64,000 nt of DNA from Oceanispirochaeta sp. (GCA_963666275.2 CAXXOA010000003.1:288001-352000), one strand, 5' to 3'. Positions 1 through 64,000 are shown, counted from the stretch's first letter. Notes: generated by a model not told the origin, from the sequence alone. Program-made: numbers and translations.

Positions 1-10
1 GAGCTTTGAT

Positions 11-1045
11 ATGTCTGAAAAAGGAAATGTACCCCCTAAACATTGCACCATTGATACGGTAGCCCGGAAGGCCGGAGTGTCTCCCGCTACGGTGTCCCGT
101 GTGATGAACAGGCCCGAGTCCGTTTCCACAGACAAGAGAATCAAAGTTCTGGAGGCCATGGAGCAGCTGAACTACAGTCCCAGTCCCCTGGCCCGGGGGC
201 TGGCAACGGATTCGCTGAGGCTGGTGGGAATCCTGATTCCCAACATAACCAACCAGGCCAACTCCCAGATCGTTTACGGCGCCATGGACGTGCTTGAGAA
301 AAAGGGCTACGGGGTTCTCCTTTTTGATGCCCGGGAGGATCTGGAGCGGGAGATGAGTCTCTATTCCAGCATTCCCAAAAAACTGATGGACGGCGTGATT
401 GTCATATATGGAAACGGCAGTGAAAAGGAGTATGAACTCCTGAACCAGGGGCTTCCTGTGGTTCTGGCGGGTCCTCCGGGAATGGATCTCCCTCTGGACC
501 AGCTGACGGCCAATGAAAGCCTGGGGTTTATGAATCTGATCCAGTACCTCTACGGTCTGGGACACAGGGAGATCGCCTTTCTCTACGGCAGCGAGGAAAC
601 CTCCGGAGGGATCCGCCGGAAAAAGCATTTTCTCAGAGTCATGGAGGAGTTCGGGCTGACTGTGAACCCCCGGTACCTGTCCGGCTGCGAGTGGACTCTC
701 GAAGGGGGCTACGAGGGGGCTCAGAGCCTCTTCTCCCGGGGGATCCGTCCCACCGCGCTGATAGGGTCTTCCGACCAGATTGCCATCGGCGCCATGCGGT
801 ACCTGAAAGAACAGGGTTACCGTATCCCCGGGGACATCTCTGTGACAGGGCTGGATAACTCTCCCATGAGCCGCTTTGTCACCCCCAGCCTGACCACTCT
901 GGATCTGCCCCATCATGTGATGGGAGCCTCCGCGGCGGAGCTGCTCCTGCAGAAGATCTCCGACCCCGGACATGCCCCTGTAAAGAAGGTCCTTCCCCTG
1001 GACGTGGTGGCCCGGGAGTCCTCCGGACCGGTCAGGAAAGATTAA
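11..1045 (+). CDS. LacI-family transcriptional regulator
   Basis: N-terminal LacI HTH (TIDTVARKAGVSPATVSRVMN), hinge 'YSPSPLARGL', periplasmic-binding-protein-like sensor domain ending IPGDISVTGLDN...PSLTTL. Confidence 0.95.
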   Translation: MSEKGNVPPKHCTIDTVARKAGVSPATVSRVMNRPESVSTDKRIKVLEAMEQLNYSPSPLARGLATDSLRLVGILIPNITNQANSQIVYGAMDVLEKKGYGVLLFDAREDLEREMSLYSSIPKKLMDGVIVIYGNGSEKEYELLNQGLPVVLAGPPGMDLPLDQLTANESLGFMNLIQYLYGLGHREIAFLYGSEETSGGIRRKKHFLRVMEEFGLTVNPRYLSGCEWTLEGGYEGAQSLFSRGIRPTALIGSSDQIAIGAMRYLKEQGYRIPGDISVTGLDNSPMSRFVTPSLTTLDLPHHVMGASAAELLLQKISDPGHAPVKKVLPLDVVARESSGPVRKD

Positions 1046-1099
1046 AACAGCAGATTTACCGGAATGCCTTCCGGAATACTGAAATTGTGAGGATGGTTC

Positions 1100-2422
1100 A
1101 TGAAATTGTATAAAACGGACTGGCTTGTGGTCAGTGCCGATAAGGTTCTTGAAAAAATGACCCTGGTGGTGGATCAGGGACAGGTCCGCTCCTGGATCAG
1201 CTGGGACGAAACCCAGGAGTTTCTCAGCCGCAACCCCGGAGCGGAAATGGCGGATTTTACCGCGCACATTCTCTTTCCCGGTTTTATCAATGCCCATATG
1301 CATCAGTACGGACTTCTGGCCCACGGGATTCCCGTCCACGGCGAGATCAGGGACTTTGAGGATTTTCTTAAAATCTTCTGGTGGCCCCTGGTGGAGGACC
1401 GGATCAGGATGAAGCAGATCGGAATAACAACCCGTTTTTCCGCGGCCGAGATGATCCAGTCGGGGGTGACAGGGTTCTGCGATACCCTGGAAGCTCCTCT
1501 CAGCGAAGAGGGCTCTCTGATTGAACAGGCGAAGATCGTTGAATCCATCGGTATGAAGGCCCTCCTCTCTCTGGAAAGCAGCGAGAGGATCGATCTGGAT
1601 AACGGCATGCGCTGCCTGGAGGAGAATGCGGAGCTGATCCGCTGGTGCCGGGAAAACAGCCGTCTTGTCGGGGGCGCCGTCTGTACGCACACCTCCTTTT
1701 CCTGTTCAGTCCCGTTTCTGAAAAAAGCGGCGGATCTGGCCGGGTCTCTGGACTCTCTCTGGCAGTTCCATCTTTCCGAAAGCCGGTATGAGCCCGATTA
1801 TGCGGCGGAGCATTTTTCCTCCCTCCCTGTAAATCACTACTATAGAGAGGGGCTTCTCTCCTCCCGGGTGCTGGCATCCCAGTGCGTCAAGGTGACAGAG
1901 GAGGAGATTGCTCTTCTCAGTGAGACCGGTGTGAGAGCGGTCCATATGCCTGTGAGCAACTGCGAAGTGGGAGGCGGTTTCGCTCCCGTCCCGGCCATGC
2001 TGAAGGCAGGGATTCCCGTGGCTCTGGGGAGCGACGGCTATGACAACAACTTTCTGAATGTCATGAAAATGGCCTTCCTTGTTCATAAATCGGTTCTGGA
2101 GGACCCCTCGGCCATGCCGGCCCGGGATGTTTTCCGCATGGCCACCGAATCGGGAGCTCAGGCTCTGGGCTGGACGGACTGCGGGACTCTGGAGACGGGG
2201 AAAGATGCGGATTTTGTCTGCTTCTCCCGGAGCATACCCACCCCTGTGACCAGGGAGAATCTCTTTGATCAGATTGTGGTATACGGAAAGAAAGAGTCCA
2301 TCAGCCATGTGTACAGGCAGGGGGAGGCCCTCCTTGAAAATGGAAAGCTCACCACCCTGGACAGGGAGGCCCTCACCGAAGAGGCCGCAGAAACCGCAGC
2401 GGAATTCTGGAGGGGCCTGTGA
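1100..2422 (+). CDS. Amidohydrolase, SsnA / MTA-SAH deaminase-like
   Basis: PGFINAHMH metal motif, FHLSES, ALGSDG, and C-terminal GTLETGKDADF. Confidence 0.85.
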   Translation: MKLYKTDWLVVSADKVLEKMTLVVDQGQVRSWISWDETQEFLSRNPGAEMADFTAHILFPGFINAHMHQYGLLAHGIPVHGEIRDFEDFLKIFWWPLVEDRIRMKQIGITTRFSAAEMIQSGVTGFCDTLEAPLSEEGSLIEQAKIVESIGMKALLSLESSERIDLDNGMRCLEENAELIRWCRENSRLVGGAVCTHTSFSCSVPFLKKAADLAGSLDSLWQFHLSESRYEPDYAAEHFSSLPVNHYYREGLLSSRVLASQCVKVTEEEIALLSETGVRAVHMPVSNCEVGGGFAPVPAMLKAGIPVALGSDGYDNNFLNVMKMAFLVHKSVLEDPSAMPARDVFRMATESGAQALGWTDCGTLETGKDADFVCFSRSIPTPVTRENLFDQIVVYGKKESISHVYRQGEALLENGKLTTLDREALTEEAAETAAEFWRGL

Positions 2423-4029
2423 TGACTGAGATTGTTATAAACAGCTGCCGCATTCTGGACGGGACGGGGCGTCCTTCCTACGAGGGAAGCCTCCTTATTA
2501 AAGAGGGCAGGATCGAAAGGATTGTCCCTGCTGATCAGACCAATACAGTTCTCACCGCAACGACTGTCATTGACGGTCAGGGCCTGACGGCCATGCCCGG
2601 ATTCATCGATACCCACAGCCACAACGATGTGGATGCTCTGAAGGATCCCGTGATTGCTCCCAAGCTACTGCAGGGCATCACAACGGAAATCCTGGGACAG
2701 GACGGCCTCTCAGTGGCTCCGGTCCGGAAAGATCCGGCCCTCTGGGAGGAGTATCTGAAGGGCTTCTACGGCGGCGGACTGGATCTGAGCGCAGAGGTCT
2801 GCTCCGGGACGGGAGCCTATCTGGAGGCTCTGGAAAAAGCCGGGACCTGTGCCAACTACGGATACCTGGTTCCCCATGGAAACCTCCGCTACTGCTGTAT
2901 GGAGAATCCCGGAGAGGAGGCTGATGAAAAGGAAAGCCACCGCATGGCGGAACTCCTGGCCGAAGAGTTCCGGCAGGGCGCTCTTGGCTGGTCTACGGGG
3001 CTGATCTATCCGCCCTGCAGTGCGGCCCGGCAGCAAGAGATGGAAATCCTGGCTGCCGTGGCCGCAGAGGCGGACAAGCCCTTTGTGGTCCATCAGAGAA
3101 GCGAATCCGATGATATCCTCTCTTCCATGGAAGAGCTCTTTCAGATCAGTGAGAAAACGGGAATGGCCCTGCATATTTCCCACTTCAAAATCTGCGGATT
3201 CAAAAATATGGCTCTCCTGGACAAAGTACTGGCTATGATAGACGCCGCTCCCTCCCGGGGAATCCGGTTTTCCATGGATGTGTATCCCTATGTGGCGGGG
3301 AGCACCGCCATGTCGGCCATGCTTCCCCCCTGGGTCAAAAAAGGTTCCCCCGCACAGATGCTGGAAAGGTTGAAAGAGAAGGACGTGAGGCGGCAGATCC
3401 GCCTGGATATGGAGACGGGAATCCCCGGATGGGATAACTTTGCCGACTTTGCGGGGTTCGACAATATTTTCGTGGCATCGGCGAAAACGCCCCAGGGAGA
3501 GGCTCTGGTGGGCAAAAGCCTGAGCGAGCTGGGGGAACTCTGGAACAGCTTTCCCTCGGATGCCCTCTGCGATCTTCTGATCCAGGAGGAAAATCAGGTC
3601 TCCCTGGTGGATTACTACACCGAGGAGTCTGTGCTGGAGGCCTTCCTCAAAAGGCCTGAAACCAATATCTGTACCGACGGTCTGCTCAATGGTTCCTCCC
3701 ACCCCCGGACCTTCGGCTCCTTTCCCCGGATGATCAGCCGTTTTGTCAGGGAGAAGGGACTGCTTTCTATGGAAGAGGCCGTCTTCAAAATGACAGCAAA
3801 AGGGGCCCGGGTCTTCGGCATCGAAGACAGAGGGACTCTGGAGCCTGGGAAAGCCGCGGATATCGTCCTGGCCGACATGGAGGCTCTGGAAGACCGGGGA
3901 ACTTTCTCCCGGCCCGCTGCGCATCCCGGGGGCATCGCGGGAATCTATGTGAACGGAGAGCCTGTCGTTTCGGCAGGACAGACTGCTGACAGCCGTCCCG
4001 GTCGGATTCTACGGAACCGGAATCAGTAA
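2419..4029 (+). CDS. N-acyl-D-amino-acid deacylase (D-aminoacylase)-family amidohydrolase
   Basis: PGFIDTHSHND, QGITTEILGQDG, HISHFK, DVYPYVAGST, HPRTFGSFPR motifs; start overlaps the upstream stop (GTGA). Confidence 0.9.
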   Translation: MMTEIVINSCRILDGTGRPSYEGSLLIKEGRIERIVPADQTNTVLTATTVIDGQGLTAMPGFIDTHSHNDVDALKDPVIAPKLLQGITTEILGQDGLSVAPVRKDPALWEEYLKGFYGGGLDLSAEVCSGTGAYLEALEKAGTCANYGYLVPHGNLRYCCMENPGEEADEKESHRMAELLAEEFRQGALGWSTGLIYPPCSAARQQEMEILAAVAAEADKPFVVHQRSESDDILSSMEELFQISEKTGMALHISHFKICGFKNMALLDKVLAMIDAAPSRGIRFSMDVYPYVAGSTAMSAMLPPWVKKGSPAQMLERLKEKDVRRQIRLDMETGIPGWDNFADFAGFDNIFVASAKTPQGEALVGKSLSELGELWNSFPSDALCDLLIQEENQVSLVDYYTEESVLEAFLKRPETNICTDGLLNGSSHPRTFGSFPRMISRFVREKGLLSMEEAVFKMTAKGARVFGIEDRGTLEPGKAADIVLADMEALEDRGTFSRPAAHPGGIAGIYVNGEPVVSAGQTADSRPGRILRNRNQ

Positions 4030-4100
4030 AAAAATAAAACGAAATAGAAGAGCTTCAGGCCAGGGTTTCCCGGTCCCGGGGCTTTCACAGGAGTAGAAAA

Positions 4101-5276
4101 ATGGAAATTACCAATCAGGAAGTTGTAGAACTCTGCAGCCGTCTTATAAAGTCTCCCAGCGTGTCCGGACAGGAACAGGGAGTTGTTGAAATTGCCCGGA
4201 AATACTGGGAGTCCAAAGGCCTGGGAAAATTTACTGTAGACCCCTACGGGAATTTCGTGGCCGAGGTGGAAGGCCGTCGTCCCGGGCAGACCATCCTCTT
4301 TGATGCCCATATCGACACGGTTCCGGCAGATCCCGCCCAGTGGTCCATGGATCCCTGGTGCGGAGATATCCGGGAGGGGAAGGTGTACGGAAGGGGCGCC
4401 TCGGATATGAAGGGAGCTCTGGCTTCCATGCTGGCCGGGGCGGCGGCTTTTCATGCCGAAACAGCCGGGAATTTCGCCGGAAAAATCTGTGTGGCCGGTG
4501 TGGTCCACGAAGAGTGTTTCGAGGGCATCTCCGCCAGGCTTATCAGTGAAGCCGTCAAGCCCGACCTGGTTGTCATCGGCGAGGCCTCCCAGCTGAATCT
4601 GAAAATCGGTCAGCGGGGAAGGGGAGAGATCGTGGTGGAAACCTTCGGTGTGAATGCCCATTCGGCCAACCCCGAAACGGGACGGAATGCGGTTTACGAT
4701 ATGGCCCGGGTGATCCAGGCGATCCGTGAAATCGCTCCGATGGAGCAGGAGAATCTGGGCAAGGGGATCCTGGAGCTGACGGATATCAAGTCCGATCCCT
4801 ATCCGGGAGCATCGGTTGTTCCCGACTACTGCCGGGTCACCTACGACCGGAGGCTTCTGAAAGGGGAAACCCCCGAGAGTGTCTTAAAACCTCTGAAAGA
4901 GAAAGCCGCCGCTCTGACCGCTGAGGATCCTGCCATGAAGATCAAGGTCTCTCTGGCGGAAGCAAAAGAGATGTGCTACACGGGAAATGAGATCAGCGGA
5001 GAGCGGTTCTTTCCCGCCTGGTACTATGATCAGAATGAACCCTTTGTGCAGAAAGCCCTTCAGGGAATCCGCTCGGCCGGGATGGATCCAGAAATTACAA
5101 CCTATTCCTTCTGCACCAACGGCAGCCACTACGCCGGAGAGGCGGAAATCCCCACCATCGGTTTCGGTCCCTCCCGGGAAAACCTGGCCCATACGGTGGA
5201 CGAGTACATTGAAATTTCCCAGCTCGAAGGGGCCTGTCTCGGTTATCAGGGGATTATGAAGGTGTTTCTGCTTTAG
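4101..5276 (+). CDS. M20 metallohydrolase, YgeY-like
   Basis: FDAHIDTV, GRGASDMKG, VHEECFEG, GEAS..L..GQRGR, and the YgeY-typical 'YSFCTNGSHYAG...IPTIGFGP..E..AH'; SD 'aggag'. Confidence 0.85.
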   Translation: MEITNQEVVELCSRLIKSPSVSGQEQGVVEIARKYWESKGLGKFTVDPYGNFVAEVEGRRPGQTILFDAHIDTVPADPAQWSMDPWCGDIREGKVYGRGASDMKGALASMLAGAAAFHAETAGNFAGKICVAGVVHEECFEGISARLISEAVKPDLVVIGEASQLNLKIGQRGRGEIVVETFGVNAHSANPETGRNAVYDMARVIQAIREIAPMEQENLGKGILELTDIKSDPYPGASVVPDYCRVTYDRRLLKGETPESVLKPLKEKAAALTAEDPAMKIKVSLAEAKEMCYTGNEISGERFFPAWYYDQNEPFVQKALQGIRSAGMDPEITTYSFCTNGSHYAGEAEIPTIGFGPSRENLAHTVDEYIEISQLEGACLGYQGIMKVFLL

Positions 5277-5321
5277 AGGGAAAATCCTTAGAATACCCGG
5301 ACAATTTTGTTTCTTCTGGAC

Positions 5322-5357
5322 AAATAGCCTACAAAAATGTAGGCTATTTTTGTTTTT
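5322..5357 (+). terminator. Rho-independent terminator
   Basis: AAATAGCCTACA-aaaa-TGTAGGCTATTT followed by a T-rich tract, after the YgeY-like gene. Confidence 0.75.
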
Positions 5358-5469
5358 CCCCAGTTTTCGGCTTCAAAACCGCCCCTGAAAGGGGTTTCAT
5401 AAAAAAAGGCAAAAATAATTTCCCATCGGATATCTGAAAAAAAATCCCCATAGTATTCTGTTAGTACAA

Positions 5470-5491
5470 GTTGTTATGACGTTATAACAAC
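5470..5491. promoter_or_regulatory. Palindromic operator, probable GntR/HutC-family autoregulatory site
   Basis: GTTGTTATGAC|GTTATAACAAC, a near-perfect 22-bp palindrome about 25 bp upstream of the GntR gene; it contains the GT..TA..AC elements typical of HutC-subfamily operators. Confidence 0.75.
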
Positions 5492-5516
5492 AGGACTTTA
5501 TTTCAGGAGATGTGTC

Positions 5517-6263
5517 GTGAGTACAGGGATTGATCCGGACAGTCTGATACCCCTTTATGCCCAGCTGGAGAAAATCCTGCTCAAAAGGATCACCTCAGGT
5601 GAGTTCCTTCCCGGTGATATGATCCCTTCGGAAATAGAACTGGGAAGTGAGTACGGGATCAGCCGGATAACTGTCCGCAAGGCCATTGAAGGACTGGTCA
5701 CCGAAGGTCTCCTGACAAAGAAAAGGGGACGGGGGACCATCGTCAATGCTCCGAAATTTGTGGACGATACATTCAGTCTGCAGAGTTTCTCGGAAAAAAC
5801 CAATCAGTCCGGCGGGGAGTTCTCAACCAGTGTTCTGGAAGTAGAGGACACGGTCGCTTCCAGTCTGATCGCTCTGCATATGGGCCTGCAGGAAGGAGAG
5901 AGGATTCTCCACATCAAAAGGCTCCGTTTCTCTGACGGCAAACCCATTGGCTATTTTGAAAACTATATTCTGGGAGAGCTGAATCTCGGTCCGGAAGAGG
6001 ATTACAGCAAATCCATCTACAGTCTGATAGAGGACAAGTGCGGCATCTCCATTAAAGAAGCCAAGCGGGAGATCTCCTCGGTTCTGGCGGACCGGGAAGT
6101 CAGTCACTATCTGGAAGTGGAAAGGCCCTCTCCTGTACTCTCCATGAAAACCTACTCCTATGATAACAGCGGCAGGGTAGTGGAGTATTCCGAAGGCTTC
6201 TACAGAGCCGACAGGTATCAGTTCACCGTTCATCTGAACCGGATGAAGGGAGGAGTGAAGTGA
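5517..6263 (+). CDS. GntR-family (HutC/UTRA) transcriptional regulator
   Basis: IPLYAQL..., IPSEIEL..YGISRITVRKA, RGRGT wHTH plus C-terminal UTRA domain (VEYSEGFYRADRYQF); GTG start with SD aggag. Confidence 0.95.
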   Translation: MSTGIDPDSLIPLYAQLEKILLKRITSGEFLPGDMIPSEIELGSEYGISRITVRKAIEGLVTEGLLTKKRGRGTIVNAPKFVDDTFSLQSFSEKTNQSGGEFSTSVLEVEDTVASSLIALHMGLQEGERILHIKRLRFSDGKPIGYFENYILGELNLGPEEDYSKSIYSLIEDKCGISIKEAKREISSVLADREVSHYLEVERPSPVLSMKTYSYDNSGRVVEYSEGFYRADRYQFTVHLNRMKGGVK

Positions 6264-7693
6264 TCCTCCTGGGACTGGATATCGGAACAGGCAGTATGAA
6301 GGCGTCTCTCTGGAAAGACGGAGAGATTACCCAGTATTCCCATAGCTATGACAGCGCCGTATTCCTGAGGGGCTACTATCAGGACATCCCGGCCTTCAGC
6401 GGTTCGGTTCGTCAGTTTCTGTCTGAGATTATGAAGAGCCTGCCCGAAGGGGCTGCCCCCGACTGCCTGGCCCTCTCCTGCCACGGCCCCTCCCTGGTCT
6501 GTCTGGACAGCAGGGGCACTCCTCTGGGCAAGATGGACACATGGCAGAACCGCGATGCCTCGCCCCAGGCGGTCCGGATCAGAGAGGCCTATCCCGGTTT
6601 CGGCAGAGACGGGACTTCCTGGGAAGCCAAGTGCCTGAGGCAGTATGAGATGCTTCCTGACGGAGTGATCGATGCTTTTCTCTATCCGAAGGATTACATC
6701 AACTTCCTCCTGACCGGTGAGAAGGGATTTGACCGGTCCACAGCTTCGACCCTGATCTTCTTCAACAGGGACGAGAACAGTTGGAACACGGCGCCCCTGG
6801 GAATAGGAGAAGAGGTCTTTCCCCGGGTATTCGACTCATCCGAGTCTGTGGGCATGACAGGCACTTCCTACAGCCGGGAGTGCGCTCTGCCCGACGGTAT
6901 CCCTGTTCTGGCAGGGGGCATCGACGCCTACTGCGAAGCTCTGGGCGCCGGTGCTGTTTCCGTGGGGGATATTACCGAAGGATCGGGGACTTCAACCTGT
7001 CTGTCAGTCTGCGCTCCCCGGGGAACCGGAGACGATCATGTGATTCAGGACAAAGGTCTCCTGATGGCCATGATGTCCAGTACGGGGGCTTCGATCAACT
7101 GGCTTGAGTCGGTTTCCGGCCGGATAGGAGGGCTGAATGAGGATCCCCTCCCACTGGAGCTCCTTTTCCTCCCCTATCTGAACGGCGAAAGGAGTCCTTT
7201 CTGGGATGAAAAACTTCAGGGAGCCTTTCTGGGAATCACGGGAAATACCCGGCAGGAGGACCTTTACCGTTCTGTTCTGCAGGGGATTGCCTTTGGTATC
7301 AGACAGAATCTGGAAGCCCTGCCGCAGGAGCTTTTCGGAAGTGAAAAAAAGGTTTTTGCCGCCGGAGGGGGCGCGGAGAACGGCTACTGGCTTCAGATGA
7401 AAGCGGACATCCTGGAGATTCCCTTCATACAGCCAGTTTTTAAAGATACGGCCTCTCTGGGGGGGCTGGCCCTGTGCGGCTACTATCTGAACAGGGGGGT
7501 GAGTGCAGCGGAACTGGGACTTCCCCGGGTGAAACATATCTTTTCCCCCACAGGTCTTTCCTGGAAGAGGGAAGCCTATGACGATCTCTACCGGGAGTAT
7601 CGGAAGGCAGCGGAAATTCTCAAAGGATCCTTCCACAGTTTGTGGGACATAAAACAGAAAATACAATACTCCAAGGAGATGAAATTGATATGA
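6260..7693 (+). CDS. FGGY-family carbohydrate kinase (xylulokinase-like)
   Basis: LGLDIGTGSMK, GGID, GSGTS, LPYLNGERSPFWD, GGGA motifs. Confidence 0.9.
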   Translation: MILLGLDIGTGSMKASLWKDGEITQYSHSYDSAVFLRGYYQDIPAFSGSVRQFLSEIMKSLPEGAAPDCLALSCHGPSLVCLDSRGTPLGKMDTWQNRDASPQAVRIREAYPGFGRDGTSWEAKCLRQYEMLPDGVIDAFLYPKDYINFLLTGEKGFDRSTASTLIFFNRDENSWNTAPLGIGEEVFPRVFDSSESVGMTGTSYSRECALPDGIPVLAGGIDAYCEALGAGAVSVGDITEGSGTSTCLSVCAPRGTGDDHVIQDKGLLMAMMSSTGASINWLESVSGRIGGLNEDPLPLELLFLPYLNGERSPFWDEKLQGAFLGITGNTRQEDLYRSVLQGIAFGIRQNLEALPQELFGSEKKVFAAGGGAENGYWLQMKADILEIPFIQPVFKDTASLGGLALCGYYLNRGVSAAELGLPRVKHIFSPTGLSWKREAYDDLYREYRKAAEILKGSFHSLWDIKQKIQYSKEMKLI

Positions 7694-8475
7694 GACGAAT
7701 GGCAAATCTGTTCGGAAAGGATGGTAAAACCGTTATTTTACCAATTGACCATGGTGCTTCTCTCAACGTCTATCCGGCGTTGAACCAGCCGGACTACATC
7801 ATCAGCCGCTGCCGGGAAGCCGGAGCCGATGCGGTTCTCACAACGTTCGGCGTTGCCCGAAAGTTCGAGAAACAGCTGAGCGGATGCGGGCTGATTCTGA
7901 GAATGGACGGGGGCAACAGCCAGCTGGGAACCGCATCAGGCGATGCTCTGCTCTACTCTCTGGAAACCGCTCTGAAAATGGGCGCCGACGCTGTGGCCTG
8001 TATGGGATTCCTCGGAACGGATAATGAAAAAACCACTCTGAAGAATCTGGCTTTTCTGGGAGAAAAGTGCCGGGACTGGGGAGTTCCCCTGATGGCTGAA
8101 ATGCTCCCCGGAGGATTTTCCAATACGCCGGAGAAGAGTGCCGAAAATGTCAGACTGGCTGCACGGATCGGTGCAGAACTGGGAGCAACGATCATCAAAA
8201 CGACCTTTGCCGGTTCAAAAGAGGAGTTCAGCGCCATTGTGGAGAGCTGCTATGTTCCTCTTGTGATCCTGGGAGGGGCTCACAGCTCCGATTTTTCCTC
8301 ACTCCTTGAAACTGTGGAAACCAGCAATGCCTGCGGTGCCGCCGGAGTGGCTATAGGCCGGAATGTCTGGGGCCAGAAAGATCCCTATCCCAGGATGAAG
8401 AGCCTCTGCCGTCTGGTTCACGACAATGCAGGGGCGGATGAGGTCCTGAAAGAGCTGAAGGGGTATGAATCATGA
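7690..8475 (+). CDS. Class I aldolase, DhnA/LsrF family
   Basis: ILPIDHG, LILRMDG, MGADAV, ARIGAELGA.IIKT (Schiff-base Lys), VILGG, GRNVW. Start moved to ATG 7690, overlapping the upstream stop. Confidence 0.9.
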   Translation: MRRMANLFGKDGKTVILPIDHGASLNVYPALNQPDYIISRCREAGADAVLTTFGVARKFEKQLSGCGLILRMDGGNSQLGTASGDALLYSLETALKMGADAVACMGFLGTDNEKTTLKNLAFLGEKCRDWGVPLMAEMLPGGFSNTPEKSAENVRLAARIGAELGATIIKTTFAGSKEEFSAIVESCYVPLVILGGAHSSDFSSLLETVETSNACGAAGVAIGRNVWGQKDPYPRMKSLCRLVHDNAGADEVLKELKGYES

Positions 8476-9500
8476 AGGCTCTGACGGTTACAGCACCGGA
8501 AACAGTAGAAATCCGGGAGGTCTCTTCTCCTGAACTGATGCCGGGATTTGTCCGCATCAGAATTGAATACTGTCTTATCTGCACCTGGGAAAAGAGGATC
8601 TTCTCCGGTCAGGCTTCTCTGCCTTTTGTTCCCGGCCACGAAGCTTCGGGAATCATCGAAGAAGTCCATGCCGATACGGTGACCTCTTTCAAACCCGGGG
8701 ATCACGTGGTATTCAAAACCCTGGATCACTGCGGTCACTGCCGCTTCTGCTACACCGGAGAAACCAATCTCTGTACCGGAGTGTCCCGTAAGCGGGAGTA
8801 CGACGGAACTCCCGGAAGCGGGGGAATGGCCCAGTATATCGATCTGGAACCGGGACGGATCTTCAAGGTGAACAAAGATATTCCCCTGGAGATTGCCGCC
8901 TTTGCGGAACCCCTGGCCTGCTGCTATCACAGCATCATGAGAGCCGATATCAAACCGGGCGATTATGTCGGGATATCCGGCGGGGGCATTATGGGGCAGC
9001 TTCACGGTCTTCTGGCTCTTTCCAGGGGGGCGAAGGTCCTGCTTATCGAGCCCGATGAGACCAAAGCCGAACTGGCGCTGAAATCGGGAATCCACAGAGT
9101 TTGTCACCCCTTCAAAGAGACGTTATCCGAAACAGTTGCTGATTTTACAGGGGGGGGACTGCTTGACTGCTATATCATTACCACCCCCCAGCTGGCTATT
9201 GCCGAAGAGGCTCCCCGGCATGTGAGAAACTCGGGCAGCATTATCTTTTACGGCTCCTTCCATCCCAGGGGGACCATTGCTCTGGATCCCAACGGGGTGC
9301 ACTACAGTCAGCATGTGATAACAGGCTCCTACAGCCCCTCGACAGAGGATTTCTTCCGGGCGGCCCGGCTTCTTTCGGAAAGTCTGGTGGATATGAACCC
9401 GTATCTCAACAGGGTTTACTCTCTTGAAGATGCAGAAAGCGCTTTCAGGGACTCCCTGAAACCGGAGAACTACAGGATTGCCATCAAGTTGCAGGATTAG
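8472..9500 (+). CDS. Zn-dependent (MDR) sugar-alcohol dehydrogenase
   Basis: GHEASG, structural Zn motif CGHCRFC...C, AEPLAC, GGGIMG. Confidence 0.9.
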   Translation: MKALTVTAPETVEIREVSSPELMPGFVRIRIEYCLICTWEKRIFSGQASLPFVPGHEASGIIEEVHADTVTSFKPGDHVVFKTLDHCGHCRFCYTGETNLCTGVSRKREYDGTPGSGGMAQYIDLEPGRIFKVNKDIPLEIAAFAEPLACCYHSIMRADIKPGDYVGISGGGIMGQLHGLLALSRGAKVLLIEPDETKAELALKSGIHRVCHPFKETLSETVADFTGGGLLDCYIITTPQLAIAEEAPRHVRNSGSIIFYGSFHPRGTIALDPNGVHYSQHVITGSYSPSTEDFFRAARLLSESLVDMNPYLNRVYSLEDAESAFRDSLKPENYRIAIKLQD

Positions 9501-9564
9501 AATCTCTGCGTTTGACAATAGGAATTGAATGCCTGGTACAGGCAGAATTTTATGGAGGAATTTT

Positions 9565-10899
9565 ATGAAAAAATTGGTGAGTGTGCTGTGTACTCTTCTC
9601 ACAGCGTCGGTTTTTCTGTTTGGCGGAGGTTCCCAGGAAACAGCGGGAACAGACTCTTCCTCTTCGCTCCCTTTCGAGGGTGTCTCTCTGACCATGGCTG
9701 TCTGCGCGGAACAGTATGCGGACTACCTCAAGGTTATGGCGGAATCCTTTGAAGAGGAAACCGGTGCGGAAGTGATGATCGATATCATCGGGTATGTGGA
9801 GCTGTATCAGAAGATAACACAGGACTATGCTTCAGATACAAAACTCTACGATCTGGCGACCGTGGATATCATGTGGACCGGTGAATTCGAAGACAAGGGA
9901 TTTACAATGGATCTGACAGATCTTATGGACGCCGATGCGGATGAGATTGATCTGGAAGACATTATTCCCGTTATGTGGTCCATGGGATCCTGGAACGGAA
10001 AACAGATCGCCTTTCCCATGGCCGGCTACGCCAACAGCCTGATCTACCGCTCGGACCTTCTTGCCGATCCTGCTGAGATGGCCGCTTTCGAAAGCAGATA
10101 CGGATACGAACTGGGGGTTCCCGAATCTCTGGAAGCCCTGGAGGATATTGCCGAGTTCTTTACAAGACCTGATGAGAACCTTTACGGTCTTGTCGCCAAC
10201 GGAGCCAGAGGCTCTGCCGTGGCCCAGGACTGGATGGAGTATATGAGAGCCTTCGGCGCCTCCCTGTTTGATGCAGAGGGCAATGTGAGCATCAATACAC
10301 CCCAGGCGAAAGAGTCTCTGGAATTTTTTGTCAGAATCTTTGACAACTATGCCCCTCCCGGAGCCATCGGTTACTGGTGGGACGACAGAGAATCCGCCTA
10401 CAGAACCGGACAGGCTGTGATGCAGTCCAGCTGGAGTATTGCCAGAGCCGGATACGAAGATCCCGATATCTCTCTTGTGGTGGGTAAAACCGGTATGACC
10501 GAAACTCCGAAAGTGGATTCCGATGACTCTCTCTACGGTGTCGGCGGTTGGGGTGTCGGTATCAATTCCGATATCGATGACAGGAACAAAGAGGCTTCCT
10601 GGGCCTTTGTCAAATACATCACAGGGGCGGAAATGCAGAAAAAATGGATGCTCAACGACGGAGCTCCCATCCGCTATTCCACTCTGACCGACAAGGAACT
10701 TCTGAAAGAGAAACCCTGGATGCCCGCTATGCTGAATGTGTTTGAAAACGGAGACGGAGACTACCGCCCCCGGGGACCTGAAGCAACAGAGATCCAGAAC
10801 GCTCTCGGCCTGAGAGTCAACCAGGCCATCACCCATGAACTGACTGTAGATGAAGCTATCACAAAGATGGAAGAAGATATTACAGCCATAATGGAATAA
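9565..10899 (+). CDS. Sugar ABC transporter (CUT1) substrate-binding protein
   Basis: Start at MKKLVS after SD ggagg; spirochaete-type 'GGGSQE' N-terminus; SBP family 1 features (LIYRSDL, GGWGVGIN, AWAFVKY). Confidence 0.9.
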   Translation: MKKLVSVLCTLLTASVFLFGGGSQETAGTDSSSSLPFEGVSLTMAVCAEQYADYLKVMAESFEEETGAEVMIDIIGYVELYQKITQDYASDTKLYDLATVDIMWTGEFEDKGFTMDLTDLMDADADEIDLEDIIPVMWSMGSWNGKQIAFPMAGYANSLIYRSDLLADPAEMAAFESRYGYELGVPESLEALEDIAEFFTRPDENLYGLVANGARGSAVAQDWMEYMRAFGASLFDAEGNVSINTPQAKESLEFFVRIFDNYAPPGAIGYWWDDRESAYRTGQAVMQSSWSIARAGYEDPDISLVVGKTGMTETPKVDSDDSLYGVGGWGVGINSDIDDRNKEASWAFVKYITGAEMQKKWMLNDGAPIRYSTLTDKELLKEKPWMPAMLNVFENGDGDYRPRGPEATEIQNALGLRVNQAITHELTVDEAITKMEEDITAIME

Positions 10900-10908
10900 A
10901 GCTATTTC

Positions 10909-10941
10909 GACAGTATTCCCGCTCTGTGCGGGGATACTGTC
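10909..10941 (+). other. Intercistronic stem-loop after the SBP gene (probable mRNA stabiliser or attenuator)
   Basis: GACAGTATTCCCGC-tctgt-GCGGGGATACTGTC with no U-tract. Confidence 0.6.
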
Positions 10942-10965
10942 ATATCCTGCCAAACGAGGTTTTCA

Positions 10966-11859
10966 GTGTTACGGCATAGATCACAAAAAAAATACTATAA
11001 AGATAGGATCGCCCTTTTTCTTATTCCCCTGAGTCTGTATATGGTGGTGTTCTTTCTCTATCCCGTCGTCTATGATATTTTTATCAGTTTCTTCGACTAC
11101 TCCCTGGGTGGGGAACGGGACTTCAACTACGGAAAAAACTACATCGCCATGTTCGGGGATGAACAGTTCCTGGGCTCTTTGAAGACTACCTTCCTTTTTA
11201 TCCTTTACTGCGTGGTAAGCCAGATGGTCCTGGGGATTGTCATCGCGATGCTTTTCAATATCAAGTCGAAGTTTATCGAGTTCTGCAGAACCCTGATCCT
11301 TCTACCCACGGTTTTTACTCCCCTGGTTGTGGGGCTGCTCTGGAAAGCCCTCTACCATCCCGATCAGGGTGTGATCACCTACTATCTGAGACAGATCGGT
11401 CTGGATATAGGCAGAGGTCTGCTTGTGGAAAGGCACCTGGCTCTTATGGGAGTTGTCATTATAGATATCTGGGAGTGGACTCCTCTTGTGGCAATCATCA
11501 TCCTTGCGGGTATGAAAAGTCTGCCCAGGGACCCCTATGAAGCGGCTATGCTGGACGGTGCGGGAAAAATATCGATCTTCCGTTACATTACACTGCCCTT
11601 GCTGAAACCGACTCTTCTGATTGCCGTCCTGATAAGGATCCTGGATGCCATGAAGGTCTTCGATACCATATTTGCCACCACCAACGGAGGCCCAGGAACA
11701 GCCACCACCGTGGCCAACCTGAGGATCTACGAAGTGGGAGTCCAGCAGCTGAATGTGGGATATGCCGCAGCCCTGTCCAATGTTCTCCTCCTCTTCGGAA
11801 TCCTTCTGGGGTCTCTGTTTATGCATATTCTCTATAACAACAAGGAGAGGGTTTTATGA
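10966..11859 (+). CDS. Sugar ABC permease (MalF-like)
   Basis: EAA loop YEAAMLDGAG..IFRYITLPLLKP; TNGGPG; multiple TM segments. Confidence 0.93.
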   Translation: MLRHRSQKKYYKDRIALFLIPLSLYMVVFFLYPVVYDIFISFFDYSLGGERDFNYGKNYIAMFGDEQFLGSLKTTFLFILYCVVSQMVLGIVIAMLFNIKSKFIEFCRTLILLPTVFTPLVVGLLWKALYHPDQGVITYYLRQIGLDIGRGLLVERHLALMGVVIIDIWEWTPLVAIIILAGMKSLPRDPYEAAMLDGAGKISIFRYITLPLLKPTLLIAVLIRILDAMKVFDTIFATTNGGPGTATTVANLRIYEVGVQQLNVGYAAALSNVLLLFGILLGSLFMHILYNNKERVL

Positions 11860-12689
11860 CAATAAGCGACAACCGGGAGTATACCCGCTGGATCCGTTAT
11901 ATTTTTATCGCCCTGATCCTGGGATTCTTTCTCATCCCTGTTCTGTGGCTACTGGAAACATCTCTGAAACTGAAAATCGATATGTTCAAACTGCCGCCGG
12001 TCTGGTTCAAGTTCCGGCCCACCATGAAGAACTATGACTATATTACAAGCTCCATGCCTATCCTGAAATGGGGCGGCAACAGTCTGGCTATTTCGCTGGG
12101 AACAATGATCCTTTCGCTCCTTCTGGGAGTTCCCGCCGGGTATGCCTTTTCCAGAGTAAAGTTCAAGGGCCGCTTTTTTCTGCTGACCTTTATCCTCCTG
12201 GCCCGGACTCTGCCTCCTGTGATCATTGTCCTGCCTTTCCGGATTCTTATGCAGAAAATGGGACTCTTCGGAACCAGGACGGCGGTTATCCTTATCGATA
12301 CCATATACAACGCCTCCTTTACCGCCTGGCTGATGTCGGGAATCTTTGAAACCGTTCCGGAAGAGCTGGAGGAGGCTGCCATCATCGACGGCTGCGGAGT
12401 ATTCAAGGCTTTCTACAAAGTCATCGTTCCCCTGAGCCTGCCCGGTCTTGTGACATCGGCGCTCTTCGCTTTCATCTACTCCTGGAATGATTTCATATTC
12501 GCCATGACCCTGACCTCGCCCAGAACGGCGACCCTGCCGCTGGGAATGCTCAGTACCTTCGGTATGATGAGTGTGGGCTGGACCAATATGGCGGCTATGG
12601 GAGTTATTTCAGTGTTTCCGGTGATGATCCTTTCGCTCTGTCTCCAGAAGTACTATGTCAGCGGACTGACCTTCGGAGGAGTCAAATAG
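11856..12689 (+). CDS. Sugar ABC permease (MalG-like)
   Basis: ELEEAAIIDGC, FIYSWNDF, QKYYVSGLTFGGVK C-terminus. Confidence 0.93.
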   Translation: MTISDNREYTRWIRYIFIALILGFFLIPVLWLLETSLKLKIDMFKLPPVWFKFRPTMKNYDYITSSMPILKWGGNSLAISLGTMILSLLLGVPAGYAFSRVKFKGRFFLLTFILLARTLPPVIIVLPFRILMQKMGLFGTRTAVILIDTIYNASFTAWLMSGIFETVPEELEEAAIIDGCGVFKAFYKVIVPLSLPGLVTSALFAFIYSWNDFIFAMTLTSPRTATLPLGMLSTFGMMSVGWTNMAAMGVISVFPVMILSLCLQKYYVSGLTFGGVK

Positions 12690-12690
12690 A

Positions 12691-13890
12691 GTGATCCGGC
12701 GATGTTACACCAATCTCAGTCTCTTTGCGGGCAGGGACTTCGAATACCTGCCCGAGGCGTCCATCTATACAGAAGGAGACAGGATCTCCGAGATCAGAAG
12801 CGGAACCGATCCCTCGGGTCTCGATATGGAAGGCTCCCTGTTCCTTCCGGCCTTTATCAACGGTCACTCCCACCTGGGAGATACTGGTGCTAAAGACCTG
12901 GGAATCGGCCTGTCCCTGGAGGAGGCCGTGTCGCCGCCGGATGGTTTAAAGCACCGGTATCTGAGGAGCCAGAGCCGGGATGAGCTTGTCTCTACTATGC
13001 GCAGGGGCCTCCTGGAGATGCTTCTGTGCGGAATCACAGCCTGTGCGGATTTCAGGGAGGGCGGCCCTGAAGGCTCTGCCGCTCTCAGGGAAGCTGCTGG
13101 AGGGCTCCCCATTCAGGTTCTCATCCTGGGGAGACCCCTGACGGAGGAGAAGGACAATCCCGAAGAGTGTCTGAGGGAAGTTGACAGGATTCTGGCTGTG
13201 GCGGACGGCCTGGGAATCCCCTCTATGACTGCCTTTTCCACTCCTTTCCTGAAAGGGATAAGAAAAAAATATCCCGGCAAGATCCTGGCCGCCCATGGTC
13301 TGGAAGCATCGGAAAATATCCTTCAGAAGCAGGGATTGTCCCACTCCGCAGAGCTGGGGAAAATCCTCAGGGATCCCCTGGATTTTGTTGTACATCTGAC
13401 TCAGGGAACTCCCCGGGACATCCGGAAGTTATCCCGGAGGGGAATGAAAATTATAAGCTGTCCCCGGACCAATGCGATTCTGGGAGACGGAATCCCCCGG
13501 ACAGACCTTTTTGCAAAGGAGGGGCTGACCTGGGGAATGGGCAGTGACAATATGATGTTTTCCAGTCCGGAAATGCTGAAAGAGGCTGATTTTGCCTCCC
13601 GTTCCATCCGGGGGCTACTGAAAAAGCCAGACTGCCTTCATGGGTCTCTTCTGAAAAATATCACCTGGATGGGGGCAGACGTGCTGGGGCTTGGAAAAGA
13701 TTACGGCTCTCTGGAGCCGGGGGCTTACGCCAGCTTCATAGGCCTTTCCGGCACTTCTCATGCTGTCTCGGGTTCCCATAATCTCCTTGACAGTATCATT
13801 CACCGGACAGGGCTCAGCGATATCCGATATTTTGTCTCCCACGGAGTGGACGTCCTATCCCGGGGGGAATGGCAGCTGGAAGGGTTCTGA
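12691..13890 (+). CDS. Amidohydrolase (cytosine/nucleoside deaminase-related)
   Basis: PAFINGHSHLGD, DFREGG, VVHLT, CPRTN, GMGSDN motifs. Confidence 0.8.
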   Translation: MIRRCYTNLSLFAGRDFEYLPEASIYTEGDRISEIRSGTDPSGLDMEGSLFLPAFINGHSHLGDTGAKDLGIGLSLEEAVSPPDGLKHRYLRSQSRDELVSTMRRGLLEMLLCGITACADFREGGPEGSAALREAAGGLPIQVLILGRPLTEEKDNPEECLREVDRILAVADGLGIPSMTAFSTPFLKGIRKKYPGKILAAHGLEASENILQKQGLSHSAELGKILRDPLDFVVHLTQGTPRDIRKLSRRGMKIISCPRTNAILGDGIPRTDLFAKEGLTWGMGSDNMMFSSPEMLKEADFASRSIRGLLKKPDCLHGSLLKNITWMGADVLGLGKDYGSLEPGAYASFIGLSGTSHAVSGSHNLLDSIIHRTGLSDIRYFVSHGVDVLSRGEWQLEGF

Positions 13891-13897
13891 TCCGGTT

Positions 13898-13932
13898 AAA
13901 AAAAAGGATCTTCCATTTCGGGAAGACCCTTT
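13898..13932. terminator. Probable bidirectional terminator
   Basis: A-tract, then GGATCTTCC-atttc-GGGAAGACCC, then TTT, between convergent genes. Confidence 0.6.
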
Positions 13933-13947
13933 ACTCAGTTCAAATCT

Positions 13948-14643
13948 TTACTGAATCACACCGTTCACCCAGGTTCCGCTTCTGGCTTCGCCCTCTGCCG
14001 AGGGAATCGTCAGAATCATATCCGGGAGGATCAGACGGGGATTTTCCGGCTGGGGGAGCTTGTCTTTATTGGCTTCGTAGATAAGCTTCCACTTCCAGGG
14101 ATCTCCGTAGACAAAATCGTAGCCGGCTATATTCCACAGGCAGTCCCGGTTATCGGGAAGCAGTCTTACTTTGTAAGCTGCCACTTTGGCTCCATCCGGG
14201 CGGATATAGTGGATCACTGACATCACTTCCAGGGCTTCCAGAGACTTGTCATAACTTGTCAGGTACTCTTCGTCCTGAAAGAGCTGATAGGCCTCTTCGT
14301 AGAGAGCCTTTCCCGACTGATAGGCTTCAGGAAAGTTCTCTGCCGCATTCACATTGTCTGCCGAGCGGATCTGTGTTTCCACCCTGCGCAGAGCTGAGTT
14401 GGCTTTGTACCGGTTCAGCATCATTTTGATCCAGGCATCAGACCGTTCGGCGTAGACTTTGGATTCTTCCGCCAGCCGTTTGGCTTCCAGATAGTCGCCA
14501 TCGTCAAAGGCCTGTTCACTCTGCCTCTTCAGCTCCAGTGATTTCCTGTAATCGGGGTTATCCTGGAGGGACTGGGAGAAAAGGGCTGTTGTAAAACAGC
14601 TCAGGACTATCAGGGTAAAAAGCAGGGCAGCTGTCCTTTTCAT
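13948..14643 (-). CDS. Exported helical protein with C-terminal LysM-like domain (BB0323-like)
   Basis: Signal peptide; C-terminal YKV...DCLWNIAG..VYGDPWKWKLIYEANK...NPRLILP..ILTIP, the spirochaete LysM variant. Confidence 0.8.
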   Translation of the reverse strand: MKRTAALLFTLIVLSCFTTALFSQSLQDNPDYRKSLELKRQSEQAFDDGDYLEAKRLAEESKVYAERSDAWIKMMLNRYKANSALRRVETQIRSADNVNAAENFPEAYQSGKALYEEAYQLFQDEEYLTSYDKSLEALEVMSVIHYIRPDGAKVAAYKVRLLPDNRDCLWNIAGYDFVYGDPWKWKLIYEANKDKLPQPENPRLILPDMILTIPSAEGEARSGTWVNGVIQ

Positions 14644-15122
14644 CAGTTCTCCTCCTGTTCTGCTTCTTCAGCAGCTTCCTGAGCGCTCTTTTCCGCATTG
14701 GAAATCGCGGCATCCGCATCGTTCATGGCCCTCAGGGCTTCCTCTCTTCTTGTGTCGGCAGTCTCTTTGGCTGCTTTGAACCCCTGAGCGGCCCCGCTGT
14801 AGGCTTCATAGGCTCCTTCCAGATCGTCCGCTGTATCCAGAGACTCTCCCTCTTCATAGAGCGCTACCGCAGCTTCAAACTCCTGAGGCGCTGCTTTGGG
14901 CGCTTTCGCATTTTCCGCATCAAAACGGGCGGTGTCAGCGCTGTTTTTTGCTTCGCTGACTCTGGTTCTGTCTATGGCAGTGGTCTGAGTGGTTCCCTCT
15001 TCTTCTGTGGTTTCCTGAACAACCTCTTCTTCAACAGGAGCTTCGGTGGAAGCACAACCGGAAAAAAGCCAGAGGATCAGCAGGGCGGCACCCAGCAGGG
15101 GTAACTTCTTTTTTAATTTCAT
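14643..15122 (-). CDS. Helical Ala/Glu-rich lipoprotein (DUF4398-like)
   Basis: Lipobox FSGC; 'AKAPKAAPQEFEAA' helical repeat; SD ggag; stop overlaps the next start (TGATG). Confidence 0.75.
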   Translation of the reverse strand: MKLKKKLPLLGAALLILWLFSGCASTEAPVEEEVVQETTEEEGTTQTTAIDRTRVSEAKNSADTARFDAENAKAPKAAPQEFEAAVALYEEGESLDTADDLEGAYEAYSGAAQGFKAAKETADTRREEALRAMNDADAAISNAEKSAQEAAEEAEQEEN

Positions 15123-15317
15123 TTTATCTCCTTCTCAAACTGAAACAGATTTACTCTATTATAAACATCATTGTTTACTAAATAATACACTCTTTCAAAT
15201 GTTTTTTAAGGTTTTCCAGTTCTTTCTTTCTTTGAATTTTCTACTCTTGCGTTTGGAGTGATAATGAAATAGAATAATAATTCAATAGAAAAGAAATAAA
15301 AGGGGAATCGAAAGGTT

Positions 15318-16652
15318 ATGGAAAATAGGTCCCATCAAGCCCAATTGGAAAAACTGAATGTTTCCAACGAAGAGGACAGGCTGAAAGCTCTTGAAAAGTT
15401 AACGGAAGACTCTGCTCTGATGGCAACTCTTCCCGCAGAAAGCGATGAAGTGAATAATCATGTGCATACCACATACTCATTCAGTCCCTACTCACCAACC
15501 GCGTCGGTATGGTTTGCCCGGAAAGCCGGACTGAAGGCTGTGGGAAGTATGGACCATGACAGTATCGGCGCTGCTGAGGAAACGATCAGAGCGGGTAAAA
15601 TCCTGGGAATGGCTACCACTGTGGGCTTCGAAGTCAGAGTGAACTTTACAGGCACCTCCGTGGAGGGCAGAAAGCTGAACAACCCGGACTCCAATAACAT
15701 TGTATATATGACAGTTCACGGTATACCGGCTGATCAGATCGGAAAGGCTGCAGAGTTCCTGAAACCTATACAGCAGGAGAGGAATAAAAGAAACAGAAAA
15801 GAGACAGAGGCTCTCAATGCCCTGATCACTCCTCTGGGGCTGGATCCTCTGGACTTTGATAAAGATGTGTATGACCAGTCCGAAGCGGCCCGGGGCGGAG
15901 GGATTACAGAACGGCATATCCTTTATGCCCTGTCCCGCAAAATTGTGGAGAAAGCCGGAAAAGGGGAGAGCCTTGTTGCGTTTCTGGAAGAGACCATGAA
16001 GCTTTCCATAACGGGGAAAATCCGGGAGTTCCTGCTGGATCAGGAGAACCCCCACTATCTCTATGACCTTCTGGGAATCCTCAAGGGGAATTTCCTCTCC
16101 CGGTTTTTTATTCAGCCCGATGAAAAAGAGTGTCCTTCCGTTTTTGATGTGGTCCGTTTCGGGAATGAAATCAACGCCATTCCCTCCTACGCCTATCTGG
16201 GTGATGTGGGCGAAAGTCCCACGGGTGATAAAAAAGCGGAAAAGTTCGAAGATGACTTTCTGGATGATCTGATCGGGGATCTCAAAAAAATAGGCTTTAA
16301 AGCTGTGACCTATATGCCCCCCCGGAATACACTGGAACAGCTGAAACGGGTTCAGAAACTCTGTGCTCAGCACGGCCTGATGGAAATCAGCGGAGTGGAT
16401 ATCAATTCCTCCCGCCAGAGTTTCAACTGCCCCGAAATCCTCCAGCCTGATTTTACCCATCTGATTACAGCCACCTGGGCCCTGATCGCGCATGAGAAAC
16501 TGGCCGCTCAGGATGCAAAGTACAGCCTCTTCCATCCGGAGAATCCCCTGAAGGATCTCTCTCTGAACGATAGAATCGCCCGTTACGGTGCTCTGGGAGA
16601 AAAGATGGACCGTCACTCTCCCGAGTCACTGATCGACGCTGTCGATTTCTGA
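15318..16652 (+). CDS. PHP-domain protein
   Basis: NNHVHTTYS, MDHDS, GFE motifs; C-terminal ISGVDINSSRQ. Confidence 0.85.
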   Translation: MENRSHQAQLEKLNVSNEEDRLKALEKLTEDSALMATLPAESDEVNNHVHTTYSFSPYSPTASVWFARKAGLKAVGSMDHDSIGAAEETIRAGKILGMATTVGFEVRVNFTGTSVEGRKLNNPDSNNIVYMTVHGIPADQIGKAAEFLKPIQQERNKRNRKETEALNALITPLGLDPLDFDKDVYDQSEAARGGGITERHILYALSRKIVEKAGKGESLVAFLEETMKLSITGKIREFLLDQENPHYLYDLLGILKGNFLSRFFIQPDEKECPSVFDVVRFGNEINAIPSYAYLGDVGESPTGDKKAEKFEDDFLDDLIGDLKKIGFKAVTYMPPRNTLEQLKRVQKLCAQHGLMEISGVDINSSRQSFNCPEILQPDFTHLITATWALIAHEKLAAQDAKYSLFHPENPLKDLSLNDRIARYGALGEKMDRHSPESLIDAVDF

Positions 16653-16673
16653 TTCCTGGGGATTCGAGACTCT

Positions 16674-16702
16674 AAAAAAGCCCCTGATGCAGGGGCTTTT
16701 TT
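16674..16702. terminator. Bidirectional Rho-independent terminator
   Basis: AAAAAAGCCCCTG-atg-CAGGGGCTTTTTT between convergent genes. Confidence 0.9.
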
Positions 16703-17265
16703 CATGAGTTCAACATATCCTTCAAGGGGATTCTGTCTCCGCTGAAGGACTGTCCCTCGGGGGTTTTCAGAAACTCCCGGTTCAGCTTGCCCAGCAGCAG
16801 ATTCCACTCTTCCATGTTGATCACATCTTCGGGATCGAAGATATCTTCCATGGTCTCTTCGCTGACTTCCGTGAAATTCAGATCACACCAGCTGATCTGC
16901 CATTCCGGATCATCCGGTTTGATCCGTATGCCCGCATCGCTGTACTCCTCGGTCAGATAGAGTAGAGGCAGTCCGTGGGTCCGGCAGATCAGGGGACGGA
17001 AGGGATAGAGGGAACAGGCCCGGTCAATCAGGAGCGCACACCTTTCATCCGATTCGGCAGGCTGGAGGGCAGGATTCTCTTTCTGAAGCATCTGTCTCAG
17101 GGCATACCATTCCAGGGGAAGAAGGGTCAGATCGGTGCAGCATTCACTGCAGCCTTTCCGGCATTTCATATACTCGCTGTAATTTTCCGTCAGGCGCTGG
17201 GCCTCCTCGGAAACATCCTTCATCAGAGTCCGGTAGTCTGTGAGAATATCCTCAATTTCCCTCAT
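16702..17265 (-). CDS. YkgJ-family Cys-cluster (zinc/iron-chelating) protein
   Basis: CRKGCSECC...CALL...CSLYPFRPLICRTHG. Confidence 0.88.
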   Translation of the reverse strand: MREIEDILTDYRTLMKDVSEEAQRLTENYSEYMKCRKGCSECCTDLTLLPLEWYALRQMLQKENPALQPAESDERCALLIDRACSLYPFRPLICRTHGLPLLYLTEEYSDAGIRIKPDDPEWQISWCDLNFTEVSEETMEDIFDPEDVINMEEWNLLLGKLNREFLKTPEGQSFSGDRIPLKDMLNS

Positions 17266-17277
17266 CTGCTGTCCTTT

Positions 17278-19200
17278 TTACGACAGGCCAAACAGATTTT
17301 TCACAGCCTCAATATTCTCCGGGCTCTTCAATTCCGTTCCGTTTGATCCGTACATTGTTTCAATTTTTTCCTGATAGAAATCCCTGACCTTATGACGAAC
17401 AAGCTTCATGGTGGAATTTATAAGCTGATTCTTCTCGGAAAAGGGCTCTTCTATTATTGTAAATGTTGAAGGTACCCATTGGGAAGGAATTTTCGATTCT
17501 TTTCTGAAACTATAGAAAGAGTCCCCGATGAGAGACAGGGCCTCCGACGGGTCAGTGATCCCCCGGCTCTTCAGTTCTTTTCTGACTGCCTCCTCGTTAA
17601 GAGTCACAAGAGCCGTGGTGTAGCGGCGCTGCTCGTTGTACACCATAATCTGATTTATCAGGGGGGAGCTGTTGATCACCGCTTCTTCAATGGTTTCGGG
17701 GGAGTATTTTTCTCCGTCCGCCGAGATCAGAAGGGCTTTGGCCCTGCCTGTAATGACAAGAAACCCGTCGTCATCAAAATATCCCAGGTCTCCTGTCCAG
17801 AGCCATCCGTCTCTGAGAACCTCCGCACTGGCTTCGGGATTCCTGTAATATCCTTTCATCACATTGTCGCCTTTTATAACCAGTTCTCCCGGGACTCCCG
17901 GTTCGGCCGGGGTGCTCTCATTGTCCATAATCCGGCATTCGATAGAAGGCATGGTTATCCCGGAGGTTCCGAACTTATGCCGGGACGGGGTATTGGTACA
18001 GATAATGGGGGCTGCTTCGGTTAATCCGTATCCCTGATAGATCGGGCATCCTATGGCATTGAAAAACTCCTGCTGGCTTATCTCCAGAAGGGCACCGCCT
18101 CCCACGCAAAAGGCCAGTTCGCCGCCGAATATTTCTCTGACTTTGGGGAAAATTAGCTTTTCCGCCAGGAAGTAGGAAAATCCCCGGCGCAGCCTGACCG
18201 ATAGGGGGGCTTTCCGGAATCCGTCTCCGTGGATCTGAATGCCCGCTTCCACGCCTCTTGTAAATATCCCGTTGATCAGGGCGCCTTTGGCGGCAATGCC
18301 CGACTGGATTTTTTTCATGAAGTTACCCGAAAGGGCAGGGACTGTCAGCAGGAAGTAGGGTTTCACCTCTTTCAGATTCCCGGGAATATTCCTGAGCAGG
18401 GCCATGCCGCCGCCTCTGGCATCCACAAAGTACATGGCCAGTCCCAGACGGAGACTTATATAGATCCCTACGGTATGGGCAAAGGAGTGATCCAGGGGCA
18501 GGATGATGAGACTCCGGCATTTTTCGGGAATCGGGCAGGTATTGACCGCATCCAGGCTGTTGGCCCAGTAGTTCAGATGGGTCAGCATGATTCCTTTGGG
18601 GTTTCCAGTTGTCCCCGAGGTATAGCTTATGGTGACCGTGTCATCTTCCTTCACTTCGGAAAGGCGTTTTTCCAGTTCATCCTCCACGCTCAGAGAGGCC
18701 TGTTCCCCCTCTTTCAGGAAGTCATCGTAAAGGATGATATCCTCACCTGTTTTCAGTCCATATTCCTCCGCTCTGGAGCTCACATCTTTCAGATAGTCTC
18801 CCAGAACAATGATCAGGGGGCGGTTTTCCAGCTCTTTCAGCACCGCAAGCAGTTTATCCAGAGAGTATTCTGAAATCAGGATACCCCGGGCTCCGGAATG
18901 GTTCAGCCGGAAAGGAAGTTCCTCATCCAGAAGTTTGATCGACAGGGGTACCGAGATGCATCGGGCTTTCAGTATACCGAACTCTCCTGTTACCCAGTTT
19001 CTGCGCCCTTCCGACAGGATGGCTATTTTCTCTTCCGCCTGAAAACCTCTGGCGATAAGAGCTCTTGCAAAGGTAGCGGACTCTCTGTCCACCTGGGAAA
19101 AGCTTCTGGGGATCCAACCGCTTTCCTCTTTTTCGACAACATAGGGAGCATTTCCGTAGGTTTCGGATGCCTCTTGGAGCATATTCAATACTGTTCTCAT
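17278..19200 (-). CDS. Long-chain fatty-acid--CoA ligase (AMP-dependent synthetase)
   Basis: YTSGTTGNPKG, YQGYGLTE, WTGDLG, ITGRAK motifs. Confidence 0.93.
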   Translation of the reverse strand: MRTVLNMLQEASETYGNAPYVVEKEESGWIPRSFSQVDRESATFARALIARGFQAEEKIAILSEGRRNWVTGEFGILKARCISVPLSIKLLDEELPFRLNHSGARGILISEYSLDKLLAVLKELENRPLIIVLGDYLKDVSSRAEEYGLKTGEDIILYDDFLKEGEQASLSVEDELEKRLSEVKEDDTVTISYTSGTTGNPKGIMLTHLNYWANSLDAVNTCPIPEKCRSLIILPLDHSFAHTVGIYISLRLGLAMYFVDARGGGMALLRNIPGNLKEVKPYFLLTVPALSGNFMKKIQSGIAAKGALINGIFTRGVEAGIQIHGDGFRKAPLSVRLRRGFSYFLAEKLIFPKVREIFGGELAFCVGGGALLEISQQEFFNAIGCPIYQGYGLTEAAPIICTNTPSRHKFGTSGITMPSIECRIMDNESTPAEPGVPGELVIKGDNVMKGYYRNPEASAEVLRDGWLWTGDLGYFDDDGFLVITGRAKALLISADGEKYSPETIEEAVINSSPLINQIMVYNEQRRYTTALVTLNEEAVRKELKSRGITDPSEALSLIGDSFYSFRKESKIPSQWVPSTFTIIEEPFSEKNQLINSTMKLVRHKVRDFYQEKIETMYGSNGTELKSPENIEAVKNLFGLS

Positions 19201-19367
19201 TATGACCTCACAGGGGGGGATGAAATAATTTTAACAGAGCCGGGAATTTTGTCAAATTTATTGTTTTCTTATTAAAAAGGGCATTTTTTCATCTCTTTTA
19301 ACTGTGTCCTAACAAAAGAGTGCTTAGCTGTTCAGGGAACTATTTTTAATTATAAAGGTAAAAAGAA

Positions 19368-21146
19368 ATGAAAATCCGGACTCAGTCTTTACTGCTTCTG
19401 TTTCTGGGGATGGCCGGGATTGTTTTCGCCGGTTATCTGACACGGCATCAGCTGGCTCTGAACAACCGTATAACCGCAGAAATGCAGACCCACCAGAGAG
19501 GCCTTGTCATCCTGAATGATTTTCAGGTGTCCGCCAACAACCAGGTCCTGTACGGCGTAGACCTGATCCGGACCGGAGATATCTCAGGGGAGAGGATCGT
19601 GCCCTACAGGATGACCGAAACCCGGTTTAACAGGGAAATTGAAAATCTGAACTCCCTGAAAGGCCTTGATCCGGAACTGGATCCTCTGATTGATTCTCTG
19701 GCAGTCAAGGCCGGAAACCTGGCCAGGCTGTGCAAGGAGGATATGATGGATCCCCTCTATTCCCATCAGCCCCTGCGGGAGGGGATCATCGAACAGCTCA
19801 TTTACGGGGAACTCGACGGGATCGTCCAGTCATCCAATGAAATCCGCTCCCGCCTTTCGGATTCTGTCAAAAGGGATCTTCATGAGCAGTCTGTAAAGAG
19901 AGAAAGGTTTCTGTACCGTTTCCTTCCCTCCGTAGGGGCCGGTCTTCTGTTTCTCTACCTCTGTCTCTATTTTATTATCCACCGGAGCATCAGTCATATA
20001 AACAGAACCAGAGGGTATCTGGGAGTCCTGGCCAGGGGGCAGGGCCGTCTGGATGTGTCCCTTCCTGCAAAAGGCAGGGATGAAATATCCGCACTTCAGA
20101 AGAATTTCAACTCCTTCATGGGAAATTTGAAATCCCGCCATGAGGCTCTGTCCGGTATCGCGGAGCGGCAGCTCGCCTCGGGGGAGACACTCAGCCGGGT
20201 GAGCCTTGAATACGCCGGAACGGCCGGCCAGATCTCCCGCAGTCTTAGTGCTGTAGACGCTCAGACAGGCGAGATCAATGAGAAAGTGAAGTCTTCGGCC
20301 CGGGAGGCGGCCCTTATTGCCGGAACCCTGGACTCTCTGGAACAGCTGTCCCGTCAGCAGGTTTCCAGGGTCACAGGGATGGCTTCCCGGGGGCAGAATG
20401 TATATGACTCCCTTTCCGCTCAGCAGGCTGCCATTGAGAAGCAGGTGGAACTGACCGGTCTGGTCAGAATCGAGGGAGAGAACAACCGGAAGATCCTGGA
20501 ACTTCTGAAGGAGCAGATCGGCAATATTCTGGAACAGTCCGAAGAGATCTCCGGCGCCATCAGGTCCATTGAAGACCTGGCAGGTCAGACGGATGTTCTG
20601 GCAATCAATGCTTCCATAGAAGCCGCTCATGCGGGTGCCTACGGCAGGGGTTTTGCTGTGGTCGCCGGAGAAATGCGGCGGCTTTCCCATAAAGTCAGGG
20701 ACAATTCGGGCCTTGTGACGGAGCTGCTGGATTCATTAAACAGGAAACTCCTTATGATGGCGGAAGAGGAGCAGCAGAACCGGGAGTCCATTTCCCGGCT
20801 GATCCGGCAGAACAGTGATGCCGAAGAGGTCATTCAAAGCCTGGAGAGTTCCATGAAGGGGATTCAGGATGTGATTCAGGATTTCTTTCATACCCTGGAG
20901 GAGGTCCGTACCGGTTCTGCCGCTGTGCACGGGGAGACGGAACGGGTCCGATCAAGCGGAGCACAGATTTCTGAGCATATGGAGCAGCTCAACATCGCTT
21001 ACAGGCAGATGTCCAGGGAGTGGGATGAAATCTCTCTGGGAATCAGGCAGCTCTCAGCGGCTTCGGAGACTCTGAAAGGTCTGAGCAGCGGCAACAGAGA
21101 GTCTGCGGAAACTCTCAACGAGGAAATCCGAAAACTGGGATCCTGA
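19368..21146 (+). CDS. Methyl-accepting chemotaxis protein
   Basis: Two TM segments, HAMP domain (GRDEISAL..NFN), signalling hairpin DVLAINASIEAAHAGAYGRGFAVVAGEMRRLS. Confidence 0.92.
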   Translation: MKIRTQSLLLLFLGMAGIVFAGYLTRHQLALNNRITAEMQTHQRGLVILNDFQVSANNQVLYGVDLIRTGDISGERIVPYRMTETRFNREIENLNSLKGLDPELDPLIDSLAVKAGNLARLCKEDMMDPLYSHQPLREGIIEQLIYGELDGIVQSSNEIRSRLSDSVKRDLHEQSVKRERFLYRFLPSVGAGLLFLYLCLYFIIHRSISHINRTRGYLGVLARGQGRLDVSLPAKGRDEISALQKNFNSFMGNLKSRHEALSGIAERQLASGETLSRVSLEYAGTAGQISRSLSAVDAQTGEINEKVKSSAREAALIAGTLDSLEQLSRQQVSRVTGMASRGQNVYDSLSAQQAAIEKQVELTGLVRIEGENNRKILELLKEQIGNILEQSEEISGAIRSIEDLAGQTDVLAINASIEAAHAGAYGRGFAVVAGEMRRLSHKVRDNSGLVTELLDSLNRKLLMMAEEEQQNRESISRLIRQNSDAEEVIQSLESSMKGIQDVIQDFFHTLEEVRTGSAAVHGETERVRSSGAQISEHMEQLNIAYRQMSREWDEISLGIRQLSAASETLKGLSSGNRESAETLNEEIRKLGS

Positions 21147-21267
21147 TCCTCTGTGGTTTTCCTCCCGGAGAGAGATTTGGAAAAAACTCAAATAATACTG
21201 AAATACTCATAATATGGTGTAAGCTATATATAGAAAATACTTCAGCAGACCGCTGAGGGAGGAACAA

Positions 21268-22203
21268 ATGAATAGGAAAAAAACAATTATTAGAAATGGT
21301 TTTCTCCTGTTTGTCCTTCTTGCCTTTTTTACTTCCTGTGATGGATTAACAGGGTCGAATGATGACGATGTCACTGATGGAATGGGCGGTGTGGAACTGG
21401 CCATACAGGGGACTCTGCCCGATGGCGCTTCTCCGGGAAGAGCCGCTGTGGACTCGGTTGCCCTCACTGTAACAGATTCTGCCGGTGCTTCACTGGGGAC
21501 TCTGACTCTCACGGACGCCCGTCTTAACATCTATCAGATTGAACTGGAACAGGATTCTGACGAAATTGATTCGGAAGAGGAACAGGAACAGGAGCTGGAA
21601 GTCGAATACACCGGTCCCTTTATTATTGATATTCTGGCAGACACAGTGACTCCTGAGCTTCCCTACATTGAACTTTTGCCGGGAGTGTATGATGAAATCA
21701 AAATGAAACTGGCCAGGACGGAAACGGGGGACATTGCGGTGAGCGATCCCCTCTACGGCAACAGCATCTATCTGGCCGGATCCTATACCGGTACAGTTTC
21801 TACAGGATCGGTAACGAATGTACCTGTATATATCTCCATTGACACCGATGAGGAGTTTGAGCTGACCGGAGCGGGAGACACAAGCGAGGGGTTTATCATC
21901 GACGAAGGGGAAGTGAATGATATTATTATAGAAACCAGAATGGTCAAATGGTTCGCTTTCAATAACTCCGAGACCAATGAGAATGCCCTGGATTTTGGTG
22001 ATCTGACCCTGACTTCAGACGGATCGGGAGGCTATCAGCTGGTACTGAATTCCTCACAGACCGGAAACAATGCGGGTATTTATGAAGTGATCATCGATAA
22101 TATAGAGGAATCCGCTGATTATGGCGAAGACGATGACGGCAGCGGTCATCTTGAGTCCGATGAGGATGATGATCCCGATTCGGAAGATGCGAACGATTCC
22201 TGA
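21268..22203 (+). CDS. Acidic beta-rich lipoprotein of unknown function
   Basis: SD ggagg, lipobox FTSC, very Asp/Glu-rich, with a C-terminal DDDGSG/DEDDD tail. Confidence 0.75.
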   Translation: MNRKKTIIRNGFLLFVLLAFFTSCDGLTGSNDDDVTDGMGGVELAIQGTLPDGASPGRAAVDSVALTVTDSAGASLGTLTLTDARLNIYQIELEQDSDEIDSEEEQEQELEVEYTGPFIIDILADTVTPELPYIELLPGVYDEIKMKLARTETGDIAVSDPLYGNSIYLAGSYTGTVSTGSVTNVPVYISIDTDEEFELTGAGDTSEGFIIDEGEVNDIIIETRMVKWFAFNNSETNENALDFGDLTLTSDGSGGYQLVLNSSQTGNNAGIYEVIIDNIEESADYGEDDDGSGHLESDEDDDPDSEDANDS

Positions 22204-22226
22204 GTTTATCCTTTTACCATGAAACA

Positions 22227-22262
22227 AGAACCGGTTTTCTCCAGGGGGAACCGGTTTTTTTA
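22227..22262 (+). terminator. Rho-independent terminator
   Basis: GAACCGGTTTTC-tccagg-GGGAACCGGTTT followed by a T-run. Confidence 0.7.
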
Positions 22263-22334
22263 TGTCCTCCCGCCGATGGTGTTTCCAGGAAAATCCTGAT
22301 CCCGGGATCAGGTCTCTCCTCCGGAACTTTTCTC

Positions 22335-22363
22335 TTGCAATAAAAAGTAATGTGAAATATAAT
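22335..22363 (+). promoter_or_regulatory. Sigma70-type promoter of the SDR/polyol cluster
   Basis: TTGCAA-17 bp-TATAAT. Confidence 0.75.
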
Positions 22364-22404
22364 CGAAGGTAAATTGAAAGCTAAAAGATAGTAAAAGGTA
22401 AGCT

Positions 22405-23550
22405 GTGAAAAAGAAAAAGCTTATCTTTCAGGAGAAGATTGTGAATAAATTGTCTTATATCGGTGCTTATCTCAGGGGAATGACCTTTGATGGAGATAAG
22501 GGACAGATCGTCAGTTACAGCAAAGAAGTACCGGCCGGTGTCACGGCGGTAACTCTTCCGGCTCTTCCTGATGCTCCGGAAGAGATCGGCGCTGTTATAG
22601 AAAAGACTATAGACAGGGAGAATCTTCCCATGGCCGTATCCCTTTCCGAGGGGGGCGCTTTTACCATCGCCCTCAGTTATGATGCTGCCCGGGGAATCGG
22701 ATCCGAACCCTTTCAGGGAGGAAATCCCATTGTCAGGGACAAGATTGCTCTGGTAACAGGAGGAGCTCAGGGATTCGGAGAAGGTATGGTCCGTCAGCTT
22801 GTTGAAGCGGGAGCCTATGCCTATATTGCGGATATGAATGTTGAGGGCGCTGAAAAACTGGCTGCCGAACTGAACGCAAAAGCCGGTTCTACAAGAGCCT
22901 TCGCCCTGAAGGTGAATGTCACAGACGAAGCCTCTGTCGAGGCCATGATGGACAGTGTGGCTCTCACAACCGGGGGGCTTGATGTGTTTATCAGCAATGC
23001 GGGAGTTCTCAAAGCGGGAAGCGTCAAAGAGATGGCTCTCAGGGATTTTCAGTTTGTTACGGATGTGGATTATACAGGATATTTCATCTGTACAAAATTT
23101 GCGGCAAAACTGCTGGAAGTTCAGAATCTTCCTTCGGGAAAATACTATACTGATATTATAGGCATCAGCTCCAAGTCCGGACTGGAGGGATCCAATAAAA
23201 ACGGCGCCTATGCGGGAGCCAAATTCGGCAGTATCGGTCTGACCCAGAGTTTTGCTCTGGAGCTTGTGACCGACAATATTAAAGTAAATGCCATCTGCCC
23301 CGGAAACTTTCTGGACGGACCTCTGTGGTCGGATCCCGACAGGGGGCTGTTTGTCCAGTATCTGAATGCCGGCAAGGTTCCGGGAGCCAAAACCGTTGCC
23401 GATGTGAGGGCTTTCTATGAGTCCAAAGTCCCCATGGGTAGGGGCTGCCGGACCGAAGATGTTGTAAAGGCTATTTTCTACATTGTGGATCAGAAATATG
23501 AAACAGGCCAGGCGGTTCCGGTGACGGGCGGCCAGGTCATGCTGAACTAG
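22405..23550 (+). CDS. SDR oxidoreductase, sorbitol-6-phosphate dehydrogenase (SrlD)-like, with N-terminal extension
   Basis: VTGGAQGFG, NAG, SSKSG..GS.KN.AYAGAKFG, ICPGNFLDGPLW, TGQAVPVTGGQVM. Start uncertain (GTG 22405 or 22441). Confidence 0.85.
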   Translation: MKKKKLIFQEKIVNKLSYIGAYLRGMTFDGDKGQIVSYSKEVPAGVTAVTLPALPDAPEEIGAVIEKTIDRENLPMAVSLSEGGAFTIALSYDAARGIGSEPFQGGNPIVRDKIALVTGGAQGFGEGMVRQLVEAGAYAYIADMNVEGAEKLAAELNAKAGSTRAFALKVNVTDEASVEAMMDSVALTTGGLDVFISNAGVLKAGSVKEMALRDFQFVTDVDYTGYFICTKFAAKLLEVQNLPSGKYYTDIIGISSKSGLEGSNKNGAYAGAKFGSIGLTQSFALELVTDNIKVNAICPGNFLDGPLWSDPDRGLFVQYLNAGKVPGAKTVADVRAFYESKVPMGRGCRTEDVVKAIFYIVDQKYETGQAVPVTGGQVMLN

Positions 23551-23553
23551 GGC

Positions 23554-23719
23554 GTTGGAAATCTCGGGGCATCTGCTGCGTTGCCGTCCTGTTTGCGTAC
23601 ATTTCGTACGCGGCACAGTCCGGCGCCTAGCATCTGCTCCCGATATTTCCAACTTGGTTTTACAGGGTTGGAAATTCTGAGGCGATTGCGGCCTTGCACT
23701 CATACTCAATATTTTTGAC
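23554..23719. repeat. Long imperfect palindromic element (MITE/REP-like) plus a degenerate shorter copy
   Basis: GTTGGAAAT(23554)...ATTTCCAAC(23653) encloses nested stems around GCGTAC-atttc-GTACGC; second copy GTTGGAAAT(23667)...ATTTTTGAC(23719). Confidence 0.7.
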
Positions 23720-23744
23720 TTGGATATTTTAAGAGGAGATAAAT

Positions 23745-25007
23745 ATGAAAACAAAAGCGGTAAGATTATACGGAAAGAAAGATTTAAGGCTGGAAGAGTT
23801 TGAACTTCCTGAAATGAAGGACGATGAGATCCTGGCCACTGTTATTTCAGACAGTATCTGTATGTCATCCTATAAGGCGTCCTCCCAGGGGGCGGATCAT
23901 AAGAGAGTTCCCGATGATGTGGCGGAAAATCCGATCATCATCGGTCACGAGTTCTGTGGTGAAATCCTGAAAGTCGGATCCAAATGGGCCGGTCAGTTCA
24001 AGGCGGGGCAGAAATTTTCCATTCAGCCCGCTCTGAACTACAAAGGGTCTCTGGATGCTCCGGGGTACTCTTTTCAGTATATCGGCGGCGACGCCACCAA
24101 TATCATTATCCCCAATGAGGTCATGGAAATGGGATGCCTCCTTCCCTACGAAGGGGATGCCTATTTCATGGGATCCCTCAGCGAACCTGTTTCCTGTATT
24201 GTAGGAACCTATCACGCCATGTACCACATTCCCCAGGGAACCTATATTCACAATATGGGCATCCGGGAAGGCGGGAAGCTGGCTATTATTGCCGGTGTAG
24301 GTCCCATGGGACTGGGAGCTATCGACTATGCGATTCATAATCCTGTGAAACCCTCCCTCCTTGTGGTTACCGATATCGATGATGCCCGTCTTGAAAGAGC
24401 GGCTTCCATCTACTCTGTAGAGGAAGCGGCAAAGAACGGTGTGAAACTGATCTATAAAAATACAAAAGACAGCAAAGACCCCGTGGCCGATCTGATTGAG
24501 CTTTCCGGCGGTGACGGATACGATGATGTCCTGGTTATGGCTCCTGTAAGGCCTCTGGTGGAACAGGGCGATGCGATCCTGACAAAAGACGGCTGTCTGA
24601 ACTTTTTCGCCGGTCCTTCCGATACGGAATTCAAGGCGGAAATGAACTTCTACAACGTTCACTACGCGTTCCATCACATTGTGGGAACCAGCGGCGGTAA
24701 TACAGACGATATGAAAGAGTCGCTTGTTATGATGGGAGAAGGAAAACTCAATCCTTCCGCCATGATCACCCATATCGGCGGTCTGAACGCTGTTGTGGAA
24801 ACCACTCTGAATCTCCCCCATATCCCGGGAGGAAAGAAACTGATTTACAACCACAAAAAAATGGAACTCACTGCCATTGCTGATTTTGAAGAGCTGGGTA
24901 AAAAAGACCCCTTCTTTGCCGAGCTGGACAAACTCGTGAAAAAGCATAACGGCCTGTGGAATGTGGAAGCCGAAAAATACGTTCTGGAGAATGCAGAGAG
25001 CATCTGA
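23745..25007 (+). CDS. Zn-binding dehydrogenase, L-sorbose-1-phosphate reductase (SorE)-like
   Basis: MKTKAVRLYGKKDLRLEEFELP, DSICMSSYK, GHEFCG, NFYNVHY..HHIVGTSGGNTDDM, IPGGKKLIY; SD gaggag. Confidence 0.88.
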   Translation: MKTKAVRLYGKKDLRLEEFELPEMKDDEILATVISDSICMSSYKASSQGADHKRVPDDVAENPIIIGHEFCGEILKVGSKWAGQFKAGQKFSIQPALNYKGSLDAPGYSFQYIGGDATNIIIPNEVMEMGCLLPYEGDAYFMGSLSEPVSCIVGTYHAMYHIPQGTYIHNMGIREGGKLAIIAGVGPMGLGAIDYAIHNPVKPSLLVVTDIDDARLERAASIYSVEEAAKNGVKLIYKNTKDSKDPVADLIELSGGDGYDDVLVMAPVRPLVEQGDAILTKDGCLNFFAGPSDTEFKAEMNFYNVHYAFHHIVGTSGGNTDDMKESLVMMGEGKLNPSAMITHIGGLNAVVETTLNLPHIPGGKKLIYNHKKMELTAIADFEELGKKDPFFAELDKLVKKHNGLWNVEAEKYVLENAESI

Positions 25008-25021
25008 CCCTCTCTAACAAT

Positions 25022-25087
25022 ATCCCCCTCTCCCTTTCGGTCCCTGAGCGTAGCCGAACGGGGGAGAGGGGATTAAGGAGTGAGGGG
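25022..25087. repeat. REP-like palindrome with a second palindromic element nested in its loop
   Basis: ATCCCCCTCTCCC-[TTCGGTCCCTGAGCGTAGCCGAA]-CGGGGGAGAGGGGAT-TAAGGAGTGAGGGG. Confidence 0.65.
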
Positions 25088-25127
25088 CAGGTATGCCATT
25101 TTTAAAAAAGGAAGGAGTCTTGGAATC

Positions 25128-26549
25128 ATGAAAAAATACATTGCTGTAGATCTGGGAGCATCAAACGGACGGGTCATAGTAGGAAATCCTGAAAAATTTG
25201 AAGTAACAAACCGGTTTCCCACATGGAATATCCGTCTGGGAAACAGTGTTTTCTGGGATATCCTTGCTATTTTCAATGAGATAAAAAAGGGTATCAAAGA
25301 GGCCTGCCGTCTCTATCCTGATGATGTGGTCAGTATCGGAATCGATACCTGGGGTGTGGATTACGGTCTCCTGGATAAAAACGGTGATCTCATAGGAAAT
25401 CCCTACATGTACAGGGACAGCCGGACCGATACGGCCCGGGAAGAGGTTTACAATGTTGTTTCCCAGAAAGAGCTGTATGACAGGACGGGGATTCAGTTTG
25501 CCCAGTTCAACACCATTTATCAGCTCTGGGCCATGAAACGGGATTCTCCCGAACTCCTGGCGGCGGCGGAACACTACCTTTCCATTCCGGACCTTCTGAA
25601 CTACTGGCTCACCGGTGTGATGAAAAATGAATTCTCTCATGCCTCTACAACCCAGCTGATGGATGCAAGATCCGGAAAATGGGATACAGAGCTGATGGAT
25701 AAACTGGGACTTCCCGGGAAAATCTTCGAAGAGATTGTTCCTTCCGGTACAGTGATCGGCCCTCTGGCTCCCCATATAGCCGAGGAGCTGGGCGCGCCCT
25801 CTTCTCTGAAAGTGGTTGCTGTAGGGGCCCACGATACGGCTTCGGCTGTGGCGGCCGTTCCGGTGGAGAAGGGACAGGAGAACCTGTTCCTCAGTTCCGG
25901 AACCTGGTCTCTCCTGGGAGTGGAGTCGGAAACTCCTGTGATCAACGAAAAATCCTTCAGCTACGACCTGACCAATGAAGGCTCTGTGACCGGTCAGATC
26001 CGTCTGCTGAAAAATATCATGGGGATGTGGATCCTGCAGGAATCCAAACGCTACTGGGATGAGAATGTGAAAAAGTACAGCTATGATGAACTCTCCGATA
26101 TGGCCCGGGATTTCGGACCTGTGGAATGGCATCTGGATCCCAATGACAATCTCTTTTTCGCCCCCTCGTCCATCGACGATCCCATGCCCGAAAGGATCAA
26201 GAAGTTCTGTGTGAAGAACGGCTGGAAAGAGCCTTCCTCCATAGGGGAAATTGTCCGGGGAATCTTCCAGGGCCTGGCGGAAACCTACACAAAGACAATC
26301 AATGCTCTGGAAGATCTGACAGGGAAAAAGTACAATGAGCTCTTTATTGTAGGCGGCGGCTGTCAGGAGGTTCTGCTCTGCGAACTGACGGCGGAAATAT
26401 CCGGAAGGAAAGTCTATGCGGGACCGATCGAAGCGACCGCACTGGGGAATATCCTGGTGCAGGGACTGGCTTCGGGAGAGATCTCTTCTATAGAAGAGGG
26501 AAGGCTGCTGCTTAAAAAAACACAGAATATCAAAGTATATTCTGCCTAA
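25128..26549 (+). CDS. Rhamnulokinase/fuculokinase-family FGGY kinase
   Basis: AVDLGASNGR, GIDTWGVDY, YRDSRT, HDTASAV, LSSGTWSLLG, KNIMGMWILQE, GGG, GPIEATALGN; start at MKKYI after SD aaggag. Confidence 0.92.
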   Translation: MKKYIAVDLGASNGRVIVGNPEKFEVTNRFPTWNIRLGNSVFWDILAIFNEIKKGIKEACRLYPDDVVSIGIDTWGVDYGLLDKNGDLIGNPYMYRDSRTDTAREEVYNVVSQKELYDRTGIQFAQFNTIYQLWAMKRDSPELLAAAEHYLSIPDLLNYWLTGVMKNEFSHASTTQLMDARSGKWDTELMDKLGLPGKIFEEIVPSGTVIGPLAPHIAEELGAPSSLKVVAVGAHDTASAVAAVPVEKGQENLFLSSGTWSLLGVESETPVINEKSFSYDLTNEGSVTGQIRLLKNIMGMWILQESKRYWDENVKKYSYDELSDMARDFGPVEWHLDPNDNLFFAPSSIDDPMPERIKKFCVKNGWKEPSSIGEIVRGIFQGLAETYTKTINALEDLTGKKYNELFIVGGGCQEVLLCELTAEISGRKVYAGPIEATALGNILVQGLASGEISSIEEGRLLLKKTQNIKVYSA

Positions 26550-26566
26550 TAGTTCAGGAGCTTGAT

Positions 26567-27232
26567 TTGAGTCAGTTAAAAGGCGTCCTTTTTGATATGG
26601 ACGGTGTACTGGCCGATTCGGAGGAATTCATCTGCGAAGCGGCCATGAAAATGTTTGAAGAGCTGGGGCTTGCCGTAAAGGCGGAGGATTTTCTTCCCTT
26701 TGTGGGAGCCGGAGAAAACAGGTATCTCGGCGGTGTTGCCGAAAAATACGGTTTTGATCTGGATAAAGCCATCGGCGGGATTGATCCTGCTAAAGCCAGG
26801 ACCTATGCGATTTACGGTCAGATTATAAAGGGAAGGCTCAAGGAGATTTCCGGGGCGGCGGCCTTTGTCCGGTCCTGCCGGGAAAAAGGGCTCAAAACCG
26901 CCCTTGCCACCAGTGCGGACAGGGATAAAATGACCTACACCCTGGATGAGATAGGACTTCCCCTGAGCGTCTTTGATGCGGCGGTGAACGGCCTGGATGT
27001 GGAGAGGAAAAAGCCTTTTCCCGATATCTATCTGAAAGCGGCGGAACTGATAGGGATTCCGCCGGAAAACTGCCTTGTAGTGGAAGATGCGGTCAACGGA
27101 GTGGAGGCGGCAAAAGCCGCAGGATGCCGCTGCATCGGGATTACAAGCAGTTTTACAGAAAAAGAGCTGGAACAGGCCGACTGGTTCAGCAGCTGCCTGG
27201 CAGAGGTTCCCCCGGAAGCTCTTCTATGGTAG
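26567..27232 (+). CDS. HAD-family phosphatase (beta-PGM/CbbY-like)
   Basis: FDMDGVL, ATSA, KKPFPDIY, VVEDAVNG; TTG start with SD aggag. Confidence 0.92.
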   Translation: MSQLKGVLFDMDGVLADSEEFICEAAMKMFEELGLAVKAEDFLPFVGAGENRYLGGVAEKYGFDLDKAIGGIDPAKARTYAIYGQIIKGRLKEISGAAAFVRSCREKGLKTALATSADRDKMTYTLDEIGLPLSVFDAAVNGLDVERKKPFPDIYLKAAELIGIPPENCLVVEDAVNGVEAAKAAGCRCIGITSSFTEKELEQADWFSSCLAEVPPEALLW

Positions 27233-27329
27233 GATAGCCTAAACTGTATCAATCAAAGGATTTGATCTCTCTGCAAGAGCGGATCCGACACATAAAACCA
27301 ATTAACCTATCTAAGTGAGGAACACACAG

Positions 27330-29357
27330 ATGAGTAATGAACTTGTGAATAAGGCTGCGGATAATATTCGTATCCTTTCTGCTGCCATGGTGGAAAAAGC
27401 CAATTCCGGTCACCCCGGAGGCGCCATGGGCGGTGCGGATTTTGTAAACATACTTTTTTCTGAATTTATGAATTTTGATCCCAGCGACGGTAAATGGATC
27501 AACAGGGACAGGTTTTTCCTTGATCCCGGCCATATGTCTCCCATGCTCTACTCCATTCTCTCTTTTTACGGACATTACTCCATGGATGAGCTGGCCAACT
27601 TTCGCCAGTGGGACAGCCCCACTCCGGGCCATCCCGAAGTCGATGCTTCCCGGGGTGTGGAAAACACATCCGGTCCTCTTGGACAGGGACACACATTTGC
27701 TGTGGGAGCAGCCATAGCGGAGAAATTCCTGAAAACCAAATTCGGCGACTGGATGAGCCACAACATCTACGCCTTTATTTCCGACGGTGGTGTTCAGGAG
27801 GAGATCTCCCAGGGTGCCGGTAGAATCGCCGGAAACCTGGGGCTGGATAACCTGATCATGTTCTATGACTCCAATGACATACAGCTTTCCACAACTGTAA
27901 AAGAAGTCACTACAGAAGATACAGCCAAAAAATACGAAGCCTGGGGATGGAAAGTTCTGACCATCGACGGCAACGATGCGGATGCTATCAGAGGCGCCCT
28001 GAAAGAAGCTCAGAATGTCAAAGGCCAGCCCACCCTGATCATTGGTAAAACCATTATGGGTAAAGGCGCTGTCGACGCAGACGGAAACAGCTTCGAAGGC
28101 AAAACCTCCACTCATGGTCAGCCCCTGAGCGCGGCAGGTGCCTCTTTCGAGAAAACCATTGAAAATCTGGGCGGAAACGCGGCGGATCCTTTCAAAATTT
28201 TCCCCGATGTTCAGGAATGGCTTGACGGCATTATCAAGGCTAAAACTGAAGCCGCTGCCGCACTGAAGGGAGAACAGGCCAAGTGGGCCGCTGCCAACCC
28301 CGAACTGGCTGCCAAGCTGGATATGTTCTTCAGCGGAAAAACCCCCGAGATCGACTGGGCGGGAATCGAACAGAAAGCCGGATCTGCCACAAGAGCCGCT
28401 TCTGCTGCTGTCCTCAGCGCCCTGGCGGAGAACGTGGAAAACATGATTGTGTCTTCTGCAGACCTTTCCAACTCGGATAAAACCGACGGTTTCCTGAAGA
28501 AAACCAAAGCCATCACCAGAGACGACTTTTCCGGTGCCTTCCTGCAGTCCGGTGTTGCCGAGCTGACCATGGCGACAATCTGTTCCGGTATGGCTCTCCA
28601 CGGCGGTGTCATCCCCGCCTGCGGTACTTTCTTTGTTTTCTCCGATTACATCAAACCCTCTCTGAGAACAGCCGCACTGATGGAACTTCCCGTCGTGTAC
28701 GTATGGACTCACGATGCGTTCCGCGTTGGAGAAGACGGACCCACTCATCAGCCCGTTGAACATGAAGCTCAGCTGAGACTGATGGAAAAACTGCAGAATC
28801 ACTCTCACAAAAACTCTGTTCTTGTTCTGAGACCTGCGGATGCGGAAGAAACCACGGCGGCATGGAAAATGGCTATTGAAAACCGTTCCACCCCCACAGC
28901 CCTGGTTCTTTCCAGACAGAATATCAAATCCCTTCCTGCCAAATCCAGCCGTGTGGAAGAAGCCTTCCAGGCTGACAAGGGTGCCTATATTGTAGAAGCC
29001 GATGCCAACCCCGATGTGATCCTCCTGGCTTCCGGTTCAGAAGTTTCCACCCTGATCGACGGTGCGGCTCTTCTGAGAGAGAAGAAAAGCCTGAAAGTAC
29101 AGGTTGTTTCCGTTCCCTCTGAAGGCCTTTTCCGGACTCAGGACTCTTCCTACCAGGCGAAAGTCCTTCCTGCGGGAGTTCCCAAATTCGGTCTCACCGC
29201 CGGTCTTCCTGTAACACTGGAAGGTCTTGTGGGAGCTGACGGTAAGGTCTTCGGACTGAACTCCTTCGGTTTCAGTGCCCCTGCAGGCGTTCTGGATGAA
29301 AAACTCGGTTACACAGGTGAAAACGTGTATAACCAGGTTACGGAGATGCTCAAATAA
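27330..29357 (+). CDS. tkt: Transketolase
   Basis: SGHPGGAMG, RDRFFLDPGH, TSGPLGQG, SDGG.QEE (TPP motif), SADL, THD..VGEDGPTHQP; SD gagg. Confidence 0.97.
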   Translation: MSNELVNKAADNIRILSAAMVEKANSGHPGGAMGGADFVNILFSEFMNFDPSDGKWINRDRFFLDPGHMSPMLYSILSFYGHYSMDELANFRQWDSPTPGHPEVDASRGVENTSGPLGQGHTFAVGAAIAEKFLKTKFGDWMSHNIYAFISDGGVQEEISQGAGRIAGNLGLDNLIMFYDSNDIQLSTTVKEVTTEDTAKKYEAWGWKVLTIDGNDADAIRGALKEAQNVKGQPTLIIGKTIMGKGAVDADGNSFEGKTSTHGQPLSAAGASFEKTIENLGGNAADPFKIFPDVQEWLDGIIKAKTEAAAALKGEQAKWAAANPELAAKLDMFFSGKTPEIDWAGIEQKAGSATRAASAAVLSALAENVENMIVSSADLSNSDKTDGFLKKTKAITRDDFSGAFLQSGVAELTMATICSGMALHGGVIPACGTFFVFSDYIKPSLRTAALMELPVVYVWTHDAFRVGEDGPTHQPVEHEAQLRLMEKLQNHSHKNSVLVLRPADAEETTAAWKMAIENRSTPTALVLSRQNIKSLPAKSSRVEEAFQADKGAYIVEADANPDVILLASGSEVSTLIDGAALLREKKSLKVQVVSVPSEGLFRTQDSSYQAKVLPAGVPKFGLTAGLPVTLEGLVGADGKVFGLNSFGFSAPAGVLDEKLGYTGENVYNQVTEMLK

Positions 29358-29383
29358 TCATCCGTATTAACTGAATCAGTATT

Positions 29384-29420
29384 GCGCCCTGCCGGTTTTT
29401 CCTGCAGGGCGTTTTTTTTG
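29384..29420 (+). terminator. Rho-independent terminator
   Basis: GCGCCCTGC...GCAGGGCGT followed by a T-run. Confidence 0.75.
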
Positions 29421-29495
29421 TTCCTTTTTGAAGCAGGGGCCCTCTTTTTTCCGTCATTTCCTATAAGTCACCATGAAAAGGAAAAGGGAGGAAAT

Positions 29496-29717
29496 ATGCT
29501 CATTGAAATGGAACATAAAATAGGAAAAATCAAGGTCACTGTGGAAAACGGGGGCGGGATCGCTCCTTTCCGGGCTTCCTGCCCGGAAATCTGCGGCTAT
29601 GCTTTCGGCGATACCGAGATGGAAGCCTTCTGTCAGCTGCGGAATATGGTCGATATGTATCTGGATCCCGACTCCCCCGGGCCCGATCCGGATCTGCTTT
29701 TTGATCTGGAGTTCTGA
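29496..29717 (+). CDS. Small HicB-like (RNase H-fold antitoxin-type) protein
   Basis: SD gggagg and ATG 29496; F.ASCPEI.G.AFGDTEMEA...LRNMVDMYL matches the HicB N-terminal pattern. Confidence 0.6.
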   Translation: MLIEMEHKIGKIKVTVENGGGIAPFRASCPEICGYAFGDTEMEAFCQLRNMVDMYLDPDSPGPDPDLLFDLEF

Positions 29718-29823
29718 TTCTGCCGTACCGGGGATCAGATCTCAGACAGCGAAATCTCCGGAGATGTCAGGCTCATGTCCGGGGGGCTCTTCCGGAAACG
29801 ACAGGTCCCGGGGGCTTTCGGCA

Positions 29824-31821
29824 CTACAGTGTGTCGTCATCTCCCAGGGCGGTTGTCTGGAGGGGGCTTTTAAAATAGAAAAAGATGACACCGATAATAA
29901 GGCAGTTCACAATAGAGGCGGTAGCAAAAAGATGCCACTGGGGCCGACCCGAGGAAAGATTCCCCACCAGGGAGAAGAGCTTGATGCTGATTGTGAATTT
30001 CTCCTCCTGATTCAGAAAGAGCAGGGGAGCCATGAAACCGTTCCAGGCGGAAAGGAAGGCCAGAATCCCGTTTGTGGTCAGGATGGGTAAACTCAGGGGG
30101 AGTATGATTTTTACCATATATTTCAGAGGGGAAATCCCTTCCAGTTCGGCCGCCTCCCTGTAGGCGGGAGGGATTTTCTCAAGATAGGCGATAGAGGTTA
30201 TCAGCCCTGTGGTCAATGAGTGGTTCAGATAGATCAGGATCAGGGGGAGATAGCTGTCCAGAAGGTGGAGCCTCCGGAAAAGGGCGTACAGGGGGATCAT
30301 GGAGTGCATTCCCCCGTAAAGCCCTATGATCTGGAGCCCTGTGATGACCGCAAAGACTGTTTTCACTCCCCGCTCTCTGAGAACCAGCGCCGAGGGAAGG
30401 ACTATAAACGGAGTCAGTATCCCCGCAGCGGCGGCAATGGCCAGGGTGTTGAGAAAATAGTGCAGTATATTCTCCTCCACCAGGATCTTTCTGTAGTTGG
30501 AAAGGGTGGCAAAGGGGGGAATCAGCGAATCAATGGAACAGGCACCGATGCCGGAAAGGCTGAGCCAGATCACCAGGAAGAATATGAGCAGTGAGGCAGC
30601 CATAAAGGTATACTTTAAAAGAGCGGTCCCCGCAAGGTGAAGGGTATTCCTGATTTCCGGAAACAGGAGCCGGGAATCTGTCTTTTCCTCCTGCTGCGTG
30701 ACCAGAAGGGGAATCAGGGCCACCAGGATTTCCGGGTGGAACCCTTCGAAAAATCCGGCTTTGAATATCCAGCGGAGATTGATAAGGCAGTGTACCAGAA
30801 AGACTGTCATATAGGACTTCCTGCTGCGGAACCAGGCCGCCAGGTAGATCCCTCCCCAGATAATGCCCCATATTCCTCCCATAAGAACCTGGGAGACTAC
30901 AAGGACTATGAGGGGGATCCTGTGTGATCTCTTCTCCCTCCTCGCCGCCAGCCATAGGCCCATGAGGACGATCACAAGCCCGGCCAGACAGACTGCATAG
31001 GCCGATGTTATCCCCAGATCTTCTGTGGTTTTGAACACCTCATAGAGGAATATGTCCAGTGTGGTTGTAGCCCCGATGATATGGCGGTTTGTCATGCCTG
31101 ATACCAGGGGAGGGCCTCCGGTGGTCATAAGGAAGAGCAGGTTGAACTCTTTGAAAAACTTGAGAAAGTTGATAATTGTCATGGCCCCGATGGAACCCCG
31201 GATTTGGGGAAGCAGGATTTCTTTGAAAATAATATAGGAGTTGGCCCCGTCGATCCTGGCCGCTTCCGAATAGGACAGGGGGATCTTCCGGAAGCTTCCC
31301 CAGAAGAGAAATGTCATGAAAGGAACTGTCATCCAGAGACTCACCCACAGGGCTGCCAGAAAGGCGGCGACCGGATCGTTCATCAGATCTACAGGGATCC
31401 TGAAAAGAGTACGGAACAGGGAGTCTCCTCCGTCTCCATGAAAAAACGAACGCCAGAGCGGAACCGCTATATAGATGGGAGTTCCCCAGGGTACCAGGAG
31501 GGAGAGATAGAGCAGGGTGATCTTTTTCTTCTTTCTGCTCAGGTACCAGGCCAGTTTCAGAGATATCCCCAGAGAGAGCACCGTGTTGGCAAAGGCCCAT
31601 AAGAGGCTTATTTTGAAACTGTATAAAAAACCTTTATCTGAAAGAATATAGAGATAATTGTCCAGGCCCGCTGCTGTCCGCCGGCCGTATATGTCATGGA
31701 AAAAGGAAGTGAAAACAGCTTCGCCGAAAGGGGCTATACCCACAAGCAGAACAATCCCGGCCATAGGCAGGAGCAGGAGGCTGTCTGCGGGAAATCCCTT
31801 TCTTTTCAAAGCTGTTTTCAA
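29824..31821 (-). CDS. Fused two-domain CUT1 ABC permease (MalF-like + MalG-like)
   Basis: Two EAA loops: YSEAARIDGA..IFKEILLP with TTGGP, and YREAAELEG..MVKIILP with FLSAWNGF. Confidence 0.88.
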   Translation of the reverse strand: MKTALKRKGFPADSLLLLPMAGIVLLVGIAPFGEAVFTSFFHDIYGRRTAAGLDNYLYILSDKGFLYSFKISLLWAFANTVLSLGISLKLAWYLSRKKKKITLLYLSLLVPWGTPIYIAVPLWRSFFHGDGGDSLFRTLFRIPVDLMNDPVAAFLAALWVSLWMTVPFMTFLFWGSFRKIPLSYSEAARIDGANSYIIFKEILLPQIRGSIGAMTIINFLKFFKEFNLLFLMTTGGPPLVSGMTNRHIIGATTTLDIFLYEVFKTTEDLGITSAYAVCLAGLVIVLMGLWLAARREKRSHRIPLIVLVVSQVLMGGIWGIIWGGIYLAAWFRSRKSYMTVFLVHCLINLRWIFKAGFFEGFHPEILVALIPLLVTQQEEKTDSRLLFPEIRNTLHLAGTALLKYTFMAASLLIFFLVIWLSLSGIGACSIDSLIPPFATLSNYRKILVEENILHYFLNTLAIAAAAGILTPFIVLPSALVLRERGVKTVFAVITGLQIIGLYGGMHSMIPLYALFRRLHLLDSYLPLILIYLNHSLTTGLITSIAYLEKIPPAYREAAELEGISPLKYMVKIILPLSLPILTTNGILAFLSAWNGFMAPLLFLNQEEKFTISIKLFSLVGNLSSGRPQWHLFATASIVNCLIIGVIFFYFKSPLQTTALGDDDTL

Positions 31822-31835
31822 TTTACCTGAATTCT

Positions 31836-33209
31836 CTATTCTACAATCAGTTTACTGATATTCCTTACGGCTTTGATTCCATCGGGAACCAGAGCGGCAT
31901 TCTGATCCCAGACAAGCACCAGGGGCCTTTCCCGGTCCGAGAGTTCCGAACCGTCTCCGTAGTACATGGCCAGGATGACATCCTGATTTCCGATCACTTC
32001 TGAGGCATCAAGGGTAATGGAAAAACCGTCTTCCGCCTCCAGAGTCACCTGATTCACACCGTCATAGCGGCTGAACATCTCAAACAGAGGCAGGCCCATA
32101 TACTCAACGGAGGATTCGCTTTTTCTGTCGTAGTAGGAAACTACAGATTTATGGGTGGACACTCCGCTCTGCAGGGTCTGGCGATCAAAAACTTCCTTCC
32201 CTCCGGGACCGTCCATGGTTATGGCAAAATCAGTGAAGGATTCCTGACTGATCATGATCTTCTTCACCATTCTGGCTGAAACATGACCTGTAATTTCAGG
32301 ATTTTCGGGCCCTACTTTTACAAGACGGATATAACCGGGATCTTCGGGCATATACTCACCGTTCTCTTTGAATGCCAGGATCCAGGTGCCGTTCTCCTGA
32401 TCCAGCAGCTGGCTGCCGCTGTAGTCCATCTCATAGCCGTCCATCGCCTGGATTGTGATTGTCATATCCTCTGTCAGGGTGGTGTAGTCGTTTATGAGAT
32501 CCACCAGCTTGACCCCGCCCCAGGTGTACTGGAAGTTATTTCCGTAGGAGTTGGTGTAGTTCCCCCTGTCTTCCAGATAGTAGGGGTGATTCTCCATCTC
32601 GGAGATGGTAAAGGAGGCATTTTCGGAACCGATTGACAGGAGCAGCTCGAAATCGTTGGTTTCCAGAGACACAGGCTGGAGTCCCAGGCTGATGGAGGCA
32701 AGATCTCTGACCCAGTACTGGCCTGAAATATCGCCGATCAGGGTCGGGGCCATGGGGCTGCCGTCCTGACTGATCCCCAGGTAGAGATCCCCGGGATTGA
32801 AATCCGAAGTCATCAGAGTCTGGGCATAGCCGTCCCCGGCGGTCAGGGTCAGTTCATACCCTGCAGTCCATTTTTCCGTCCGGAAGGATGCGGGCATGGA
32901 ACCGTCCGCATCATCTACCATGGCGATGATCTCTTTCAGGGGAAACCCCTGGTAACTGTGGAGTTCCCCTTTTTTCTCGTATTCCAGCGGCACGAGAAGC
33001 TCCGGGTTCTGCTGGATCCAGCTGTTCAGGTTGGATTCCCATACTTCATCGTTTCGCACTCCCGACAGCTCTATCTTCCAGCCTTCCCCTTTGGGGGTTG
33101 CCTGGGAGACGGCATCGGGAGTCGTACCTTCATGATCTGTTGAGGCACAACCGGTCAGAACCAGGAACCCCATGAGTGCCAGGAGTCCTGCTGCAAACAT
33201 TTTCTTCAT
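31836..33209 (-). CDS. Lipoprotein with three tandem molybdopterin-binding (sulfite oxidase/MsrP fold-like) domains
   Basis: Lipobox LTGC; three repeats of [YW]xG.xLx[ED]...A.DG[YF]...L.....G......P..L......VR.[ILV]..I; SD aggag. Confidence 0.75.
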   Translation of the reverse strand: MKKMFAAGLLALMGFLVLTGCASTDHEGTTPDAVSQATPKGEGWKIELSGVRNDEVWESNLNSWIQQNPELLVPLEYEKKGELHSYQGFPLKEIIAMVDDADGSMPASFRTEKWTAGYELTLTAGDGYAQTLMTSDFNPGDLYLGISQDGSPMAPTLIGDISGQYWVRDLASISLGLQPVSLETNDFELLLSIGSENASFTISEMENHPYYLEDRGNYTNSYGNNFQYTWGGVKLVDLINDYTTLTEDMTITIQAMDGYEMDYSGSQLLDQENGTWILAFKENGEYMPEDPGYIRLVKVGPENPEITGHVSARMVKKIMISQESFTDFAITMDGPGGKEVFDRQTLQSGVSTHKSVVSYYDRKSESSVEYMGLPLFEMFSRYDGVNQVTLEAEDGFSITLDASEVIGNQDVILAMYYGDGSELSDRERPLVLVWDQNAALVPDGIKAVRNISKLIVE

Positions 33210-33232
33210 TTTTTTCTCCTATCTGTTCAGCC

Positions 33233-34726
33233 TCAGGGGCTGTTTTTCAGCTCTTCATCCAGAAGGCTCTGCCCTCTGTCCAGAATCTGTTCGGTCGTCA
33301 ATTGTCCTGAAAGGGCGAAACGAAGCAGTTTCCACATGATATTTTTATACACGGTAAAAGATTTCTGCGAGGGGATCACGGTTCCATCCGCAGCGCTGTC
33401 CAGCATTATCCTGTAGTAGGGGTTTCTGTCCCCGACCAGATTCGCCGCTTCTGTGTTGGAAGGAAGCTTGGTCAGGGCAATGGGAAAGTCCTGCTGGTAT
33501 CCGATTCCTGTCAGATGCCCTATGAGAGCCCGGGCAAGGAGGGGATTCCGGGATTTTCCCGTTATGGCGAATGCTTTAAAGTCCAGCAGGGGAGAGACTT
33601 GTTTTCCGGTTGTTTCATTCCGGGGAAAACCGGCAATACCGAAGGGAATCCCCAGCTCCTGGAAAAGAGGGATTGTATAGGAGGCGGATAGGATGACTGC
33701 CGCTTTTCCCGTGGCAAAATAGGAGGTCATGGCGTCCCTTTCCAGGGGCTTGAAGTAATCAGTATCCGTAAGGGCTGTCAGGTATTCCAGAGCCTGTCGG
33801 GTGGGCCTGTCATTGACAGTGATTGTACCATCCCTGTTGAGAATCTCCTCTTTGCCGAAGGCTGCCTGAAAGGGGATCAGCCAGTTGATGGAGTAGGCAT
33901 TCCATGTCAGGGGCACTTCTACCTTTCCTGTCAGAGAGGACGCCAGGCTCTCCAGCCGGTTCAGAGTCAGATCAGGGTACCGGGAAAGATCAATATAGTC
34001 GGGGTTATAGAAAATGAGCTGCGTATCGTAGTAGAAAGGGGCGGCCCACTGTTTCCGTCCTGACTGAAATGTCCTGTTTCCCCGGGAGTCCAGAGGGGAG
34101 GCTATCCAATCGGGAATGGTCTGCAGGGCTTCTGTCCGGATTAGTCTGTTCATGTCTCCCGCAGAAACCATAATCAGATCCGGTACATCCCCGCCGCCAC
34201 GCAGGATGGACAGGTATTTGGATGCGGGATCCGGAAGGGTGGTTACATGGATCTCCAGACCGAAACGGGCGGCGTAGGACTCTATCTCCTCTTTCAGCTC
34301 CTTTGTTCCTTCCCAGCTGATCCAGACTTCAAGCTTCGTATTCAGGAGCTTTTCACCTGCAATATCGATGGCTCTGATATCCCTGAATACCTGTCCGTTC
34401 TGCCAGTGAAGATCCCATGTGCCCGGTGAGCCTTCTATCAGGCAGGTCCTGTTTATACTATCGGGAAAGGACGCAATCCGGAGGGATTCCTGAGAACCGC
34501 CGCTCTTGATATTCAGTTCCCAGGCGTCGTAGAGAGGGGGGAACAGATCGCTGAGAACCATACCCCGGGGAGAGTTCTCTCCCGGAAGGGCATAGGCTCT
34601 CCGGGTAAGCTCCCCGTGAGGATAGCTGTTCCGGAGTTCTCCGTTCAGAGTTATGTCTAAGGCGCTCACCGACAGAAGGGGCACGAAAAAAAACACTGTC
34701 ATGCAGTGCTTCAGAGTTCTTTTCAT
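33233..34726 (-). CDS. Extracellular solute-binding protein (family 1) with extra N-terminal domain
   Basis: Signal peptide; C-terminal maltose-BP-like part (GGDVPDLI, APFYYDTQLIFYNPD, FATGKAAVIL); start MKRTL after SD aaaggaag. Confidence 0.85.
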   Translation of the reverse strand: MKRTLKHCMTVFFFVPLLSVSALDITLNGELRNSYPHGELTRRAYALPGENSPRGMVLSDLFPPLYDAWELNIKSGGSQESLRIASFPDSINRTCLIEGSPGTWDLHWQNGQVFRDIRAIDIAGEKLLNTKLEVWISWEGTKELKEEIESYAARFGLEIHVTTLPDPASKYLSILRGGGDVPDLIMVSAGDMNRLIRTEALQTIPDWIASPLDSRGNRTFQSGRKQWAAPFYYDTQLIFYNPDYIDLSRYPDLTLNRLESLASSLTGKVEVPLTWNAYSINWLIPFQAAFGKEEILNRDGTITVNDRPTRQALEYLTALTDTDYFKPLERDAMTSYFATGKAAVILSASYTIPLFQELGIPFGIAGFPRNETTGKQVSPLLDFKAFAITGKSRNPLLARALIGHLTGIGYQQDFPIALTKLPSNTEAANLVGDRNPYYRIMLDSAADGTVIPSQKSFTVYKNIMWKLLRFALSGQLTTEQILDRGQSLLDEELKNSP

Positions 34727-34730
34727 AGGG

Positions 34731-34830
34731 TCTTCCTTTCCAAACACGGGAGGTAGGACTGTTTCCGGTCCTACCCGGCGGCTCAGTTTTCATGACAGAC
34801 ATCTGTTTTAGAAATATGAGCTCGGAAGTC
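34731..34830 (-). ncRNA. Molybdenum cofactor (Moco) riboswitch, P3-containing form
   Basis: Minus-strand read GACUUCCGAGCUCA...UGAGC CGCCG GGUAGGAC-CGGAAACA-GUCCUACC UCCCGUGUUUGGAAAGGAAG. P1 CUUCC/GGAAG, P2 GCUCA/UGAGC, P3 with ACAG-augu-CUGU, P4 with GAAA loop, and the conserved CUCCCGUnUUUGGAAAGGA 3' block overlapping the SD. Confidence 0.9.
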
Positions 34831-34850
34831 GATTCTTTTATATCGATTGA

Positions 34851-34879
34851 ATTGTAACAGGGATTTACTTTTATGGCAA
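34851..34879 (-). promoter_or_regulatory. Sigma70 promoter for the riboswitch-led operon
   Basis: Minus strand TTGCCA-17 bp-TACAAT with extended -10 TG, about 20 nt upstream of the riboswitch. Confidence 0.75.
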
Positions 34880-35037
34880 TTTTTCCGTTTATTTTTTTAC
34901 AGGTTTTCCTTTTTCAGAGGCAGCCGTAAAAGAGCGCACATTTTCGAAACCCCCTTTTTATGCGTTTTAAAGGCTGAAAATCCTATTTTTCGGGGGAGGT
35001 TCTTCTGCAAGGAGCAGCATTGGATTAAAATATAATC

Positions 35038-35673
35038 ATGCAGGGAATTGTCAATTATCCGATGTTTCTTCTGGCGGGTATCCTTCTCAATATCACCCCC
35101 GGAGCCGATACCATTTACATACTCAGCCGCAGCGTCGCCGGAGGCCGGAGTGCGGGGATCCTGTCCACTTTCGGCGTTTCTACAGGAATCCTGGTCCATA
35201 CCACACTGGCAGCCCTGGGACTGTCGGTGGTACTCAGAGAATCCCTTTTTCTCTTCTCTCTTGTGAAATATACAGGAGCGGCCTATCTTGTCTTTCTGGG
35301 AGCCCGCAGCCTTCTGCAGAAAAAGGGGGAAATGTTTGGCCTGGACAGACCCGGCAGACAGGAGGCATCCCGGTGGAAGCTCTATTTTTCCGGTGTTCTC
35401 ACCAATGTGCTGAACCCTAAGGTGGCCCTGTTCTTTCTGGCTTTTCTCCCGCAGTTTATCAATCCTGCCCTTCCCCGGCCGGGCTCGTCCTTCTTCCTTC
35501 TGGGATTGACGTTCACCTTTACAGGGACTCTGTGGTGTCTGTTCATAGCTGTTGTGGCATCCAGAGTCTCCCGGCTCCTCAGGGAGTCTCCCTCCTTTTC
35601 CATCCTTCTGGAAAAAATGGCCGGAGCTGTCTTCCTGGCTCTGGGGGTCCGGGTCGCCCTGAGTAAAAGCTGA
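35038..35673 (+). CDS. LysE/RhtB-family translocator
   Basis: ITPGAD, G...G, GAAYL..LG, TNVLNPKVALFFLAFLPQF. Confidence 0.93.
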   Translation: MQGIVNYPMFLLAGILLNITPGADTIYILSRSVAGGRSAGILSTFGVSTGILVHTTLAALGLSVVLRESLFLFSLVKYTGAAYLVFLGARSLLQKKGEMFGLDRPGRQEASRWKLYFSGVLTNVLNPKVALFFLAFLPQFINPALPRPGSSFFLLGLTFTFTGTLWCLFIAVVASRVSRLLRESPSFSILLEKMAGAVFLALGVRVALSKS

Positions 35674-35752
35674 TCCAGCACAGAGGCTCTTTTAATCAAT
35701 CACAAAGGTATTGACCTGGTCTCCTGTGCCGCTTCTCCTTCAGGTTTACCCT

Positions 35753-37270
35753 TTAGGGGAGAAAAAACGGGGCATGATTGGCTGTGAAAACAGGAGGGGT
35801 TCGTTTCAGTATGGTCCCCAGTTCGGGGATCTTGCGGAAATCTCTGTCCAGAAAATCCCTGACCTGCCTTCTGTTCCACCCCTCGGGATGGGCGAATTCG
35901 CTGTAAAGGGAGAGGTCTCCGTCATAAAAACGGTTTACCGCCAGGTCCTTTGCTTCTTCACTTCCTATGGGCATATTGAAAATAGAGACATTCAGAAAAT
36001 CAATATTCGCCGCGTTCTCCAGAACATAGTCCCTTGTGCGGAAGGCTTTTTCCCGGTTTTCCGATGGGGTTCCGAACATGATATACACATAGGTCCCGAT
36101 CCCCGCCTCTTTCAGATTGGCCAGTATGGTCTGCACTTGATCCGTGCGGATGCCCTTTTTCAGGCTGTCTAGTACGGTCTGATCTCCCGATTCCAGTCCC
36201 AGGCAGAGCATGACGCATCCCGATGCCGCCAGCTTGCGGCAGTAGGCTGCCCCTGTCATTTCGGGAAGGAAACGGCTGAACCCGTACCAGGGGGCTCCCG
36301 GGGGATGATTGAGGATCTTCTGCATAAACTGCCGGCTGATTTCACTGTCGCAGAGATGGATCAGCCGGGGTTCGTGCCTCTCCGTCAGGGTTCTGAGCTG
36401 TTCCAGCGACTCCTCCGGCGGGTCTTCGCAGTAGGGGTTGTCCTCCCACAGTTCGGAGCAGAAGGTACAGCGCTTCCAGGAACATCCCAGTGATGCGGTA
36501 AAGGGCAGAATTTTTCCGGGAGTGAGATAGTCCCTGCCCGGCTCTCTTTTGTAGATCTCGTCAAAAAAGGGCGTTCCCGGGCCTTTGTACTCCCTGCCTG
36601 TAAACTTGACTATCTCCTCTTCGCCCGGTCCGTTCTGGACCCTGTGGGCCAGCTGGTAGAGGAACACTGTATCTGAGGGGCCTTTGATCCAGGAGTTGAT
36701 CAGTCCCCCGCCGAGCTGTACTTTCACTCCCGGAAAGTTTTTGCGGATAAAACCGCACATGGCCATTCCTGTGAGAGCCTGACTCAGATAGCCCAGGGAA
36801 ATCCCCACGAATTTCTCGCCGCTTTTCTGAAGCAGTCCTGTCAGACGGCGGGAAAACCAGGGATAGAAAAGGTTCTCCTCCGGGTGTTCCCAGCTGTGGA
36901 TCAGATCCTTTGAATTCAGCGGTGAAAGCTGAGGATCCTGATAGTTGGCAGGCGAGACAATCACATTCCGGGAGGCTGCAGGAAGGGCAGAGGCTGCCAT
37001 GTAGCGGATATGGGATACCTTTTTTTTGTACTCTTCGAAAGTGAGGGGATCTCCTGTGAACTGCAGAAAGTGATCTTTCCTTTTCCGGATCATCAGGGAT
37101 TTGGGATCCTCCGGATTGGCAGGGGGCTGGTCACAGAGCCAGTGAAATCCTTCGAGAGCCCCGTCCAGAAGGGTCACCGGTTCCCCTGCCGTGATGAGGG
37201 CTCCCGCCAGACGGGAGAGGGCTACGGGTGGTTCGCAGTTCCGGACCTGAGGAGGATGGATCAGGAGCAT
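35753..37270 (-). CDS. Radical SAM protein (B12-binding-like N-terminal domain)
   Basis: CSWKRCTFC (CxxxCxxC), LGLESGDQ.VL..LKKG, YIMFGTPSE; N-terminus MLLIHPP. Confidence 0.88.
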   Translation of the reverse strand: MLLIHPPQVRNCEPPVALSRLAGALITAGEPVTLLDGALEGFHWLCDQPPANPEDPKSLMIRKRKDHFLQFTGDPLTFEEYKKKVSHIRYMAASALPAASRNVIVSPANYQDPQLSPLNSKDLIHSWEHPEENLFYPWFSRRLTGLLQKSGEKFVGISLGYLSQALTGMAMCGFIRKNFPGVKVQLGGGLINSWIKGPSDTVFLYQLAHRVQNGPGEEEIVKFTGREYKGPGTPFFDEIYKREPGRDYLTPGKILPFTASLGCSWKRCTFCSELWEDNPYCEDPPEESLEQLRTLTERHEPRLIHLCDSEISRQFMQKILNHPPGAPWYGFSRFLPEMTGAAYCRKLAASGCVMLCLGLESGDQTVLDSLKKGIRTDQVQTILANLKEAGIGTYVYIMFGTPSENREKAFRTRDYVLENAANIDFLNVSIFNMPIGSEEAKDLAVNRFYDGDLSLYSEFAHPEGWNRRQVRDFLDRDFRKIPELGTILKRTPPVFTANHAPFFLP

Positions 37271-37271
37271 C

Positions 37272-38282
37272 TCAGAGGCTCTCTTTTCTGTAGGTCATGG
37301 TCATTTTTTCAAGGTCCCGGCAGATTTCATCTCTCAGATCACGGGGTTCCAGGAGTTCCGCCTGGTCTCCGAAGGACAGGATCCAGCTTTTAATATCCCG
37401 TCGTCCGGATGTGGTCATTTTCAGGATCACCGATCCGTCGCTTCCCAGGGATATTTTCTGATTGGGTGTCCACTGCCTTTCCCGGATATACCGGGACTGG
37501 GCGGGGGCAAAACGGACTGTCACATTCAGAGGTTCATCCCAGTTGATTCCCCAGGCTCCGCCGAGAAGCTGCTGAGGATCAATATCCACCGGTTCTTCAA
37601 AGCTTTGTTCCAGAACCTCCAGGCTCGTGAATCTCTCTACCGCTGTGGTCCGGATGGTTTTCTCAGGCAGGGTCTGGATAAAGCAGTAGAGCCCGTCGTT
37701 CCACTCATAAAATCGCAGGGGGTTGAACAGGATCTCCTTTTTTGTGTTGTTCCGGAATGAGAAATATTCCGCCCTGCAGGTCCGGCGCTCAATGGCTGCG
37801 GAGATCAGCTCCTCCAGGAGCCTCTCCTTGCCCTCCAGGTTTTTGAATTTCCGGGGAACCGAAAGGAATACACGGGAGAAGCGGTCGATCAGTGTCTCCT
37901 CTTCTGTTTCGAGATGAAACTTTTCCAGTCTTGTCTTCAGGGTCTGTATGGTCTGTTTCAGCTCGGTTTCGTAAAGAGCAGTGCTTCGGGAGAGGATCAG
38001 GTAAAGCACAAGGACTTCTCTTTTGTTCAGTTCCAGACGGGGAACCCTGCCCTTGGGGGCTCCCTGGAAATAGTCCTCCATGATGCACCAGCGTTTCTGT
38101 TTTTCCGGATTCTCCAGCTGCATAAGGGGAAAGCCCAGCTCTTCGAAAGATTCGAAAAGCCGGTATACCGAGCGTCGGCTGATACCCAGTTTTTCCTGCA
38201 GGGTGGCTATTGTTACCCCTGAAGGATGGGAGAGAAGTTCAAAACCGTTGAGAAACTGTACAAGATTCCTGGCTGCAGGCAT
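37272..38282 (-). CDS. HTH-WYL-WCX transcriptional regulator (YafY/PafB-like)
   Basis: N-terminal wHTH (LQEKLGISRRSVYR..L...GFP), WYL-like core (Y.S...P...GLYC...IRT..VERF), WCX tail (WILSFGDQAELLEP.DLR). Start 38282 or 38294. Confidence 0.9.
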   Translation of the reverse strand: MPAARNLVQFLNGFELLSHPSGVTIATLQEKLGISRRSVYRLFESFEELGFPLMQLENPEKQKRWCIMEDYFQGAPKGRVPRLELNKREVLVLYLILSRSTALYETELKQTIQTLKTRLEKFHLETEEETLIDRFSRVFLSVPRKFKNLEGKERLLEELISAAIERRTCRAEYFSFRNNTKKEILFNPLRFYEWNDGLYCFIQTLPEKTIRTTAVERFTSLEVLEQSFEEPVDIDPQQLLGGAWGINWDEPLNVTVRFAPAQSRYIRERQWTPNQKISLGSDGSVILKMTTSGRRDIKSWILSFGDQAELLEPRDLRDEICRDLEKMTMTYRKESL

Positions 38283-38449
38283 GATTATCCACATTAATCC
38301 GAAACACTTTATTGGTAAAGCGTAAAGCTGAATTTTATGTCTTTTCCGTGACTGAGGGGGACTCCGGTTTTCTGCAGAAAATCATTGCTTCCCGGGACTA
38401 TATTCAATATTTTATATAAATAGAAACTAAAACATCAGGGAGAGTATCT

Positions 38450-38764
38450 ATGCCTGTCCTTCCCAAAAGCTTTGATGAACTGATTCAGAACAGCGATCTG
38501 CCTGTTCTTGTGGATTTTTATGCCGACTGGTGCGGTCCCTGCAAAATGGTGAGCCCCACAATCGCCCGTCTTGCGGGAGAGTACAAAGGCCGCCTGGTAA
38601 CCGTGAAAATCAATACGGAAAAAAAACCGGCCATTGCGGGAAAATATGCCATCCAGTCCATTCCGACGATTATGCTCTTTCATAAGGGAGCCTCTCTTAT
38701 GAGACTTCAGGGGGCCTATCCCTATGATGCCCTGAAAGCGGAGCTGGAAAAGGCTCTCCCCTGA
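38450..38764 (+). CDS. trxA: Thioredoxin
   Basis: VDFYADWCGPCKM, IQSIPT. Confidence 0.95.
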   Translation: MPVLPKSFDELIQNSDLPVLVDFYADWCGPCKMVSPTIARLAGEYKGRLVTVKINTEKKPAIAGKYAIQSIPTIMLFHKGASLMRLQGAYPYDALKAELEKALP

Positions 38765-38866
38765 TCTCCGGGGAAGAAACTTTTTGTAAAAAAAACATTT
38801 CATGTGTCATGATATGACATATTGCCTTTCTATAGTGTGCTTATCCAGAACAAAAGGAAGGAACCT

Positions 38867-39079
38867 ATGAGAAAGATCATGATACTCAATGAAAAAGACT
38901 TTAACGGCGAGCCGGGAGATCTCACAACTCTCGGTTTCCCCGGAAATGACGCCCTTTCCCAGGTGGATGATATTTTTATCATTCAGCCCTACAACACAAT
39001 CAAGTGCCTGAAAACATCCTCCACTTATCCCGGACACTATTCTGTGGCGGATTTTGTAAAATATGTACTAAACCAGTGA
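38867..39079 (+). CDS. Small hypothetical protein (70 aa)
   Basis: SD aaggaagg before ATG 38867; protein-like composition; fills the intergenic space. Confidence 0.6.
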   Translation: MRKIMILNEKDFNGEPGDLTTLGFPGNDALSQVDDIFIIQPYNTIKCLKTSSTYPGHYSVADFVKYVLNQ

Positions 39080-39097
39080 TCCTTTATGATCCTTATG

Positions 39098-39126
39098 TTG
39101 ACAACTCGAAACGCAGCCCGTACCAT
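39098..39126 (+). promoter_or_regulatory. Sigma70 promoter, probably yielding a leaderless mRNA
   Basis: TTGACA-17 bp-TACCAT, then 6 nt, then ATG 39133; no SD. Confidence 0.7.
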
Positions 39127-39132
39127 AGCTTC

Positions 39133-40119
39133 ATGAAAATACATAAAATTTTACTGGCAGCAATCGTTACAGCTGCCCTGTTTTTAGGCTGCGGCAGCAA
39201 AGAACTGCCTGAAGGCGCTGTTGCGGTGGTCAATAAAACCACGATTAGCGAAGAAGAATTCAACACAGAACTGAACAGATTCAAAGAGCAGTATGAAGCT
39301 CAGGGAATGACCGTTTCCGAGGACGATCTGGAAATGATCAAGCCCCAGCTGCTGGATTCCCTGATTATCAAAAATCTGCTTTTAACCGAAGCGGACGATC
39401 TGGGACTGACCCCGGATGAAGAGAGCATCAATTCTCAGATCGACGGTTTTAAAGCTCAGATGGGATCAGAAGAGGCATTTGCACAGGCTCTGGAAGCCAG
39501 CGGATACTCAGAAGAGCGTCTCCGGTCCGACCTGGGAGAGCAGTCTGTGGTGCAGCAGCTCTTCGAGCAGGAAGTGTATGCCAATATAAGTATTTCCGAA
39601 GAGGACATGCGCACTTTTTACGATGAAAACCGGGACACCGCTTTTGTTATTCCCGAATCTATAGAAGCCAGTCATATCCTTGTACGGGTTGATGAGAACC
39701 AGTCGGAAGAAGCCGCCCTGGATAAGATTCAGGATATTAAAGCCATGATCGATGAGGGAATGGATTTCGGCGATGCGGCGGTTCAGTACTCAGAAGGACC
39801 CAGCAATACAAACCGGGGCGTACTGGGGCAGTTCGGCCGGGGACAGATGGTTCCCGAGTTTGAAGAAGCGGCTTTTAATCTGGAAGTCGGAACAGTCAGT
39901 GAACCGGTTCTCACCCAGTTCGGTTACCATCTGATTCTGACAACAGCCAAAAATCCTGAAGAGGTCATGAGCTTTGATGAGTCTAAACAGTTCATTGAAC
40001 AGCAGATGAATCAGGATGCCCAGAATACCAAGACCATGGAATACATTGAAAAGATGAAGGATGATGCGGATATCATCCTGCCTGAATGGGCTATGCCCCA
40101 GGAGGAAACAGAAGAGTAA
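39133..40119 (+). CDS. PrsA/SurA-like parvulin peptidyl-prolyl isomerase lipoprotein
   Basis: Lipobox FLGC; SurA-N-like helical domain; ASHILV, FGDAAVQYSE, GQMVPEFEEAAF, TQFGYHLI. Confidence 0.92.
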   Translation: MKIHKILLAAIVTAALFLGCGSKELPEGAVAVVNKTTISEEEFNTELNRFKEQYEAQGMTVSEDDLEMIKPQLLDSLIIKNLLLTEADDLGLTPDEESINSQIDGFKAQMGSEEAFAQALEASGYSEERLRSDLGEQSVVQQLFEQEVYANISISEEDMRTFYDENRDTAFVIPESIEASHILVRVDENQSEEAALDKIQDIKAMIDEGMDFGDAAVQYSEGPSNTNRGVLGQFGRGQMVPEFEEAAFNLEVGTVSEPVLTQFGYHLILTTAKNPEEVMSFDESKQFIEQQMNQDAQNTKTMEYIEKMKDDADIILPEWAMPQEETEE

Positions 40120-40195
40120 GCCATCGGGCACTCTCTTTTAAGTTTCCCCCATCCCCTGACATTCGGGTTTCCCCCGTCGGATCAGGGGATTTTTT

Positions 40196-41323
40196 TTAGT
40201 CTGCGTAGGTATTCCTGATTTCCTGGATGGTTTCAATATTTTCAAGAAAGACCCGGACCACCTGGGGATCGAAATGCTTGTCCGCTTCACTTTCGATGTA
40301 ATTCAGACATTTCTCATGGGGCCATGGTTCCTTGTAGGGCCTATGGCTCCTCAGGGCATCATACACATCCGCTACTGCTGTGATCCTGGCCTCTATGGGA
40401 ATCTCTTCTCCTTTCAGTCCCAGAGGGTAGCCGGAACCGTCCCAGCGTTCATGATGGTTCAGGGCAATATTGGCCGCTGTCTCGATCAGCTGGTGGCCGA
40501 ACTCCTCCAGAGATTCCCCGTTTTCGGACTGGTTTTTAATATAAAAACTGACAAATTTATCGGATTTGAGGATGTTGTTGCCGTACTGGGTATGGTTTTT
40601 CATCACTTCCCACTCCTCGGGAGTGAGTTTGCCTTCCTTCAGCAGTATATGGTCGGGAATCCCTATTTTCCCGATATCATGTACAGGCGAGGCCAGCTTG
40701 ATATGATTGATCATCTCTTCGGTCCATCCCATTCCTTCGGCAATGCAGGCGCAGTACTCGGAAACCCTGAGGAAGTGATCTCCCGTTTCAAAGTCCTTGT
40801 ACTCCGCCGCCTGGGAGAGGATCCCTATGATCTGGCGCCGAGAGATATCCAGCTGTTTATTTCGCAGTTCCAGCTGCTGTGTCCTCTCCTGAACCAGCTC
40901 CTCCAGATGGACCCGGTAGCGCCGGTTCTCTTTGAGTAGACGGGATTTTTCCAGGGATTTTTCGATGGTATGCTGAAGGATCGACATATCCTGGAGAGGT
41001 TTTATCAGATAGTCCCAGGCGCCCTGCCGGAGGGCTTTGACAGCCGCATCCAGAGTTCCCGCTCCGGAGATCACCACAATGGGAAGATCTTCATCCTTTT
41101 CATGGGCCTGCTTCATAACATCATACCCGTCGGTATGGGGCATATTCAGATCGGTAAGCACCAGGGCCGGATTTTCCGATTCTATCATTTCAAGGCCGGT
41201 CCGGCCGTTGTCGGCGGAGACCACATTATACCCCTTTTCCTCCAGATAGATGGAGAAGAGTTCACGGATCATGGGCTCGTCATCGATGATGAGGATTTTT
41301 TCTGTTGAGCTGGGTTCTTGCAT
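40196..41323 (-). CDS. Response regulator with HD-GYP phosphodiesterase domain (RpfG-like)
   Basis: REC domain (ILIIDDE, TDLNMP, YLIKP); HDIGKIGIPD, HHERWDGSGYP, ADVYDAL..RPYK. Confidence 0.95.
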   Translation of the reverse strand: MQEPSSTEKILIIDDEPMIRELFSIYLEEKGYNVVSADNGRTGLEMIESENPALVLTDLNMPHTDGYDVMKQAHEKDEDLPIVVISGAGTLDAAVKALRQGAWDYLIKPLQDMSILQHTIEKSLEKSRLLKENRRYRVHLEELVQERTQQLELRNKQLDISRRQIIGILSQAAEYKDFETGDHFLRVSEYCACIAEGMGWTEEMINHIKLASPVHDIGKIGIPDHILLKEGKLTPEEWEVMKNHTQYGNNILKSDKFVSFYIKNQSENGESLEEFGHQLIETAANIALNHHERWDGSGYPLGLKGEEIPIEARITAVADVYDALRSHRPYKEPWPHEKCLNYIESEADKHFDPQVVRVFLENIETIQEIRNTYAD

Positions 41324-41360
41324 AGGTAATAGTATAGTGAATTCAATTTGAAATTTCCGA

Positions 41361-41390
41361 AAAAAAAACCGGGCTTTTCAGCCCGGTTAC
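41361..41390 (-). terminator. Rho-independent terminator of the minus-strand surface-protein operon
   Basis: AACCGGGC-ttttca-GCCCGGTT preceded on + by an A-run (U-tract on minus). Confidence 0.75.
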
Positions 41391-41406
41391 CGGTTTGTAG
41401 CTTTAC

Positions 41407-43071
41407 TTAGAAAAAAGATTTTCCTGTACTGAAAGCCATTAAGTCCGATGTGTAAAAAGGAACTTTAATAGTAGAATCCGTATAGTACTCAACTTTCCAA
41501 TAGTATGTTGAACTTAACGACAGTTTTGGTAAATCCTTACTTTCGAGAAAGGGAACACCAACAGCAGCAATTAGTGTTTGAGATTTACTAGTCCCCATAT
41601 ATATTCTGTAATAATGGGTTGAGTTAGCTTCCGTCCATGCCAGATCAGTTGCAGTTGATATTCCGGTGCTGCCATTGGCAGGATAGAATCTTGGATTTCC
41701 AAACTTATCTGCTGTTGGAAATAAACCATTCGTATATGTTTGAGATAATGAGGCTGACCAGTTTCCTGCAAGATCCTGACCCTGAATCTCAATGGTGGGG
41801 GTTCCATAGATGCTGACAGTCACTGTAGGAGTTGTTGAAGTGGTATAAGACCAGCTTCCATTATTTATCTGGTAGCGGAAAGAGTTTTCTCCGCCGGAGC
41901 CAGCACTGATATTAAATGTCAGAGTGTTATCACTGGTTAATAAAAGGCCACTGGGGACTGGAGTTGTATTGTTTGTGGGGGCTCCTGGTGGAGTTACATC
42001 ACGTCTTATCAATCTTGTTGTAGAAGTCGCTGAATTTCCCGCATTATCATAGGCGGTCACTTCAATATAGGCATCACCTTCTGCACTGAGGGATACATTT
42101 GTAGATGAAGAGTTTATTGCAGTGAACGTGACTGTAGGAGATCCGGAATTTTTAGCCCATGTGTAGGAAGCAATACCGCTGGTGGCATCAGAGGCAGTTG
42201 AATACATAACAGGACCTGTTGTTGCATTGTAGGAATTCTGATAAAGGATGGTTCCGCTATCATTAATGGAAATGCTGGGGGCTACATTATCAAACGTTAC
42301 GTTTGCAGTTGCCGTAGATGAAATATTGGCTGTACTGGCATTTGTATCGTTACCATCTCTGTATCTGGCATAAATTGTATTGACTCCCTGTGTGCCAATT
42401 ACACGCCCACTAACTGTATCAGTAATTCTACTGGCTCCGTTTGTAGGCTTCCAGCCGCTGGAATATAAGTCTCCATCACCAGATCCTACATGTTCAAAGT
42501 TAGCATTGTTTGATAATTCATAATAGGATGCCCCGTTTGAATTGACTTCAACATCAACTAAATAGCTATTAATATAATCATCATCGATAGTTATGTATCC
42601 TCTTGGAGGATTTAAAGTGGTAAATCCAACAATGTATGAGTCTCTCAATAGACTTCCATCAACACCAGACAACCCTTCAGTGATCGATAATTGATAGTTT
42701 ACCGGACCATCAAAGTATGGATAGGGGCTGATACTGAGAACATTATTGGTGCTGTTAAAGGAGTAATTCAGGGCATTGTCTTCATTTTCTGATTCAAAAG
42801 AAATACCATTCGCATTAACTATAGATATGAATCCTTTTGCCGTTTCTAAATCAATTTCCCTGTCAAACGCAATTTCTATCGTATCTCCGGGATTAAAATC
42901 ATTTACGCCATCATCCGGGGAAATACTAACAATCTCCAGATACAGATCATTGGCCATTTTGACTTCGTCTTCCAGACCTTCCAGAAGATTCGTCGGATCC
43001 TTACAGGTCATCAGGCCTGCCAGAAGAAGAATGCCCCCAGCAATTTGAAATACTTTTTTTATTCGCTCCAT
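41407..43071 (-). CDS. Ser/Thr-rich Ig-like-domain surface lipoprotein
   Basis: Lipobox-like LMTC; SbsA/Big_5-like domain (SISPDDG...IEIAFDREID), Ig repeats (D..AP, DNAGNS, DLAGNWS), C-terminal FN3-like P.NGST...YYWKVE. Confidence 0.8.
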   Translation of the reverse strand: MERIKKVFQIAGGILLLAGLMTCKDPTNLLEGLEDEVKMANDLYLEIVSISPDDGVNDFNPGDTIEIAFDREIDLETAKGFISIVNANGISFESENEDNALNYSFNSTNNVLSISPYPYFDGPVNYQLSITEGLSGVDGSLLRDSYIVGFTTLNPPRGYITIDDDYINSYLVDVEVNSNGASYYELSNNANFEHVGSGDGDLYSSGWKPTNGASRITDTVSGRVIGTQGVNTIYARYRDGNDTNASTANISSTATANVTFDNVAPSISINDSGTILYQNSYNATTGPVMYSTASDATSGIASYTWAKNSGSPTVTFTAINSSSTNVSLSAEGDAYIEVTAYDNAGNSATSTTRLIRRDVTPPGAPTNNTTPVPSGLLLTSDNTLTFNISAGSGGENSFRYQINNGSWSYTTSTTPTVTVSIYGTPTIEIQGQDLAGNWSASLSQTYTNGLFPTADKFGNPRFYPANGSTGISTATDLAWTEANSTHYYRIYMGTSKSQTLIAAVGVPFLESKDLPKLSLSSTYYWKVEYYTDSTIKVPFYTSDLMAFSTGKSFF

Positions 43072-45107
43072 TCGTCCACCTCTCTATTCTGAGCCTGTGA
43101 GGCCCGTCCGATTCCGCCGGTTCCCAGATGGGCTACCTCTACCGCCGCGGCGGGGTTAATTTCCTGAAGGGAGGCCAGGGCAGAGTCTGCGGTGGAGTAG
43201 TCCTCCAGTTCTGAACTCACTCTGGCCAGTCCGATCAGGGCCTTTTCACTGTCCGGTTTGATCTGCAGGGCTCTGTTGTAGTACCGGGAGGCTTCGGCGG
43301 GATTTTTATTCAGATAGTATATATTTCCCAGGTTCATAAGGCTGGGATAGAAGTCGTCTTTTGCCGCCACCAGTTCGAACTGGCTTTTGGCTTCGTCCAG
43401 GAAGCCGTAGCGGGCATAGGTGACGCCCTTACGGTTCATCAGGATCGAAGTGGCGCCCTTCTGTCGGATCTCTCCGTCAATGGCGGCAATCTGCAGGTTC
43501 ACTTCCCGTCTCAGGAACCGTCTCAGCTCCTGAGAGTACTGGTTTACAACCTCTTTGGGTTCGGGCAGATAAGCCAGGCCGCTGCTTTCGTACTCGGCAG
43601 CCGGAAAGGTCTGCCAGGCTTCTCTGACAGGGAAGAACCCGTACTCGCCGTTGTTTTCCCGGATCTGTTTGGCTCCGGTCTGCCAGGAGGCGAGAAACCC
43701 CTCTTTCACCAGAGTGATTTCCACTGGTACCCAGGGTTCGTTATTGATGAAAAGGAGGTTCTGGGAATTGGGAAAGTTCTTTTTTGCCACCCGTTCATCC
43801 ATATCGAGCTTATAGGCCACATAGATATGTCCCGGAATGGTTATGAAGGCGGCGGGAATTCCCGAAGCTTCCAGCATGGCTGCGTAGAGGACGGAAATAT
43901 CATCGCAGTCCCCCGCTTTGGAGACCAGGGTCTGCTGGGGAAACTGTATGTAGTCTACGGCTTCCTCGTTTTCCGACAGTTCCACGTAGGAGGAGGAGGG
44001 GTCCACCACATAGCCGATCCCGTAGAGATTGAGGGATTCGAACAGGCCCATGCCGATCTGGAAGTTCTTGTCCAGAGCGCTCAGGGCTCCTCCCCGGATC
44101 TCTCCCGAAAGGTTCCGGGAGTAGCTGTAGATCAGTGGATTGTTGGCTGTCACGAAACTGGCCGCCTTGCGGTCGTCGTCCCAGGTCATGGCATTCTTGT
44201 TGTTGATAAAAATCGTCAGGGGAACGGTTTTTTTCACCTCTTTTCCGAAATAGGTGTATTCCACATTGACCTCTCCGGCTACCTTCAATCCTTCATTGAT
44301 CTCAAAAATATTATTGGTGAACAGCCCCTGAAGATCCAGGGTTGCGGTTTCTCCCCGGGAAATCCGGCGGATTTCGCCGTCCGTATACTTGGGCTGTTCC
44401 ATATACTGGGGCACGTAGAAACTGGCTCTCACATTCTGGATCTCTTCGGAGGATTCGTTGGTGATTGTTACCTCTCCCAGGGCGTTTTCATCGTACCAGG
44501 TATAGTAGAGAGGGAATATCTCCGTGGAAAAGGGAATGACCCTCAGGGCAGCGCCTGAACCGCCGCTCTGGAAGTTATAGCCTATGGTCAGAGACGCTCC
44601 CGTGGCCTGATAGATTGTTCCGGCGGAAGATTCGCCCTGAATATAACGGCCTCCCAGACCTATGTTGAAGGAAGGGGACAGACGGAATGTCAGATCCGCC
44701 CCCCCTGTGTAATAGGGAAAGAGGGAGGACTCCGTATCCAGCATCCCGTAGGAACCGCCACCGCCTCCCCAAATCCTGAGAATGGAACGGGAAAAGGGGG
44801 ATATTTTAAGACCCACAGTGCCGCCGAAATTGAAATAGGAGAAGTTGATGGATCCCTGATTTATGGGGAGCAGGCTGTATTCGAACTGGGGACCGAAGTG
44901 GAGAAACTCCAGTTTCCGGAAGTTCAGTTCGCCTTCGAGCATGGCTCCGCCGCCGGTAGAGTAATAGGCGACGCCCTCGTCTGTCTCAGGTCCTGAAGGG
45001 AAAAGAAGGGTCGGCTGGGTTATCAGGGTAAAAGGGCTTTCTGCCAGCAGGGAAGCCTGTAGCAGAATGAAACCTGTAATTATGAAAATTGAAACTTTTT
45101 TAATCAT
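43059..45107 (-). CDS. Exported protein: putative beta-barrel + transglutaminase-like + TPR domains
   Basis: Signal peptide; amphipathic beta strands ending GASLTIGYNF; GDCDD...GHIY...WVPVE; TPRs (NRKGVTYARYG, NLGNIYY, ALIGLAR). Confidence 0.75.
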   Translation of the reverse strand: MIKKVSIFIITGFILLQASLLAESPFTLITQPTLLFPSGPETDEGVAYYSTGGGAMLEGELNFRKLEFLHFGPQFEYSLLPINQGSINFSYFNFGGTVGLKISPFSRSILRIWGGGGGSYGMLDTESSLFPYYTGGADLTFRLSPSFNIGLGGRYIQGESSAGTIYQATGASLTIGYNFQSGGSGAALRVIPFSTEIFPLYYTWYDENALGEVTITNESSEEIQNVRASFYVPQYMEQPKYTDGEIRRISRGETATLDLQGLFTNNIFEINEGLKVAGEVNVEYTYFGKEVKKTVPLTIFINNKNAMTWDDDRKAASFVTANNPLIYSYSRNLSGEIRGGALSALDKNFQIGMGLFESLNLYGIGYVVDPSSSYVELSENEEAVDYIQFPQQTLVSKAGDCDDISVLYAAMLEASGIPAAFITIPGHIYVAYKLDMDERVAKKNFPNSQNLLFINNEPWVPVEITLVKEGFLASWQTGAKQIRENNGEYGFFPVREAWQTFPAAEYESSGLAYLPEPKEVVNQYSQELRRFLRREVNLQIAAIDGEIRQKGATSILMNRKGVTYARYGFLDEAKSQFELVAAKDDFYPSLMNLGNIYYLNKNPAEASRYYNRALQIKPDSEKALIGLARVSSELEDYSTADSALASLQEINPAAAVEVAHLGTGGIGRASQAQNREVDEWSE

Positions 45108-45381
45108 GGATTTACCTCATTTTTATACGAGTTTCCTATCTATTATAATAGTCCATTTTTTCCGGTCTCACCATGTAAAATGCATGGATAATTTATTCCA
45201 GTGAATGAATATATACTATTAAATATTAGTATTTTCAGTGTTTTTATAGAAAAGAACGAAATTGAAGTTTTTACTGCGTTTATCGCGATAATAGGGGCAT
45301 GAATCTACGAAAACCTTGAGTATCCTCCATGTCTACTTTATACTGCCTATGCAAAAATTAGCAAAATGGAGAGAACTATAT

Positions 45382-46191
45382 ATGAAAAAAGGAATTTTCG
45401 CAGTCCTGCTACTGACTGTCTGCTCAGTTTTTTTAACAGCCGGCGGAGCACAGGAAACCGGAGAGGGAGACAACTCTCTGCAGTACATCCTCGACAAGGG
45501 AACTTTTGTCTTGGGGCTGGATGACAGCTTCCCCCCCATGGGCTTCCGTGATGAAGCCGGAGAGATCACCGGTTTTGATATTGATCTGGCCAGAGAGGTC
45601 TGTAACAGAATGGGTGTGGAGCTGAAAACTCAGCCTATCGACTGGGATGCCAAGATCCTGGATCTGAACAGCAGAGATATCGATGTTATCTGGAACGGTC
45701 TGACCATAAACGATGAGAGAATCGAGAAAATTGATTTTTCCAAACCCTATATTGCCAACAGACAGATCATTGTTGTTCAGGATGGTTCCGGCATCGATAC
45801 CAAAGGGGATCTGGCCGGGAAAAAAGTCGGTGTTCAGCTGGGAAGCAGCGCCGATGATGCTGTGAACGGAGATGCCGCAACAGCCGAAACTCTGGATGAA
45901 CTTGTCAAATTCCAGGATAACATTCAGGCTCTGATGGACCTGGAAGTGGGCCGGATTGACGCGGTCGTGGTTGATGAAATCCTGGGACGCTATTATATTT
46001 CCAAAAAAGCCGGCGTATTTGCGGTGGCAACCGACTATTTTGCAGAAGAGCAGTATGGGATCGGTTTCCGGAAAGGGGAAGCGGCCTTTGTCAGTGAAGT
46101 GGATCGTATCCTGGATGAAATGGTAAAAGACGGTACAGCCGAAGCTATTTCAACCAAGTGGTTCGCTGAGAATGTCCTCCTGCCCCGGTAA
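45382..46191 (+). CDS. Polar amino-acid ABC transporter substrate-binding protein
   Basis: GLDDSFPPMGF, GFDIDLA, IDVIWNG, EQYGIGFRK; start MKKGI. Confidence 0.95.
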   Translation: MKKGIFAVLLLTVCSVFLTAGGAQETGEGDNSLQYILDKGTFVLGLDDSFPPMGFRDEAGEITGFDIDLAREVCNRMGVELKTQPIDWDAKILDLNSRDIDVIWNGLTINDERIEKIDFSKPYIANRQIIVVQDGSGIDTKGDLAGKKVGVQLGSSADDAVNGDAATAETLDELVKFQDNIQALMDLEVGRIDAVVVDEILGRYYISKKAGVFAVATDYFAEEQYGIGFRKGEAAFVSEVDRILDEMVKDGTAEAISTKWFAENVLLPR

Positions 46192-46838
46192 TGGAATACT
46201 TCATTGATTCTACCCGTTACATCCTTCTGGGATGTACGGTAACACTGAAACTTTTTTGTATCACCCTGGCGGTATCCCTGCCGCTGGGGTTTCTCTGCGC
46301 TATGGCAAAGACCTCCCGGTGGAAGGGGCTGCGGGCTCTCATGGAGCTCTATACCTCGGTTGTCCGGGGAACACCCCTTCTGCTGCAGATCTTTTTTGTC
46401 TATTACGGACTTCCTATCCTGATCCCCGGCCTCCGGTTTGAACGGTTCACTGCGGCGGCGCTGACCTTTGTTTTGAACTACGGGGCCTATTTTACTGAAA
46501 TATTCAGGGGGGGAATCCAGTCTATTGAGAAGGGACAGTACGAAGCTTCCAGGGTTCTGGGAATGAGTTACGGCAAGACCATGGTCCGAATTATCCTTCC
46601 CCAGACCGTCAAAAGGGTTCTGCCTCCCGTGTCCAATGAGGCTATTACCCTGATTAAGGATACAGCCCTTATTGTCGTTCTGGGTATAGGGGATATTCTG
46701 AGAAACTCTAAAGAGATCGTTGCCAGGGATTTTACAATCAGCCCCTTTGTCATTGCCGCTCTTATCTATCTGGGAATGAACTACCTGGTGGTTCTGTTCT
46801 TCAGGCATCTTGAAAAGAGGTATTCCGTATATGAGTGA
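46191..46838 (+). CDS. Polar amino-acid ABC permease
   Basis: [32 protein letters not shown]. Confidence 0.95.
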
Positions 46839-47574
46839 AATGATTGCTGTTGAGGGTCTGAAAAAGTCATTCGGAAATCTAGAAGTCCTCAAAGGTGTGG
46901 ATCTGAAAGTCCATAAAGGGGAGATCATCTCCATCATCGGACCTTCCGGTTCGGGAAAAAGCACACTCCTGCGCTCGCTGATTCATCTGGAAAAAGCTTC
47001 TTCCGGAAGGATAGAAATCGAAGGGGAGCCTATTGCATCGGATGAGCATATCAGTGAATCTCAGATCCGCCACAGGTGCCGGAAACTGGGTATGGTATTC
47101 CAGGGATTCAACCTGTTTCCCCATAAGACGGCTCTGGAAAATGTGATGGAGGCCCCTCTGTCTGTTCTGAAAATGGACAGGAAGAGCGCTGCCGCCAGAG
47201 GAGAAGATTTTCTGGCCAAGGTAGGACTGTCGGATAAAAGGGATGTCTATCCCTGTTACCTTTCGGGAGGGCAGAAACAGCGTGTAGCCATAGCCCGGGC
47301 TCTGGCAATGGAGCCGGATATCATGCTCTTTGACGAGCCTACCAGCGCTCTGGATCCGGAACTGATCGGAGAAGTTCTGGGAGTTATCAAAGATCTGGCG
47401 AATGAGCATATGACCATGCTTATCGTGACCCATGAAATGAGTTTTGCCCGTGAGGTTTCAGACAGGGTTATCTTTATGGATGAAGGGGTCATTCTGGAGG
47501 AGGGATCTCCCGAGAAAATCTTTTCCCGGCCGGATCATCCCAGGATCCGGACTTTTCTGGATAAAATGCTCTAG
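46831..47574 (+). CDS. Polar amino-acid ABC ATP-binding protein
   Basis: [42 protein letters not shown]. Confidence 0.96.
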
Positions 47575-47765
47575 ACTCTTACCGGTACTCTGTTCTTCCA
47601 GGGTACCGTTTTTTTTACTCACCTGTCTTTTTTATCTCATTCACAGGAATACAGGGGATAGCTGGAAGAAAATTCACTTAAAAGTAATTTTTTTTTAAAA
47701 GTTCGTGAAATTCGGAAATAAAGTATTATAATTTGTAAAAATTATCCGTAAAAAAGGAGCCTCTT

Positions 47766-48317
47766 TTGGCGACTATATACCAGTTCCCGGTTGATAGAAT
47801 GGAGATTGATCTGTCATTGTCCGGGCCATACTCCCACGAATACATCTTGTCTCCTCTCCCGGCCGGTCTGCTCGAACAGGCCCGGTGTTCTGAAGAAGAG
47901 AAAAGGGATCTGATTCCTCTTTATATAGAGCTTTTGTCGCTCCATTACAGTTACAGGGATGAAGGTCCGGAAGCTCTGCTTGAAGACGTTCCCGGGGCGG
48001 GCCGGGGATTTCTGAATACCGCCATCACACTGTTTCAGTCGGGAATAAAACCGAAAAACCTGGAGAAGCAGCTTCTCAAAGTGATAAGGAAGTCGGGGCA
48101 CACAGGTATCAGGCTTATGAAATCCCTGATGATTCAGCAGGCCTTTATGAGCCTGGCCGTAAACAATCACCCCTCCAGAACCAATGAGCTTCTGATGGAC
48201 CTGATCGGTTTCGCCAACCCCGGCTCCCTTCTGGAGGTTATTCTGAATGCCCTGTCGGTGAATGCAGCGGGAGAACCGGAAGAGTTTGTCTCTTTCAGGT
48301 CCTGTCCCTCTTCCTAG
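47766..48317 (+). CDS. Hypothetical protein resembling a MotA-type cytoplasmic helical domain
   Basis: TTG start after SD aaggag; pattern RDEG..AL...FL..AI.L..SG..P..L...G..L...MI......NHP....E.L..LIG. Confidence 0.55.
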   Translation: MATIYQFPVDRMEIDLSLSGPYSHEYILSPLPAGLLEQARCSEEEKRDLIPLYIELLSLHYSYRDEGPEALLEDVPGAGRGFLNTAITLFQSGIKPKNLEKQLLKVIRKSGHTGIRLMKSLMIQQAFMSLAVNNHPSRTNELLMDLIGFANPGSLLEVILNALSVNAAGEPEEFVSFRSCPSS

Positions 48318-49255
48318 CCACCGCACAGACCGCAGGGATCTCCCTGCTTTTCTTCCGTATAATATCCATGCGAAGTCTTGCCGTAGTAACGGCAGCGGCT
48401 GTTGTGACGGGTGCTGTTGCTGCTGTTGATCCAGTAGGGCAGAACCGTTCCGGCTGTTACGGCTGTGGGTGAGAGATTCTGTTCCCTCAGGGGCGCTGAG
48501 GACTCTCCTGCGGGATAAAAATCCCATGTCTCCTTTTCAATGACCGATTCAATTTCCTCTTCCTCCGGATCGGGGAGTCCGGGAAAAAAATCTATTCCTG
48601 TGAGAATTTCAACATCATCCACTGTCACCGCATAGGAGGAGAGGGGGAATTCCCCTTTTTTATTGGGAAGGACAAATCCGATGCTTTTCTGAACGGACTC
48701 ATCATAGACCAGAATCACCTTATAGAAGTATACGGGAACAGCCACCCCGCTGGTACCGATCCGCGGCAGATCCTCTTTCGTCAGGATGGGCCCCGTTACG
48801 ATGAACAGGCTCCCGTACTGTCGGGCCCAGTCCCGGACCAGCTCCTCCAGGTTTTTCCAGATTCCTCTGTTGAAAGACGGATTCTGGGGGCTCATATTGG
48901 AGAGGTAGAAAGAGTCTGACATAGTCTGCCCTGTGAGTTTCATATCTCCTGCCGGCGCCAGATGGCCCCGGTCGAAACCGGACCCTTTGTAGTCCTCCCC
49001 AGAGGCCGATCCTGTAAGAACAAGAGGATCTTCCCTGAAATTGTCAGTCCGTTCAAATGTCCCCTCTGTTTCGGAGGCTGTCAGTTCATAGGCCACCCAG
49101 TCGGCCTGTTCGTACTCCTCTCTGTAATTCAGGGTATAGGCGCTGTGCCTGATAATCTGATCTCCCTCTCTGGGAAGGGGAATTTCCAGGGACTGACTGA
49201 AACCTGCCGCGGGAAGAGATAAAAGGAGGAACAGAAAGAGGAGTAAACGTCGCAT
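48314..49255 (-). CDS. Secreted DNA/RNA non-specific endonuclease (NucA/EndA family) with C-terminal Cys/His tail
   Basis: FDRGHLAPAGD, SFYLSNMSPQ..FNRG.W..LE, VPVYFYK; signal peptide from MRRLLL; tail H...C...C..CGG. Confidence 0.92.
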   Translation of the reverse strand: MRRLLLFLFLLLSLPAAGFSQSLEIPLPREGDQIIRHSAYTLNYREEYEQADWVAYELTASETEGTFERTDNFREDPLVLTGSASGEDYKGSGFDRGHLAPAGDMKLTGQTMSDSFYLSNMSPQNPSFNRGIWKNLEELVRDWARQYGSLFIVTGPILTKEDLPRIGTSGVAVPVYFYKVILVYDESVQKSIGFVLPNKKGEFPLSSYAVTVDDVEILTGIDFFPGLPDPEEEEIESVIEKETWDFYPAGESSAPLREQNLSPTAVTAGTVLPYWINSSNSTRHNSRCRYYGKTSHGYYTEEKQGDPCGLCGG

Positions 49256-49477
49256 CCGCATATTGTATAAAAAATATATATTTTTTAAAGGTTTTCGAAA
49301 AAAAATCCATTTTAATCTCTCCTCTCCGGGATGTAAGGTATAAAAGTGCATTGATCGGTGTGTAATGTGTATCCGTGAGAAAAATTGTCCATCCTATTCT
49401 GCAATTTTCTGAATGGTGAAACGGGCTGTTTCCTCCGGATAATAGAGTTCAGCAGAACAGTACAAAGGAGAGCGATT

Positions 49478-50419
49478 ATGCTTCAGAATTTTGAAAAGAC
49501 GAATAAGATGATTGATGAGAAGTTTGAAGCTTTCAAATCAGAAAGGTCTTCAGAGATGAAAAACCCCCTGAAGATCTCCTGGAGTAACTGGGGATTCGGT
49601 GTGGAACCCCTCAAAACCTCCATGGAAAGGCTGGCCCGGCACGGCCTGGAATACATTGAACTCCACGGAAATCATTACGGACCGGATCTGGGCTATAAAG
49701 CGAAGGATGTGAAAAAACTCCTTTCTGAAATGGATATGAAAGTCAGCGGCGTATGCGGAATGTTTTCGGCGGAGAATGATCTGTCCAGTGTTTCCGCCGT
49801 TCACAGACAGGCGGCCCTGGACTACATAAAAAGGGAAGTGGAGTTTACCGCAGAAGTGGGGGGAACCTATATTCTTGTGGTTCCCGGCGCTGTGGGAAGG
49901 AATGCCGCTTACGATGATATGGAGTATCACAGGAGTATTGAAACCCTGCAGATTGTTGCGGATATTTTCGAGAAACATAATATCAAAGGGGCGATAGAAC
50001 CGATCCGTTCTGCGGAAGTATCCTTTGTTCATACAGTCAAAGACGCCCAGCAGTACATAAAGGATTTAGGCTGTCCCGGTGTTTCCTGGATCAACGGGGA
50101 TGTCTATCATATGCAGTCCGAAGAATCTCATATCGCAGGAGCCATCCTCGATGCGGGAGAACAGCTTGTGAATCTCCATATGGCGGACAGTCAGCGGGGA
50201 GCCCTGGGAACGGGATTTCTGGATCTGGACAGGATCATCGAAGCCCTCTATCTGATCGGATATAATAACAGGGACTGCTTTATGAGCCCCGAACCTCTGG
50301 GGCCGGGAGGAGATCCCTATCCGGCCATGTACGGAAAGCCCGAACCGGAAGTCCTGGAAGAGCTTGTGAAAGTCACTGTTGAGACCATCAGAAGCCGAGA
50401 GGCTTTTCTGAAAGCATAG
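49478..50419 (+). CDS. Sugar phosphate isomerase/epimerase (xylose-isomerase-like TIM barrel, ketose 3-epimerase-like)
   Basis: IEPIRSAE, GDVYHM..EE, NLHMADSQR, SPEP; SD aaggag before ATG 49478. Confidence 0.88.
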   Translation: MLQNFEKTNKMIDEKFEAFKSERSSEMKNPLKISWSNWGFGVEPLKTSMERLARHGLEYIELHGNHYGPDLGYKAKDVKKLLSEMDMKVSGVCGMFSAENDLSSVSAVHRQAALDYIKREVEFTAEVGGTYILVVPGAVGRNAAYDDMEYHRSIETLQIVADIFEKHNIKGAIEPIRSAEVSFVHTVKDAQQYIKDLGCPGVSWINGDVYHMQSEESHIAGAILDAGEQLVNLHMADSQRGALGTGFLDLDRIIEALYLIGYNNRDCFMSPEPLGPGGDPYPAMYGKPEPEVLEELVKVTVETIRSREAFLKA

Positions 50420-50434
50420 GAGACACGGGAGAAG

Positions 50435-51349
50435 GTGCAGGCATCTGCTCATAGACCGGAGAATTTTTTCCACTATTTCGACTACTCCCAGGAGGATATG
50501 GACTGGCAGCTCTATGTGACAACCATAGGGCATGTCCATATCCGGCCCGGGGATCCCTATCCCTATGAGTGGGAAAAGCATCCAAAGCCCTATACACACA
50601 ACTGGTCCTCCGGGCGGATACTCAGTGAGTTCCAGTTCGTCTATATCGTGGAAGGTTCGGGAATATTCCGGTCCTTCCACGGGGAGTTTTCCGTCAGTGC
50701 CGGTACAATCCTGGTTCTGGTTCCGGGAGAGCGCTACTGGTACGTACCCGATCAGGATACGGGATGGACCGAGTACTGGATCGGTTTCAACGGGGAAAGC
50801 GCCCAGAGATGGCTGGAGAAGAGGTTTGTTCTGAGAGAGAACAATCTCTTTCATGTGGGATACAACCGCGCCATCATCTCCCTTTTCAATCAGGCTGTGG
50901 AATTTGTAGAGGAGAAGCCGGCAGGGATGCAGCAGCTGATCTCTTCGCTGATTCCCCAGATCCTGGCGAGGCTCAACTCTATTCGGAAAGATACGGGTGC
51001 CGGGGGCGACACGGGGTCTCTCCTGGAACGAGCCAGAATCCTCTTTGATGAAAAGCTTTACGAAAGGTATGATGTGGAAGCAATCACCGCCTCTCTGAAG
51101 GTCAGCTACCGAACTCTTCGCAGCTATTTCAATGAGCAGACAGGACTCTCGCCCTACCACTACTTTCTTCAGATGAAGATCAACAAAGCCAAGGAACTCC
51201 TCCTGCAGGAGGATATGACAGTGAAAACCGTTTCGTTCAGACTGGCTTTTGACAATCCCTACTATTTTTCCCGTCTCTTCAAGAAGAAGACAGGTGTGCC
51301 CCCCTCGAAATGGCATCTGGTTCATGTCAATTATGATCTGGAACTGTAA
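50435..51349 (+). CDS. AraC-family transcriptional regulator
   Basis: Cupin N-domain (YIVEGSG, EYWIGFNG); C-terminal FDNPYYFSRLFKKKTGVPP. Confidence 0.95.
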   Translation: MQASAHRPENFFHYFDYSQEDMDWQLYVTTIGHVHIRPGDPYPYEWEKHPKPYTHNWSSGRILSEFQFVYIVEGSGIFRSFHGEFSVSAGTILVLVPGERYWYVPDQDTGWTEYWIGFNGESAQRWLEKRFVLRENNLFHVGYNRAIISLFNQAVEFVEEKPAGMQQLISSLIPQILARLNSIRKDTGAGGDTGSLLERARILFDEKLYERYDVEAITASLKVSYRTLRSYFNEQTGLSPYHYFLQMKINKAKELLLQEDMTVKTVSFRLAFDNPYYFSRLFKKKTGVPPSKWHLVHVNYDLEL

Positions 51350-51422
51350 GCAGGTTTCTGCCCTTTAACACATTGAGTGTTCTCAGATTGTCCTTTGTCT
51401 CTGAAACTGATAGTCTGGCAAA

Positions 51423-52328
51423 ATGCATTTACCATTTATCTACAGCCTGCTGATTATACTACTTGTGTACAGCCTGAAAAAAGCGGGGCTTTTCAAGTCC
51501 TCCGACTATGTTATTTTCTCCCGGGCAGTGATGAATTTCACTTTCCCCGCAGTGATCCTTCTGAATGTCTCCTCCACAGCTCTGTCGGCTGATATGGCTC
51601 TGCTGCCTGTTGTGCCCATCCTTATGGCCCTGGCCGCTTCCGGGCTAGGATTCTTTCTGTTCCGATCCTTCCCCTCTGACACAAGGGGGCTCATGATGCT
51701 CAGCACCATGGGCCTCAATATCGGTCTCTTCGCCTTTCCCATTATTGAGGGGCTCTTCGGGGCGGAGGGCCTCCGGATTGCAGCGATTATGGATATGGGA
51801 AACGCCCTGACAATTTTCGGATTTTCCTACTTTCTGGGAGCCCATTACTCTCCTCTCCATGCCGGGAACAGAAGGGACGTCCTGAGTTTTATAAAGATCT
51901 TTTTGAAGTCCCCGCCCTTTATGGCCTATATTATTGCGCTGTTTCTCAATATGAACGGGATAGTTCTTCCTGAAATTCTGACAGGCTGGATGGGGATCTT
52001 TGCCAGGGCCAATCAGTTCCTTGTCCTTCTTGTGCTGGGACTTGTGCTGAATTTCGACTGGAAGGACCACGGAGCCAAAGGGGTTTTCACCCTTCTGCTG
52101 CTGAGGTACTTTGTGGCATTCCTTTTTGCTCTGCTTACCTGGTATCTCCTGCCTTTTGACCACATTACAAAAAAAGTCGCCATCATCTGCATGATCCTTC
52201 CCGTGGGATTCCTGGTTGTTCCCTATTCCCATCAGTTCGGCTATGACGAGAAAACCGCCGGGGGAATCATCAATATGTCACTGGTCCTGGGTTTTTTTAC
52301 CATGTGGGCCCTTATGGTGATACTGTAG
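51423..52328 (+). CDS. AEC-family (malate permease-like) transporter
   Basis: About 10 TM segments; NFTFPA, NIGLFAFP, SPPFMAY motifs. Confidence 0.85.
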   Translation: MHLPFIYSLLIILLVYSLKKAGLFKSSDYVIFSRAVMNFTFPAVILLNVSSTALSADMALLPVVPILMALAASGLGFFLFRSFPSDTRGLMMLSTMGLNIGLFAFPIIEGLFGAEGLRIAAIMDMGNALTIFGFSYFLGAHYSPLHAGNRRDVLSFIKIFLKSPPFMAYIIALFLNMNGIVLPEILTGWMGIFARANQFLVLLVLGLVLNFDWKDHGAKGVFTLLLLRYFVAFLFALLTWYLLPFDHITKKVAIICMILPVGFLVVPYSHQFGYDEKTAGGIINMSLVLGFFTMWALMVIL

Positions 52329-52430
52329 ATCCCGCATCAGAATTTATCCGGCCCTCAGGGAAGTCCTTGTGCCTGAGGCAGAGGGGATTATAATTAGAAG
52401 AAGATATTTATTTTCAGGGGAGAGTCATAA

Positions 52431-53558
52431 ATGGGATACGCAGATGCTTACAGAGATTGTGAATGGGTGGATTTCGCCGTACTTGAACGCTTTATGAAAG
52501 AGGTTCTTGTAAAAAGCGGAGTTCCCGAAGAGGATGCCGAAATTGTCAAAGAGGTTCTTATCGAGTCAGACCGGCGCGGTATTGATTCACATGGAATCGG
52601 CAGGCTCAAGCCCATCTATATAAACCGTCTGGATGCGGGAACCCAGGAGCCTGTGACCAGAGTGGATATACTGAAAGAAACGGAAACCACAGCCGTTCTG
52701 GATGCCAACAACGGGATGGGTCATGTCGCTGCGAAACAGGCCATGCAGATGGCCATTGATAAAGCAAAAGACCATGGCATGGGCATGGTGGCTGTGAGGA
52801 ATTCCACCCACTACGGCATAGCCGGGTACTATACCTCCATGGCCACAAAAGAGGGCATGATCGGAATGACAGGCACCAATGCCAGGCCTTCCATCGCCCC
52901 CACCTTCGGCACGGAGAATATGCTGGGAACCAATCCTCTCACCATAGGGCTGCCTACGGATGAAGAGTTCGATTTTATTCTGGACTGTGCCACCTCGGTC
53001 TCCCAGAGAGGGAAAATTGAGGTCTACGGCCGGGCCGGGAAGGACCTTCCTCCCGGATGGGTCATAGGAGAAGACGGAAAAACCCGGACCGATACAGAAC
53101 AGATCCTGGTGGATCTTACCAAAGGCAAGGCTGCCCTGGCTCCTCTGGGAGGAATCGGGGATATGACCGGCGGGTACAAGGGATTCGGTTATTCCACGGT
53201 GGTGGAGATTCTTTCGGCGGCCCTTCAGGACGGGAAGTTTCTGAAAGATCTTAACGGTGTCGATCAGGAGGGAAAGAAGAAGCCCATCCTGCTGGGACAC
53301 TTTTTCATTGCCATCAATACTGATTTCTTCCTGGGAGAACAGGTTTTCCGCAAAATTGCCGGGACCATCCTCCGGAATCTCAGGGACTCCCGGAAAGCTC
53401 CGGGAGAGGAGAGGATCTATACGGCCGGTGAGAAGGAGTATCTTGCCTGGCAGTACAGAAAGGAACACGGCTGTCCTGTTCCTGTGACCCTGCAGAATCA
53501 GATGAGTGAGCTCCGGGACCGCTGGAACCTGGACTTTCAATTCTCCTGGGATAAATAG
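52431..53558 (+). CDS. Ldh_2-family (type 2 malate/L-lactate) oxidoreductase
   Basis: RGIDSHG, VRNSTHYG, LGTNP, LDCATS, GYKGFG motifs. Confidence 0.92.
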   Translation: MGYADAYRDCEWVDFAVLERFMKEVLVKSGVPEEDAEIVKEVLIESDRRGIDSHGIGRLKPIYINRLDAGTQEPVTRVDILKETETTAVLDANNGMGHVAAKQAMQMAIDKAKDHGMGMVAVRNSTHYGIAGYYTSMATKEGMIGMTGTNARPSIAPTFGTENMLGTNPLTIGLPTDEEFDFILDCATSVSQRGKIEVYGRAGKDLPPGWVIGEDGKTRTDTEQILVDLTKGKAALAPLGGIGDMTGGYKGFGYSTVVEILSAALQDGKFLKDLNGVDQEGKKKPILLGHFFIAINTDFFLGEQVFRKIAGTILRNLRDSRKAPGEERIYTAGEKEYLAWQYRKEHGCPVPVTLQNQMSELRDRWNLDFQFSWDK

Positions 53559-53584
53559 TAGAATAGTCAGACCTTTTTCTTATT

Positions 53585-53748
53585 CCCTCTTCCCCCGGGA
53601 GAGGGCTGGGGAGAAGGACGGGAGTCGGTACACCTCCATTTCAACCTCTCTTTAATCGTGAGAATCCTCCGGTTAATTGATGAAGGGTTTCTCTTTAGTA
53701 TCTGGAACTGACCCTCTCCCCCGACCCCTCTCCCAAAGGGAGAGGGGA
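53585..53748. repeat. Inverted pair of REP-like palindromes (REPIN/BIME-like)
   Basis: CCCTCTTCCCCCGGGAGAGGGCTGGGGAGAAGG ... CCCTCTCCCCCGACCCCTCTCCCAAAGGGAGAGGGG; same family as the 25022 element. Confidence 0.75.
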
Positions 53749-53773
53749 GATTCGTTGTAATAAGGATAACTAT

Positions 53774-55057
53774 ATGGACGATATGAAGAAAAACGCTCTG
53801 GCCTATCATGAGCTGGAGGGTAAACCCGGAAAACTGGAAGTAGTGGCTTCCAAACCCTGCAAAACCTCGGATGACCTGACCCTGGCCTATTCGCCGGGAG
53901 TGGCTCATCCGGTGCTTGAAATTGATGAAAACCCCTCTGATGCCTACAGGTATACCAATAAGGGGAATCTGGTGGCTGTTGTCTCCAACGGGACTGCCAT
54001 CCTGGGGCTGGGCGACAGGGGGGCTCTGGCGAGTAAACCTGTTATGGAGGGGAAGGGTGTTCTTTTTAAACGCTTTGCCGATATTGATGTGTTTGACATT
54101 GAACTGGATACAAAGGATCCCAAAAAAATAATAGACATTGTCAAAACCATGGAGCCCACCTTCGGAGGTGTGAATCTGGAGGATATCGGAGCACCCGACT
54201 GCTTTGAAATTGAGCAGACCCTGATCGAGGAGTGCAATATCCCTGTCTTCCATGATGATCAGCACGGGACCGCCATTATTGCTACAGCAGGGCTTATGAA
54301 CGGCGCGGAAATTCAGGGGAAAAAGCTGGAGGATCTTAAAATCGTTGTAAACGGTGCCGGCGCTGCGGGAATCAGCTGTTCCAAAATGTTCCTGGCCGCG
54401 GGTGTCAGAAAAGAGAACCTCCTTCTGTTGGATTCCAAAGGCGTGATCTACAAAGGACGGACCGAACGTATGACTCCCGAAAAAGTGGAGTTTGCCGCAG
54501 ACACCGACAGAAGGACTCTGGCGGATGCTGTTGAGGGTGCCGATGTTTTTATGGGCCTTTCCGTTGCGGACTGTCTGACCGCGGAAATGCTGAAATCCAT
54601 GGCTCCCAGGCCTATCATTTTTGCCATGGCCAATCCCAACCCCGAAATTAAGCCCGATCTGGCTCATGCCACCAGGGATGATCTGATCATCGGTACGGGA
54701 AGGAGCGATTATCCCAACCAGGTCAATAATGTTCTGGGATTCCCCTTTATTTTCCGGGGAGCCCTGGATGTGAAGGCCAGAAGAATTTCCGAAGGTATGA
54801 AGATGGCTGCGGCAAAAGCTCTGGCGGAACTGACGAAACAGAGTGTTCCCGATGAAGTCCGAGCGGCCTATGGAAGGGATTTTACCTTTGGTAAAGAGTA
54901 TGTTGTTCCCAAACCCTTCGATCCCCGGGTTATTGAGTGGGAAGCCCTGGCTGTGGCGAAAGCCGCCTGTGAAGAAGGCCTGGCTGCAGAGCCCATTACA
55001 GACTGGGACGCCTACAGAGCCTCTCTGAAAAAGAGAATGGAAAAACACTGGAAGTGA
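53774..55057 (+). CDS. NAD(P)-dependent malic enzyme (short form, no PTA domain)
   Basis: [60 protein letters not shown]. Confidence 0.95.
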
Positions 55058-55272
55058 TGATCCTCCTTCCCGGCCTCTCTTATGGAGGAGAAGGGGATCT
55101 TCTTTTTTCAGGAATAAATGAAATTGACAAACACCCCTGCGGACGGCAGAGGGTGTTTTTTTAACAGGCATTCTCTTTTCCTGCCCCTGTCAGGTCTGAC
55201 CATTTGGTTTTTTATTTGCCAATTCCCGGTTCTGAAGTTAAAATTCACAATGTAAAGACCAAGGAGGCAGCA

Positions 55273-55917
55273 ATGCAGGTAGCTTACAGAATGACGAAAA
55301 ATCCTATTACCATTACTTCTCATACCCCGGTGAACGAAGCCAGAAATATTATGAAGAAAGAAAAGATTCACCGATTGCCTGTTACAGACAAGCACGGACA
55401 CCTGGAGGGGATTGTCACGGAAAAGGATATCCTTTATGCCTCTCCCTCTCCTGCCACATCTCTTGATGTCTGGGAAATTTCCAATCTGATGAATAAACTG
55501 GAAGTCCATTCGGTGATGACAAAGAAAATGATCACCATCACGTCCCAGACTCCCATTGAGGATGCCGCCAGGATCATGTCGGATAACAATATCGGAGGAC
55601 TTCCCATTCTGGAGGATGATATTCTGGTGGGAATTATCACGGAATCCGATATTTTCAAGGTTTTTATAGAACTCTTCGGAGCCAGAGAAAAGGGGCTGAG
55701 AGTTACGATCCTTATGCCAGAGAAACACGGAGAACTGGCAGCTGTTTCCAGCGCTATTGCCAATGCCGGAGGGGACATCGTCTCTTTCGGTAATATGCTG
55801 GGGGAGAATGCCACCAACCGCTATGGGATCTTTAAAGTTCAGAACCTGACGGAGCAGGAGCTCATAGGCTGTATCGAACCCCTTGTGGAACGGATTGTCG
55901 ATGTAAGGCAGATGTAA
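55273..55917 (+). CDS. CBS-pair + ACT domain protein (AcuB-like)
   Basis: MTKNPIT, IHRLPV, GIITESDIF, then ACT domain (PEKHGELAAV); SD aaggagg. Confidence 0.9.
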   Translation: MQVAYRMTKNPITITSHTPVNEARNIMKKEKIHRLPVTDKHGHLEGIVTEKDILYASPSPATSLDVWEISNLMNKLEVHSVMTKKMITITSQTPIEDAARIMSDNNIGGLPILEDDILVGIITESDIFKVFIELFGAREKGLRVTILMPEKHGELAAVSSAIANAGGDIVSFGNMLGENATNRYGIFKVQNLTEQELIGCIEPLVERIVDVRQM

Positions 55918-55923
55918 ACCCGA

Positions 55924-55952
55924 CGGGAGGCTTTTAAAAGTCTCCCTTTTTT
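55924..55952 (+). terminator. Rho-independent terminator
   Basis: GGGAGGCTTT-taa-AAGTCTCCC followed by TTTTTT. Confidence 0.75.
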
Positions 55953-56358
55953 ATTGACTGGTCCCGATCTCTCTACTGACCCGACTTTTCCTGTCCAGGC
56001 CGGCTGCGCCCCTTTTTTGACCTCTATCAGATTGGAGTTCCTCTGAATAATCTCCTTCCATATAGACGGCTCCAGCACCTCCAGCCTTTTGTGATCAGGT
56101 AGTAGAGATTGCTGTCTGCCAGGCCGGAGATATCCGTATTGAGCTGATAGGCCATTTTGTACTTCCGGGAGCTGCTCAACCGAGTTGGGCACTGCGGTTG
56201 AGACTATAATCCAGTGACTGCATTGTCTCTGACCGAACCCTTATAAATCTATTTTGCAAAAACTCATTAATAATCCAATGAAATTACCCCATTAATCAGA
56301 TTGGACGGATTGGAATTCTCACGGTATGATAAAAGTCATCAAAAAAGAGGGAATCCCT

Positions 56359-57960
56359 ATGGAAGAGTTATACAAACTGATTCTGGTGGACGATGAAGAT
56401 GAGGTCAGGGGCCGTATCTCTTCCAAAATCTCCGAAGACAGCGGTTTTTCCGTCGTGGGGACCGCAGGAAACGGATACGACGCCCTGGAACTGATTGAAA
56501 AATATTCCCCCCACGTTGTTCTTACAGACATAAAAATGCCATTTATTGACGGGATAGAACTGGCTTCAACCATACGGAGGGATTATCCCACCGTACGGGT
56601 GGCCTTTATCACTGGATACGACGAGTTTGACTATGCCCGGGAAGCCATAGAGCTGAATGTCTACAGCTATCTGACAAAACCGGTTACCCAGGGGGATATT
56701 TCCCGGTTTCTGGACAAGCTGAAAGCGGAACTGGATAAGGAGATCAAGGAAAAGTACAACCTGGAACTTCTGAAAAGCCGGTTCGAGCAGAGCATTCCCC
56801 TGATCATTGACAACTATTTTACTTCCTATCTTGTTTCTACAACTACCGGCCATGCCGGAGACATCGAAAACCTGAAATCCTACGGAGTTTCCCTGGATGA
56901 CAGCAGCTATCTTCTATCCTATATAAAAATGGAACGGGATGATTCCATGCAGGATGTGATGGAATATGAAAAGCGGAAGCTCTCTCTCCGCTCGGTTATC
57001 CAGTCGATCATGGAACGTCACAGCTATGACTACTACAGTTTCCTTTTCAATGACGGGATCATTTTTATTATTAAAGAGAAGGGAAAGCTCTTTCTGAGAG
57101 AGGTCGATCAGGTCTTCTATGAGATGCAGAAAAAGGCGGAACGCTTTCTTTCCGCCAGAATCGATATAGGAATCAGTTCTCTCCACCGGGAATTCCGGCA
57201 GCTTCACCAGGCCTATGAAGAGGCAGGCAAGGCGCTGGCCTACAGTAAATTCCTCAATGCGGGAAGGATCATCTACATTGATCAGCTGGAGGAGAACCAG
57301 CCCAAAATCCTCAATCTGAGCGAATCGGAAATCCGGAATCTGGAGTATACTGTCAAATTCGGGACAGACAATGAAATCCGCAACCTTATGGAAACTTTCA
57401 AGCTCAATGCCCTGAGGGATAACAAAACCGTTGCCAACTACAGGCCCTACATCATCAACATGCTTCATATTATGGTCAATTACGCAGATTCCATCGGACT
57501 TGATCTGAATACCCTCATAGGAGGGGATGTTCTGGAGGAGATGGTCAAATTCCGGAGTCTGGAACAGATGTTCGACTGGGCCCTTTCTATTTTTCTGAAA
57601 CTGAGGGAACTGAATCTGACCACAAAAATGACAAGTTCCCAGAAACTCCTGGATAGAGCCGTCAGGTATATAAATGACAATTTTTCTGATACGACAATTT
57701 CCATGGAAAAGGTTTGTGACGATCTCGGCATCAGTATCTCCTATCTGAGTCTTCTCTTCAAAAAGGAGAGAGAGACGACCTTTGTCAGGTATCTTACAAG
57801 CGTAAGGATGGAGAAAGCCAAGGAGTATCTGAAGCTGACAGGAGATAAAATTATTGATATCGCCGGCAAATGCGGCTATAACGAGGTTTACTACTTCAGT
57901 CACAGTTTTAAAAAATACACAGGCCTCTCGCCCAAAAAATACAGAGAAGAGGTTTCATGA
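56359..57960 (+). CDS. YesN-like response regulator (REC + AraC HTH)
   Basis: ILVDDE, TDIKMP, YLTKP; C-terminal GYNEVYYFSHSFKKYTGLSPKKYR. Start 56359 (SD gaggg) or 56326. Confidence 0.93.
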   Translation: MEELYKLILVDDEDEVRGRISSKISEDSGFSVVGTAGNGYDALELIEKYSPHVVLTDIKMPFIDGIELASTIRRDYPTVRVAFITGYDEFDYAREAIELNVYSYLTKPVTQGDISRFLDKLKAELDKEIKEKYNLELLKSRFEQSIPLIIDNYFTSYLVSTTTGHAGDIENLKSYGVSLDDSSYLLSYIKMERDDSMQDVMEYEKRKLSLRSVIQSIMERHSYDYYSFLFNDGIIFIIKEKGKLFLREVDQVFYEMQKKAERFLSARIDIGISSLHREFRQLHQAYEEAGKALAYSKFLNAGRIIYIDQLEENQPKILNLSESEIRNLEYTVKFGTDNEIRNLMETFKLNALRDNKTVANYRPYIINMLHIMVNYADSIGLDLNTLIGGDVLEEMVKFRSLEQMFDWALSIFLKLRELNLTTKMTSSQKLLDRAVRYINDNFSDTTISMEKVCDDLGISISYLSLLFKKERETTFVRYLTSVRMEKAKEYLKLTGDKIIDIAGKCGYNEVYYFSHSFKKYTGLSPKKYREEVS

Positions 57961-59693
57961 AAAGGCATTCAATTCATGATCTCTCCATCTCTCAGAGTAT
58001 TCTGGCGGCAACTCTGATTATCGTTGTGGGAGTTCTTCTTTTTACAAGCATTGTCTACTATACCTCATTTTCCCGCCGAACCGATGCCCTTGTGGAGAGC
58101 CAGTCCCGTGAAATCAATAAACAGATTGTTCTGAACTATAAAAGCTATATTTCCAGTGTTCTTGAAACGGCCAACTATATCCTTTCGGGGTCAATCAACC
58201 TGGATGCCCGGGATTCAATTGACTCTCTCCAGAGGCTCTATTCCTCCAGTATGGAGATAAAAAAGGATGTGGCTTCGATTTTTCTCTTCGACTCTCAGGG
58301 GAACCTTGTGCTGGGGAGTTTTCCCATTCCCAACGCCTGGGCGAACTTCTCCGGAGAAAACTGGTTCATCAATGCCAGAAACGAAAGGACCATCTTTCAT
58401 TTCTCCCCTCCTCACGATATGGGTATCTTTTCCACAGAAGGGGAGGAGGTCATCTCTGTCTCCCGGCTTATCGAATACTCGGACGGGGGCGTCAGAAAGG
58501 AGGGGGTTCTTCTGATTGAACTGAACTTCAATACCCTTGCGGAACTGGCCGCCCAGACCAATCTGGGAAAAGGGGGGCATATCCTCATAATTGATGACAA
58601 TGATTCCCTCCTCTACTCCTTCGGGGGAGATTCATTCAAAGCAATGGAAGAGAGCTACAGGCTGTCGGTAGAAAATCTCATGGGGGGATTCAAGGCCCTT
58701 ATTGACAGCAGAGAAATGTATATCAATATCAACACCCTGGCCCAGACCCGCTGGAGGATTGTGACTGTTTACAATATCAATGCCATTGCCGAAGCAAAGG
58801 ACAGGATGATTCTGATCATTTTTATGATGTTCCTTGTCAGTTTCTTCGTTACTGCTGTCATTGCCTACTGGATCTCCTACAGGATCACCCGTCCTCTCTA
58901 TCAGCTTGAAAAAACAATGGAAAGGATCGAGAAAGGGGACTTTCACAGCAAGGTCGAGGTGTCCGGACAGAAAGAGATTGTTCTGCTGGCCGGGTCCTTC
59001 AACAGTATGATTGATGAAATCCGGACCCTTATGATTAAAGTCGTGGATGAACAGAGGGAGAAGAGGAAAACCGAGCTGAAGGCTCTGCAGAATCAGATCA
59101 ATCCCCACTTCCTCTACAATACTCTGGATTCCATAGTCTGGCTGGCGGAAAATCAGAGGTCCCAGGATGTCATCAATACCGTGGTGGCTCTGGCCCGTTT
59201 CTTCAGAATCAGTATCTCCAAGGGGAAAAACTTCATCTCCGTGCGGAGTGAGATCGAACACATCAAAAACTACCTTACCATTCAGTCTATCCGGTATGTG
59301 GACAAGTTTACCTACAGTTTTGAGGTGGATGAGGATATTCTGGAAAAAAAGGTCATGAAGCTGATTCTTCAGCCTATTGTGGAAAATGCCATCTACCATG
59401 GAGTGGGAGAAGAGGACGGGTATATCTCCATTTCAGGCCGGCAGGAAGGCAATTTCCTCTATTTCTCTGTCACCAATTCGGGATACGGTCTGACCGATGA
59501 GCGAATCGAAGAGATTCACAGGGTCCTGGAGGGAGGAGAGGGGGATACCGGAGTGGGGCTGAAGAATGTCTACCTCCGCCTGAAAATCTACTACGGAGAC
59601 AAGGCGGATATCCTTTTCAGCAGCGAGCTGGATGAGTGGACCAGGGTTACCATAAAAATTCCTCTGGCAACCAGCGGGGGGAGCGGTTCATGA
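57957..59693 (+). CDS. YesM-like sensor histidine kinase (Cache, HAMP, His_kinase)
   Basis: ALQNQINPHFLYNTLDSI, LQPIVENAIYHG, GVGLKNV. Confidence 0.95.
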   Translation: MKRHSIHDLSISQSILAATLIIVVGVLLFTSIVYYTSFSRRTDALVESQSREINKQIVLNYKSYISSVLETANYILSGSINLDARDSIDSLQRLYSSSMEIKKDVASIFLFDSQGNLVLGSFPIPNAWANFSGENWFINARNERTIFHFSPPHDMGIFSTEGEEVISVSRLIEYSDGGVRKEGVLLIELNFNTLAELAAQTNLGKGGHILIIDDNDSLLYSFGGDSFKAMEESYRLSVENLMGGFKALIDSREMYININTLAQTRWRIVTVYNINAIAEAKDRMILIIFMMFLVSFFVTAVIAYWISYRITRPLYQLEKTMERIEKGDFHSKVEVSGQKEIVLLAGSFNSMIDEIRTLMIKVVDEQREKRKTELKALQNQINPHFLYNTLDSIVWLAENQRSQDVINTVVALARFFRISISKGKNFISVRSEIEHIKNYLTIQSIRYVDKFTYSFEVDEDILEKKVMKLILQPIVENAIYHGVGEEDGYISISGRQEGNFLYFSVTNSGYGLTDERIEEIHRVLEGGEGDTGVGLKNVYLRLKIYYGDKADILFSSELDEWTRVTIKIPLATSGGSGS

Positions 59694-60634
59694 AAAAAGG
59701 TATTCTGGCAGTTCTGTTTATGGTCCTTCTTGGCGGATGCGACAGCCGTTATATGCGGGTGGGATTGATACTCTATAATCTGGAAGATCCCTTTGTGGAG
59801 AGTTTTGCCGAAAAAATTCAGGAGGAAGCCTCGGGGAAGATGATCCTGGATGTCTATGATTCCCAGAACTCCCAGATCCTTCAGAATGAGTATATAGAAA
59901 CTCTTCTGAAAGAGGATCCGGACCTGGTGGTTCTGAACCCTGTTGACCGTCTGGGAGTCTATCCCATTATCCGGAAGCTGAAAAAGGAGAATATTCCTGT
60001 TATCTTTTTCAACAGGGAGCCCCTTGTCAAGGACATGAAACTCTGGAACAGAGCCTATTATGTGGGAGCCCTGGCGGAACAGTCCGGGCAGATGCAGGCC
60101 CAGCTGATTATGGACTTTTTCGGTGGTGATCCTGACAATCTGAATGAGAATGATCTGAATGGAGACAATGCGATTCAGGCTGTTATTATGAAAGGAGAGC
60201 AGGGCCATCAGGATGCGGAAATCCGGACCTCTGAGGTCATCCGGGCTTTTAAAACAGCCGGTTACAATCTGGACCTGCTGGAGATCGTCGGAGCCAACTG
60301 GAACCGAATTGAGGCATACGAAAGGGCCGGAGAGATTCTGGATAACTACGGTGGCCGACTGGAAGCGGTCCTTTCCAATAATGATGCCATGGCCCTTGGC
60401 TTTATAGAGAGAATGCTTGTCGAACAGGGACAGATAGATATTCCCGTAGTGGGAATCGACGGAATAGATGTGGCTGTGAATCAGATCAAGGAGGGCAACC
60501 TTTACGGGACTGTTCTGAATGACTCGGAAGCCCAGGCCAAAGCCATTATGGATCTGGCCCGGGCTATTCTCAGCGGATACCCGCCGGAAGAGCAGTATAT
60601 CTGGGTGAACTATCAGCCTTTCAGTCTCGAATAA
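59690..60634 (+). CDS. Galactose-binding-protein-like lipoprotein (accessory/sensory MglB paralogue)
   Basis: Lipobox LGGC; NPVD, IFFNREP, GEQGHQDA..RT, SNNDAMALG, GTVLND; start overlaps the kinase stop. Confidence 0.88.
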   Translation: MKKGILAVLFMVLLGGCDSRYMRVGLILYNLEDPFVESFAEKIQEEASGKMILDVYDSQNSQILQNEYIETLLKEDPDLVVLNPVDRLGVYPIIRKLKKENIPVIFFNREPLVKDMKLWNRAYYVGALAEQSGQMQAQLIMDFFGGDPDNLNENDLNGDNAIQAVIMKGEQGHQDAEIRTSEVIRAFKTAGYNLDLLEIVGANWNRIEAYERAGEILDNYGGRLEAVLSNNDAMALGFIERMLVEQGQIDIPVVGIDGIDVAVNQIKEGNLYGTVLNDSEAQAKAIMDLARAILSGYPPEEQYIWVNYQPFSLE

Positions 60635-60834
60635 TCAGAATATATCCCCGGATTTCTCTGTTTTCGGTCAATAACCCAACCAAAAGAATCTTATATCGAA
60701 AAATCCTAATAAAGCCTGATTTATTAGAAAATCTTATAAATATTGAAGAAAATATCACATTGTGGTCTCCCGGATCGGTGCTAGACTGGATTCATAACCA
60801 TGAAAAAAACACGGTTAAAGGAGATGTAATTTTT

Positions 60835-61851
60835 ATGAAAAGAAGTGTAATTCTTATTGCTATGATCGCACTGATGGTGCTCCCTTTCGGTCTTTTCGCA
60901 GAAGGTCAGAAAGATGATGGAAAAATCGTAATCGGTGCCAACATCTATAGCTTCGCAGACAACTTTATGAATGGTGTTATGAAGCCCGAGCTGGAAAGAT
61001 ATGCCAAAGAAAAAGGTGTAGAAATTCAGGTTGTCGACTCTGAAGGACAGCAGGCAATTCTGAACAATCAGATTGACGTTTTCATTACCAAAAAAGTGGA
61101 TGTTCTTGCGATCAACCTGGTAGACCCCGCTTCTGCCCAGTCTGTTATTGAAAAAGCAAAAAAAGCTGACATCCCCCTGATCCTTTTCAACAAGGAAGGT
61201 TCAAAAGAAGCCATGGCTTCCTACGATAAAGTCTGGTATGTGGGAACCAACTCAGCCGAGTCCGGAATTATCCAGGGCGAAATGATGGTTGCCGACTGGA
61301 ACGCACACCCCGAATGGGATAAAAACGGCGACGGTGCTGTACAGTATGTTCTTCTTAAAGGTGAACCCGGACATCCCGATGCGGAAGCCAGAACAAGAGA
61401 ATCTGTAAAAGCCTTTGTTGATGCGGGAATCGAAGTTGATCAGCTGGCTCTTGAAGCTGACCCCAACTGGTCTACCCAGCACGGTAATGACAAAATGGCT
61501 GCATGGCTCACATCTTCTTTCGGAAAAGATATTGAGCTTGTTATCTGTAACAACGACGGTATGGCTTTCGGTGCAATCACCGCTATGAAAGCTGCCGGTG
61601 TAAGACTCCCCATCTACGGTGTTGACGCTCTGGCTCAGGCTCTGACTCACATCGAAGACGGCGAACTGGACGGAACAGTTCTGAACGACGGTGTAAACCA
61701 GTCCAGAGCCACTGTTGATCTGGCTATCAACGCTGCCATGGGTAAAGATGTTGTTGCCGGTACCGGTTGGACTCTGACTACTGACGGAACAAAAGCGGTT
61801 CGCGTACCCTACGTTGCCGTTACTCCCGATAACTACGAGGATTTCCGCTAG
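60835..61851 (+). CDS. mglB: Galactose/methyl-galactoside ABC transporter substrate-binding protein
   Basis: AINLVDP, FNKE, YVGT...ESG.IQG, WDKNGDG..QYVLLKGEPGHPDAEART, GTVLND; SD aaggag. Confidence 0.92.
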   Translation: MKRSVILIAMIALMVLPFGLFAEGQKDDGKIVIGANIYSFADNFMNGVMKPELERYAKEKGVEIQVVDSEGQQAILNNQIDVFITKKVDVLAINLVDPASAQSVIEKAKKADIPLILFNKEGSKEAMASYDKVWYVGTNSAESGIIQGEMMVADWNAHPEWDKNGDGAVQYVLLKGEPGHPDAEARTRESVKAFVDAGIEVDQLALEADPNWSTQHGNDKMAAWLTSSFGKDIELVICNNDGMAFGAITAMKAAGVRLPIYGVDALAQALTHIEDGELDGTVLNDGVNQSRATVDLAINAAMGKDVVAGTGWTLTTDGTKAVRVPYVAVTPDNYEDFR

Positions 61852-61886
61852 GAAATACGGCCCGTAAAAGGGACTGTTAACTGGAA

Positions 61887-61920
61887 AATGGCTGGCTCTA
61901 CGGAGCCGGTCATTTTTTAT
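61887..61920 (+). terminator. Intercistronic hairpin/terminator after mglB
   Basis: AAAATGGCTGGCTC-tacg-GAGCCGGTCATTTT followed by TT. Confidence 0.65.
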
Positions 61921-62016
61921 CATAGATTACGGCTGCCTGTATCCTCCTTAAAAGGGATTCTGCATGCCGGGTAATATGTGAATTATCGTGCCGTGGCGCG
62001 AAGAGAGGTTATTCTT

Positions 62017-63540
62017 TTGCAGGAAGAATTTTTATTAAGAATTAAAAATGTCTGTAAGGCGTTTTCGGGTGTTCGGGTTCTGAAGCATGTGAACCTGGAT
62101 GTAAGGCCCGGATCCGTACACGCTCTTATGGGTGAAAACGGAGCCGGAAAATCCACTCTGATGAAATGCCTCTTCGGCATTTATATTCAGGATGAAGGGC
62201 AGTTTTTTCTGGAAGGGCAGGAGTATAACTTCCAGGATCCCAAACATGCTCTGGAAAACGGAGTCTCCATGGTACATCAGGAACTCAATCAGGTTGTTCA
62301 ACGTACCATTACGGATAATATATGGCTGGGCCGTTATCCGAAGAAAGGGGTTTTTGTCGACGAGAAAAAGATGCACAAAGACACGAAGGCCCTGTTTGAC
62401 CGCCTTGGTATCCATCTGGATCCCAATACCTATCTGAACAAACTCTCTGTTTCTCAGAGACAGATGGTGGAAATAGCCAAAGCGGTTTCCTATGATGCGA
62501 AAATTATCGTACTGGATGAGCCTACATCTTCATTGACAGACAACGAAGTCAAAAAGCTTTTTGACATTATCAGTGTCCTCAAAAATGAAGGCGTGGGAGT
62601 TGTCTATATTTCTCATAAAATGGAAGAAATCTTTGAGATCTGTGATGAAGTGACCGTCCTGAGAGACGGTGAGTATATCGGAACAGAAAAAATCAAAGAT
62701 ATAGATATGGAAAAGATCGTCAATATGATGGTCGGAAGAAACCTGGAAGAGAGATTCCCTCCCAAAACAAATGAGCCCGGCGGGGTTCATATGACTGTGA
62801 AGAATCTTTCCACCATGTACGCTCCCTTTGTCAGAGATGTGAACTTTGAACTGAGAAAGGGGGAAATCCTGGGGGTAGCCGGTCTTGTCGGTGCGGGAAG
62901 AACGGAAATGGTCGAAGCTATTTTCGGAGCCCGGACGCTGCTGAGCGGTGAAATCTTCATAGACGGCAAAAAAATTGATAACTCCACCCCTCACAAAGCG
63001 ATCAATAACCGGTTTGCCCTTTTAACCGAGGAGCGTCGTGAAACGGGAATCTATCCCATCGCAGACATTACATTCAACTCAACTATCTCCAATGTGAACT
63101 CCTATAAAAACAGGTTCGGCTGGCTTCTGGACCGGAAGATGCAGAGTGATACGGATAAGCAGATCCAGAATATGCGGATCAAGACTCCCAACAGAAGAGA
63201 ACTTATCCGGTCTCTCAGCGGTGGAAACCAGCAGAAAGTTATCATTGGCCGCTGGCTTCTGACCAACCCGGATATTCTGCTTCTTGATGAACCCACAAGG
63301 GGAATCGATGTGGGAGCAAAGTTCGAAATCTATCAGCTGATTATCGACCTTGCCAGAAGCGGAAAATCTGTGATCGTTGTTTCATCGGAAATGCCTGAGC
63401 TGCTTGGTATTACCAACAGAATCATGGTTATGAGCAACGGAAGGGTTTCGGGAATTGTGAATACCGATGAAACAACCCAGACAGAGATCTTCAATCTGTC
63501 TGCAAAATATTTGAATAATAATAAAGAGGCGGAAGTATGA
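62017..63540 (+). CDS. mglA: Galactose/methyl-galactoside ABC transporter ATP-binding protein
   Basis: [18 protein letters not shown], two ABC halves, [36 protein letters not shown] start 62017 chosen from SD gagg. Confidence 0.93.
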
Positions 63541-64000
63541 TAAGTTCTGAAAGAGAGAACCTCTTCAGTGTCAGAAAGACAAAAGAAGAGTGGAAAGACT
63601 TTTTTATCAATAATGCAATATACATTGTAATTGCCGTAATCATTATGATCATTGTCATCAGCGAACCGGCATTCGTATCCTGGGCTGTTCTGAAAAATAT
63701 ACTCACCCAGTCTTCGGTCCGGCTGATACTGGCTTTTGGTGTTGCCGGAATCATTATCCTTCAGGGAACAGACCTTTCTCTGGGGAGAATGGTGGGATTT
63801 GCCGCGGTTATTTCGGCGTCTCTGCTCCAGAGGCCTGATTATCCCTCAAGGTTCTATCCGGATATGGTTCAGCTGCCTCTGTTCGTACCCCTTCTGGCTG
63901 CCATCGCCGCCTGTGCGTTCTTCTCCATGATCAACGGATGGGTGGTTGCCACCTTCAAGATTCACCCCTTCCTGGCAACCATGGGTATGATGATTACCCT
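63537..64000 (+). CDS. mglC: Galactose ABC permease (partial, runs off the window end)
   Basis: ATG 63537 overlaps the mglA stop; translates to ...[45 protein letters not shown], typical of MglC. Not in the ORF track. Confidence 0.9.

Follow-up and report, generated by a model that had tools for sequence, protein, structure and literature searches.

The window analysed here, a stretch of 64,000 nucleotides from Oceanispirochaeta sp., contains on its minus strand a riboswitch-preceded operon of three genes, which on balance, as judged from sequence and structure models, codes for a binding-protein-dependent ABC importer of a tungsten/molybdenum pterin cofactor or of a late precursor of it. That the system takes up the finished cofactor, a kind of uptake not described in the literature searched, comes near to an even chance but falls a little short of it. 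The substrate that we infer is most likely metal-loaded Tuco or Moco, or molybdopterin; the import of an organic Mo/W-pterin species, proposed in the first-pass annotation, is thus supported as far as computation goes. The features of the operon are reported in Table 1.

Table 1. Positions of the promoter, leader RNA and genes of the operon in the window
Feature	Position	Strand	Basis
Candidate sigma-70-like promoter, TTGCCA-17-TACAAT, TG before the -10 hexamer	34851..34879	-	consensus scan, 10/12 matches
Moco/Tuco riboswitch aptamer RF01055, P3-less variant	34717..34839	-	cmscan, 77.6 bits
Binding protein gene, 497 aa	33233..34726	-	SBP_bac_1
Lipoprotein gene, 457 aa	31836..33209	-	lipobox LTGC, PF00174
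Fused permease gene, 665 aa	29824..31821	-	two BPD_transp_1 stretches

The candidate promoter, located 12 nt ahead of the riboswitch match, agrees exactly in position with the one read previously; the consensus scan found eight promoter-like sites in the region vs. a shuffle mean of 4.6, and therefore this match alone is weak evidence. The covariance-model search (cmscan, Rfam) of the leader gave a strong RF01055 match, scoring well above the gathering score of 36, with an E-value of 4.6e-17 and full coverage of model positions 1-135; it is the sole Rfam match at gathering score within the window, and the Moco riboswitch earlier placed at 34731-34830 is contained in it. In the cmscan alignment the P3 positions of the model are deleted. 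P3-less copies of RF01055 track tungsten-cofactor users, as stated in the excerpted text of PMC2408646, and the riboswitch of the operon is of this P3-less, tungsten-cofactor-associated type; P3 is also absent from all eight aligned operon-linked copies and from the two other copies of the genome. The 3′ end of the aptamer, GGAAAGGAAG, lies 7 nt upstream of the ATG at 34726 and doubles as the predicted Shine-Dalgarno sequence, as had been noticed for the 3′ strand of P1, and this overlap recurs in seven related loci. The three genes follow in tight succession, as first read, with intergenic gaps of 23 and then 14 nt. In the order to which the window belongs, the same riboswitch class also precedes tupABC-moeA-moaA-moaC operons, aldehyde:ferredoxin oxidoreductase (AOR) genes, and a FecCD-type transporter with moeA; thus, the operon belongs to a tungsten-cofactor regulon.

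The first gene product is composed of a Sec signal, an all-beta N-terminal domain of about 105 residues and a MalE-fold body. SBP_bac_1 (PF01547) covers residues 148-411 and leaves about 125 extra N-terminal residues, in agreement with the previous description as a family-1 binding protein with an extra N-domain. The protein matches MalE 2gha in the PDB sequence search (E 1.4e-18) and, in the fold search, residues 107-476 of its AF2 model (pLDDT 94.8) superpose on MalE with a Z of 40. Domain, PDB-sequence and fold matches all assign it to the MalE type, and not to ModA, TupA or WtpA; it is homologous to MalE and belongs with binding proteins for organic solutes. The fold-search list for this protein was filled by matches to the MalE body, none of which was informative for the N-domain. 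When this domain was compared with the lipoprotein domains, hhalign gave probabilities of 0.8% and 6%, and no relation was shown.

The permease is matched by the MalF model at residues 46-289 and by the MalG model at residues 395-649, and the MalF-MalG fusion previously recognized, with MalF as the first half and MalG as the second, is thereby borne out. Weaker matches were obtained with models of Mo-transporter permeases (TIGR01581, 56 bits; modB, 46 bits). At the related loci, permease homologues of 665-692 aa are encoded downstream of the lipoprotein. No ATPase gene was found in the operon at any locus inspected; a 358-aa ABC ATPase from a related locus has several counterparts in the genome of the window, with identities of 41-47%.

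The lipoprotein starts with MKKMFAAGLLALMGFLVLTGC, which reads as a lipoprotein signal lacking a twin arginine, and has no cysteine in its mature form. Oxidored_molyb is matched at residues 222-327 (36.9 bits), and the AF2 model (pLDDT 88.3) is predicted to form a tandem of SUOX-fold domains like PruR, at about residues 40-180, 183-325 and 326-457. In the fold search, domain 2 superposes on PruR 7kp2 with a Z of 15.8 and an rmsd of 2.6 over 133 of 138 residues, and domain 3 on the neopterin complex 7rkb with a Z of 15.0; both cover nearly the whole of PruR, with Z values of 14.4-15.8 across four PruR structures, and the Moco domains of sulfite oxidases are a further match for both (3hbg, Z 15.8). 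Domains 2 and 3 are related to each other with an hhalign probability of 92.6%, vs. 18.7% for domains 1 and 2, so that domain 1 is a divergent copy. Of the three molybdopterin-binding-like domains of the first-pass annotation, the second and the third are therefore firm by fold, while the first stands only as such a copy.

PruR, described from Agrobacterium, Vibrio and Klebsiella (7kos/7kou, 7kom, 7kp2, 7rkb), is a periplasmic pterin binder devoid of a Mo-ligating Cys, according to the excerpted texts of PMC11194511 and PMC13259868; it shares with the lipoprotein the SUOX fold of domains 2 and 3, the Sec-type export and the lack of that residue. However, PruR consists of a single soluble domain (about 170 aa) and partners a DcpA-type signalling enzyme, whereas the lipoprotein is lipid-anchored, has three copies of the domain in tandem and is encoded with ABC-transporter parts. 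Their sequence likeness is marginal: the best PruR match of the domain 2 profile in the PDB was 7kom (E 0.13), the domain 3 profile found nothing relevant there, and the whole lipoprotein had no match among PDB sequences at E ≤ 1. In PruR a conserved Tyr and an equally conserved Trp enclose the stacked pterin; in a weak alignment, D-G-Y of domain 2 lies opposite the pterin-holding N-x-Y of PruR, and by our own reading of the sequences DGY and DGF occur at the matching strand of domains 1 and 3, respectively, giving DG(Y/F) in all three.

Molybdoenzymes of the sulfite oxidase family have a conserved Mo-ligating Cys, whereas no invariant or nearly invariant Cys occurs in an alignment of 59 lipoprotein sequences; the periplasmic members of that family are exported by Tat, since their cofactor is inserted in the cytoplasm, a route at variance with the signal of the lipoprotein. 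A role as a periplasmic enzyme was rejected because both the Cys ligand and the Tat signal are absent, and the modelled domains resemble the PruR pterin binders rather than enzymes. When co-folded, the binding protein and the lipoprotein scored 0.74 vs. 0.01 for the best of three controls; the mark applied is reached by 116 of 157 solved complexes and by 2 of 215 mismatched pairs, a rough calibration, since own alignments were used. The runs agreed in at least 58% of the contacts, with a partner pLDDT of at least 82.

In a phylum-wide sample the lipoprotein was found in none of 400 other genomes, which is why the survey was continued within orders. In all 17 related loci the genes stand in the same order over the part that the contigs cover. 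RF01055 lies at or above the cut-off upstream of nine of these loci, spread over two orders; one locus falls just below it (31.5 bits), one is not assessable and six lack the riboswitch. Retention of the riboswitch in homologous operons was among the checks put forward in the first-pass annotation, and the outcome favours its proposal. At loci L014-L017 a permissive Rfam scan gave no RF01055 match at E ≤ 1. None of the loci lies in a conserved sugar-catabolic setting, which the first-pass annotation had named as evidence against its own proposal; the neighbours are not conserved among loci and elsewhere are not sugar genes, while the convergent neighbours in the window include a sugar kinase and a transketolase. 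A related-locus search returned only five loci.

All 15 operon-holding genomes contain AOR genes, and in six of them the operon is located 4-24 kb from a high-scoring one. In the order of the window, 7 of 21 genomes with AFOR_N contain the operon, vs. none of the 17 that lack AFOR_N. For a second order the corresponding figures are 7 of 10 among genomes whose AOR match scores at least 200 bits, a cut chosen after the data had been seen, and 0 of the 191 others. These counts cover related genomes and are not independent. MoaC, Mob_synth_C (MoaA) and MoeA_N were not found in six of the 15 operon genomes (G428, G430, G438, G582, G596 and G612), which thus combine AOR with undetected moaA, moaC and moeA, the pattern that the first-pass annotation had suggested looking for. 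Five of these six putative auxotrophs are draft assemblies, two of them stated to be 90% and 73% complete; the sixth, G438, is a closed chromosome of 3.29 Mb, in which a xanthine-dehydrogenase-family gene adjoins the operon and no TupA homologue was found. In G428 (90% complete) the sole RF01055 copy of the genome is the one of the operon.

The genome of the window itself contains moaA, moaC, moaE, moeA and tupA, together with AOR genes. By its gene content (tupA and AOR genes), the host is a predicted tungsten user, and the presence of its own biosynthesis genes suggests that import would be there a supplement and not a necessity. Of the 201 genomes of the second order, 116 combine an AFOR_N match (E ≤ 1e-20) with the absence of MoaC, and 112 of these 116 lack the operon; hence, AOR-like genes commonly occur in the absence of biosynthesis genes, a situation that does not by itself demand this transporter. 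G515, G536 and G571 have high-scoring AOR, no MoaC and no operon found, and MoaA, sought in G571, was not found either. MoaE (PF02391) was detected in only 5 of the 38 genomes of the window's order, vs. 21 for MoaC; it was considered uninformative and left out of the auxotrophy calls.

In the mechanism that we propose, the lipid-anchored protein would capture the pterin outside the cytoplasmic membrane by means of its three PruR-like domains, as suggested by their fold, and would use its first domain to dock on the binding protein, as supported by the structure model. By homology, the MalE-fold body would pass the ligand to the fused MalFG-type permease, with transport probably powered by an ATPase encoded elsewhere, since none is found in the operon. 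When the cofactor is ample, its binding to the P3-less riboswitch would lead the P1 stem to hide the ribosome-binding site and translation of the first gene to stop; this OFF logic is taken by analogy from the E. coli moaA riboswitch, while the RNA and the overlap are themselves seen in the sequence. Some points count against import: the free Mo/W pterin cofactor is very labile, six loci are devoid of the riboswitch and the operon lacks an ATPase gene; moreover, the pocket of PruR itself is said, in the excerpted text of PMC11194511, to be too short for Moco.

Among the alternatives, the operon may import only a metal-free early or middle precursor (cPMP or molybdopterin), which the cell would finish with its own MoeA and tungstate uptake. 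MoaC is present in the genome of the window and in eight other operon genomes, and several of these nine also have MoeA and TupA; cPMP is the most stable intermediate, and other riboswitch regulons often hold transporters for precursors. However, searches for MoeA_N found none in the six MoaC-less operon genomes, nor in the three further ones of the second order, and there a metal-free pterin could not be completed by the known route. We regard this explanation as unlikely, although it deserves more weight than those that follow. The pterin-binder fold of the lipoprotein and the MalE type of the binding protein, distinct from ModA, TupA and WtpA, argue against import of tungsten or molybdenum as an organic chelate or other non-oxyanion, with the lipoprotein domains re-used as a holder; furthermore, the metal alone would be useless to genomes devoid of MoaA, MoaC and MoeA. 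Such a transport would fit the weaker matches of the permease to Mo-transporter models and the metal transporters that are among the known targets of the riboswitch (this analysis; excerpted text of PMC2408646), yet we regard it as improbable.

An equally improbable explanation is the uptake or sensing of a non-cofactor pterin of the neopterin/monapterin type, the link to the tungsten cofactor being only regulatory. The ligands of the closest solved relatives of the lipoprotein domains are indeed small pterins, and these relatives are considered incapable of accommodating Moco (excerpted text of PMC11194511), but this explanation would leave the Tuco riboswitch, the link with AOR and the genomes lacking biosynthesis unaccounted for, and domain 2 matches the enzyme family PF00174 itself. 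In addition, in the known pathway the cofactor is made from GTP by way of MoaA and MoaC, with no use of such pterins. As to an ordinary oligosaccharide transporter, with a riboswitch and a domain resemblance devoid of functional meaning, the best family matches are indeed MalE, MalF and MalG and two of the convergent genes of the window, the kinase and the transketolase, could be read in this sense; however, the recurrence of the riboswitch at nine loci in two orders, the unconserved and elsewhere non-sugar neighbours and the restriction of the operon to AOR-bearing genomes render it very improbable.

The preferred reading, import of the pterin cofactor or of a late precursor, has a parallel in cobalamin uptake, where BtuFCD works with B12-capturing surface lipoproteins in a riboswitch-controlled salvage: there too the finished cofactor represses its own uptake via RNA, the ligand is caught by an accessory lipoprotein and the transporter persists in auxotrophs. 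Unlike the operon, which is MalEFG-like and of type I, BtuFCD is a FecCD-like type II system with a different riboswitch; no comparable riboswitch-controlled ABC salvage of the Mo/W cofactor was found in the literature searched. The likeness to MalEFGK2 lies in the body of the binding protein and in the two permease halves, but the operon differs in its extra N-domain, fused permease, accessory lipoprotein, lack of malK and non-sugar setting. ModABC and TupABC are the usual transport targets of RF01055, and tupABC of the window's genome is under the same riboswitch; their binding proteins, PBP_like_2 or SBP_bac_11, take oxyanions, whereas that of the operon is MalE-like and is accompanied by pterin-binder domains. 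Dietary Moco uptake in the nematode C. elegans offers a precedent for taking up and using ready-made cofactor; it concerns an animal, however, and bears no relation to the operon, and the abstracts describe the movement of the cofactor as poorly understood.

To our knowledge, the instability of the free Mo/W pterin cofactor has led to the general view that any bacterium using the cofactor also makes it, and no route for the uptake of the ready-made cofactor in bacteria was described in the literature searched. If the import reading is true, some anaerobes could dispense with the whole pathway, and with tungstate uptake as well, by relying on cofactor that neighbouring cells release, so that cross-feeding in anoxic communities would resemble that of cobalamin. 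The PruR class of pterin binders would be extended from signalling to transport, and work on cofactor delivery would gain natural proteins with a possible capacity to bind the cofactor and keep it stable. A dedicated importer would also change the reading of molybdo- and tungstoenzyme genomes lacking moa and moe genes, add to the nutrients counted as exchanged among microbes, and alter the names given to such genes by annotation pipelines, among which “maltose-binding protein MalE”, “extracellular solute-binding protein” and “molybdopterin-dependent oxidoreductase” were seen.

RF01055, the Moco/Tuco (Mo/W pterin cofactor) riboswitch model, was the sole match at gathering score when the 64 kb window was scanned with cmscan against all of Rfam, bearing out the riboswitch proposed in the first-pass annotation; the stem P3 block of the model is deleted in this copy. 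The promoter claimed there is likewise present as a consensus-type site, 12 nt upstream of the RF01055 match, in a region holding eight promoter-like sites vs. a shuffle mean of 4.6. The aptamer 3' end reads GGAAAGGAAG and, because it sits 7 nt before the ATG at 34726, the strand closing P1 is also the ribosome-binding site, as had been read from the sequence alone. P3 is missing from all eight aligned operon riboswitch copies, and each of them ends in GGAAAGGA; a usual start codon stands within about a dozen bases of it in seven, with none evident that close in the related locus L021. On this operon the RNA would presumably act as an OFF switch.

Coordinates of the operon, its leader and further features (positions without a locus prefix refer to the window)
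Feature	Position	Strand	Details
Promoter-like site	34879-34851	-	TTGCCA-17-TACAAT, TG before the -10 hexamer; consensus match only
RF01055 Moco/Tuco riboswitch	34717-34839	-	77.6 bits (gathering score 36), E 4.6e-17, model 1-135
Binding protein	33233-34726	-	497 aa; SBP_bac_1, ~125 extra N-terminal residues
Lipoprotein	31836-33209	-	457 aa; lipobox LTGC, PF00174 (Oxidored_molyb) match
Fused permease	29824-31821	-	665 aa; one half matches MalF, the other MalG
LysE-family exporter gene	35038-35673	+	divergent from the operon promoter region
Radical SAM protein	35753-37270	-	505 aa
WYL/WCX-domain regulator	37272-38294	-	
Small fourth gene	L020 7091-7594; L022 9260-9772; L024 9038-9538		166-170 aa
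NapH/NosR-like membrane ferredoxin gene	L017 4053-5193; L018 9944-10693		directly downstream of the operon
MOSC-domain gene of the moa operon	L004 6337-6780		matches MoaC/MOSC fusion model PRK14499
Operon of the third riboswitch copy	G000:C1:296000-311500, L005 ~9368-14602	-	resembles E. coli ydhYVW
RF01055-led operons with FecCD permease	L027 175-5770 (G431); L034 266-5124 (G416)		
Catabolic island	G438:C1:1524000-1550000, L036 + L037	-	25 kb

The window's genome carries three RF01055 copies, all P3-less. One of the other two precedes genes for a TupA-like protein, a permease, an ATPase, MoeA, MoaA, MoaC, a MOSC-domain protein and MoaB/MogA, and the other those for a YdhY-like ferredoxin, an enzyme of the aldehyde:ferredoxin oxidoreductase (AOR) family, YdhW, FdhD, TatC and TatB. 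RF01055 occurs in 18 of the 38 genomes of the same order, where inspection of its other targets revealed tup/moe/moa operons, AOR genes and a FecCD/Peripla_BP_2 transporter encoded together with moeA. According to the available portion of Regulski et al. (PMC2408646), P3-less copies track organisms using the tungsten cofactor; this, together with the targets of the other copies, makes the operon a member of a tungsten-cofactor regulon, and end-product repression in such regulons marks genes supplying that product. The third-copy operon points to an AOR-type complex that is controlled by the cofactor and either exported by Tat or membrane-facing. The RF01055-led operons in L027 and L034 encode, in order, a small Big_5 or unassigned protein, a FecCD permease, an ABC ATPase, a Peripla_BP_2 binding protein and an unassigned ORF, with MoeA in L027; here the cofactor regulon includes an ABC importer of type II that may be a MolABC-like system for tungstate or molybdate.

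The three genes of the operon are separated by gaps of 23 and 14 nt, and both their tight spacing and the nature of their products agree with the first-pass annotation. The binding-protein body is a true MalE homologue: a PDB sequence search matched Thermotoga MalE (2gha) with E 1.4e-18, and residues 107-476 of the AF2 model (pLDDT 94.8, built from 41 sequences) align on MalE structures with Z of about 40 (6dts_B: rmsd 3.0, 361 residues aligned). Residues 1-106 of the model make up an all-beta domain predicted with confidence; the fold search, whose list was filled by the MalE body, assigned no fold to it, and comparing its profile with those of the lipoprotein domains gave negative or marginal results (0.8% and 6%).

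By Foldseek and VIA-align, the lipoprotein model (pLDDT 88.3, built from 59 sequences) falls with two groups: sulfite-oxidase-family enzymes, through their Moco domains (3hbg: Z 15.8, rmsd 2.5 over 140 aligned residues), and PruR, a small protein that binds pterins in the periplasm. Of the 138 residues of V. cholerae PruR 7kp2, 133 align with domain 2 (~180-323; Z 15.8, rmsd 2.6), and domain 3 (326-457) matches the neopterin complex of Klebsiella PruR, 7rkb (Z 15.0, 130 residues), and Agrobacterium PruR 7kos (Z 14.6). These two domains are mutually homologous (hhalign 92.6%, E 4.7e-7); domain 1 is only weakly related (18.7%). As described in the available parts of two reports (PMC11194511, PMC13259868), PruR has the sulfite-oxidase (SUOX) fold, an N-terminal export signal and no Mo-ligating cysteine; a Tyr on one side and a Trp on the other hold the pterin, in a pocket that is shortened and considered too small for Moco. 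The lipoprotein family is like PruR in its SUOX fold, its export signal, here of the lipoprotein type, and the absence of a Mo-ligating Cys, no invariant or nearly invariant Cys being present among 59 sequences. A D-G-Y motif of domain 2 falls opposite the PruR N-x-Y in a profile alignment that is weak (E 0.13), and alignments read by eye place DGY in domain 1 and DGF in domain 3 at the matching strand. A conventional molybdoenzyme role was ruled out for the lipoprotein, because it has neither the Cys ligand nor a Tat signal; it could not be loaded with cofactor in the cytoplasm.

Co-folding of the binding protein with lipoprotein residues 40-457 scored 0.74, vs. 0.01 for the best of three controls; of 157 solved complexes 116 attain this score, as do 2 of 215 mismatched pairs, counts that are only rough, since own alignments were used. 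Across runs, contact agreement was at least 58% and partner pLDDT at least 82, and the contacts predicted with confidence connect domain 1 of the lipoprotein (80-81, 119-133, 162-164) with the junction between the N-domain and MalE body of the binding protein. The model supports, but does not show, binding of the two proteins.

A word-indexed search gave 232 matches to the lipoprotein family at E <= 1e-3, the relatives, from spirochaete assemblies, being named 'molybdopterin-dependent oxidoreductase' or 'hypothetical protein'; against 1.84 billion representatives the lipoprotein profile matched 717 proteins at E <= 0.001, of which 129 reach E <= 1e-30. Some of these are very long, with up to 9 matched stretches; 4 to 9 stretches of PruR-like domains were seen in metagenome proteins of ~800-3100 aa (P0168, P0175, P0192, P0213, P0221 and others). 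Seventeen operon loci were compared (the window, L014-L018, L019-L024 and those of genomes G552, G582, G596, G612 and G625), and the order binding protein, lipoprotein, fused permease is constant as far as contigs extend. An ABC ATPase gene is absent from the operon in every annotated locus; the window's genome has several genes 41-47% identical to the 358-aa ABC ATPase of a related locus, and the ATPase serving the operon is probably encoded elsewhere. Just upstream of the binding-protein gene, RF01055 reaches the gathering score in nine loci (the window, L018-L024 and, with 36.2 bits, G612) and stays below it in G596 (31.5 bits); it was not found in L014, L015 and L016, even at E <= 1, nor in the whole genomes of G552, G582 and G625 at E <= 0.001, L017 being left out of the tally as its upstream sequence is cut.

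The lipoprotein was found in 7 of the 38 genomes of the window's order, namely in 7 of 21 with a match to AFOR_N, the N-terminal domain model of AOR, and in 0 of 17 without; in a second order, that around genome G438, it was found in 7 of 201 sampled genomes, all among the 10 whose best AOR scores at least 200 bits, a cut picked after the scores were seen, and these tallies are descriptive, not statistical, kin not being independent. The operon lies 4-24 kb from an AOR of at least 200 bits in G438, G439, G552, G625, G612 and G596, and in G596 an AOR cluster directly follows the permease gene. MoaC is present in 9 of 15 operon genomes and was not found in G428, G430, G438, G582, G596 and G612, where MoeA_N and the MoaA C-terminal domain were likewise not found; MoaE and a TupA homologue (query: the TupA-like protein of the window's genome) were not found in G438, G428 and G430, and the same searches were positive in G000 (the window's genome), G402, G439 or G552, which are working controls. 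Of these six putative auxotrophs, five are known from draft assemblies; the sixth, G438, has one closed 3.29-Mb chromosome with two AOR-family genes, a 920-aa xanthine-dehydrogenase-family gene in a catabolic island adjoining the operon, and a sole MoCF_biosynth match within a 425-aa ORF. In G428 (90% complete) the sole RF01055 copy is that on the operon. Cofactor enzymes, no pterin or metal-insertion genes and a cofactor-sensing RNA on a transporter are the combination expected of an auxotroph importing finished cofactor. In the window's genome every biosynthesis gene looked for is present, and the operon would therefore be only a supplement there.

An AOR-like protein is also widespread in second-order genomes without a detectable pterin pathway: AFOR_N matches (E <= 1e-20) occur in 136 and MoaC in 31 of the 201, and by cross-tabulation 116 genomes have an AOR-like gene and no MoaC, 112 of them being without the operon too. 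These matches are mostly to a lower-scoring paralogue (~570-600 aa, 75-150 bits), which may not need the cofactor; alternatively, the cofactor may be obtained in another way or the assemblies may be incomplete. G515, G536 and G571 combine a high-scoring AOR with the absence of both MoaC and the operon; the G571 AOR lies 16 kb from the contig start, and an operon 24 kb off, as in relatives, would lie beyond the contig.

The reading favoured here, with moderate confidence, is that the operon encodes an importer for the W/Mo pterin cofactor or for molybdopterin, under repression by the riboswitch; the lipoprotein would capture the pterin and dock on the binding protein, and the ligand would then be handed over between the two proteins. 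Import of a metal-free precursor only is unlikely, as MoeA was not found in some operon genomes, and import of a W/Mo chelate is improbable, being contrary both to the lipoprotein fold and to the genomes without a pterin pathway. The PruR pocket, reported as too short for Moco in the available part of PMC11194511, weakens the favoured reading and would suit uptake or sensing of a non-cofactor pterin; however, this explanation leaves the riboswitch and the AOR link without a reason and is improbable. That the system is a plain sugar transporter is highly improbable: the riboswitch is recurrent, and the genes around the operon in the related loci vary and include no sugar genes.

Riboswitch-controlled ABC importers for cofactor salvage are a well-known principle; new here are the proposed substrate class and the lipoprotein of three PruR-like domains. 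In open-access full texts no bacterial importer of the Mo/W pterin cofactor was found, at least four of the papers there on Moco uptake concerning nematodes and two others mentioning it only in passing, and Regulski 2008 alone brought together a Moco riboswitch and an ABC transporter. The uptake classes in Table 3 of the regulon survey PMC3766115 are B12, thiamin, riboflavin, queuosine and folate, Moco being absent from that table.

Several further observations concern genes near the operon or the cofactor pathway. The island of G438 contains amidohydrolases, M20 peptidases, the xanthine-dehydrogenase-family enzyme, a Bmp-type ABC transporter, a DHO_dh-like protein, an AOR with its ferredoxin and a sigma-54 activator, and looks like a nucleobase-catabolic island dependent on two pterin-cofactor enzymes. 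MoaE (PF02391) occurs in 5 of the 38 genomes of the window's order, vs. 21 for MoaC and 21 for AOR genes; molybdopterin synthase may here have another large subunit, or one that has diverged beyond detection. The LysE, radical SAM and WYL genes beside the operon in the window showed no association with it at other loci. L022 has FdhD, MobA and a molybdopterin oxidoreductase as neighbours. The NapH-like gene accompanies an FMN_bind gene near the operon in L017 and L018, adjoining it in L017, and its product could supply electrons outside the membrane, e.g., keeping the pterin reduced. The small fourth gene overlaps or trails the permease gene in L020, L022 and L024; two of the three, those of L020 and L022, resemble weakly the P-loop family NTPase_1 (PF03266), and the product may deal with the cargo at the cytoplasmic face.
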